Shown: piece after piece, positions 1 to 26,231 of the stretch
How the letters are laid out: every line of letters begins with the position of its first letter
How positions within the stretch are numbered: the first letter of the stretch is position 1
IMG/VR virus record: IMGVR_UViG_3300034093_001947
Length of the DNA stretch: 26,231 nucleotides
From: a virus
Lineage: Duplodnaviria > Heunggongvirae > Uroviricota > Caudoviricetes
Direction: 5' to 3' (one strand)
Translations under genes and position numbers: made by a program
Notes under the pieces: generated by a model
Database searches by the model: none
Seen by the model: only the letters and a program-made list of their open reading frames with translations
What the model was told of the DNA's origin: nothing

Positions 1-2
1 TA

Positions 3-686
3 ATGATAGCCAACGATGCTATTGTTGAAGGCGAAGAAACATTTACTGTCACTATCATTACTACTGGAACTTATGCTCCAGGTGCTGGATCCAATTACCT
101 GCGTGTTAATATAGCAGACGGTAACACTGAAGGCAGTGAAAGCGGACACATACATTTGATCAGTGAGAATATGGCACAGACCAGCATATTCCTGGGCAAC
201 GATGACAAGTATGTCAAAGTGGCCGCAGATGATCAAATATACATAAATGTGCCAAATGTTAATACTAGTGCTACTTCACAGTTGTGGACCTTTGCCGGGG
301 ATGGTAGTTTAACACTGCCTGATGGTGGAGACATTAAAAATAGTTCCGGTACTTCAGTGTTAACAGTAGTTACAGGACAAGAAACCTACGAGTTTGATGG
401 TGTTAATACTACGCTAACGATTACTAATGTTACATTCAACTTACTGTTCTGTACACCGGCTGGTGGTTATAGTGGCAGTGATGGTCATACTGTTTTATTG
501 CCTGCTGGAACTGCAGGACAACGATTAGTTATTGTCAACATCTCCAGTCTTTGTACATTAACTGTAGATGGGGCCGTTGACGGTGCGGTAACTGTTGCTC
601 CTGAGGGAACAGCAGAATTAATTTATCTTGTTAGTACCGTCGTTACAGGTTGGTGGCCTCTGTATGGAACAACTCTTGTTACTTAA
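3..686 (+). CDS. C-terminal part of a virion/tail-fibre protein with a Calx-beta-like segment (probably 5'-truncated by the window edge)
   Basis: IANDAIVEGEETFTVTI resembles the Calx-beta signature. It is Thr/Gly/Val-rich and carries the WTFxxDGxLxLP motif also found twice in 2585..4981. The frame is open to the window edge. Confidence 0.6.
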   Translation: MIANDAIVEGEETFTVTIITTGTYAPGAGSNYLRVNIADGNTEGSESGHIHLISENMAQTSIFLGNDDKYVKVAADDQIYINVPNVNTSATSQLWTFAGDGSLTLPDGGDIKNSSGTSVLTVVTGQETYEFDGVNTTLTITNVTFNLLFCTPAGGYSGSDGHTVLLPAGTAGQRLVIVNISSLCTLTVDGAVDGAVTVAPEGTAELIYLVSTVVTGWWPLYGTTLVT

Positions 687-703
687 AACGGTAAAATAAA
701 AGT

Positions 704-1411
704 ATGTCAATAACTATTAGATCAGCACAGACTATCAGCAACGGTGTTACACTGCGAGGTCACACGCCACCTCCACCTATTGTCACAGACGGCCTTATCG
801 CTCATCTAGATGCTGGCAATATAAACAGTTATCCAAGCCCGCAATCTGCCACATGGTTTGATATAAGTGGTCAAGGTGCTGATGCTTCATTAAATGGGAC
901 CGTGGGATTTGCTAACAGCGGTACTTCCAGTTACTTTATATTTGATGGCGACTCGGCAAATTGTATAACATCAAGCCTATCACAGAACTATCAAGATTGT
1001 ACACTGATATTTCAACCTGATTTCAGTTACAATGTAGGTGATGCTAATCTAGCATATGGACTAGGTGTTGATGCTGACCGTACCATGCGATTTGGTAATG
1101 CCGACGGATCAAGTCCATGGAGTATACAAAATCCAGGCAACAATGCTGATTGGGCATATCTAACAGCAACTAACTATTACTTAAACGGTACTGTTATTCC
1201 AGGAGCAGGGAATTTAGTCACAGGTTGGAATATACTAGGAGCCGCCAGAACCAATCAATCATGGGGATCTACTCCTTATGTATGGGGGAAAGGTTACATC
1301 AGTAGAGGATTCAAAGGCAAACTTGCTGTTATCCTACTTTACAATAGAGTGCTAACTGAAGCAGAACAACTACAGAACTATGCGGCTCTACGGGCAAGGT
1401 TCGGACTATGA
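704..1411 (+). CDS. Concanavalin A-like lectin/LamG-domain virion protein
   Basis: IVTDGLIAHLDAG..SYP..TWFDISG at the start and FKGKLAVILLYNRVLTEAEQLQNY at the end are typical of phage LamG_3-type domains. Confidence 0.75.
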   Translation: MSITIRSAQTISNGVTLRGHTPPPPIVTDGLIAHLDAGNINSYPSPQSATWFDISGQGADASLNGTVGFANSGTSSYFIFDGDSANCITSSLSQNYQDCTLIFQPDFSYNVGDANLAYGLGVDADRTMRFGNADGSSPWSIQNPGNNADWAYLTATNYYLNGTVIPGAGNLVTGWNILGAARTNQSWGSTPYVWGKGYISRGFKGKLAVILLYNRVLTEAEQLQNYAALRARFGL

Positions 1412-1416
1412 TAGGG

Positions 1417-1422
1417 TAAATA
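1417..1422 (+). promoter_or_regulatory. T4-like late promoter box TAAATA (representative of a recurrent motif)
   Basis: TAAATA also lies just upstream of starts at + 6069, 7276, 7656, 12751, 13109, 15664, 20084, 22179 and - 6020-6025, 12324-12329, 12667-12672, 20046-20051. Confidence 0.7.
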
Positions 1423-1428
1423 CACATT

Positions 1429-2571
1429 ATGACAGCAATAACATTTCCAACAACTGCCACAGTGGGCCAAAGTTATGTGGCTACCAACGCGGTAACCTAT
1501 GTATGGACCGGCAATCGTTGGTCTTCTAGTCAGGCAATCACTAACAATCAAGCAAAATACTATGTAGAAGGTGGCGATTCATCTTTTTCATATAACGAAA
1601 ACCTTGATGGTTTGTTAGACGGTGGCTTTTCCGACGGTGGAATGGGAGTTTTGTTAACTATAGTATCATCTTTCTTAACCATAGGCGGCTACGGTAATAA
1701 CGACGGAACTGTTACATACAATATTGACAGCACTGGGGCAACGGCAGCAGGCATTATTATTAATGGAATAACTGTAAATCATACACAGACAATTACCGGA
1801 ACTTTTGCCCAAGGCAACAACACAGTAAGTTGGAGTGGCTACGATATAGATAATCCACTATGGGGACAGATGGCATCTGTCACAGCCTATGTTGTGGACA
1901 GCAATGGCTATACATTCTACGCACTAGTTGAAGACCTGTGGGATATTCCATATGGTCCATGTCTAATAGCAGGCACAATGATGTCCTTGGCCAACGGCAC
2001 ACAAAAGAAAATTGAAGACATTACCTATGATGATGTATTAACAGTATGGAACTTTGATCTCGGTGAACTATCAGAAGCACGACCACTATGGGTCAAGCGT
2101 AAGCAAACATCATCAGCATATACTTTATTAAAGTTCAGCGACGGTACAGAATTACGTACTGTTGGACATCACATATTCAACAAACAAGCAGGCCAGTTTA
2201 CCAAGATTATCACAGATGACACACCAGTGGGCACAGTCACAGTCAACGAGCAAGGTCAAGAGATTACCATAGTCAGCAAAGAACTGGTAAAAGATGTTGT
2301 GGACTATTACAACATTTGGACACAGTATCACTTGAATGCCTATGCCAACGGAGTATTAACTGGTAACAGATACTGTAACATCTACCCTGTGGTAGATATG
2401 AAGTATGTAAAGGATGATAGAGCACTGCGTTCTGTAGAAGAATTTGCGGGCATTGACAGCAAGTATATCTCGGGTATGAGATTACAAGAACAGGTATTCG
2501 ATCTAGCGTTTATACAAACAATGGTAGATAGAATAGAAACATTAGACAGCCATGCTGTCACAACAGCATAA
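1429..2571 (+). CDS. Virion-associated protein with a C-terminal Hint (intein-like) domain
   Basis: N-terminal FPxxxxxGxxYxxxNxxTYxWxGxxW module shared with 6097..7278. Hint domain starts CLIAGTMMSLANG..KKIEDI. Confidence 0.8.
   Translation: MTAITFPTTATVGQSYVATNAVTYVWTGNRWSSSQAITNNQAKYYVEGGDSSFSYNENLDGLLDGGFSDGGMGVLLTIVSSFLTIGGYGNNDGTVTYNIDSTGATAAGIIINGITVNHTQTITGTFAQGNNTVSWSGYDIDNPLWGQMASVTAYVVDSNGYTFYALVEDLWDIPYGPCLIAGTMMSLANGTQKKIEDITYDDVLTVWNFDLGELSEARPLWVKRKQTSSAYTLLKFSDGTELRTVGHHIFNKQAGQFTKIITDDTPVGTVTVNEQGQEITIVSKELVKDVVDYYNIWTQYHLNAYANGVLTGNRYCNIYPVVDMKYVKDDRALRSVEEFAGIDSKYISGMRLQEQVFDLAFIQTMVDRIETLDSHAVTTA
1960..2367 (+). other. Hint domain (136 aa, no endonuclease)
   Basis: Block A Cys1 (CLIAGT, codon 1960). 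Block B TVGHH (TxxH). Block F/G VDYYNIWT..HLNAYANGVLTGN with terminal Asn at 2365-2367. The +1 residue is Arg. Confidence 0.8.
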
Positions 2572-2584
2572 TCGGAGCAGATAA

Positions 2585-4981
2585 ATGACAACAAGAATCA
2601 AACTACGTAGAGATACAGCCGCTAATTGGACTACTAACGATCCAGTATTGGCCTTGGGTGAAGCAGGCTATGACACTACCAATAATGAACTGAGAGTAGG
2701 TGACGGTACTACGGTATGGAGCGGATTAGAATCTATTGGCGGCACTGGTGATAAAATAACAGCAGAGAAAACTTATTCAGACAATTACAATGACGGTAGT
2801 GAACACACTTTCGCCTATACCACTGGATCTATTGCTGTACAGATGGGGAATGATAACGGACTGTATCTCAATGATCTGTTGTCAAGATGGGTGGAGTATT
2901 TTGATGGCAATCTTGCCTTTCCCTATAATTACAGCAACATCAACCTAGTGATAAATCCCGGCACTGATGATCTCGCATCAACAGTGACCAATGTAATCTC
3001 TAGTGGTAATCCACCATTGTACACCATAACACTGGGCACAGCACACCCAGAGCCTATAACAATAGATGACATTGATTTTAATTACACCTACGTTAACACC
3101 ATTGGGTTGGACATAGTTAACGGTGATGGTGAAAGTAACAGTTACTTTGGCATGGCTACCGGTGACGATGATATAACTATTCGTTCAGGAAGAGATATTA
3201 CGTTAGACGCCGCAGACGATGTTTACATATCAGGAGGCAATGAATTTCAGTTAACACTTGTAAACCAAGATGACATGAGTGCCAGTAGCGGAATTGATAT
3301 TCGCACAGAGACCACATCAACTGACTACACATGGACATTTAGGTTTGATGGCAGTCTAGAACTACCGGAAGGCTTGACTCTGCCAACTAAAAATAACAAG
3401 GGCTATGATGTCACTACCAACCTTAACGCACCAACACTACAGTTAAGCAACGACAGTCAAAACCAAGTTATCGTCACAGGACCAACAGCTACAGAAAACA
3501 ACACCAATGCTCAACGTATTGTGATCCAAGGCCAGCGTGGCTACGGCTCAACCAGCACCACAGGTGAAGGCGGCGATGTTTATATCTGGGGAGGAGTTGG
3601 CGGTGAAACCAACAGTAACAGTAATGGATGGGGCCAAGGTGGCGGCAGTGGTGGTGATATTAAACTACGCGGTGGCGAAGGCCTTAACGACACAGGTGGT
3701 TATGTTAGGATTGAAGGTGGCAATGTTGCTCACTTTAACACTTCTACCACAGGCAATCCTGGATTTGTGGAAATCACCGGCGGTGATGTAGTCATTGAGA
3801 ATGCCGCAGGCAGTAGTTATGGTGGCGATGTTAGAATCACAGGCGGTCGTGCTTACACAGCAACCACACAGTCTGGAGTTGTACAGGTAATCACAGGCGG
3901 CTACGCCAATGGTGATGTTCTTGGTGCCAATACTTGGACGTTTGCTAACGATGGTACTCTAACAGTACCGGGCGATATCCTTGACAGTGAAGGCGTTAGT
4001 GTATATATCGACACAGCGGATAGTCAATGGATTGTCGACCCAACTAATACGGGCACATACACCGCTGATGGCAGTTTACACAAACCTTTCAAAACTATCG
4101 CGTCGGCATTGGCCTATATTGAAGCAAGGATTGCTGATACTAGTTTAGTAATTGACATAAACGGTTCTATCGTTGATAACCCACAGTTTATTTTCCTAAT
4201 GAGTTCTATCACAGAGGATGTGGCGTTGACTCGTGGAAATATTTTTATCCGTAGCGAAACTCCCGATGCTGGCCATGTACCTATTTGGATTGAGGGACAT
4301 GTTACTATTACTCCGGCAAACACCGGCACAAACGCTATAAACGTTAATAGATTTGGCCTATTTAATATTGCCGTACGTACAACCAGTTCGAATCACGGTA
4401 TCGAGTTAACTGGATCTAATCCAGCAAAACTTTACCTAGACGATGTATACTGTTATCAAAACGATGCCACCAAGAGTTGTGTTTATGCGGATAACACTGG
4501 CACAGGTAGCAGAGTGGAAATGAATGATTGTCACATGGCTAGAGCCGGTGGCTCTGTATATCTAATAGATATCCAACGTGGATTTTGTATTATAAACAAT
4601 CTCGAAACTAACGGTACGGGACAAGTACTTAACCAAGCAAACGATTCATTAGGAACTATGCTGAGAAGTTCATTGGATGCCAACACTGGCTCCGTTATTA
4701 CCCTAAGTGGTTCAGTACAATGGGGTATGGGTGAAGTTATTCTTAACAACACTGGAGCAGGGGCCGATACTCACGGTGTTACTATGAGTGACTCGGCAAC
4801 CATGCAGTTTGGTGTGTGTACATTTAACATACCAGTTGGAGATGGTTCAAATCGTGCTATCAACGGTACTGGTACAAACACGGTACTGTATGCTGATCCA
4901 ATATTCCAATATGGTTCAACTAACAAGATATCAACTGAGATTACATTAGTTCCGTTGACTAAAACGTTTACAGCGGTATAA
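2585..4981 (+). CDS. Tail fibre/tailspike with Mtd N-terminal-like domain, Gly-rich repeats and C-terminal beta-helix-like region
   Basis: MTTRIKLRRDTAANWTTNDPVLALGEAGYDTTNNELRVGDG is an Mtd_N-like anchor. It contains GGDVxIxGG repeats and DGSLHKPFKTIASAL, a motif that precedes pectin-lyase-like beta-helices. Confidence 0.75.
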   Translation: MTTRIKLRRDTAANWTTNDPVLALGEAGYDTTNNELRVGDGTTVWSGLESIGGTGDKITAEKTYSDNYNDGSEHTFAYTTGSIAVQMGNDNGLYLNDLLSRWVEYFDGNLAFPYNYSNINLVINPGTDDLASTVTNVISSGNPPLYTITLGTAHPEPITIDDIDFNYTYVNTIGLDIVNGDGESNSYFGMATGDDDITIRSGRDITLDAADDVYISGGNEFQLTLVNQDDMSASSGIDIRTETTSTDYTWTFRFDGSLELPEGLTLPTKNNKGYDVTTNLNAPTLQLSNDSQNQVIVTGPTATENNTNAQRIVIQGQRGYGSTSTTGEGGDVYIWGGVGGETNSNSNGWGQGGGSGGDIKLRGGEGLNDTGGYVRIEGGNVAHFNTSTTGNPGFVEITGGDVVIENAAGSSYGGDVRITGGRAYTATTQSGVVQVITGGYANGDVLGANTWTFANDGTLTVPGDILDSEGVSVYIDTADSQWIVDPTNTGTYTADGSLHKPFKTIASALAYIEARIADTSLVIDINGSIVDNPQFIFLMSSITEDVALTRGNIFIRSETPDAGHVPIWIEGHVTITPANTGTNAINVNRFGLFNIAVRTTSSNHGIELTGSNPAKLYLDDVYCYQNDATKSCVYADNTGTGSRVEMNDCHMARAGGSVYLIDIQRGFCIINNLETNGTGQVLNQANDSLGTMLRSSLDANTGSVITLSGSVQWGMGEVILNNTGAGADTHGVTMSDSATMQFGVCTFNIPVGDGSNRAINGTGTNTVLYADPIFQYGSTNKISTEITLVPLTKTFTAV

Positions 4982-4983
4982 GT

Positions 4984-5574
4984 TTAACGTATACCCTGCT
5001 CACGCAGTTTCACACAAGTATCGCACTTTCCACAAGGTGCGATATTTTTTTCACTATACACTGGACGCCGGCACGACCAAAACATGTTACGCAAACCTTC
5101 TGGTAACATATCATATATCTCACGCTTGGTCATTTCAAGCACAGGATATATTTTCTCCACAGGAGTAAATGCCGCAAGTATAGCATTGGCCCGTTTGCGA
5201 CGGTCTTCTAATGCGTGGTTATGATCATTGGCCTGCATACCCATGGCGACTCGTACAATGCGGGGATTAACACTGCAAATATAGCCAGCAAAGAAGTTGA
5301 TGCTGTCTGTGTCATACATGAACTGCCCATTGTAGGGCTGTGAACCTATTTCGCTTTCACTGTAGATAAAACTGTGGCCCATGCTTTCTAATTCTTTAAG
5401 CACACGATCAACAACTACGGCTTCGGCACGATCTCTGTGTTCTACATTGTGATGGTGTATGTGATGTATGTGTAGCACATAGTCTTTATACTCAGGATCT
5501 GTGAGTAACTTATATATCATACCCAGGCTGTCTAGGCCACCTGAATACATGGCTAGGATTATCGGTTGTTCCAT
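4984..5574 (-). CDS. Divergent QueC-like (7-cyano-7-deazaguanine synthase-like) PP-loop ATPase with Zn site
   Basis: PP-loop YSGGLDS, TKREI, and C-terminal WSC...PCGKCDTC..R. Canonical QueC YGQRH, VPxRN and YPDC motifs are absent. Confidence 0.7.
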   Translation of the reverse strand: MEQPIILAMYSGGLDSLGMIYKLLTDPEYKDYVLHIHHIHHHNVEHRDRAEAVVVDRVLKELESMGHSFIYSESEIGSQPYNGQFMYDTDSINFFAGYICSVNPRIVRVAMGMQANDHNHALEDRRKRANAILAAFTPVEKIYPVLEMTKREIYDMLPEGLRNMFWSCRRPVYSEKNIAPCGKCDTCVKLREQGIR

Positions 5575-6014
5575 ATGTAAAATGTATAAACTTTGTTGAT
5601 GGGGTGTTCTTGTGGAACAGGTGTTAGTTCGTGTGCTCTAGGGAAATATTGAGCATACTTCGTGGGCCAGTTGGGATTAAGAAAACTACGAGCGATAAAA
5701 CGATCACAATTTGGTAAAACTTTTGATATCAATTGGGCACAAGTTTCTTTATCAAATATAGTTAACCCGCCATCTATGATGACAGTATCCCAATGCTGAT
5801 CTAGCGTAAACCAATCTCTGGACTGGATTTTAGGGTCATCATATACTGGATTTACATCCCACGCTTCTGTACACAACGGCAATAGTAACTTAGTGCTACC
5901 CAACAGTAATACACGGCCCGTACAATAGTTAGAAAATACAGAATAATCGTCTTGATTTGGTGCCGCCGGCCACGTTAATCCAGTCCAATATTCTTTATCT
6001 GCGTGTATATTCAT
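5559..6014 (-). CDS. Small class I SAM-methyltransferase-like Rossmann protein
   Basis: RVLLLGST (motif I-like), WDVNP (motif II acidic), RDWF, WDTVIIDGGL (motif IV-like). Overlaps the QueC-like start by 16 nt. Confidence 0.45.
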   Translation of the reverse strand: MNIHADKEYWTGLTWPAAPNQDDYSVFSNYCTGRVLLLGSTKLLLPLCTEAWDVNPVYDDPKIQSRDWFTLDQHWDTVIIDGGLTIFDKETCAQLISKVLPNCDRFIARSFLNPNWPTKYAQYFPRAHELTPVPQEHPINKVYTFYIWNNR

Positions 6015-6096
6015 GTGAATATTTAACAGCCCACAGCCGATTGAGAAATAATTCTGTTTGAGTTAAGGTAAATATAGCTAAACAGGATATTTCACT

Positions 6097-7278
6097 ATGG
6101 CTTTAAGTTTTCCACCAGATCCAGAACCGGGCGACACTTATGTAGCACCTAACGGCTACACCTACACCTGGGACGGCACCAAATGGTACGTCAGCAGCAG
6201 CGGCACGAGTGCCGGCGGCACAAGCCCTATTACCATTAAAGACGAAGGAGTAGCAGTCAACACACAGACTACTACCATTAACTTTATCGGTGCTGCTATC
6301 ACAGCAACTACTACTGGTAGCCAAGTTAACATCACTGTTTCTGCACAAGAATTAACCACTGCTACAACTAGTACATTGGGCGGAGTTAAGATTGGTTCAG
6401 GAATTAATATTACCAGTAGCGGAACTATCAGTGTTCGTGAAGGACTACAATATTGGACAGAAAGTAAAACTGTAGTAGACAGCAGTCAAACAGCAGTGGT
6501 CAGCCTAATTGTAACCGGTACACAGACCAACATTGATGCAGTGCTAAAAGCACAGGGATTAGGTGCTGTTGCCAACGATGATGCAGGAAATAAGCGTGGT
6601 GAATACGCAGTTGACTGGCAACGAATTAGAAGTACTACAGATCAAGTAGCCAGTGGTAACTACTCTGTTATCGCGGGTGGCAGCTTTAATCAGGCCACGG
6701 GATTACACAGTGTAGTTACTGGAGGTAATAATAACACTGCTGATGCAGACTATGCATTGGTATTAGGTGGTGTTAACGGTAATGCTAGAGGCATCAAAGG
6801 TGCTGTGATTGTTCCGCATTATGCCACAGGTGGACAGAGCAATTCAAGTGGCAAAATTCAAACAGGGCATTACCTACTAGGTGGTGATACTGTACTCAGT
6901 GCTAGTCCTGTGGATTTGACCACAGACAGTTCGGGTAACATAGATGCAACTAATCAGATTACTTTAGTTGACAATTCGGCAATTTACTTTTCAGGCACAG
7001 TTATTGCAAAAGAACTGTATCCTACAGCAAATCCAGAAATTGTAGTTTGGGACCTAAAAGGCACAGTGTATAGAAATACAGGTAACAGCACTACTAACTT
7101 ACTGTCAATTGTGAACCCAACAATTATTAGTGGCAATACTTCAACTACTTGGCAACTCAGTGTGTCCACTGAAAACAATATTGGATGCCTACTGGTACAG
7201 GTACAAGGCCCTAGCGATAAACAAATTCGTTGGGTAGCTAAGATAGAAACTATTGAAGTAGCCGACTCAGGGATGTAA
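6097..7278 (+). CDS. Tail fibre protein with adhesin-head (YadA/Hep_Hag-like) repeats
   Basis: N-terminal FPPDPEPGDTYVAPNGYTYTWDGTKW module, TATTSTLGGVKIG motif, and periodic ASGNYSVIAGG / ATGLHSVVTGG / ADADYALVLGG repeats. AGGA SD upstream. Confidence 0.7.
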   Translation: MALSFPPDPEPGDTYVAPNGYTYTWDGTKWYVSSSGTSAGGTSPITIKDEGVAVNTQTTTINFIGAAITATTTGSQVNITVSAQELTTATTSTLGGVKIGSGINITSSGTISVREGLQYWTESKTVVDSSQTAVVSLIVTGTQTNIDAVLKAQGLGAVANDDAGNKRGEYAVDWQRIRSTTDQVASGNYSVIAGGSFNQATGLHSVVTGGNNNTADADYALVLGGVNGNARGIKGAVIVPHYATGGQSNSSGKIQTGHYLLGGDTVLSASPVDLTTDSSGNIDATNQITLVDNSAIYFSGTVIAKELYPTANPEIVVWDLKGTVYRNTGNSTTNLLSIVNPTIISGNTSTTWQLSVSTENNIGCLLVQVQGPSDKQIRWVAKIETIEVADSGM

Positions 7279-7286
7279 ATAACGTT

Positions 7287-7658
7287 ATGGAATTCTTAAA
7301 ATCTCTAACTAAAAAACCTGTTAAGGAAAGTATCAGCTATGAAGATGCTCTGCTAGCACGTTTGGAAAAAGAAGCTGATCGTGCAGCCAACATAGACAAA
7401 ATTGACACTGTGACTTTAGATGTTCCTTTGTTAATCCGTGTGTTTGAACTAGTGCGAGAAGATGTAAAAACAGATATGGATCTACATAATCTTGTTGAAC
7501 GTATGCTCAGTATCAAAGACAAAGGTGTGTTGACCATGGACGATTATGAAACTATCAGTTCAGCACAGGCCAGTGCAGATACTGGACAGCAGCCCAAACC
7601 TACAGATGAAAATATAGATGTTAGCATGATTCGTATGCTAGCAGGACTAAAGAAATAA
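7287..7658 (+). CDS. Hypothetical protein (possible head-associated; ends IRMLAGLKK)
   Basis: 123-aa ORF with TAAATA box 5 nt upstream of the ATG. Confidence 0.7.
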   Translation: MEFLKSLTKKPVKESISYEDALLARLEKEADRAANIDKIDTVTLDVPLLIRVFELVREDVKTDMDLHNLVERMLSIKDKGVLTMDDYETISSAQASADTGQQPKPTDENIDVSMIRMLAGLKK

Positions 7659-7701
7659 ATACCAAGTCTAAGAACAATACAGGTCTTAGCAAAAGGAAAA
7701 T

Positions 7702-8010
7702 ATGTTATCAAAACCAACCGGAAACACAGGGTTATATCCCCTAACAACAAGCACAGGAACTGTTAATGTTGCTACATTATTATCAGGACCAGAATACACA
7801 TCGGCTAAATTGCCAGCAACTAAAGTACGTGTAGCAGTAACACAACCAGCAGTAATTAATTTTGGAACTAATGTAGCTGATAACAACAGCGATATTCTAG
7901 TACCAGCAGGACACGTAGAACATTTCGCTATGCAGGCAACTACTACAGTAACTTATGTTCTGTTATCTGGAGCTAGTGCAGGTTATATTTCAATTACTCC
8001 AGTCGCATAA
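7702..8010 (+). CDS. Hypothetical small beta-rich virion protein
   Basis: 102-aa ORF, AAAGGA SD, TAAATA at 7656-7661, Thr/Ala/Val-rich. Confidence 0.7.
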   Translation: MLSKPTGNTGLYPLTTSTGTVNVATLLSGPEYTSAKLPATKVRVAVTQPAVINFGTNVADNNSDILVPAGHVEHFAMQATTTVTYVLLSGASAGYISITPVA

Positions 8011-8021
8011 GGAACAACAAC

Positions 8022-8324
8022 ATGAAAGCAAGTGAAATTTTAAGAGGTCTAGCTGATCTTATTGACAAGGCCAGTGCTACAAGTACTGATCAAACTAGTT
8101 CCCAAATCATGCCTATTCAAGAGCCAACTACTGCTGGGCAAACACCTACAATGGTTCCTCCACTACAGGCCAAATTAGAAATTCTAAAGAAAAGTGTGGG
8201 ACTAGATAATCATTACGATAATGAGTGCGGTGAGCCAGACGAAGTAGAGCAACTAAAGAAACACGCAGGTATCAACATTGTAGCACAGCAAGAAGCTGGT
8301 GAAGACAACGATTTCTTAGGATAA
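8022..8324 (+). CDS. Hypothetical protein (MKASEIL N-terminus)
   Basis: 100-aa ORF with AAGGA SD and LKKxxG(L/I) motifs. Confidence 0.7.
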   Translation: MKASEILRGLADLIDKASATSTDQTSSQIMPIQEPTTAGQTPTMVPPLQAKLEILKKSVGLDNHYDNECGEPDEVEQLKKHAGINIVAQQEAGEDNDFLG

Positions 8325-8328
8325 GCAG

Positions 8329-9879
8329 ATGGCTATCTATGATTTCTTCCTAAGCCGCAACAATGGTCCCACAGTTGCCAACTATGTTGGTCATGCTGGC
8401 AAATTGTTCTATGACTCTTCTGAACGAGTATTGAGAATTAGCGATGGCACTACTACTGGCGGTGAAGTGCTTAATGGGCTAATCACTGTTAACACAGTTG
8501 AACCTACTAATAACTTTCAAGGACAAGTTTGGCTTAATCCGCAAACATTTGAACTAAGCATTTATCACAGCGGCAACTTTATCCCTACAATTGACACAGC
8601 TACATCAACTAAAATAGGTGGTGTTAAACTAGGGCCAGGCGTTACTACTAACGAAAGCGGCCAGATTATTATTGACAGCACTGGATTAGATTTCTCGTTT
8701 GGCGACCTTGCTTCTACAATAGAAACTTACACTGATAATAATGATTACGCTGTTCTACAAACAATCAATCTTAATGAAGATTTAATTCTAGCTTCAAATG
8801 GCACAGGCGGCATACACGTTGTTGGTGAGTTTAGAGTCCACGCAACTAACGGAGCACTTCTAGAAACATTAGAAAGTATTCCAGCGTTTGAAATCAAAGC
8901 AGACGGACAGGTTAAGATGTTGGTGCCAACGATTGACAGCCAAGAAGGTGCTGTGAGTATTGTAGGTAGTTCAACTGGCGAATTTATCTCGCCTGTTAAC
9001 ACAGGTATTATGCTACATGTCACAGGACAGTATGCTGTACCAGGTATCCCATCAAGAATATATAATGACGCACAGGGATCATTTGCGGCATTTGTCGCTC
9101 GCCGATACAACGGCACAGTGGCAAGTCCCACAGCAGTATTGGCCAATGAAGAGATCATGCGTCTCAGCGGCACAGCACACAACGGCACGTCAATTCCAGC
9201 CGCAGCCAATCAGCGTATTATCTATGTGGCCCGAGGCAATCAAACAACCAGCAACCAAGGTGGTGCTATAGAGTTTTGGGCTACGCCTATAAACACTACT
9301 ACCATTGCTAAAGTGGCTAGTGTAGACAGCACAGGTATCGCACTTGAATCTGGCAAGGTGTTGACAGGCAATGTTACTGGCAATGTCACAGGCAATGTTA
9401 CAGGTGATGTCACTGGTAACGCTGGATCAGTAGCAGCCGCTAACATCACAGGTACAACACTAGCCGCAACCGTGGTCACAAGCAGTTTGACTAGTGTGGG
9501 CACATTGGGTAGCCTCTCAGTCACAAACCTAGTCACTGCTAAAAACTATAGTGGGCAGGTTCGCAACCTTGGAACTATCACTGCCGGTGCTGGTACGGAG
9601 ATTACCATAGACTTTGCCACTGACCATATGGTTCGCTTTAACTATACCACTGAACCAGTACAGGTAGCATTTACCAACTATTCAGCAGGCAAGACAGTGA
9701 CTTTGATTGCTGTTAATACCAATGCGGCCAATCGTCAACTTGAAATAGGTATCGCAGCCGCAAACGCACAAGGAGTATCAACATTAGATGTTGATGGTAA
9801 CGAAACTGCTATCGTGACTTACTACTGTACAGGTGCCACTGTTAACGATGTATTTGCCAGCACGGTATATACTATATAA
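8329..9879 (+). CDS. Tail fibre protein with Mtd-N-like anchor
   Basis: YVGHAGKLFYDSSERVLRISDGTTTGG, TATSTKIGGVKLG motif, and a (VTGN/D)n fibre repeat. Confidence 0.7.
   Translation: MAIYDFFLSRNNGPTVANYVGHAGKLFYDSSERVLRISDGTTTGGEVLNGLITVNTVEPTNNFQGQVWLNPQTFELSIYHSGNFIPTIDTATSTKIGGVKLGPGVTTNESGQIIIDSTGLDFSFGDLASTIETYTDNNDYAVLQTINLNEDLILASNGTGGIHVVGEFRVHATNGALLETLESIPAFEIKADGQVKMLVPTIDSQEGAVSIVGSSTGEFISPVNTGIMLHVTGQYAVPGIPSRIYNDAQGSFAAFVARRYNGTVASPTAVLANEEIMRLSGTAHNGTSIPAAANQRIIYVARGNQTTSNQGGAIEFWATPINTTTIAKVASVDSTGIALESGKVLTGNVTGNVTGNVTGDVTGNAGSVAAANITGTTLAATVVTSSLTSVGTLGSLSVTNLVTAKNYSGQVRNLGTITAGAGTEITIDFATDHMVRFNYTTEPVQVAFTNYSAGKTVTLIAVNTNAANRQLEIGIAAANAQGVSTLDVDGNETAIVTYYCTGATVNDVFASTVYTI
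9364..9420 (+). repeat. 12-nt coding tandem repeat encoding (TGNV/TGDV)x4-5
   Basis: acaggcaatgtt actggcaatgtc acaggcaatgtt acaggtgatgtc actggtaac. Confidence 0.85.
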
Positions 9880-9892
9880 GATAAGTAACATT

Positions 9893-10345
9893 ATGAAAAA
9901 ACTATTATTAACCCTATTATTAGCAGCCGCAGCAGTACCTGCTCTGGCACAAAAAACACCACAAGGTGTTACCTATGACGCACAGATTCTGCGTATTACT
10001 GATGGCGACACAGTTGTTATTGCAGCACCGTTCCTACCTAAACCACTAAAACCCGAGTTGGCTATTCGTGTGTTTGGTGTAGACACTCCAGAGAAAGGCT
10101 TCCGTGCTCAATGTCCTCAAGAAGCACAGCGTGGAGAAGCAGCCTCTGCATTTACCAAAAATGCCATTGCACAGGCGGCAGCACAAGGCGGCAAGTTCCA
10201 AGTTACTATGTATGGTTGGGACAAGTTTGGCGGTCGTGTGCTAGGAGACATTCTAGTCAACGGACAGAGCCTACGTGCTGCTCTGATCGCCAACGGTTTC
10301 GCCCGTGAGTACTACGGCGAAGCTAAACAAAGCTGGTGCCAGTAA
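9893..10345 (+). CDS. Thermonuclease (staphylococcal nuclease-like) with signal peptide
   Basis: True start is probably ATG 9893 (MKKLLLTLLLAAAAVPALA, Sec signal with A-X-A). SNase catalytic motifs DGDT, IRVFGVDTPE and DKFGGRVL are present. Confidence 0.9.
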   Translation: MKKLLLTLLLAAAAVPALAQKTPQGVTYDAQILRITDGDTVVIAAPFLPKPLKPELAIRVFGVDTPEKGFRAQCPQEAQRGEAASAFTKNAIAQAAAQGGKFQVTMYGWDKFGGRVLGDILVNGQSLRAALIANGFAREYYGEAKQSWCQ

Positions 10346-10467
10346 TGAGATATTTCCTTGATTGTATGATTGAGGGACTAGCAAGATTTGGTTGTGGAAT
10401 GGCTGGCCTAGCTTATCCACATGACTATGAAGAACCCACCTTAGGGCCCGTTGATCGTAACGGTTAG
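10345..10467 (+). CDS. 40-aa hypothetical small protein (MRYFLDCMIEGLARFGCGMAGLAYPHDYEEPTLGPVDRNG)
   Basis: ATG overlaps the SNase stop (TAATG). Below the ORF-track cutoff. Confidence 0.45.
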   Translation: MRYFLDCMIEGLARFGCGMAGLAYPHDYEEPTLGPVDRNG

Positions 10468-10536
10468 GAGCTTGCTCCAGGCGTCCGGATGAATAAGACT
10501 GTACCCCGTCAGTGTACGCTGGAGAAAGTAACCAGC
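10448..10536 (+). ncRNA. Candidate structured RNA element (unidentified)
   Basis: GC-rich island with several short helices: CCGTT/AACGG, GGAG-CTTG-CTCC, GGCGT/ACGCT, ACTG/CAGT, GCTGG/CCAGC, GGTTA/TAACC. Confidence 0.35.
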
Positions 10537-10573
10537 AATAATACTTTAATTTTGATTGTGAGATAACTACACT

Positions 10574-11317
10574 ATGTTCACATTAACTAGAAACTCACTG
10601 ATAGTATTCCAAATACTAGCACATCTTTCATTCTTTGTACTGCTTTATTACGGCACACTTGCACAATGGGCCATTACCGCAGGACTGTATCTTTTCTTTG
10701 CCACTATCGGTGGTACAGTAACTTATCACAGATTACTGACTCACAGATCCTTTAAAGCACCCAAGTGGTTTGAATATTTTGGAACCGTTGTGGGATCAAT
10801 TGGTGGTGGTGGTTCTAGCCTAGGTTGGGTAGCTGTGCATAGAGAACATCACAAGTTTACTGATCTCGAGAAGGATCCCCACAGTCCCTGGTTTAAAGGT
10901 TTCTTTAGAGTACAATTTTTAAGTATGTTTGAAGTACCTAATATTCGTTACGTACCGGACCTGTTGCGTTCTAAATTTCATATGTGGATGCATCATTACT
11001 ACTGGCTAGTAAATTTAATTTATATCACAATCATCTGCCTAATCGATCCGTTTGCAATTTTCTATGCATACTTTGTTCCTACCTTATTTGTATGGCATGC
11101 CGGCAGTTTTACCAATACAGTAAATCATTCTCTAGGATATCAAAATTTTGACACCGGTGATCGTAGCACTAATAATCTAATCACAGGATATCTAATTGCC
11201 GGAGAAGGATGGCACAATAATCATCATTCTCGTGCTAGCGATCCGCAATTTGGTAAGAAGTGGTGGGAGTTTGATCTAGGTTGGCAAGTAATTAAGCTCG
11301 TGAAAAAGGACTCCTAG
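10574..11317 (+). CDS. Delta-9-type membrane fatty acid desaturase (DesC/Ole1-like)
   Basis: Three His boxes HRLLTH, HREHH and HNNHH, plus DPHSP, NTVNH and GEGWHNNHH motifs, and hydrophobic TM segments. Confidence 0.92.
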   Translation: MFTLTRNSLIVFQILAHLSFFVLLYYGTLAQWAITAGLYLFFATIGGTVTYHRLLTHRSFKAPKWFEYFGTVVGSIGGGGSSLGWVAVHREHHKFTDLEKDPHSPWFKGFFRVQFLSMFEVPNIRYVPDLLRSKFHMWMHHYYWLVNLIYITIICLIDPFAIFYAYFVPTLFVWHAGSFTNTVNHSLGYQNFDTGDRSTNNLITGYLIAGEGWHNNHHSRASDPQFGKKWWEFDLGWQVIKLVKKDS

Positions 11318-11328
11318 GAGTCCTTTTT
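11303..11328. terminator. Bidirectional rho-independent terminator
   Basis: Perfect 26-bp palindrome AAAAAGGACTCCTAGGAGTCCTTTTT between convergent genes, overlapping the desaturase stop. Confidence 0.85.
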
Positions 11329-11363
11329 ACATCTAACAGTATTTTTGGCTATGCCTTATTATA

Positions 11364-11642
11364 TTATTTTTTATTAGATGCACCAGCATTGACAAAACTA
11401 TACATTTTTTCCGCTGTCTCAAGAACCTTTTCTAGTCCTGGAAACTCTGGCATACCAACTTTGGTAACGATCTGACCAGTCTTCTCGTCACGAGTAGCAG
11501 TCATTTCCCAACCTTGGAATTTAGAATGAAATTCTTCGCTTACTAGTCCCTTTGCCATATCTAGGATATCTGTACGGATTTCGTATCCGTTTTTATTGAA
11601 TTTAACTTCTGGCAATTTTGGGGTTTCAAATTTTGTTGACAT
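11364..11642 (-). CDS. 92-aa hypothetical protein
   Basis: Strong SD (AAGGAGA), dedicated promoter and terminator. Confidence 0.8.
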   Translation of the reverse strand: MSTKFETPKLPEVKFNKNGYEIRTDILDMAKGLVSEEFHSKFQGWEMTATRDEKTGQIVTKVGMPEFPGLEKVLETAEKMYSFVNAGASNKK

Positions 11643-11698
11643 ATTATTCTCCTTGTGTGTAATGTCTGTGTAAACAGCAACTAATTTTGCTGTCTAAG

Positions 11699-11732
11699 TA
11701 TTTATTATACAGTGTTACAAACTGTGTGTAAA
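11699..11732 (-). promoter_or_regulatory. Fused sigma70 promoter (TTTACA-N17-TATAAT) and late TAAATA box
   Basis: Minus strand reads TTTACA cacagtttgtaacactg TATAAT AAATA. -35 at 11727-11732, -10 at 11704-11709, TAAATA at 11699-11704. Confidence 0.7.
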
Positions 11733-11742
11733 GCTGAATGAC

Positions 11743-12318
11743 TTATTTTTTAAACTTGTTTACTCTTTCTTTAACAAGTTTAATAACCACATCACTCAGC
11801 ACAACTTCATAGTGGTTGCAGTCCACCTCCACTAGTTCCATATCTTCGTGATGTTTCTGGCTGGCAATAGTTACTACTCCATCATTGGGCTCGTGCATAA
11901 AAGGACTTTGCCCCTTGACTGTGACAATGTTAGTCCAGGGATGTTGTATCTTAATGTTTCTGGCCTGCTTCATAACCCAACTGCTGGGACCGATGTCACG
12001 CATCAGTCTGCTGAATGGTAAGAAGTACTGTGCATAGTCTGCTACTTCAGCACCACCATATGGTGTACTCAGTGTCACAGCACCTTTAACAGCACCGGGC
12101 ATTGAATTAGCCAAATGTAGGCTGTAAATGCCGCCTAGACTATGTGCAACAAACACTAGGTCCTTACGGTCCTGAAGTGTTGACTGCATGTCTATTAGGT
12201 TATTTTCAAACCCATTGCGACTGTCATAGTTAATGTCTAGGCCAGTGCCCAGTTTACTTTTAATATAGTTGAAGCTTTCGCTGGTGGCATTGGCACCGTG
12301 TATATACACTAAGTTCAT
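11743..12318 (-). CDS. Alpha/beta-hydrolase (lipase/esterase-like)
   Basis: YIHG oxyanion loop, nucleophile elbow AHSLGG, LSTPYGG, NDGVV (Asp) and NHYEV (His). Confidence 0.85.
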   Translation of the reverse strand: MNLVYIHGANATSESFNYIKSKLGTGLDINYDSRNGFENNLIDMQSTLQDRKDLVFVAHSLGGIYSLHLANSMPGAVKGAVTLSTPYGGAEVADYAQYFLPFSRLMRDIGPSSWVMKQARNIKIQHPWTNIVTVKGQSPFMHEPNDGVVTIASQKHHEDMELVEVDCNHYEVVLSDVVIKLVKERVNKFKK

Positions 12319-12329
12319 GCCAATATTTA

Positions 12330-12449
12330 TTAGTTTCTATATACAGCTTTGGCTTCTTCTATACGGCCTTGACGAGCAAGAATAGATGCAGCACGGGCTT
12401 CGCCAAATGCTTCTAAAAATGACCAGATTGAGTTTAAGATTGTTTTCAT
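12330..12449 (-). CDS. 39-aa hypothetical protein (MKTILNSIWSFLEAFGEARAASILARQGRIEEAKAVYRN)
   Basis: ATGA overlap with the upstream ORF, AAGGA SD, amphipathic helix. Not in the ORF track. Confidence 0.65.
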   Translation of the reverse strand: MKTILNSIWSFLEAFGEARAASILARQGRIEEAKAVYRN

Positions 12450-12622
12450 AGATAAGTTTCCTTTTGAGAATTGAATTGTCGGATATAGTTTTCCAACTGT
12501 GCGGCATCGGTAATGCCTTTAGTACTTAGATAAGCATCTAGACTTGATTGATAACTGCTACCTGGAAACATTTCGCTTAGACGTTCCATAATAGCTAGCA
12601 TTTTTTCTGATATGTATTTCAT
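12446..12622 (-). CDS. 58-aa small protein, weakly DUF3563-like
   Basis: MKYISEKMLAIMERLSEMFPGSSYQSSLDAYLSTKGITDAAQLENYIRQFNSQKETYL. AGGA SD and TAAATA box at 12667-12672 upstream. Confidence 0.65.
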   Translation of the reverse strand: MKYISEKMLAIMERLSEMFPGSSYQSSLDAYLSTKGITDAAQLENYIRQFNSQKETYL

Positions 12623-12726
12623 ATTTTCCTGTGTGTTAATGTGTAGTACTCATGGTTTCTACTGAGTATTTAGCTAGTATATGCTGCGACCGCACAAATT
12701 ACAAGGTTTTAATATACCAATAAGTG

Positions 12727-12756
12727 TGCTATACTTGTTAACACTTACGCTAAATA
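12727..12756 (+). promoter_or_regulatory. Extended -10 sigma70 element (TGnTATACT) followed by a late TAAATA box
   Basis: TG-C-TATACT at 12727-12735 and TAAATA at 12751-12756, upstream of the 12776 gene. Confidence 0.45.
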
Positions 12757-12775
12757 TTAAAAAGGATTTACCACT

Positions 12776-13072
12776 GTGAAGAGAAATACTCGTAGTCTAC
12801 TAGAAGAACTAAACGATATTGCAGTTAAAAAAGACACTGAAGCAGTTATCGAAAGTCGTGCCACACATGTGATAGACAGTGCTATCAATTTGATTCAGTC
12901 TATCAAAGAAAACTTTGATCCTGAAACTGCATACGAACTAGAGCGTAGACTATTAAACAGTATCAAAGCAGCAGATCCTTCCAAATTTACACGCGGTATA
13001 CGCAAATTACGTGACAGCAAAGAAACAGCCAAGACTCTGAAGCTGGTCGAAGGCGATGTCAAAGATGACTGA
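12776..13072 (+). CDS. 98-aa helical hypothetical protein (GTG start)
   Basis: AAGGA SD, promoter upstream. Confidence 0.7.
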   Translation: MKRNTRSLLEELNDIAVKKDTEAVIESRATHVIDSAINLIQSIKENFDPETAYELERRLLNSIKAADPSKFTRGIRKLRDSKETAKTLKLVEGDVKDD

Positions 13073-13165
13073 TTTTTGGGCATATCAGGCGTTTTTTTTA
13101 AATCGGACTAAATAAAATTACAATGCTCCGGAGCGGGGCTTGGCATTACGATTAAGGAGATTATT

Positions 13166-13549
13166 ATGCCTGGTATTAATAGAATTCACGGTGGAGTTAC
13201 AGCAGAATTTTTGCTAAGTGCTTACCAACAAACTTTCATCAAGATCACTGGTACTAACATTGGTACAGCTGACTCTGTAAACGGTACAACTGGTGCTATC
13301 ACTGACGGTAACTTTTCTAAGTCCATCCGTGCTATCCAAACTATCGCTACAACTAGCTACATTGGTCCACGTCACAATGATGGTTTCATCATTATGGTTG
13401 ACGGTGCTACTGCACAACCAACTGGCCCAGCTTATGACACAGATGCAACACCAACATTTGCTGAACGTCTAGCAGCAGTGCTAGATGCAGCTACTGGCGT
13501 AACAACTACTGTTGCTGTTCCAAGTATGTTAGCAGCTAACGTATCTTAA
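13166..13549 (+). CDS. Probable abundant virion structural protein
   Basis: Monocistronic unit: TAAATA at 13109-13114, strong SD TAAGGAG, strongly biased codons (GCT/GGT/ACT), own terminator. Confidence 0.6.
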   Translation: MPGINRIHGGVTAEFLLSAYQQTFIKITGTNIGTADSVNGTTGAITDGNFSKSIRAIQTIATTSYIGPRHNDGFIIMVDGATAQPTGPAYDTDATPTFAERLAAVLDAATGVTTTVAVPSMLAANVS

Positions 13550-13569
13550 TTCGTTAAGTTACACAGGAC

Positions 13570-13596
13570 AAGGGAGTTTTTACTCCCTTTTCTTTT
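13570..13596 (+). terminator. Rho-independent terminator
   Basis: AAGGGAGT-TTTT-ACTCCCTT followed by TTCTTTT. Confidence 0.85.
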
Positions 13597-13599
13597 GAC

Positions 13600-13607
13600 T
13601 ATAAATA
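13600..13607 (+). promoter_or_regulatory. T4-type late promoter TATAAATA
   Basis: Exact T4 late consensus between the terminator and the 13629 ATG. A second exact copy lies at 13970-13977. Confidence 0.75.
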
Positions 13608-13628
13608 TCTACATAAAGTAGGTACATA

Positions 13629-14051
13629 ATGCAAGTAATTGAAATAAAAACTCTAATCGATATCACAGATACAGGAGTACGCAGACCTAGTCAAGGAACA
13701 CAGCAACAGCTTGATCAATTTAAAAATTGGATCACATTAAAACAGTGTGTGGAACTACGCAGTGTGGTAGAGTATGATTATGCCCCCACTGTTGACAGTG
13801 TGGACATCAAGGGACTAGGGTTTGGCAGAGTATATAAAGGCAAGCATTCTGTATGGACATGGAGACTACGCCCGGACCGTGACGGCATTTATGCAGATTC
13901 AACTGGACCAATTAGCAGCTTGCTTGGTGATATTGATCAGGTTCCGATTATTCAAAAGTTAACTGAAACTATAAATATAGACAAGCCGGTTTTTGATTTA
14001 ACAGATCCGGAGTTTAAAAATACAACTATCAAATTGCTAGGTAGTGATTAA
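13629..14051 (+). CDS. Hypothetical protein
   Basis: 140-aa ORF behind a late promoter, AGGT SD. Confidence 0.75.
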   Translation: MQVIEIKTLIDITDTGVRRPSQGTQQQLDQFKNWITLKQCVELRSVVEYDYAPTVDSVDIKGLGFGRVYKGKHSVWTWRLRPDRDGIYADSTGPISSLLGDIDQVPIIQKLTETINIDKPVFDLTDPEFKNTTIKLLGSD

Positions 14052-14077
14052 AAACAATTTAGATAGGATAAACTAAT

Positions 14078-14455
14078 ATGGGGAAAGTTATTAAGATGCC
14101 TACTCAAGCAGAACGACTGGGTATAGTCGAAACCAAAGTAGAAAATTTAGACAGCAAGATCGATGATCTAAAATCAGATGTCAAAGAAATGCACGATTGT
14201 CTAGACAAAACACGTGACCTGCTAGCAGACAAGCTAGAAAAAATGCAAGAAGAATATCGTGCTAACAGCGGCAAGTTCTTCGATCATGCTGAAAAACTAC
14301 ATGCAGAAGATGTTGAATCACATGGCAAATTGTCTAATCGCATTGGCGAGCTAGAACAACTTAAAAATAAATGGATATTTATGATCTTAGGCGGTACAGC
14401 AGTACTGGGCTGGGTCACAGGACATATTGACCTAATTGCGGGCTTTCTAAAATGA
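14078..14455 (+). CDS. Coiled-coil protein with C-terminal TM helix (XhlA/holin-like candidate)
   Basis: Heptad-rich VENLDSKIDDLKSDV... followed by KWIFMILGGTAVLGWVTG. GAGG SD. Confidence 0.5.
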   Translation: MGKVIKMPTQAERLGIVETKVENLDSKIDDLKSDVKEMHDCLDKTRDLLADKLEKMQEEYRANSGKFFDHAEKLHAEDVESHGKLSNRIGELEQLKNKWIFMILGGTAVLGWVTGHIDLIAGFLK

Positions 14456-15018
14456 GAGCCAGAGAATTCCTACTCAGAGAAGCAGAGCCCACATTGGCAG
14501 ACGCACTAAGAGCAGCCGCTGCACAACAGCAGGCAGCACAACAGCCTAAAATAGGTCAGCCTACAGATCCTAATGCTGTTAAACAAGGAGTAGGAGCACA
14601 AGCTGCACAGGGTTCTGCTAGCCCTACTCAGGTCACACCAGGCGGAACACAACCTGCTGCAAAGAAACCAATGGGTATCGGACAGTCATTTATTTCTGGA
14701 CTGACCAAAGGCAAAGCTGATAGTCTAGGCGGAATGGCCGGCATGGCCAAGCAGGGTATTAAAAATATGGCTGCAAACCAGTTAGGTATGCAGAACACTG
14801 TTTCTGCAATGGGAGGTAAGCCAGTTGATGCACCCTTACAAAAACCAGAAGACATAGGAATGGCATTAAAGCCTGGTCAAACTATTGATCTTCCTAATGT
14901 GGGCAAAATCAAAGTAACTAAAAGTGGTCCTCAGGGTATTGAATTAGATACTAGTCAAGCAGCTAGTATTGGAGTACCTAAGCTAACATTGAATCCCAAG
15001 GATCTATTGCAAAAATGA
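14452..15018 (+). CDS. Low-complexity Q/A/G/P-rich protein with MRAREFLLREA N-terminus (possible internal head protein)
   Basis: ATGA overlap, and N-terminus resembling a T4 internal-protein capsid-targeting sequence. Confidence 0.6.
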   Translation: MRAREFLLREAEPTLADALRAAAAQQQAAQQPKIGQPTDPNAVKQGVGAQAAQGSASPTQVTPGGTQPAAKKPMGIGQSFISGLTKGKADSLGGMAGMAKQGIKNMAANQLGMQNTVSAMGGKPVDAPLQKPEDIGMALKPGQTIDLPNVGKIKVTKSGPQGIELDTSQAASIGVPKLTLNPKDLLQK

Positions 15019-15221
15019 AAATAGTCCAATTATTAGATGTTGCTATGCCGCTCACTAACGAAGAACACAATTTCTTCAAACATCATACAGGCAAAATTAG
15101 AATTACCGGTCTAACAGAACGTGATCAAGTCGTTGCCAGAAACCTAGTGCGTAAAGGAATTTACGAAATAAGTAACGATAATGAACACATTTTCAAAACG
15201 ACAAATGAAAAAAATTCCTGA
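15015..15221 (+). CDS. 68-aa hypothetical protein
   Basis: ATGA overlap with the upstream gene. Confidence 0.6.
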   Translation: MKIVQLLDVAMPLTNEEHNFFKHHTGKIRITGLTERDQVVARNLVRKGIYEISNDNEHIFKTTNEKNS

Positions 15222-15666
15222 TAGAGTATTCAGCAAATTTGAAACTCTGGCCAAACGTGTACTACACGATCTCAAAGCCAAAGGACATATTATACCAATA
15301 CAACAGGCTGACGGCTCTATTAAATTTGAAAAATTTCTTGTTACTAAAAACGCAGACGGTCTGTATTCTGTATCTGGCAGTAGTATTGTTTACAGAGAAA
15401 ATCTTAATCTTCCGCAATCTGCCGCACTGATCGCTAACGATCTAGCATTAGGTAGAATACAGGATACAAAGATTATAGAACTAGACAGAGATTACGGATT
15501 TAAACTGTTTGAAGAACAGCTATACCTACAGGCCAGCAAACGTAAAAAGAATACACTAGATCAGTCAATTTTTTACGAAACTCGATGCAGTATTGCAAAA
15601 ACACAAAAAGATGCACTAAAAACCCGCATCTTAAGATCCTTTAAGAAATTAATTGATATCACATAA
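15205..15666 (+). CDS. Hypothetical protein
   Basis: Likely start ATG 15205 (MKKIPD). The ORF-track start at 15181 would give a 41-nt overlap. Confidence 0.65.
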   Translation: MKKIPDRVFSKFETLAKRVLHDLKAKGHIIPIQQADGSIKFEKFLVTKNADGLYSVSGSSIVYRENLNLPQSAALIANDLALGRIQDTKIIELDRDYGFKLFEEQLYLQASKRKKNTLDQSIFYETRCSIAKTQKDALKTRILRSFKKLIDIT

Positions 15667-15695
15667 ATAATAGATATAACTTTTTTGGAAATGCC

Positions 15696-17246
15696 ATGAA
15701 GACAACCGATTTTAATCAACACACCAGTTCTCATAAATTGAATGAGAACCTATACAAGAAGTTTGGCGTAAAAGTCGACTTTAACAAGTATAGCAGAGAG
15801 CAGCTAGAAGATGCTCGTAACAAAATTCGCACTGAAATTCATCAGGTAGAAGCTAGAAGCAATTTTAATGATCTTCTGACTAATGAAACTTATCAGAAGA
15901 ACAAACAACTAGTGGGACTGCTAAACACTCGTATCAAAGAAATGCTAGGCGAGAGTATCGCTGTTATGGAACGTAAGTTGTCTGAAGCTGAAAAGAAAAC
16001 AAACGGCTTTGACCCATTGAAGCATGTTAAGAATCCTACCAAAGGTGAGAAGACTGCGGCCAAAGACGTTAAGCGTGGTAGCTATGCAGATCGTGCAGCC
16101 ATGTTGAAATCAGCAGAAGCTGACGGCAGATTAAAAGAAGGCGAAAAAACTGAAGGCAATGCTTTTGGTGCAGCAGTTCGTAAAGCCAAGTCAGACGGTA
16201 TCCAAAAAGGTGAAAAAGTTAAAGTGGGCGGAAAAGAATACGCAGTTAAAGAAGCCGACAAACAAACAATGAGTCGTGCAGCCAAGGGTCATGAAAAATA
16301 TGGCAAAGCTGGTATGCAGGCATTGGCCAAAGCAGGTAAGGACGGCAAGGACCTTGATCCTATTAGAAAAAAATACGACAAGTATGACGAGACAGTTGAA
16401 GAAGGTTTCCCTACAGTAGCCGATGCTAAAGCTCGTGCAGAAAAAGAAAAGACTACTGGCAAGTTTGACAAGAAAGAAATTAAACCAGGTGTAACACAAT
16501 ACACACGCAAATCTAATACATTTACCGACGGCGGCGATGACAGCGATGTAAAGAAAGCTAAAAAGACTGCAAAGGTCAAAGAAGCTACTAAGAACCTTCC
16601 AGGTAATCAAGAAAAGATTGATGCTGATCATGACGGTAAGATCGAAAAGAGTGATTTTGCAAAACTACGTGCAGGAAAGAAAAAGATGAAAGAAAGTCAA
16701 CATAGAAAAAATGTCAAGTTAGTTAACGAAAGTATTCGTAGATTAATGAACGAAGACGAAGAAGGCAAGGCCAAATCCATTACTGCCGGTACAGACATGG
16801 TCAACGACTTCACTAGCTGGATGACTCGTGTTGGGCAATATCAAACAAAGAGTATGATCGAACTAGCAGATGCTATCCGTGCTAACTTTGGTCAAGAGCA
16901 AGCTGAAACATTTAAAGGTGCAGTTGCTCCTGCATTAGAAACAGCCCTAAACACATTAACACAAGCACGTGAGCAGTTGAGCAACGCTGTTGCTGTGTTA
17001 GCAGGTGAATCAAGCCCAATGGATACAATGGGTGCTGATATGGGTGCTGATATGGGTGGAGCAGAAGCAGGCATGGATAGTATGAATGCCGGTAACGAAG
17101 AAGTTCCGATGGATGACGAATTCGGTGCAGCAGATGCAGCCGCAGGCGGTGCAGAAATGGCCGGACGTGAAATGCGTGAAAGCCGTAAATTATTTTCCGC
17201 TAAACTAAACGAAGCTCATAGCATTATCGCAAGACTATCTAAATGA
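15696..17246 (+). CDS. 516-aa charged mosaic protein, putative prohead core/internal head protein
   Basis: K/E/D-rich, many hydrophobic-X-E motifs, an EF-hand-like loop and an acidic M/G/A-rich C-terminal linker. TAAATA at 15664-15669. Confidence 0.6.
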   Translation: MKTTDFNQHTSSHKLNENLYKKFGVKVDFNKYSREQLEDARNKIRTEIHQVEARSNFNDLLTNETYQKNKQLVGLLNTRIKEMLGESIAVMERKLSEAEKKTNGFDPLKHVKNPTKGEKTAAKDVKRGSYADRAAMLKSAEADGRLKEGEKTEGNAFGAAVRKAKSDGIQKGEKVKVGGKEYAVKEADKQTMSRAAKGHEKYGKAGMQALAKAGKDGKDLDPIRKKYDKYDETVEEGFPTVADAKARAEKEKTTGKFDKKEIKPGVTQYTRKSNTFTDGGDDSDVKKAKKTAKVKEATKNLPGNQEKIDADHDGKIEKSDFAKLRAGKKKMKESQHRKNVKLVNESIRRLMNEDEEGKAKSITAGTDMVNDFTSWMTRVGQYQTKSMIELADAIRANFGQEQAETFKGAVAPALETALNTLTQAREQLSNAVAVLAGESSPMDTMGADMGADMGGAEAGMDSMNAGNEEVPMDDEFGAADAAAGGAEMAGREMRESRKLFSAKLNEAHSIIARLSK

Positions 17247-17605
17247 GATTGTTTGAAGTCGCAGACTCGTTTCCTGCTGATCTAGAAATGGTCTTAAGGA
17301 ATCAAATGGGGCGTAGTAATTCAAAGAATTCTACGTTGAAACTTACTTGGCCTGCTCTATCAAACATGATGAAGAATATGGGCTACGGTGCTATTGATTC
17401 AAAAGGATTCCAAAAAATGTTTGACGGTAATCCTTCACTACAGGCCATTGTTCGCAACTTTGATGAAAAGGGAATTATCGTATCAACTGAAGTTGACGAC
17501 CCTGATAAAGAAGCCTCTGGTGCAGCCCCTGCACCTGGCGGCCAATCAGTTGATCAAATGGCTGGCTCGGCTGCTGACCAGTTCCTTAACAGTCCGCTTT
17601 CTTAA
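17243..17605 (+). CDS. 120-aa hypothetical protein (MRLFEV N-terminus)
   Basis: ATGA overlap with the 516-aa gene. Confidence 0.7.
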   Translation: MRLFEVADSFPADLEMVLRNQMGRSNSKNSTLKLTWPALSNMMKNMGYGAIDSKGFQKMFDGNPSLQAIVRNFDEKGIIVSTEVDDPDKEASGAAPAPGGQSVDQMAGSAADQFLNSPLS

Positions 17606-18134
17606 TCAACAAACTGTCTAACACAGTTTGATAATCATGATTAAGCCATTGATAAGAAAAAAACTTTCTAATCTTTAATTTCGGTTTATGCACACTATGC
17701 GGCTTACTTACATTTAATAAGTAAGCCGTATTCTTTTCTGCACTAAATCTACATCGCTCTGTAAGTTGATCTAGATGGAATACATTTTCTCCTTGTTCTT
17801 TGATATTGCTGAGATGCTGTGTTTCGGCAGTTTCGTCAAAGAACACAGTTGACGAGTCGTCAGTTTGAAAATACCAATTTAGATTACAACCCACTCCTAG
17901 ATCTGTGTGAGGTTGTAAATATCCTCTACCGACTATTTCAGAATAGAAAACTCTGTTAGGCGGAATGCTGGATATAGGATTGTAATGCAGGCTTTTGAAT
18001 AGCTCTATATCGTTAATTTGGTGAAGGAAAATAATCACATCCGGGTAGCCGTATTGAAATACTAGCGGGCCTTTTAACTGCTCGTATTCAAATGGTTTAA
18101 GTTCGAAATCGAATTTTTGAAAATATTGTTGCAT
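17586..18134 (-). CDS. Putative 2OG-Fe(II) oxygenase/cupin-fold protein
   Basis: Likely start ATG 18134 (MQQYFQ), 7 nt after TATAAATA (18142-18149). Motifs PHTD (HxD), LLNVSKPHSV (distal His) and downstream RKFFS. Confidence 0.55.
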   Translation of the reverse strand: MQQYFQKFDFELKPFEYEQLKGPLVFQYGYPDVIIFLHQINDIELFKSLHYNPISSIPPNRVFYSEIVGRGYLQPHTDLGVGCNLNWYFQTDDSSTVFFDETAETQHLSNIKEQGENVFHLDQLTERCRFSAEKNTAYLLNVSKPHSVHKPKLKIRKFFSYQWLNHDYQTVLDSLLIKKADC

Positions 18135-18158
18135 TGGCAAATATTTATAGTCCTTTAT

Positions 18159-18187
18159 TTGCGTTATGATAAAAACTTTAGTATAAT
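18159..18187 (+). promoter_or_regulatory. Sigma70-type promoter TTGCGT-N17-TATAAT
   Basis: -35 at 18159-18164, -10 at 18182-18187, ATG 7 nt downstream. Back-to-back with the minus-strand late promoter. Confidence 0.65.
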
Positions 18188-18194
18188 TATTACT

Positions 18195-18893
18195 ATGATT
18201 TATACTCCACCACCTTTTGTAGAACACATACAATATAAGCCCTGCCAACAAATAAACGATCCCATAACTCGTAAAAGAGTTTATCTAACTCCGGACGGAG
18301 AAAAGACTCCTAGCGTTACTACCATCCTTGGCTCAACTAAAGACCAAACTCACTTAATCGAATGGCGTAAGCGAGTAGGTGAAGAAAACGCTGCACAGAT
18401 AACTAAAGAAGCTTCTGGTGTCGGTACTGCAATGCACAACAACCTAGAAAGATTCATAGCCGGACTGGAGCGTCAGCCGGGCAATAACCTAGTTCATGTG
18501 CAGGCTAACAAAATGGCCAATGTTATTATCGAGCAGGGTCTAAAGGATGTTAACGAAGTTTGGGCAATGGAGCAAAGCCTATACTTTCCCGGACTGTATT
18601 CGGGTACCACTGACCTTGTGGCAGTGTACAAAGGCAATCCCAGTGTGTGCGATTATAAACAGACTAACAAGCCTAAGAAAGCAGAATGGGTTGAAGACTA
18701 CTTCTTACAGCTAATGGCTTACATACTGGCACATAACGAAGTGTACGGGACAGAAATTCGTGAAGGTCATGTGTTCATGTGCAGTAGAGATCTGCAATAT
18801 CAACAGTTTGATCTAACTCCGGATAACTTTAACAAGTATCAAGACATGTGGCTTGCTAAAGTTGAAGACTATTACTTGAATTATCACAAGTGA
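18195..18893 (+). CDS. PD-(D/E)XK exonuclease (Cas4/MGME1/AddB-like phage exonuclease)
   Basis: PSVTTIL, GTAMH, EQSL, GTTDLV, CDYKQ and YFLQLMAY. Likely start ATG 18195 (MIYTPPPF). Confidence 0.88.
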   Translation: MIYTPPPFVEHIQYKPCQQINDPITRKRVYLTPDGEKTPSVTTILGSTKDQTHLIEWRKRVGEENAAQITKEASGVGTAMHNNLERFIAGLERQPGNNLVHVQANKMANVIIEQGLKDVNEVWAMEQSLYFPGLYSGTTDLVAVYKGNPSVCDYKQTNKPKKAEWVEDYFLQLMAYILAHNEVYGTEIREGHVFMCSRDLQYQQFDLTPDNFNKYQDMWLAKVEDYYLNYHK

Positions 18894-19615
18894 AAGCTGA
18901 AGACGTTATCTACACACCGTTAGATTTGCCCTGTTGTCCACAAATAGACTTAGACAAACTAACAGCGTGGATGGCCAAAGTTTACCCGCAGAAGAATCTA
19001 CTGCAACAAACTGGAAACTATCTCATTGCAGGTATAAATGAAAAAGATGCATTTCCTTGGGAAGTAGTGTGGGCCAAAGCATTAGACTGGCAATCTAATT
19101 TTAATAAAGAGTTTCCAGAGTTAGTAAATTACATTGTCAACGATTGGGGAATACCCGAGAATGAAATAGTTGCAATAACTCTGTTGCCAAAACGTGCAAG
19201 TGCTATATCAAAAGACTTTTGGCATAGTGATCTTGACAAGCTAGGACTGCGATTCTATATAAGTTTTGAAAACAGAGAACAGGACAAGTTATTGTTTAAA
19301 AAAACATTGACTAGCGAATGTAAAGAAAACAACTTATTTAGAACGTTTCAAACAGATACAGGACTTGAACACACTGTACACACTGCTCATATACTAGGTG
19401 ATCGACAACCTTATTATTTGAATAATTATCTAGCAGCACACAATGTAAAAAATACTAGTTTAGATCGTCGTATTGCAGTGATTGTTGCAACTTCGTACGA
19501 AGTTAACCAACAGAGCAAATTAAAAGATCGAATAGATAACCTAATAGTATCTAGTGCTCAAAAATATCATAAACAGGCTATCTTTTGGCACGATTGGTCC
19601 GACGCAATTTCTTGA
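18890..19615 (+). CDS. Putative 2OG-Fe(II) oxygenase/cupin-fold protein
   Basis: GTGA overlap. FWHSD (HxD at 19223-19231), YYLNNYLAAHNV (distal His) and RRIAVIV. Confidence 0.5.
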   Translation: MKAEDVIYTPLDLPCCPQIDLDKLTAWMAKVYPQKNLLQQTGNYLIAGINEKDAFPWEVVWAKALDWQSNFNKEFPELVNYIVNDWGIPENEIVAITLLPKRASAISKDFWHSDLDKLGLRFYISFENREQDKLLFKKTLTSECKENNLFRTFQTDTGLEHTVHTAHILGDRQPYYLNNYLAAHNVKNTSLDRRIAVIVATSYEVNQQSKLKDRIDNLIVSSAQKYHKQAIFWHDWSDAIS

Positions 19616-20043
19616 CCGTCTTGCCATAATTTTTTTACCTTGATAAAGTCTAAGTCTGTGTCCACGCAGTCACGCACTCGAAGACTATCAACCTTCCAAT
19701 CCATAATATCAGAACAGGTTACTAGTTGATCAGATAGTTCTCGATATTCTTTGGTACAGATAATCTTCTCTAAGAACTCGTATATGTCACTAGAGCCTAC
19801 ACACACAAAACCTTCTAGAGATTGGTCGTTTTCCACAAAAAACGTCATGGGAAAGACCTCGTTTTCACTAAAATTCGTCAAAATTCTATACCTAATCTGT
19901 TGACTAATCGTTAGGTAGTTGTGCAGTAAACTTTGTTCAGCAGCAGTCAACGATAGTTCTAGAAATTTCGTGGGATTCCTGAAATAACTAGAATTCACCT
20001 TGGGACTAAACTTGATTCGGCGTATAAAGTAAAACATTATCAT
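19567..20043 (-). CDS. Hypothetical protein
   Basis: 158-aa ORF with TAAATA at 20046-20051. The start may be the second ATG at 20037. Confidence 0.6.
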   Translation of the reverse strand: MIMFYFIRRIKFSPKVNSSYFRNPTKFLELSLTAAEQSLLHNYLTISQQIRYRILTNFSENEVFPMTFFVENDQSLEGFVCVGSSDIYEFLEKIICTKEYRELSDQLVTCSDIMDWKVDSLRVRDCVDTDLDFIKVKKLWQDGQEIASDQSCQKIACL

Positions 20044-20111
20044 AGTATTTATTTTCCAGGACAGTCAAACCTAAACGACATGATAAATACCCTTATACTA
20101 GGAATGTTACC

Positions 20112-21743
20112 ATGGCTGTTATTCAGATTTCAAAAATTCAATTACGTAGAGGGCAAACTGCTGATCAAGGGATGCCACAGTTAGCCAGCGGAGAAATGGG
20201 CTGGTCAGTTGATGAGCAAAGGCTGTTTATTGGCAACGGCAGTGTTGCAGAAGGTGCTCCTGCGGTGGGCAATACTGAAGTTCTTACTGAAGAAAGAATG
20301 TTTGATCTGTTGAGCACGGGCAAGTTTACAGCAACTAACTATACCTATATCGGCCACACTATTACTGCAACTATTACGGGAGTGTTAGGTGCAAACTTTC
20401 CAGTAGTGCGTACACTACAAGAAAAACTAGACGACTCTGTTAGTATGTTTGACTTTGGCATATCAGACAACACTGATTGCACAGCCAAGTTCCAAAAAGC
20501 AATTGATGAAATCTATTTAAGATCCTTTGACAAGACATTGCCAAAGAGTCGTGTTCCTGTTAGTGTTCCTGCTGGCACTTACTACGTAACTGGTACAGTA
20601 TACTTGCCACCATATGTAACTCTAGTAGGTGCAGGTATTGATAAAACTGTGATCCGTTCAATAGGCACAGGCAACACAACTATTTTTGAAACTATTGGAG
20701 GCAACAGTACTCCAAGTGTGCGAGTTACAGGAACAAATATTGTTTCTCCTACTAATCCGAGACAAATTAAAATTTCCGGAATGACTTTGGAACACACTGG
20801 CACCATGTTGACTACCCAGACAACACCTATGATTGTGTTAAACTATGCAGCGGACACCACAATCTCTGATATCAAGTTCTTAGGTACATATGTGTCCGGT
20901 GCTACTGCAACCACAGTTAATTCTGCAATTGAATTAGGATACCTTAGCAGCGACCTGACTATTGAACACTGCCATTTTGAAGATTTATCCTACCCTGTTG
21001 TTTCTAATTGGAATGTGAGTGATGTTAAGATTGTGAACAATACTTTTGATACACTATATCAAGGTATTACATTGGCCAATGCGTTAACTACTTCTAGTGG
21101 AAAGAACATTGGACCAATTCGTGTAGATATTCAAGAAAACAAGTTTATCAACATCGAACGTCAAGGCATCTTTGCAGGTGCAAATACTTCGACTAACAAT
21201 CAGATCAACAGTGAGAATAATCACTTTATCAACGTTGGTAATAATGGCAACGGTGATGCTGACCCTGCACACCCAATCATTACTTTTGCCAGCCACGGCA
21301 ACAGTTCAACTAATGACAATTTTGAGCGTCTGTGGTACATGCAGACCACAGTATTGGATACTCCTCAATATGAGATTATTGAGGGTACTGCCCAGGTTAG
21401 ATTAAAGTTCACAGACAGACAATCTTTACCGGAAAGTACCAGTACTCAAACTTTATTGAAGATTCCTTACAACTCCACAGTTACCAGTGTGACTATCGAT
21501 TACACACTGGAAAAAGCTGGATTGGCAAGAAAAGGCACATTGAGCGTAGTAGCCAGCGATGTGGGCGTTTCTTATAAAGACTCATATGCTGTAGCGGGCA
21601 GCAGTGATGGTGATGTGGTATTCTCCGCTGCCTTTTTGGATCACGGACCGGTTGATCGCAACGATACATTGACTGTACAATATACTAATCCTGTTGCTGC
21701 TGGCACAGGTACTATAATTTTTAACGTAGCGTATTACCGATAA
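20112..21743 (+). CDS. Virion protein with Mtd-N-like anchor and pectate-lyase-like beta-helix (tailspike/baseplate-associated)
   Basis: MAVIQISKIQLRRG...LASGEMGWSVDEQRLFIGNG, then SMFDFG..DNTDCTAKFQKAID..VPAGTYYV..LPPYVTLVGAG (Pectate_lyase_3-like), then Asn-rich coils. TAAATA at 20084-20089. Confidence 0.75.
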   Translation: MAVIQISKIQLRRGQTADQGMPQLASGEMGWSVDEQRLFIGNGSVAEGAPAVGNTEVLTEERMFDLLSTGKFTATNYTYIGHTITATITGVLGANFPVVRTLQEKLDDSVSMFDFGISDNTDCTAKFQKAIDEIYLRSFDKTLPKSRVPVSVPAGTYYVTGTVYLPPYVTLVGAGIDKTVIRSIGTGNTTIFETIGGNSTPSVRVTGTNIVSPTNPRQIKISGMTLEHTGTMLTTQTTPMIVLNYAADTTISDIKFLGTYVSGATATTVNSAIELGYLSSDLTIEHCHFEDLSYPVVSNWNVSDVKIVNNTFDTLYQGITLANALTTSSGKNIGPIRVDIQENKFINIERQGIFAGANTSTNNQINSENNHFINVGNNGNGDADPAHPIITFASHGNSSTNDNFERLWYMQTTVLDTPQYEIIEGTAQVRLKFTDRQSLPESTSTQTLLKIPYNSTVTSVTIDYTLEKAGLARKGTLSVVASDVGVSYKDSYAVAGSSDGDVVFSAAFLDHGPVDRNDTLTVQYTNPVAAGTGTIIFNVAYYR

Positions 21744-21746
21744 TTT

Positions 21747-22181
21747 ATGTTTAACCTATCTCCGGATGAGAGATTGAGTGCCTGGGCCGATCACAGGCAT
21801 AGTCTCGACTCTTCTGAAAATCCTTTAGAAACACTAATCGAGTTTTGGGATCACCCTCCATATGTTCCATTCAACAGGAACGTAGATCCTTACAATCAAA
21901 GAAGCTGGCCTACACCTTGGGAAATCATTATTGAAAACAAATACGATGATTTTACCAAAGTATTAATGATAGCCTGGACATTAAAGTTAACTGCCACGTT
22001 TAAAGACAGTAAGGTAGAGATAAAAACATATACAGATGCACACAGATCTAGACAATATAATCTAGTGTTCATCGATGATGAGTTTGTTATTAACTACACA
22101 GATAATGATATAAACAAACCTAGCGATATTCCTGAGTCATTTCAACTAGAAAATCTAATTGAAGTACAGAGGCCTAGGTAA
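21747..22181 (+). CDS. Hypothetical protein
   Basis: 144-aa ORF 3 nt after the upstream stop. Confidence 0.7.
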   Translation: MFNLSPDERLSAWADHRHSLDSSENPLETLIEFWDHPPYVPFNRNVDPYNQRSWPTPWEIIIENKYDDFTKVLMIAWTLKLTATFKDSKVEIKTYTDAHRSRQYNLVFIDDEFVINYTDNDINKPSDIPESFQLENLIEVQRPR

Positions 22182-22249
22182 ATATCACTCTAAGTAGTAA
22201 AAAGAAAAAGCGGGCTCCCGGGCCACAAAATAAAAAGAACAGGTGGACA

Positions 22250-24595
22250 ATGACTATTCAAGTAGTTAAACGTAGTGGACAACGAGTTCCACTAGATATT
22301 TCAAAAATACAAAGACAAGTAGCATTTAGCTGCCACGGAATAGACGGAGTTAGTCCGTCTATGATCGAGATCAAAGCACAGTTAGAATTTCATGATGGCA
22401 TGACCACTAATACTATCGACGAATTGCTGTTAAAGGCAATGGTTGATCTAATTGACGAAGAAGAAAATCCCGAGATTAATAATGTTAACTATCAGTACGT
22501 AGCAGGCCGCCAACGTCTAAGTATGTTGCGTAAAGAAGTATACGGAGCATACGAGCCGCCTAAACTATTCAGCATTGTTAAGAAGAATGTTGAACTAGGC
22601 ATGTACACTAGCGAACTGCTAGACTGGTACACAGAAGACGAATGGAACATTATTGACCTATTCATCGATCATGCAAGAGACGAGCAATATACATTTGCTG
22701 CTATTGCACAGCTAGCAGAAAAGTATCTAGTACAGAATCGTGCCACTAATACAATATACGAAACTCCGCAGGTACGTTATGCAGTTGCAGCCGCTACGGC
22801 ATTTCATGCAGAGTCTAAAGATGCTAGACTAAAGTGGGTAAAAGAATACTACGAGTGTGCTCGAGACGGACACTTTACACTGGCCACTCCTGTTCTCGCC
22901 GGTCTAGGTACGACCACCAAACAATTTAGCAGTTGTGTGCTGATCAGCACTGACGATACACTGGACAGTATCTTTGCAAGCGGCGAAATGATGGCCAAAT
23001 ATGCTTCAAAACGAGCCGGTATCGGTCTAGAAATTGGCAGAATCAGACCTTTAGGTGCCCCAATTCGTAACGGTGAGATCAAGCATACAGGAATGATTCC
23101 TTTCTTGAAGAAATGGTTCGCAGACCTCCGCAGTTGCAGCCAGGGTGGTATCCGTAATGCATCATGCACAGTAACATATCCTATTTGGCACGCTCAGTTC
23201 GAAGATCTTATTGTGCTAAAGAACAATCAAGGTACTGAAGAAAATCGTGTACGACAAATGGATTACTCAGTTGTGGTTAACAAGATGTTTTGGAATCGTT
23301 ATAAGAATGGTGAAATGATGACATTGTTTGATCCAGCAGAAGTTCCGGATCTTTACGAAGCATACTATCGCAACTCGGCAGAGTTTGAAACATTGTATTT
23401 GAAATACGAGCAAGACAAGACAAAGAAAAAGAAAGTTGTATCGGCAGATGCGATATTCAAAGCTGGAATACTTAAAGAGCGTACTGATACTGGTCGTATC
23501 TATCTTGTTAACATTGACAACGTTATCAACCAAGGCTCGTTTGATACAACAGTTGATCCAATTTATCAATCCAATCTATGCCAAGAGATACTTTTACCTA
23601 CCCGTCCTTTCCAGAGAATTGAAGATCCAGAGGGACGAATTGCTCTTTGCACTCTTGGCAGCATCAACTGGGGAGCATTCCGTAACCCACAAGAGATGAA
23701 AAAAGCCTGTCGTGTGTTAGTACGTAGCCTAAGTAATTTGTTGAACTATCAAGACTTCTTAAGCATACAGAGCAAGCTGGCTAACACAGACTTTGAACCG
23801 TTAGGTGTTGGCATTACTAACTTGGCCTATTGGCATGCCCGTAAAGGATACAAGTACGGTGAAGCAGAAGCACTTGCAGAAGTTAAACGTTGGATGGAAC
23901 ACCAGGCATACTACCTTACCGAAACTAGTGTCGAGCTTGCCCAAGAACGTGGGCCATGCGGACGTAGTCAGCACACTTATTACGGTAAGGGAGTATTTCC
24001 TTGGGAACGCCGCAATCCCGGAGTTAACGAACTAACAGATTTCACTCCTAGCCTAGATTGGGAACCATTGCGAGCACGTATGATCAAATACGGTATTCGT
24101 AATGCTACACTAATGGCAGTGGCACCAGTTGAGTCTAGTTCAGTAGTATTAAACAGTACTAATGGAATTGAGATGCCAATGGAATTAATTTCTGTTAAAG
24201 AATCTAAAGCTGGATCGTTTGTACAGGTAGTACCAGAATATCGTCGCCTAAAGAATCGTTATCAGATGATGTGGGATCAGACCAACTGCGTTGATTATCT
24301 GAAGACAGCCGCAGTATTAGCAGCTTACATTGATCAATCATTGAGTACTAACACATTCTATAATCCTGCACACTTTGCTAACGGTAAGGTACCTGCTACA
24401 CTAATTGCCAAGAACTTGATGTTGGCATACAGGTGGGGCATTAAGACCATTTATTATAGCCTAATTAACAAGGTAGGTGCTAAGACTAACGTCACTGCAA
24501 CTACACAGGTTAATGGTATAAACGGATTTGCAATTAATGCGGCAGACAACGTGATCATTTATGATGACGCCGATTGCGAGGCATGTAAGTTATAA
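22250..24595 (+). CDS. nrdA: Class I ribonucleotide reductase alpha subunit with ATP cone
   Basis: ATP cone VVKRSG, TPQ, LATPV, FSSC (C225), SNLCQEI (N437/C439/E441), ALCTLGSIN (C462), APVESSS, KTIYY (Y730/Y731) and C-terminal DCEACKL. TAAATA at 22179-22184. Confidence 0.97.
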
Positions 24596-24924
24596 TGGAT
24601 CAAGTAACAATATCAGAATCGGCTGTTATTAAAATCACAGACCTACTAGCAGAGGAGAATAATCCTAAGTTAAAACTTAGGACATTTGTCCAAGGTGGCG
24701 GATGTTCTGGATTTCAGTACGGATTTACATTTGACGAAGAACAACACGAAGACGATTTTGTTGTAGAAAAACAAGGTGTAAAAATATTGATTGATGCAAT
24801 GAGTATGCAGTATCTTAGTGGTGCTGTAATTGATTACAAAGAAGATTTGCAAGGTAGTCAATTCAGTATTCAAAATCCTAATGCACAATCAACCTGTGGT
24901 TGTGGGAGCAGTTTTTCAGTATGA
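24595..24924 (+). CDS. erpA: A-type Fe-S carrier ErpA/IscA
   Basis: [27 protein letters not shown] and [14 protein letters not shown] (three Cys ligands). TAATG overlap with nrdA. Confidence 0.93.
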
Positions 24925-25469
24925 CCTATAGTTTTATTAGACATGTTCTACAAGAAGGCAAACCAGAAAAGTTGGAAATTATAAATCTACCTTATGATAC
25001 CAATGACCTTGAACCTGTGATCTCAGAAGACACCATCAATTACCATTATGGCAAATTAGCAAAAATTTATGCTGAACGGTACAACAAAAATGAAGGTGAT
25101 TCAGTTTTTAATGAAGCTGGTGTATTCTTACACAACATTTTGTTTCAGCAGTATCAAGCACCAACTAACTCCAATAAACCTATTGGTAGTATCTTAGAAT
25201 TTATTATCAAACATTATAAAGACTTTGACAAATTTAAAGAATCCTTTGCTAATGAGGCAATGGCTATTCAAGGCAGTGGTTGGGTCTATCTTGCCAAAGA
25301 CGGTAAAATTAAAACTATCGTCAATCACCAAATTAAAAAAGATATTGTGTTGTTAATTGATTGGTGGGAACATGCGTGGGCATTGGACTACAAACATGAC
25401 AAAAAGAAATACTTAGATAATCAGTGGAAGATTATCAACTGGGAGAAAATAAATGGCATACTCAGATAA
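24921..25469 (+). CDS. sod: Fe/Mn superoxide dismutase family protein (short, divergent)
   Basis: [27 protein letters not shown] and DWWEHAW. Start ATG 24921 overlaps the erpA stop (ATGA). Confidence 0.88.
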
Positions 25470-25827
25470 AGTTGTTGATCATTACGAAAACCCACGTAAT
25501 GTAGGTAAGTTTGAAATTGACGACACAGTTGGCACAGGTATGGTCGGAGCACCTGCTTGTGGAGATGTGATGAAGTTACAGATAAAGGTAGATGAAGATG
25601 GTATTATTAGAGATGCTCGTTTCAAGACATATGGATGCGGTTCAGCAATCGCCAGTTCGTCGTTGGTTACAGAGTGGGTTAAGGGTATGCATATTGATGA
25701 TGCTGTTAACCTTAAAAACTCCCAAATCGCCGAAGAACTAGCACTACCGCCTGTCAAGATACATTGCTCAATTCTAGCAGAAGATGCTATCAAAGCCGCA
25801 GTAGAAGATTATAGAAAGAAACATTAA
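25453..25827 (+). CDS. iscU: Fe-S cluster scaffold IscU
   Basis: [43 protein letters not shown] and LPPVKIHCSILAEDAIKAA. Confidence 0.96.
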   Translation: MAYSDKVVDHYENPRNVGKFEIDDTVGTGMVGAPACGDVMKLQIKVDEDGIIRDARFKTYGCGSAIASSSLVTEWVKGMHIDDAVNLKNSQIAEELALPPVKIHCSILAEDAIKAAVEDYRKKH

Positions 25828-26231
25828 TGTTAGAAACAATCTGTGACATAATGGTAGACGCTTATAAGCGTAACTGGATTACTAGCCGAGATGGTAACGT
25901 GAGTATTCGTCATCACGACCGTGATCACTTTTACATCACACCAAGCGGTGTACGTAAACAAACACTACAACCTGACCAGTTCAAGAAGATTGGCATTGAG
26001 AAAGGATTCTGGGATCAGCCTCCTCGACTGTATCATGCAACTAAAGAGTTAGACTATACTGAAATTAGTGCTAACCTGAAGCCTAGTGGGGAACTACCAT
26101 TGCACTTTGGTTTGCAAAAAGAAATGGGACAACACACAGGCGACGTTCGTGTAGTTGTACACGTTCACCCAACTTATTGCATTGCGGCAATGCATGCCGG
26201 TATTGATTTGAGTACTGTGAGTGCAGCCTTT
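25827..26231 (+). CDS. Class II aldolase/adducin family protein (FucA/MtnB-like), 3'-truncated by the window
   Basis: MLETICDIMVDAYKRNWITSRDGNVSIR...ITPSG...KPSGELPLH...VVHVHPTY. GNxSxR, TPSG, PSxE..H and HxH motifs are present. TAATG overlap with iscU. Confidence 0.85.
   Translation, partial: MLETICDIMVDAYKRNWITSRDGNVSIRHHDRDHFYITPSGVRKQTLQPDQFKKIGIEKGFWDQPPRLYHATKELDYTEISANLKPSGELPLHFGLQKEMGQHTGDVRVVVHVHPTYCIAAMHAGIDLSTVSAAF

Follow-up and report, generated by a model that had tools for sequence, protein, structure and literature searches.

Why should a gene in the tail-fibre cluster of a phage end in a Hint (Hedgehog/intein) domain that appears unable to splice, and what might such a domain do there? 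The gene in question lies at 1429..2571 of a 26,231-nucleotide stretch of viral DNA (Caudoviricetes, IMG/VR record IMGVR_UViG_3300034093_001947), referred to below as the window. It is tightly packed, beginning 17 nt after one open reading frame and ending 13 nt before another, all on the same strand. The features of this region are as follows.

704..1411, + strand: neighbouring gene for a LamG-like virion protein of 235 aa (weak match to Laminin_G_3; matches to phrog_24074 and phrog_8510).
1416..1422, + strand: GTAAATA box, 6 nt upstream of the ATG, read in the sequence as a candidate T4-type late-promoter-like element.
1429..2571, + strand: the whole gene, an open frame with an ATG start, for a predicted precursor of 380 aa, stop codon included.
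2585..4981, + strand: neighbouring gene for a 798-aa tail-fibre protein with an Mtd_N N-terminus (Mtd_N E 9.6e-16; several tail-fibre PHROGs).

The original prediction had placed the product among the tail components, and the Pfam and PHROG matches that mark the flanking genes as tail-fibre genes bear this out. Homologues of the 704..1411 product adjoin the Hint gene at 18 loci, and in other proteins Laminin_G_3 is itself fused ahead of the Hint and its tail. None of the 291 homologues found for the gene at 1429..2571 carries a name, and the INPHARED phage collection yielded no match either to the 8-kb region (megablast) or to the protein (tblastn). The best explanation of the gene is that it encodes the precursor of a tail-fibre-cluster protein, whose C-terminal part most probably acts on the outer tip of the protein, cutting or transferring it.

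The protein is arranged, from its N-terminus, as an anchor motif, an Ig-like sandwich, the Hint domain and a conserved tail, with these parts and key residues.

1429..1626, + strand: residues 1-66, the motif FPxxxxxGQxY...TYxWxGxxW, common to other fibre ORFs; likely an attachment or anchor module.
1636..1950, + strand: residues ~70-174, an Ig/FN3-like beta-sandwich (VIA-align Z 8-9.5 to FN3/Ig, model residues 67-175); predicted mature C-terminal tip.
1957..1962, + strand: predicted scissile junction Pro177-Cys178 (Cys1 of the Hint), placed by Cys conservation.
1960..2367, + strand: Hint fold, residues 178-313, 136 aa (AF2 model, structure matches, profile match).
2158..2172, + strand: block B, T244-V-G-H247-H248 (Thr in 256/263; one His invariant).
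2362..2370, + strand: G312-N313-R314, the last Hint residue and +1 (R314 in 252/263).
2368..2568, + strand: conserved 67-aa C-terminal extension, residues 314-380, a beta-hairpin and three helices (alignment, model).

The 136-aa Hint with Cys178, T244-x-x-H247, G312-N313 and R314, followed by the 67-aa tail, is thus present in the translated ORF as first described. The "tail-type N-terminal module" of that description is not one module; it divides into a motif of ~50-66 aa that does belong to the fibre cluster and the Ig/FN3-like sandwich at ~70-174. The motif recurs in other large ORFs of two complete phage genomes that carry the family, at the start of the window ORF 6097-7278, and as free-standing proteins of 68 aa (70-83% identity). 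Residues 46-70 of the AF2 model are of low confidence.

The Hint fold is confirmed by modelling. The AF2 model (pLDDT 84) adopts this fold over residues 175-313, and its comparison with Hint structures by VIA-align gave Z scores of 17.8 (6tmm), 16.7 (2lwy), 16.5 (4o1r and 6riz) and 15.1 (1at0). Foldseek matched it to Hint structures with E 1e-7 and with TM scores, normalised by target length, of up to 0.88. When a profile made from 20 sequences of the module was run against the PDB, the sole significant match was to Tetrahymena BIL2 (E 4e-5), spanning the whole Hint. The assignment to the BIL/Hog kind rather than to the inteins agrees with this profile match and with the best structure matches, which are BIL domains and HhC. 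Searched singly against Pfam, PHROGs and the PDB, the sequence gave sub-threshold matches only (AXH at 0.081 and 8w20 at 0.19), and no Pfam Hint model matched it at E<=1. With 20 members as queries the Pfam models Hint (9 members, best 3.9e-5), Hom_end_hint (11), Hint_2 (7, best 0.0027) and PT-HINT (1, 0.0014) appeared, none of them shown above its curated cut-off.

Inspection of the aligned family, comprising 263 diverse members, reveals that the residues of the first step in Hint chemistry (Cys1 and the block-B Thr and His) are essentially invariant, while position 313 varies and +1 is Arg. The original prediction hung on the conservation of Cys1 and the His among homologues, and on this point it is borne out. 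Cys178, which lies in GPCLIAGT, is kept in 121/121 and in 262/263 aligned homologues, and one block-B His is essentially invariant. The TxxH spelling of block B holds for the window's subfamily (TVGHH[VI]FN) and not for the other half of the family, which reads T-x-x-Q-H-R with a one-residue indel (T[FI]xQHRIFN). The residue at -1 differs among members (P, I, L, V or M), with Pro in the window and in ~40% of the family.

At the other end of the domain, the claim that both a +1 nucleophile and a penultimate His are missing can be extended from the window to the family, in which +1 is nearly always the Arg noted above and position 312 is Ser or Gly throughout. The terminal Asn is likewise present in the window, but it proves to be subfamily-specific: position 313 is N in 127 and C in 115 of the 263 proteins, the rest having M, L (as in a gut clade), I, H, S or T, and Asn313 is found in 108/120 of the window's subfamily. 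Because this position varies, Asn-dependent C-terminal cleavage is not the family's common chemistry. To judge from VIA-align aligned ranges only, position 313 corresponds to the terminal Asn of inteins and to Hh C400/C143. Block F (H301-x-N303) is present in the window and invariant in the alignment of its subfamily. BIL domains without a +1 nucleophile give mainly cleaved products (PMC7664689), and by this analogy an inability to splice is plausible here.

The tail that follows the Hint is as well conserved as the Hint itself, so that the check proposed for the C-terminal extension gave a clear outcome, strong conservation across the family. Its near-invariant residues are N317, Y319, P320, K328, G349, R351, L352, E354 and Q355, and it is predicted with a pLDDT of ~90 in the full model and of 79 when folded alone. 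A conserved extension in this place fits the analogy with the "Hint + ARR" arrangement of Hog (PMC2362128). The tail folded alone gave no Foldseek match, a best VIA-align Z of 3.0 and an E of 1.6 in a PDB profile search, and neither the Hh SRR nor any known fold shows detectable similarity to it.

Hint and tail together make up a fixed C-terminal cassette of 200-213 aa (203 residues in the window protein). It forms the very end of the protein in 40/40 complete viral loci and in ~250/263 proteins, and in the complete viral loci it starts with the Cys at the domain boundary. The family comprises at least 814 clusters (50% identity) at E<=1e-30. Its phage carriers are tail-fibre-type proteins, including those of two complete genomes of 320-355 kb; Terminase_6N was found in both of these, which are therefore taken as tailed phages. 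Phage_sheath_1 was not found in either genome, and a search of the two for NCLDV capsid proteins gave no match but gave none with its control either. The bacterial carriers are chromosomal prepilin-like surface proteins in metagenome-assembled genomes of gut Clostridia and Alphaproteobacteria. The designation "virion protein" thus suits the fibre-type carriers in phages, but the module is not virion-specific since it also caps these chromosomal proteins. Across marine, freshwater, gut and soil phages and the bacterial pilin-like proteins, the cassettes are 39-60% identical and have ~30 residues invariant. Full-text literature searches gave no paper that connects Hint or intein-like domains with tail fibres, tailspikes or pilins. 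Where Hint is mentioned in phage papers, the mentions concern terminase or helicase inteins.

What precedes the cassette is far less constant. The ~100 aa upstream of it fall into 34 BLAST groups, and in 360 pairs of proteins cassettes that are 92-99.5% identical are joined to N-parts with little or no mutual similarity. Single Clostridia loci contain 2-3 paralogues with cassettes 91-94% identical and N-parts that are more divergent. An Ig-like stretch nevertheless lies upstream of Cys1 in most family members, its two main types accounting for 137/282 and 75/282 proteins, and the conserved unit usually takes in this domain. N-parts of other family proteins match "baseplate wedge tail fiber protein connector" and "tail fiber protein". 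Fibres that have a common shaft bear other, ordinary C-terminal tips where the Ig-Hint-tail unit would be. An orthologue of the N-part alone (~177 aa, ending near residue 177) was not found among the homologues searched, nor was an N-part joined to a tail without a Hint among the matches, and none of the cassette-less fibre homologues checked ends with the domain that precedes Cys1. One seeming case of a cassette-less homologue, P0357, was rejected, as it appears to be cut ~28 residues into the Hint.

The reading that we prefer, with a probability of roughly 0.45, is that the last 203 residues are a self-contained autoprocessing cassette of the BIL/Hog type, which acts as a removable cap in maturation or assembly and is released, by default, through hydrolysis or thiolysis. 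According to this model the Hint would fold, and Cys178, aided by block B (T244, H247/H248), would then attack the carbonyl of Pro177 in an N-S acyl shift, so that the N-terminal 177 aa (anchor motif and Ig-like tip) would be held by a thioester alone. Once the thioester was resolved the Hint-tail unit would depart, and with hydrolysis or thiolysis as the default a free C-terminus would be left at Pro177. The cassette would in this way serve as a host-independent cap, comparable in function, though not in chemistry, to the self-cleaving intramolecular chaperone at the C-terminus of tailspikes. HhC uses the N-S shift only (PMC7664689, PMC12054796), and the residues for this shift are those that the family retains. 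Since the cassette is conserved across habitats and hosts, it is also unlikely to be a receptor-binding tip, which would hardly stay so constant.

Several observations pull the other way. With the whole module highly conserved, an invariant Cys1 says less than it might at first seem to. Proline at -1 strongly slows thioester formation in engineered inteins, and its presence in the window and in a large part of the family counts against a removable cap. So do the alternative, ordinary tips on the same shaft, which are also expected of an exchangeable receptor-binding tip. Finally, a simple leaving group needs no tail with ~10 near-invariant polar residues, and this favours a more specific role, such as a transfer like those of Hedgehog and BUBL.

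In such a transfer the Cys178 thioester would be resolved by a specific nucleophile that the 67-aa tail, in the role of an adduct-recognition region, would place or recruit, and the Ig-like tip would become joined via Pro177 to a lipid or sugar, to a Lys of a virion or pilus protein, or to an amine or hydroxyl of the host surface. We consider this possible, if on balance doubtful. It would account for a tail that is as conserved as the catalytic core and includes invariant polar residues (N317, K328, R351, E354 and Q355), and a Hint with a conserved C-terminal extension of ~65-70 aa is the architecture of Hog (PMC2362128). About half of the family has Cys where, by aligned ranges, Hh C143 sits, a residue that carries a branched thioester intermediate (PMC12054796). 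The best match in both sequence and structure is BIL2 of the Tetrahymena BUBL locus, and every carrier, whether phage fibre or pilin-like protein, is an extracellular filament, where ligation independent of ATP would help. Members of the Cys313 subfamily have a HAD_SAK_2-type gene next to them in 21/40 viral loci, and in two proteins its product follows the tail as a fusion; this gene could encode an accessory enzyme. A HAD_SAK_2-like gene was looked for in the window and not found, which weakens the point for the present protein. The tail's lack of similarity to the Hh SRR or to a known fold speaks against a transfer, as does the residue at -1, which is Pro, Ile, Leu or Val and not Gly as in Hh and in ubiquitin-like conjugation. 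Moreover, with Asn at 313 in the window and Leu in the gut clade, a relay of the C143 type is not universal. The stronger version of this idea is that the cassette is a prokaryotic or viral counterpart of Hog, in which the tail would be the adduct-recognition region and the Cys178 thioester would weld the filament tip to a defined nucleophile. This we regard as somewhat less probable still. Candidates for that nucleophile are a lipid or sugar, a further subunit of the virion or pilus, and the surface of the host cell; in the last case adsorption would be covalent and irreversible.

It is rather unlikely that the Ig-Hint-tail unit simply remains whole in the virion and serves there as a distal knob for binding or structure, with the Hint a mere scaffold and the Cys, Thr and His kept for folding. 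Shaft homologues do bear alternative C-terminal tips at the same place, exchangeable receptor-binding modules typically show near-identical tips on different shafts, and the Pro at -1 may disfavour the acyl shift. Nevertheless, the cassette has been kept across phages and bacteria of different phyla and habitats, the opposite of how receptor-binding domains usually evolve; it is precisely the triad for the N-S shift that is retained while -1 and 313 vary; and the cassette starts exactly at the domain-boundary Cys.

Least probable among the explanations that we weighed, and in our view improbable, is a double processing of the kind found in A-type BILs, in which both ends are cut (PMC7765530; PMC7664689). 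Asn313 of the window's subfamily would cyclise, the tail would be cut off too and the Hint excised, with the N-part and tail either freed or, in low yield, ligated. Asn313 does stand at the terminal-Asn position of inteins, in 108/120 proteins of the subfamily, and the block F motif is invariant, but no penultimate His precedes it (position 312 is Gly or Ser), and structure is predicted for the tail both within the full model and on its own. More than half of the family has Cys, Leu or Met in place of the Asn and yet a tail that is no less conserved, and the family's common function therefore needs no Asn313 step. A polymorphic-toxin PT-HINT was rejected, the C-terminal part being conserved and short with no immunity-like gene after it, and so was a mobile intein, there being no endonuclease, no insertion and no +1 nucleophile.

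Fibres mature with the help of separate chaperones or of self-cleaving C-terminal domains with a Ser-Lys pair, and to these two routes a Hint/thioester cassette would add a third with different chemistry. The cassette seems to be common in uncultured phages, the jumbo phages of 320-355 kb included, and its occurrence on prepilin-like proteins points to a general means by which extracellular filaments are processed with neither ATP nor accessory enzymes. Should the tail direct a transfer, the cassette would be the first Hog-like system of cargo, Hint and adduct region to be found outside eukaryotes. Such a system would be relevant to how Hedgehog autoprocessing arose, and it would give protein engineers a small tag that cleaves or ligates itself. 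The family, which Pfam and PHROGs miss, merits a model of its own.

Among known systems the closest likeness is to the BIL domains, namely the Clostridium thermocellum BIL (2lwy, Z 16.7, 23% identity) and BIL2 of the Tetrahymena BUBL (6tmm/6y75, Z 17.8, 14%). Like these BILs, the cassette has Cys1 and block B but lacks a +1 nucleophile, and like them it lies within variable extracellular proteins and not in conserved enzymes. BILs mainly cleave, and the A-type has a highly conserved C-terminal His-Asn (PMC7664689, PMC7765530 for the former; PMC7765530 for the latter). This ending is missing here, with no His at 312 and with Asn313 in about half of the family. In B-type BILs the N-terminal intein motifs are present and the C-terminal motif is absent (PMC7765530), a definition that the pattern of features fits, the Hint_2 matches being weak only (7/20 members, best E 0.0027). 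The cassette differs from BILs in the conserved 67-aa extension after the Hint, in its C-terminal placement and in its phage-fibre and pilin-like carriers.

The Hog part of Hedgehog (HhC, 1at0) resembles the window protein in its order of cargo, Hint beginning with Cys1 and extension of ~65-70 aa at the protein end (PMC2362128), in its Hint fold (Z 15.1), and in that only the N-terminal chemistry is conserved; by aligned ranges only, 115/263 family members also have Cys at the position equivalent to C143 (PMC12054796). The window protein departs from it in having Asn313 instead of Cys and Pro instead of Gly at -1, in its prokaryotic or viral setting with no sterol, and in a tail that lacks similarity to the SRR.

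The likeness to the Peptidase_S74 chaperone domains is functional only: these too are conserved C-terminal cassettes on many phage fibre proteins, with autoproteolytic removal expected after assembly (PMC3828593, PMC3357383). There was no S74 match in Pfam and no S74 structure among the fold matches, and S74 uses a Ser-Lys dyad in a trimer whereas a Cys thioester in a Hint fold is predicted here. Class 1 inteins (gp41-1, 6qaz; NpuDnaB, 4o1r) share the fold (Z ~16.5), blocks A and B and an F-like block. Unlike them, the cassette is not inserted in a host protein and has no homing endonuclease, no +1 Cys, Ser or Thr, no penultimate His and no conserved terminal Asn, and its C-flank co-evolves with the Hint. 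The PT-HINT domains of polymorphic toxins are followed by a variable toxin domain in place of the conserved 67-aa tail. The closest predicted viral structure is that of a Hint domain-containing protein of "Gaeavirus sp." (A0A3G5A239 in BFVD; E 2.7e-29, 31% identity over 356 columns). This metagenomic entry of 523 aa, uncharacterised and placed in a giant-virus bin, is probably a member of the same family, and its automatic annotation already says Hint.

In the window the Hint gene lies 17 nt downstream of one ORF and 13 nt upstream of another, all on the same strand:

704-1411, + strand: LamG-like virion protein of 235 aa, upstream of the Hint gene
1416-1422, + strand: GTAAATA box, read from the sequence, 6 nt 5' of the Hint-gene ATG
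1429-2571, + strand: Hint gene, an ORF with ATG start, 380 aa
2585-4981, + strand: Mtd_N tail fibre, downstream of the Hint gene
1429-1626 and 6097-6186: N-terminal motif (first 50-66 residues), by sequence similarity

No obvious Shine-Dalgarno sequence lies between the box and the ATG. The translation contains every residue named in the original prediction, C178 (Cys1) in G-P-C-L-I-A-G-T, T244-V-G-H247, G312-N313 and R314, including the non-His penultimate residue and the Arg at +1. It also contains H248 directly after H247, H301-x-N303, and 67 residues (314-380) after the Hint domain; we refer to Hint and tail together as the cassette. A second cysteine, Cys316 (window 2374-2376), stands three residues past the Hint end; only 40 of the 263 sequences, the subgroup nearest to the window protein, combine G312 with Y315-C316, and the others have S312 with F315-N316. 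Single-sequence searches with the window protein gave nothing significant (best values: Pfam AXH 0.081, PHROGs 0.053, PDB 0.19), so that the call made from motifs alone was not trivial.

An AlphaFold2 model built from 121 homologues (mean pLDDT 84) places a small N-terminal region before a low-confidence linker (46-70), an Ig/FN3-like sandwich (about 70-174), a Hint fold (175-313) and a tail of a short hairpin and three helices (pLDDT about 90). Both Foldseek and VIA-align superpose residues 175-313 on Hint structures, which bears out the Hint call: Tetrahymena BUBL BIL2 (6tmm, Z 17.8), the C. thermocellum BIL (2lwy, Z 16.7, 23% identity, TM 0.85 normalised by target length), mini-inteins (4o1r and 6riz, Z about 16.5) and Hedgehog HhC (1at0, Z 15.1). 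The alignments to inteins and BIL stop at model residue 313, and that to 1at0 pairs 178..315 with 258..402; because the aligned ranges end there, position 313 would correspond structurally to the terminal Asn of inteins and to Hh C400 (C143). A 20-sequence module profile matches BIL2 across the entire Hint (E 4e-5), pairing Cys1, block B and the 'HNxFAxGxL' end, and a protein-language-model atlas also indicates Hint and Vint clusters. With the Hint-type models of Pfam, other members of the family give only weak matches (best E 3.9e-5), and the window protein itself gets no significant Pfam match.

Conservation among 263 aligned family members
Cys1 (C178): Cys in 262/263
G182, T183: essentially invariant
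Block-B Thr (T244): 256/263
Block-B His: one His invariant
H301, N303: essentially invariant
-1 residue: unconstrained (P, I, L, V or M)
Position 312: Ser or Gly, never His
Position 313: N 127, C 115; remainder M, L, I, S, T or H
+1 (R314): Arg in 252/263

Because of these counts, we conclude that the residues of the N-S acyl shift are retained and that of Asn cyclisation is not. Like the fold, this pattern is shown by the analysis, and the conservation of Cys1 and His in homologues, on which the original prediction depended, was found. The C-terminal extension likewise proved to be conserved as strongly as the Hint domain (near-invariant N317, Y319, P320, K328, G349, R351, L352, E354 and Q355); no relatives of the tail were detectable by fold or by sequence search. 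A one-residue indel in block B separates two subfamilies, the window's with 'TVGHH[VI]FN' and 'S/G-N-R' and the other with 'T[FI]xQHRIFN' and 'S-C-R'; in a gut clade, position 313 is Leu ('LTSLR').

A protein search with the window protein found 291 metagenomic homologues, all unnamed, and a profile run against 1.84 billion cluster representatives matched at least 814 clusters with E<=1e-30 and 2673 with E<=1e-10. The distance from Cys1 to the stop is 200-213 aa in 40/40 complete IMG/VR loci, whose N-parts are anywhere from 126 to over 1550 aa long. About 250 of the 263 proteins end with the module; among the others, two have a HAD_SAK_2-like domain fused in frame. N-parts begin with known fibre N-termini (Mtd_N-like, T4 gp9/10-like, collagen repeats, Laminin_G_3), and two match proteins of deposited phages named 'baseplate wedge tail fiber protein connector' and 'tail fiber protein'. 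In 360 pairs the cassettes are 92-99.5% identical, yet the N-parts have little or no similarity. Fixed C-terminal position and shuffling among carriers are seen directly, and the cassette is independent of host and habitat. Since the ~100 aa directly before Cys1 are usually an Ig-like sandwich (two dominant types, in 137/282 and 75/282 proteins; 34 BLAST groups overall), the recurrent unit is an Ig-like tip, then Hint, then tail.

In 18 loci a homologue of the LamG-like gene is the immediate neighbour of the Hint gene; other phages carry fusions with Laminin_G_3 placed directly ahead of the cassette, which suggests a link of the Rosetta-stone type. Farther along, the window encodes another fibre (Mtd_N/pectate-lyase) and RNR, together with a QueC-like gene and genes of the Fe-S, SOD and desaturase types. 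Some of its auxiliary genes are unusual in a fragment of a phage, among them a QueC/PP-loop-like protein and a fatty-acid desaturase; they occupy 4984-5574 (-), 10574-11317 and 24595-26231, and after the RNR large subunit comes a row of IscA-like (Fe-S_biosyn), Fe/Mn superoxide dismutase, NifU/IscU-like and class II aldolase-like genes. Two complete virus records, of 354,680 and 322,512 bp, contain relatives (L005, 66% identity; L012, 58%, cassette only); each record has Terminase_6N and one cassette, and the window therefore probably belongs to the genome of a jumbo tailed phage. The N-terminal motif also starts ORF 6097-7278 of the window, as well as several large ORFs in two complete jumbo-phage genomes (G001, G002), and is free-standing as 68-aa proteins (P0265-P0280, 70-83% identity) on related contigs of up to 334 kb; a set of fibre proteins probably shares it as a docking motif.

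Species-representative bacterial genomes gave 28 cassette matches, 28/28 in metagenome-assembled genomes. At least 15 of these have prepilin-like N-termini ('KGITLIALI...', 'GRSMVEMLGVLAVIG...', 'MKGFTLTELL...'), which score 17-19 bits with N_methyl, slightly below the cut-off, and are followed by Flg_new or Ig-like repeats and the same cassette. They come from Clostridia, Alphaproteobacteria and Bacilli/Tenericutes:

L075:4735-8506: prepilin-like cassette gene, flanked by SecA and MutL
L073:150-6127: prepilin-like cassette gene
L058:4564-6642: prepilin-like cassette gene, flanked by what we take, from N-terminal sequences only, to be bL25, Pth, YchF, Era and Tgt
Further such loci: L059, L062, L063, L065, L066, L068, L072, L074, L076, L078, L079

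The surroundings of these genes are plainly chromosomal. Some carriers are two or three tandem paralogues with cassettes 91-94% identical, and they look like 'modular pilins' with a predicted self-processing C-terminus. Because chromosomal prepilin-like proteins carry it too, the cassette is not phage-specific and caps extracellular filament proteins in general. The assignment as a virion protein fits the fibre-gene neighbours and fibre-type carriers, but does not extend to these chromosomal carriers.

In the Cys313 subfamily a HAD_SAK_2 (PF18143) gene of 150-170 aa follows the cassette gene in 21/40 viral loci, beginning 33 nt past its stop or overlapping it:

L033:4956-5471, L029:10356-10850, L038:10600-11043: HAD_SAK_2 genes, with 18 further IMG/VR loci

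It is fused in frame behind the tail in two representative proteins (P0252, P0262). Its motif I is 'FLDHYGV', without the second Asp of DxD. The window has no HAD_SAK_2-like gene.

Hint domains form a (thio)ester at their first residue. Here Cys178 would attack the carbonyl of Pro177, the thioester would be resolved, and residues 1-177 would separate from the 203-aa Hint-tail. Pro177 at -1 counts as a caveat for the acyl shift; proline at this position is inhibitory in engineered inteins. A further caveat is that no orthologues without the module were found. We favor, at a probability of roughly 0.45, a removable maturation cap with predicted resolution by hydrolysis or thiolysis. BILs without a +1 nucleophile mainly cleave (PMC7664689, PMC7765530), and HhC performs solely the first-residue (N-S shift) step (PMC7664689, PMC12054796). 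Directed transfer to a nucleophile, putatively Hog/BUBL-like, is a weaker candidate that we hold tentatively; the Cys313 variants recall Hh C143, recently shown to receive the thioester as a branched intermediate (PMC12054796). It is rather doubtful that the cassette is a non-catalytic tip. Of 120 homologues of the L017 N-part, a fibre shaft, 54 have the cassette and the remainder unrelated C-terminal tips, and this exchange is also compatible with a receptor-binding tip. For the window's subfamily, double cleavage or ligation that depends on Asn313 is quite improbable.

A Gaeavirus relative (31% identity) is already auto-annotated 'Hint domain-containing', so the bare domain call is not new; no curated model that we found covers the family, and open-access papers and bioRxiv yielded no link of Hint domains to tail fibres or pilins. 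A Hog domain is a Hint domain with an adduct-recognition extension (PMC2362128). The cassette has this Hog-like 'cargo-Hint-extension' arrangement and is employed by phage fibres and bacterial pilin-like proteins.

Follow-up and report, generated by a model that had tools for sequence, protein, structure and literature searches.

In the nrdA-nrdB-yfaE operon of E. coli, the genes for class Ia RNR are followed by that of YfaE, a 2Fe-2S ferredoxin which maintains the NrdB cofactor. In phage T4, mobE lies between nrdA and nrdB, and the nrd region of T-even phages has been called a hot spot for the insertion of endonucleases (Wilson and Edgell 2009, PMC2790892; PMC3045599 is a further T4 precedent). 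Aerobic Fe-S cluster transfer in E. coli is a relay from IscU via IscA or SufA to ErpA and on to the apo-target (Vinella 2009, PMC2682760). Parts of this pathway are known as viral auxiliary genes (iscU, sufA/iscA/erpA) from marine and lake phages. The combination of phage iscU with erpA or another A-type carrier (ATC) gene, but without iscS, has already been published (Nishimura 2017, PMC5332604; Du 2022, PMC9038755; PMC13760526), and viral Fe-S genes have been proposed to serve viral radical-SAM proteins (PMC5332604).

When only its sequence was considered, the locus described here had been put forward as a strong candidate for an undescribed system. As phage iscU and A-type carriers are already in the literature, this is not the case. 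The locus shares with the published examples the pairing of IscU and an A-type carrier in the absence of a desulfurase, T4-like genomes with many virus-encoded radical-SAM genes, and the same proposed supply of viral and host Fe-S proteins. It differs in that both carrier types and a SOD constitute a conserved set per genome in jumbo phages from fresh water whose genomes measure about 350 kb, and in that the genes are often translationally coupled and inserted between nrdA and nrdB. A placement of Fe-S genes between these two genes was not found described in the literature searched.

The window, i.e. the whole stretch of DNA that was analysed, comprises 26,231 nucleotides (IMGVR_UViG_3300034093_001947). 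Its source is an uncultured, T4-like freshwater (lake) jumbo phage of about 350 kb, and the host is probably a Burkholderiales bacterium. A chain of five genes (nrdA, erpA, Fe/Mn-SOD, iscU and a class II aldolase-like gene) runs up to the window end, where the last gene is truncated. The features are as follows.

22178-22186, + strand: GTAAATATC, a conserved box that overlaps the upstream gene's stop codon and is a candidate promoter element for the operon
22241-22246, + strand: Shine-Dalgarno-like AGGTGG, 3 nt 5′ of the nrdA ATG, as read from the sequence
22250-24595, + strand: nrdA (781 aa), class Ia RNR alpha subunit; ATP-cone at the N-terminus, CxxC at the C-terminus
24595-24924, + strand: erpA (109 aa), Fe-S carrier of the A-type, type I; its start overlaps the nrdA stop (TAATG)
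24921-25469 (ATG at 24921), + strand: sod, short Fe/Mn-type SOD, 182 aa; ATGA overlap with erpA
25453-25827, + strand: iscU (124 aa), scaffold for Fe-S clusters; overlaps sod by 17 nt
25827-26231, + strand: aldolase-like gene, class II aldolase/adducin fold, 5′ 135 codons only; TAATG overlap with iscU

The ORFs and the junction strings, which read TAATG, ATGA, a 17-nt overlap and TAATG in gene order, are as the sequence-only reading had given them. All four junctions of the block overlap, compared to about 3 of the 16 same-strand junctions elsewhere in the window, and the block is thus tighter than the local norm. Gene overlaps as such are ordinary in phages. What the sequence-only reading called a late-type promoter is only a conserved box, present as an exact match at 22178-22186. 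Upstream of nrdA, almost every one of 64 distinct relatives retains GGTAAATATC, whereas the remaining spacer diverges. Boxes similar to it also occur 5′ of other + strand genes in the window, at 6068, 7275 and 13601. A sigma-70 promoter scan returned fewer matches than in shuffles, and a terminator scan returned nothing useful within the operon. No match was obtained when the block was compared by megablast with 50,697 phage records. The genes of the block are real, look functional and are under purifying selection.

NrdA matches the Pfam domains ATP-cone, Ribonuc_red_lgN and Ribonuc_red_lgC, is assigned to class Ia by NCBIfam NF006578 (819 bits, cut-off 813) and is 61% identical to NrdA from Xanthomonas phage X1. 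As nrdB is located past the window end, NrdB proteins from relatives were examined instead. These align to E. coli R2 (E 5e-74) with the Asp, Glu, His and Tyr residues present, and their first E-x-x-H motif is longer by one residue (E-T-N-I-H).

Both Fe-S proteins exceed the cut-off of an NCBIfam equivalog, IscU with 215.3 bits for TIGR01999 (cut-off 192.4; Pfam NifU_N E 9e-53) and ErpA with 174.7 bits for NF010147 (cut-off 117). The Cys ligands, described as intact in the window, are indeed so and proved invariant among relatives: C36, D38, C62, H104 and C105 of IscU (Cys37, Asp39, Cys63, His105 and Cys106 in E. coli numbering) in 81 of 81 sequences, and C37, C101 and C103 of ErpA (C-x~63-C-G-C) in 20 of 20 phage homologues. 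The IscU translation also contains the HscA-binding LPPVK motif. The protein is 82-87% identical to IscU from Burkholderiales. Phage IscUs form a single group separate from 75 betaproteobacterial sequences (SH-aLRT 95). Of 80 IscU loci, 76 contain an A-type carrier, and iscU and iscA keep the order that they have in bacteria. The phage proteins thus resemble the E. coli ISC pathway in their equivalog scores, in all ligands and the LPPVK motif, and in the iscU-iscA adjacency of the bacterial isc operon, which most phage relatives retain. They differ from it in that the phage set lacks iscS, hscB, hscA and fdx (as judged from complete relatives) as well as iscR, and in that phage ErpA adjoins iscU, with SOD interleaved, whereas bacterial erpA is located elsewhere.

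The SOD matches Pfam Sod_Fe_N and Sod_Fe_C but remains far under the NCBIfam SodA/SodB equivalog cut-offs (85 bits vs 348). Its four metal ligands were placed by PDB alignments. The ligands H42, H71, D147 and H151, together with Y50, are invariant in 76 distinct homologues and correspond to His26, His73/81, Asp156/167, His160/171 and Tyr34 of Fe/Mn SOD. In the same homologues, the position of the gateway His30 is invariably Leu46, and that of the YY pair or inter-subunit Tyr is invariably Trp153-Ala154. The protein belongs to a divergent subclade for which SOD activity is predicted. SODs of the same short type (about 160-190 aa) exist in cultured jumbo phages, with 41% identity in the Pseudomonas PA5oct group and 36% in Vibrio phage 2.275.O. 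In these phages, however, the genes are found among chaperone/protease or translation genes and not beside RNR genes, there is no IscU-linked context, and there are no radical-SAM matches.

The aldolase-like gene belongs to Pfam PF00596 (E 2.6e-27 for the full-length relative in L003) and codes for about 218 aa when complete, as it is in relatives. The AF2 model of the full-length protein (L003:10375-11028; pLDDT 93.5) has a class II aldolase fold, and Foldseek matches it with probability 1.00 to 6btd, 4c24, 1jdi and 4m6r. Likeness to DrdA (6btd), FucA, RhaD, AraD and MtnB extends to the fold (TM 0.65-0.74), to the Glu and three His metal ligands (E91, H114, H116 and H186, which are conserved) and to the phosphate-binding motifs GN, TPSG and PSGE of the family, but the phage protein is only 15-21% identical to these enzymes and far under the cut-off of each of the NCBIfam equivalogs. 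DrdA, the 5-deoxyribulose-1-P aldolase, which handles a radical-SAM by-product, ranked first in Foldseek. Its margin over FucA, RhaD, AraD and MtnB is negligible, and the DrdA function was therefore not assigned. OtnC was considered as well, again with no equivalog cut-off reached. With 34 clusters at E<=1e-30, the subfamily is a small one. Homologues are located on contigs of 190-381 kb, and none were found in cultured phages.

Across 320 related loci, the gap between nrdA and nrdB is usually empty. When occupied, it contains ErpA, IscU, IscA, SOD and aldolase in more than 20 combinations, or else other cargo such as homing endonucleases, 2OG oxygenases (Asp/Asn-hydroxylase-like), isocitrate lyase and several ORFs without known function. 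The closest relatives (L003-L005) show the order nrdA-erpA-iscU-ald-nrdB-grx-thyX-dCMP deaminase. For the 80 closest NrdA loci, the gap is empty in 47, and IscU or an ATC occurs within 6 kb in only 5. Xanthomonas phage X1 and Stenotrophomonas phage YB07, which are cultured and belong to the same NrdA/B clade, have none of these genes at the site. Endonucleases in the gap are of the SegE_GIY-YIG type in L313 and of the HNH/NUMOD type in L306 and L281, while the window itself contains no endonuclease gene; in L044 and L241, nrdA itself is interrupted by insertions of about 1 kb. The arrangement is equivalent to nrdA-mobE-nrdB of T4 in that the identical intergenic site is used in T4-like phages and free-standing HNH and GIY-YIG genes occur in relatives. 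It differs in that the site mostly holds metabolic cargo, in many combinations, in this lineage. The survey showed this gap to be a hot spot of recombination and insertion.

The gene order is not conserved, and the findings agree in part with what the sequence-only reading had named as refuting it: apart from the large number of architectures, IscU-IscA is located 92 kb from the nrd operon in one relative (G016) and SOD-ErpA 54 kb from it in another (G017). What did hold is that both SOD and the aldolase-like gene are strongly tied to the nrd operon. Among 80 loci selected by SOD, 46 have NrdA to the left of it and 65 have NrdB, IscU or Ald to the right, and SOD is inside the gap in all 44 loci having both subunit genes. 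The aldolase-like gene has NrdB to its right in 50 of 80 cases and NrdA to its left in 38 of 80. The pairs ErpA-SOD, SOD-IscU and IscU-IscA also occur together outside the gap (L047, L051, L053, L247-L251, L363, L366 and G017), and the ErpA/SOD junction ATGA is retained between proteins that are only 40-53% identical. Fe-S genes are also found between the alpha and beta genes of a second RNR type that is unrelated to the first (21-24% identical), with the order nrdA'-h82-IscU-IscA-h210-ErpA-nrdB' in L007. The 210-aa gap protein of this second lineage (PHROG 3704) carries the label "ferredoxin" but has no obvious Cys motif, and so was not treated as one; it shows no similarity to the aldolase.

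Near-complete relatives are available as three T4-like genomes of 278-364 kb, G016 (100% complete), G017 (97%) and G018 (75%), and gp23 is present in relatives. Each of the three codes for one IscU, two carriers (IscA-type and ErpA-type) and one SOD. Radical_SAM matches number 10 in G016, 15 in G017 and 12 in G018, these numbers and the absence of IscS being those of relatives and not of the window's own genome. Nine of ten IscU contigs have 2-13 such matches per fragment of 71-114 kb and one has none, whereas two jumbo phages without IscU (287 and 349 kb) have zero and one IscU-less fragment has 7 (Fisher p = 0.01 for co-occurrence, from 17 related and thus non-independent contigs, most of them fragments). 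The window codes for a PD-(D/E)XK nuclease at 18117-18890. It was considered as a local Fe-S client, but is devoid of the four-Cys cluster motif of the Cas4 type, and so is not an obvious one.

Cysteine desulfurase (PF00266) is absent from 14 contigs, including the complete genomes G016 and G017, and HscB (HSCB_C) was not found in these two genomes. An HSP70 near the block in G016 and G018 is DnaK (986 bits vs 648) rather than HscA (598, cut-off 708). The earlier statement that the phage lacks iscS and hscAB is thus true of two relatives that are 97-100% complete, which makes the suggested dependence on host IscS plausible. A YfaE-like 2Fe-2S ferredoxin (Fer2) was sought and is absent from 8 contigs including the same two genomes. 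The locus resembles E. coli nrdA-nrdB-yfaE in that iron-related accessory genes are, here probably, co-transcribed with those of class Ia RNR, but in the phage these are assembly factors and SOD and not an electron donor. From the interpretation as it was first put forward, we retain the reality of the genes, the plausible use of host IscS and the connection of SOD and aldolase to nrd, while its novelty as a system is given up.

The explanation we prefer, and to which we assign an even chance of being correct, is that the block represents one arrangement of a fluid accessory set in the gap between nrdA and nrdB, with which the phage would prolong the ISC pathway of its host beyond the IscS step, chiefly for the supply of the phage's radical-SAM enzymes, with SOD being protective. 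Sulfur and iron would be loaded onto phage IscU by host IscS, together with host HscBA and Fdx, which the conserved LPPVK motif and ligands would allow. Clusters would then be relayed from IscU via IscA to ErpA and on to [4Fe-4S] radical-SAM enzymes of the phage and other iron enzymes, so that Fe-S supply is raised where the host machinery would be limiting. SOD may curb superoxide damage to solvent-exposed labile clusters and to the NrdB tyrosyl radical. The position in the nrd operon would provide co-expression with a highly expressed essential operon, and the conserved nrdA and nrdB flanks could permit cassette swapping between co-infecting phages. The substrate of the aldolase-like enzyme may be some phosphorylated sugar. 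We infer that radical-SAM enzymes, with 10-15 genes per genome, are a more direct client of IscU, IscA and ErpA than the di-iron NrdB. Contrary to this explanation, the nrd operon is the location of SOD and of the aldolase-like gene with far greater consistency than would be predicted from a general role in Fe-S supply, and an unrelated RNR type also has Fe-S genes between those of its subunits.

These same observations would be expected if SOD, IscU/ErpA and the aldolase-like protein all served class Ia RNR as a dedicated module, IscU and the carriers delivering iron or maturing a reductant for the di-iron centre of NrdB, and SOD protecting the tyrosyl radical or helping to form it. Older biochemical work on E. 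coli links SOD to formation of the R2 radical and superoxide to inactivation of R2, and every junction keeps translational coupling. However, the NrdB site is a di-iron centre without Fe-S cluster, the YfaE-like ferredoxin is missing, and IscU-IscA and SOD-ErpA are far from the nrd operon in G016 and G017. In addition, most of the closest NrdA loci have an empty gap and few have IscU or ATC nearby, phages X1 and YB07 lack the genes at the site, and unrelated genes occupy it as well. We consider such a module unlikely. Still less probable is its more specific form, according to which the short SOD, the aldolase-like enzyme and the IscU/ErpA/IscA cassettes are dedicated maintenance factors of the variant class Ia NrdB with the E-T-N-I-H motif, and the array between nrdA and nrdB is an unrecognised system for assembly and protection of the RNR cofactor, a phage counterpart of YfaE or NrdI and not a group of generic auxiliary genes.

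It may also be that location has no bearing on joint function, the genes being ordinary host-derived auxiliary genes at the place where homing-endonuclease cuts and conserved flanks make gain or exchange of DNA easiest. The diversity of the cargo (SegE-like GIY-YIG and HNH/NUMOD endonucleases, isocitrate lyase, oxygenases, ORFs without known function), the many architectures, the split nrdA genes and the T4 precedent (PMC2790892, PMC3045599) all fit this idea, which we nevertheless regard as improbable: pairs of the genes co-travel outside the gap, the ATGA junction of ErpA and SOD is kept despite low protein identity, and the whole set occurs once per genome in G016, G017 and G018, which favours a functional iron/redox set. 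Finally, phage IscU and carriers could be decoys which tie up host IscS or alter IscR signalling and thereby divert sulfur and iron from host metabolism. The close similarity to host-type IscU with retained IscS- and HscA-interacting features would suit a decoy, as would the lack of a desulfurase. Yet IscU and the two types of carrier have all their cluster ligands invariant over 60-80 sequences, which a decoy would not need, and the complete downstream relay with many phage Fe-S clients fits productive assembly better, so that we see very little prospect for this possibility.

What appears to be new are a clade of short phage SODs and a clade of phage aldolase-like proteins which are found almost exclusively within the nrd operon. 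This restriction leads directly to the hypothesis that they have a role in dNTP synthesis. Phage Fe-S assembly genes have been counted in viromes as auxiliary genes, and this lineage, which has the complete downstream relay (IscU, IscA, ErpA), a SOD and 10-15 radical-SAM enzymes but no sulfur donor, provides a concrete and testable case for their clients. It also shows that a T4-type endonuclease hot spot between nrdA and nrdB can serve the exchange of metabolic cassettes that keep translational coupling.

Five open reading frames, all on the plus strand, occupy window positions 22250-26231 in the following order:

nrdA, plus strand, 781 aa, with ATP-cone, all-alpha and barrel domains
erpA, plus strand, A-type Fe-S carrier of 109 aa
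sod, plus strand, Fe/Mn-SOD-like protein of 182 aa, counted from the ATG at 24921
iscU, plus strand, 124 aa
class II aldolase-like gene, plus strand, initial 135 codons present, the rest lying beyond the window end

The sequence-only reading had described these genes as chained by TAATG, ATGA, a 17-nt overlap and TAATG, and the junctions do read in this way. Because all block junctions overlap, compared to about 3 of the 16 same-strand junctions outside it, the block is more tightly packed than its surroundings; overlapping genes as such are normal in phages. ErpA, IscU and the class Ia NrdA score above their NCBIfam equivalog cut-offs (174.7 vs 117, 215.3 vs 192.4, and 819 vs 813, respectively). 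The SOD is well under its cut-off (85 vs 348), and the aldolase-like protein is well under every specific NCBIfam model. Elsewhere in the window (10574-11317, plus strand), a fatty-acid desaturase (Pfam FA_desaturase, E 3e-15) represents a further phage-borne di-iron enzyme.

A conserved motif upstream of nrdA, the GGTAAATATC box, is a candidate promoter element. Boxes of this kind, that of nrdA included, are found 12-70 nt upstream of several plus-strand gene starts:

6068, plus strand, GTAAATATC-like box
7275, plus strand, GTAAATATC-like box
13601, plus strand, GTAAATATC-like box
17915, plus strand, GTAAATATC-like box
22178, plus strand, GTAAATATC-like box preceding nrdA

With 10 in the window against 8.7 expected, they are no commoner than by chance; the copy preceding nrdA is conserved across 64 distinct relatives.

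The Cys ligands of ErpA and IscU had been noted as intact, and they proved to be invariant: the ErpA cysteines in 20 of 20 phage homologues, and the IscU ligands C36, D38, C62, H104 and C105 in 81 of 81. A second carrier, of IscA type, likewise has invariant cysteines (67 of 67), and the window IscU retains LPPVK. Alignment of the SOD to solved Fe and cambialistic SODs matched all four ligands. Across 76 distinct homologues, H42, H71, D147, H151 and Y50 are constant, while Leu is always found at the His30 position and Trp-Ala at the position of the YY pair. The window protein belongs to a SOD subclade that is both conserved and divergent. For the aldolase-like protein, the analysis used a full-length relative (L003:10375-11028, 80% identity over the part covered by the window). 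Its confident model (pLDDT 93.5) has a class II aldolase fold, and Glu91, His114, His116, His186 and the phosphate-binding motifs are retained, but Foldseek could not separate DrdA, FucA, RhaD, AraD and MtnB as matches.

In the closest relatives (loci L003-L005, 94-100% amino acid identity), the gene order is nrdA-erpA-iscU-aldolase-nrdB-glutaredoxin-x-thyX-...-dCMP deaminase. The block therefore sits between the genes for both RNR subunits, and the SOD is an additional insertion in the window compared to these relatives. The NrdB of L003 (11033-12130) carries the motif F-F-E-T-N-I-H-S-[RK]-S-Y, which is shared by 70 of 77 related NrdB genes and by Xanthomonas phage X1 (L252:3995-5083). It has one extra residue between the first metal Glu and the His compared to E. 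coli R2 (E115-T-I-H118), while neither the radical Tyr nor any other ligand is lost; an E-x-x-x-H variant is not known to have been described. In L003 (15046-16788), the dCMP deaminase of this nucleotide-metabolism operon is followed after 3 nt by a 411-aa Trp-halogenase-like FAD enzyme, a pair which could hint at base modification. In other contigs, homologues (26-40% identity) directly follow iscU in L026, L030 and L039, and nrdB in L189.

Synteny was surveyed in four samples of 80 loci each, selected by IscU, SOD (drawn from metagenomes), aldolase or NrdA (unbiased for cargo); loci in all samples are phylogenetically related. Among IscU-selected loci, an A-type carrier is present in 76, at most 150 nt from IscU in 58, and an RNR gene in 52. 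IscU lies inside the nrdA|nrdB gap in 8 of the 37 loci with both genes, and otherwise mostly 1-6 kb downstream of the glutaredoxin gene. SOD was in the gap for all 44 SOD-selected loci holding both subunit genes; its left neighbour is NrdA in 46 of 80, its right neighbour NrdB (23), IscU (21) or the aldolase (21). The aldolase has NrdB to its right in 50 of 80 loci and NrdA to its left in 38. With selection by NrdA, the gap is empty in 47 of 80, holds an iron/redox cassette in 10 and other inserts in about 23; IscU or an A-type carrier is found within 6 kb in 5.

These other inserts include SegE-like GIY-YIG and HNH/NUMOD endonucleases, Asp/Asn-hydroxylase-like oxygenases, isocitrate lyase and a methyltransferase-like protein. 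The isocitrate lyase family gene, an unusual phage auxiliary gene, was found in one phage contig (L328:3444-4646, 401 aa, Pfam ICL, E 4e-104). In two loci nrdA itself is broken by inserts of about 1-1.3 kb (L044, 960 nt; L241, 1299 nt), as would fit an invasion of nrd genes by inteins, introns or endonucleases; in L241 an HNH-like ORF (5923-6573) also separates SOD from nrdB.

The window order ErpA-SOD-IscU-Ald has no second instance in the survey. The nearest orders are ErpA-IscU-Ald, ErpA-IscU-SOD and SOD-IscU-Ald, and ErpA-SOD-IscU-IscA occurs just outside the nrd operon, at 3 kb, in the T4-like relative G018. The ATGA junction between ErpA and SOD recurs in locus L366, where the proteins are only 53% and 40% identical to those of the window. 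In a second RNR lineage, that of an unrelated class I enzyme (21-24% identity) lacking the ATP-cone, the genes for IscU, IscA and ErpA lie between those of the two subunits or follow them immediately. The gap of this lineage, and occasionally of the first, also holds a conserved 210-aa protein (L007:10701-11330, L028, L213, L332), labelled 'ferredoxin' (PHROG 3704), without a Pfam match or an obvious Fe-S Cys motif.

Three relatives retain the set as a whole.

Iron/redox genes and Radical_SAM matches in three T4-like relatives
G016, 364 kb, 100% complete: IscU 1, A-type carriers 2, SOD 1, Radical_SAM matches 10
G017, 349 kb, 97% complete: IscU 1, A-type carriers 2, SOD 1, Radical_SAM matches 15
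G018, 278 kb, 75% complete: IscU 1, A-type carriers 2, SOD 1, Radical_SAM matches 12

Desulfurases (PF00266), Fer2 ferredoxins and HscB are absent from all three, and the HSP70 of G016 and G018 is DnaK rather than HscA. In G018 the dnaK gene (NCBIfam 986 bits) lies with genes for an IbpA-like small heat-shock protein and GMP reductase (L413, i.e. G018:36000-50800, 1706-5206, minus strand), with the ErpA-SOD-IscU-IscA block a few kb away. G016 has SOD and aldolase within the nrd operon; G017 has IscU and an A-type carrier 7 kb upstream of it and SOD-ErpA 54 kb distant. A variable order with scattered genes would count against the sequence-only reading, and order and linkage do vary, with more than 20 gap architectures in the survey and IscU-IscA up to 92 kb off (G016). 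The iron/redox set is conserved, its linkage to the nrd operon is not; the set is often, though not always, lodged at the nrdA|nrdB hot spot.

Cultured phages gave no nucleotide match to the block; the nearest NrdA and NrdB are from Xanthomonas phage X1 (61-63%) and Stenotrophomonas phages. As IMG/VR fragments with the same IscU (71-114 kb) are rated 20-32% complete, genomes of about 350 kb are indicated; two near-complete relatives have 363,943 and 349,369 bp. T4 gp23 was found in two contigs sharing the RNR lineage. Among bacterial IscUs, those of Comamonadaceae and Burkholderiaceae come nearest (82-87%), and phage IscUs form one group separate from these (SH-aLRT 95 in a quick, unrooted tree). 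In L095 (NZ_JBBAKG010000031.1, a 'Haliscomenobacter' MAG), a phage contig has probably ended up in a Bacteroidota bin: its IscU-IscA is of phage type and clusters with phage IscUs, and it also carries the phage NrdA (69%). L101, a 'Synechococcus' MAG, is probably misbinned because its IscU is of Comamonadaceae type. In G014 (the contig of L321; 33748-34127), IscU is broken by an in-frame TGA or frameshift, possibly a pseudogene or an assembly error.

That scaffold and carrier form an undescribed system, as had been proposed, does not hold, since iscU and A-type carriers of phages are already on record as auxiliary genes (PMC5332604, PMC9038755, PMC13760526). An A-type carrier and/or IscU was reported for 16 marine viral genomes, one of them T4-like with an A-type carrier and 12 radical-SAM genes (PMC5332604); iscU plus erpA are known from HMO-2011-type phages (PMC9038755), and iscU and erpA/A-type carrier are both among lake auxiliary genes (PMC13760526). 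The nrdA|nrdB gap holds mobE in T4, where the nrd region has been described as a hot spot for endonucleases (PMC2790892). Conserved flanks together with endonuclease activity would permit an exchange of cassettes at nrdA|nrdB that preserves translational coupling.

An RNR-specific role of the gap genes still has some weight: nearly all members of the SOD and aldolase clades are found in nrd operons, and Fe-S genes are likewise embedded in the second RNR lineage. We regard these two features as new; no report of phage SOD or Fe-S genes within nrd operons was found in the literature, coverage of which was incomplete, and novelty is not proven. It has been proposed that viral assembly genes serve virus-encoded Fe-S proteins (PMC5332604). 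Radical-SAM matches number 2-13 in 9 of 10 IscU-bearing fragments and are absent from two complete IscU-less jumbo phages (Fisher p = 0.01, the contigs being non-independent); the pattern is imperfect among five NrdA-selected fragments. In the aerobic relay, clusters pass from IscU via IscA/SufA to ErpA (PMC2682760). The best fit to these observations is a conserved iron/redox set of IscU, IscA, ErpA and SOD that would add to the host ISC pathway at the steps after IscS; it seems likely that this set serves a phage in which [4Fe-4S] radical-SAM enzymes are unusually abundant.
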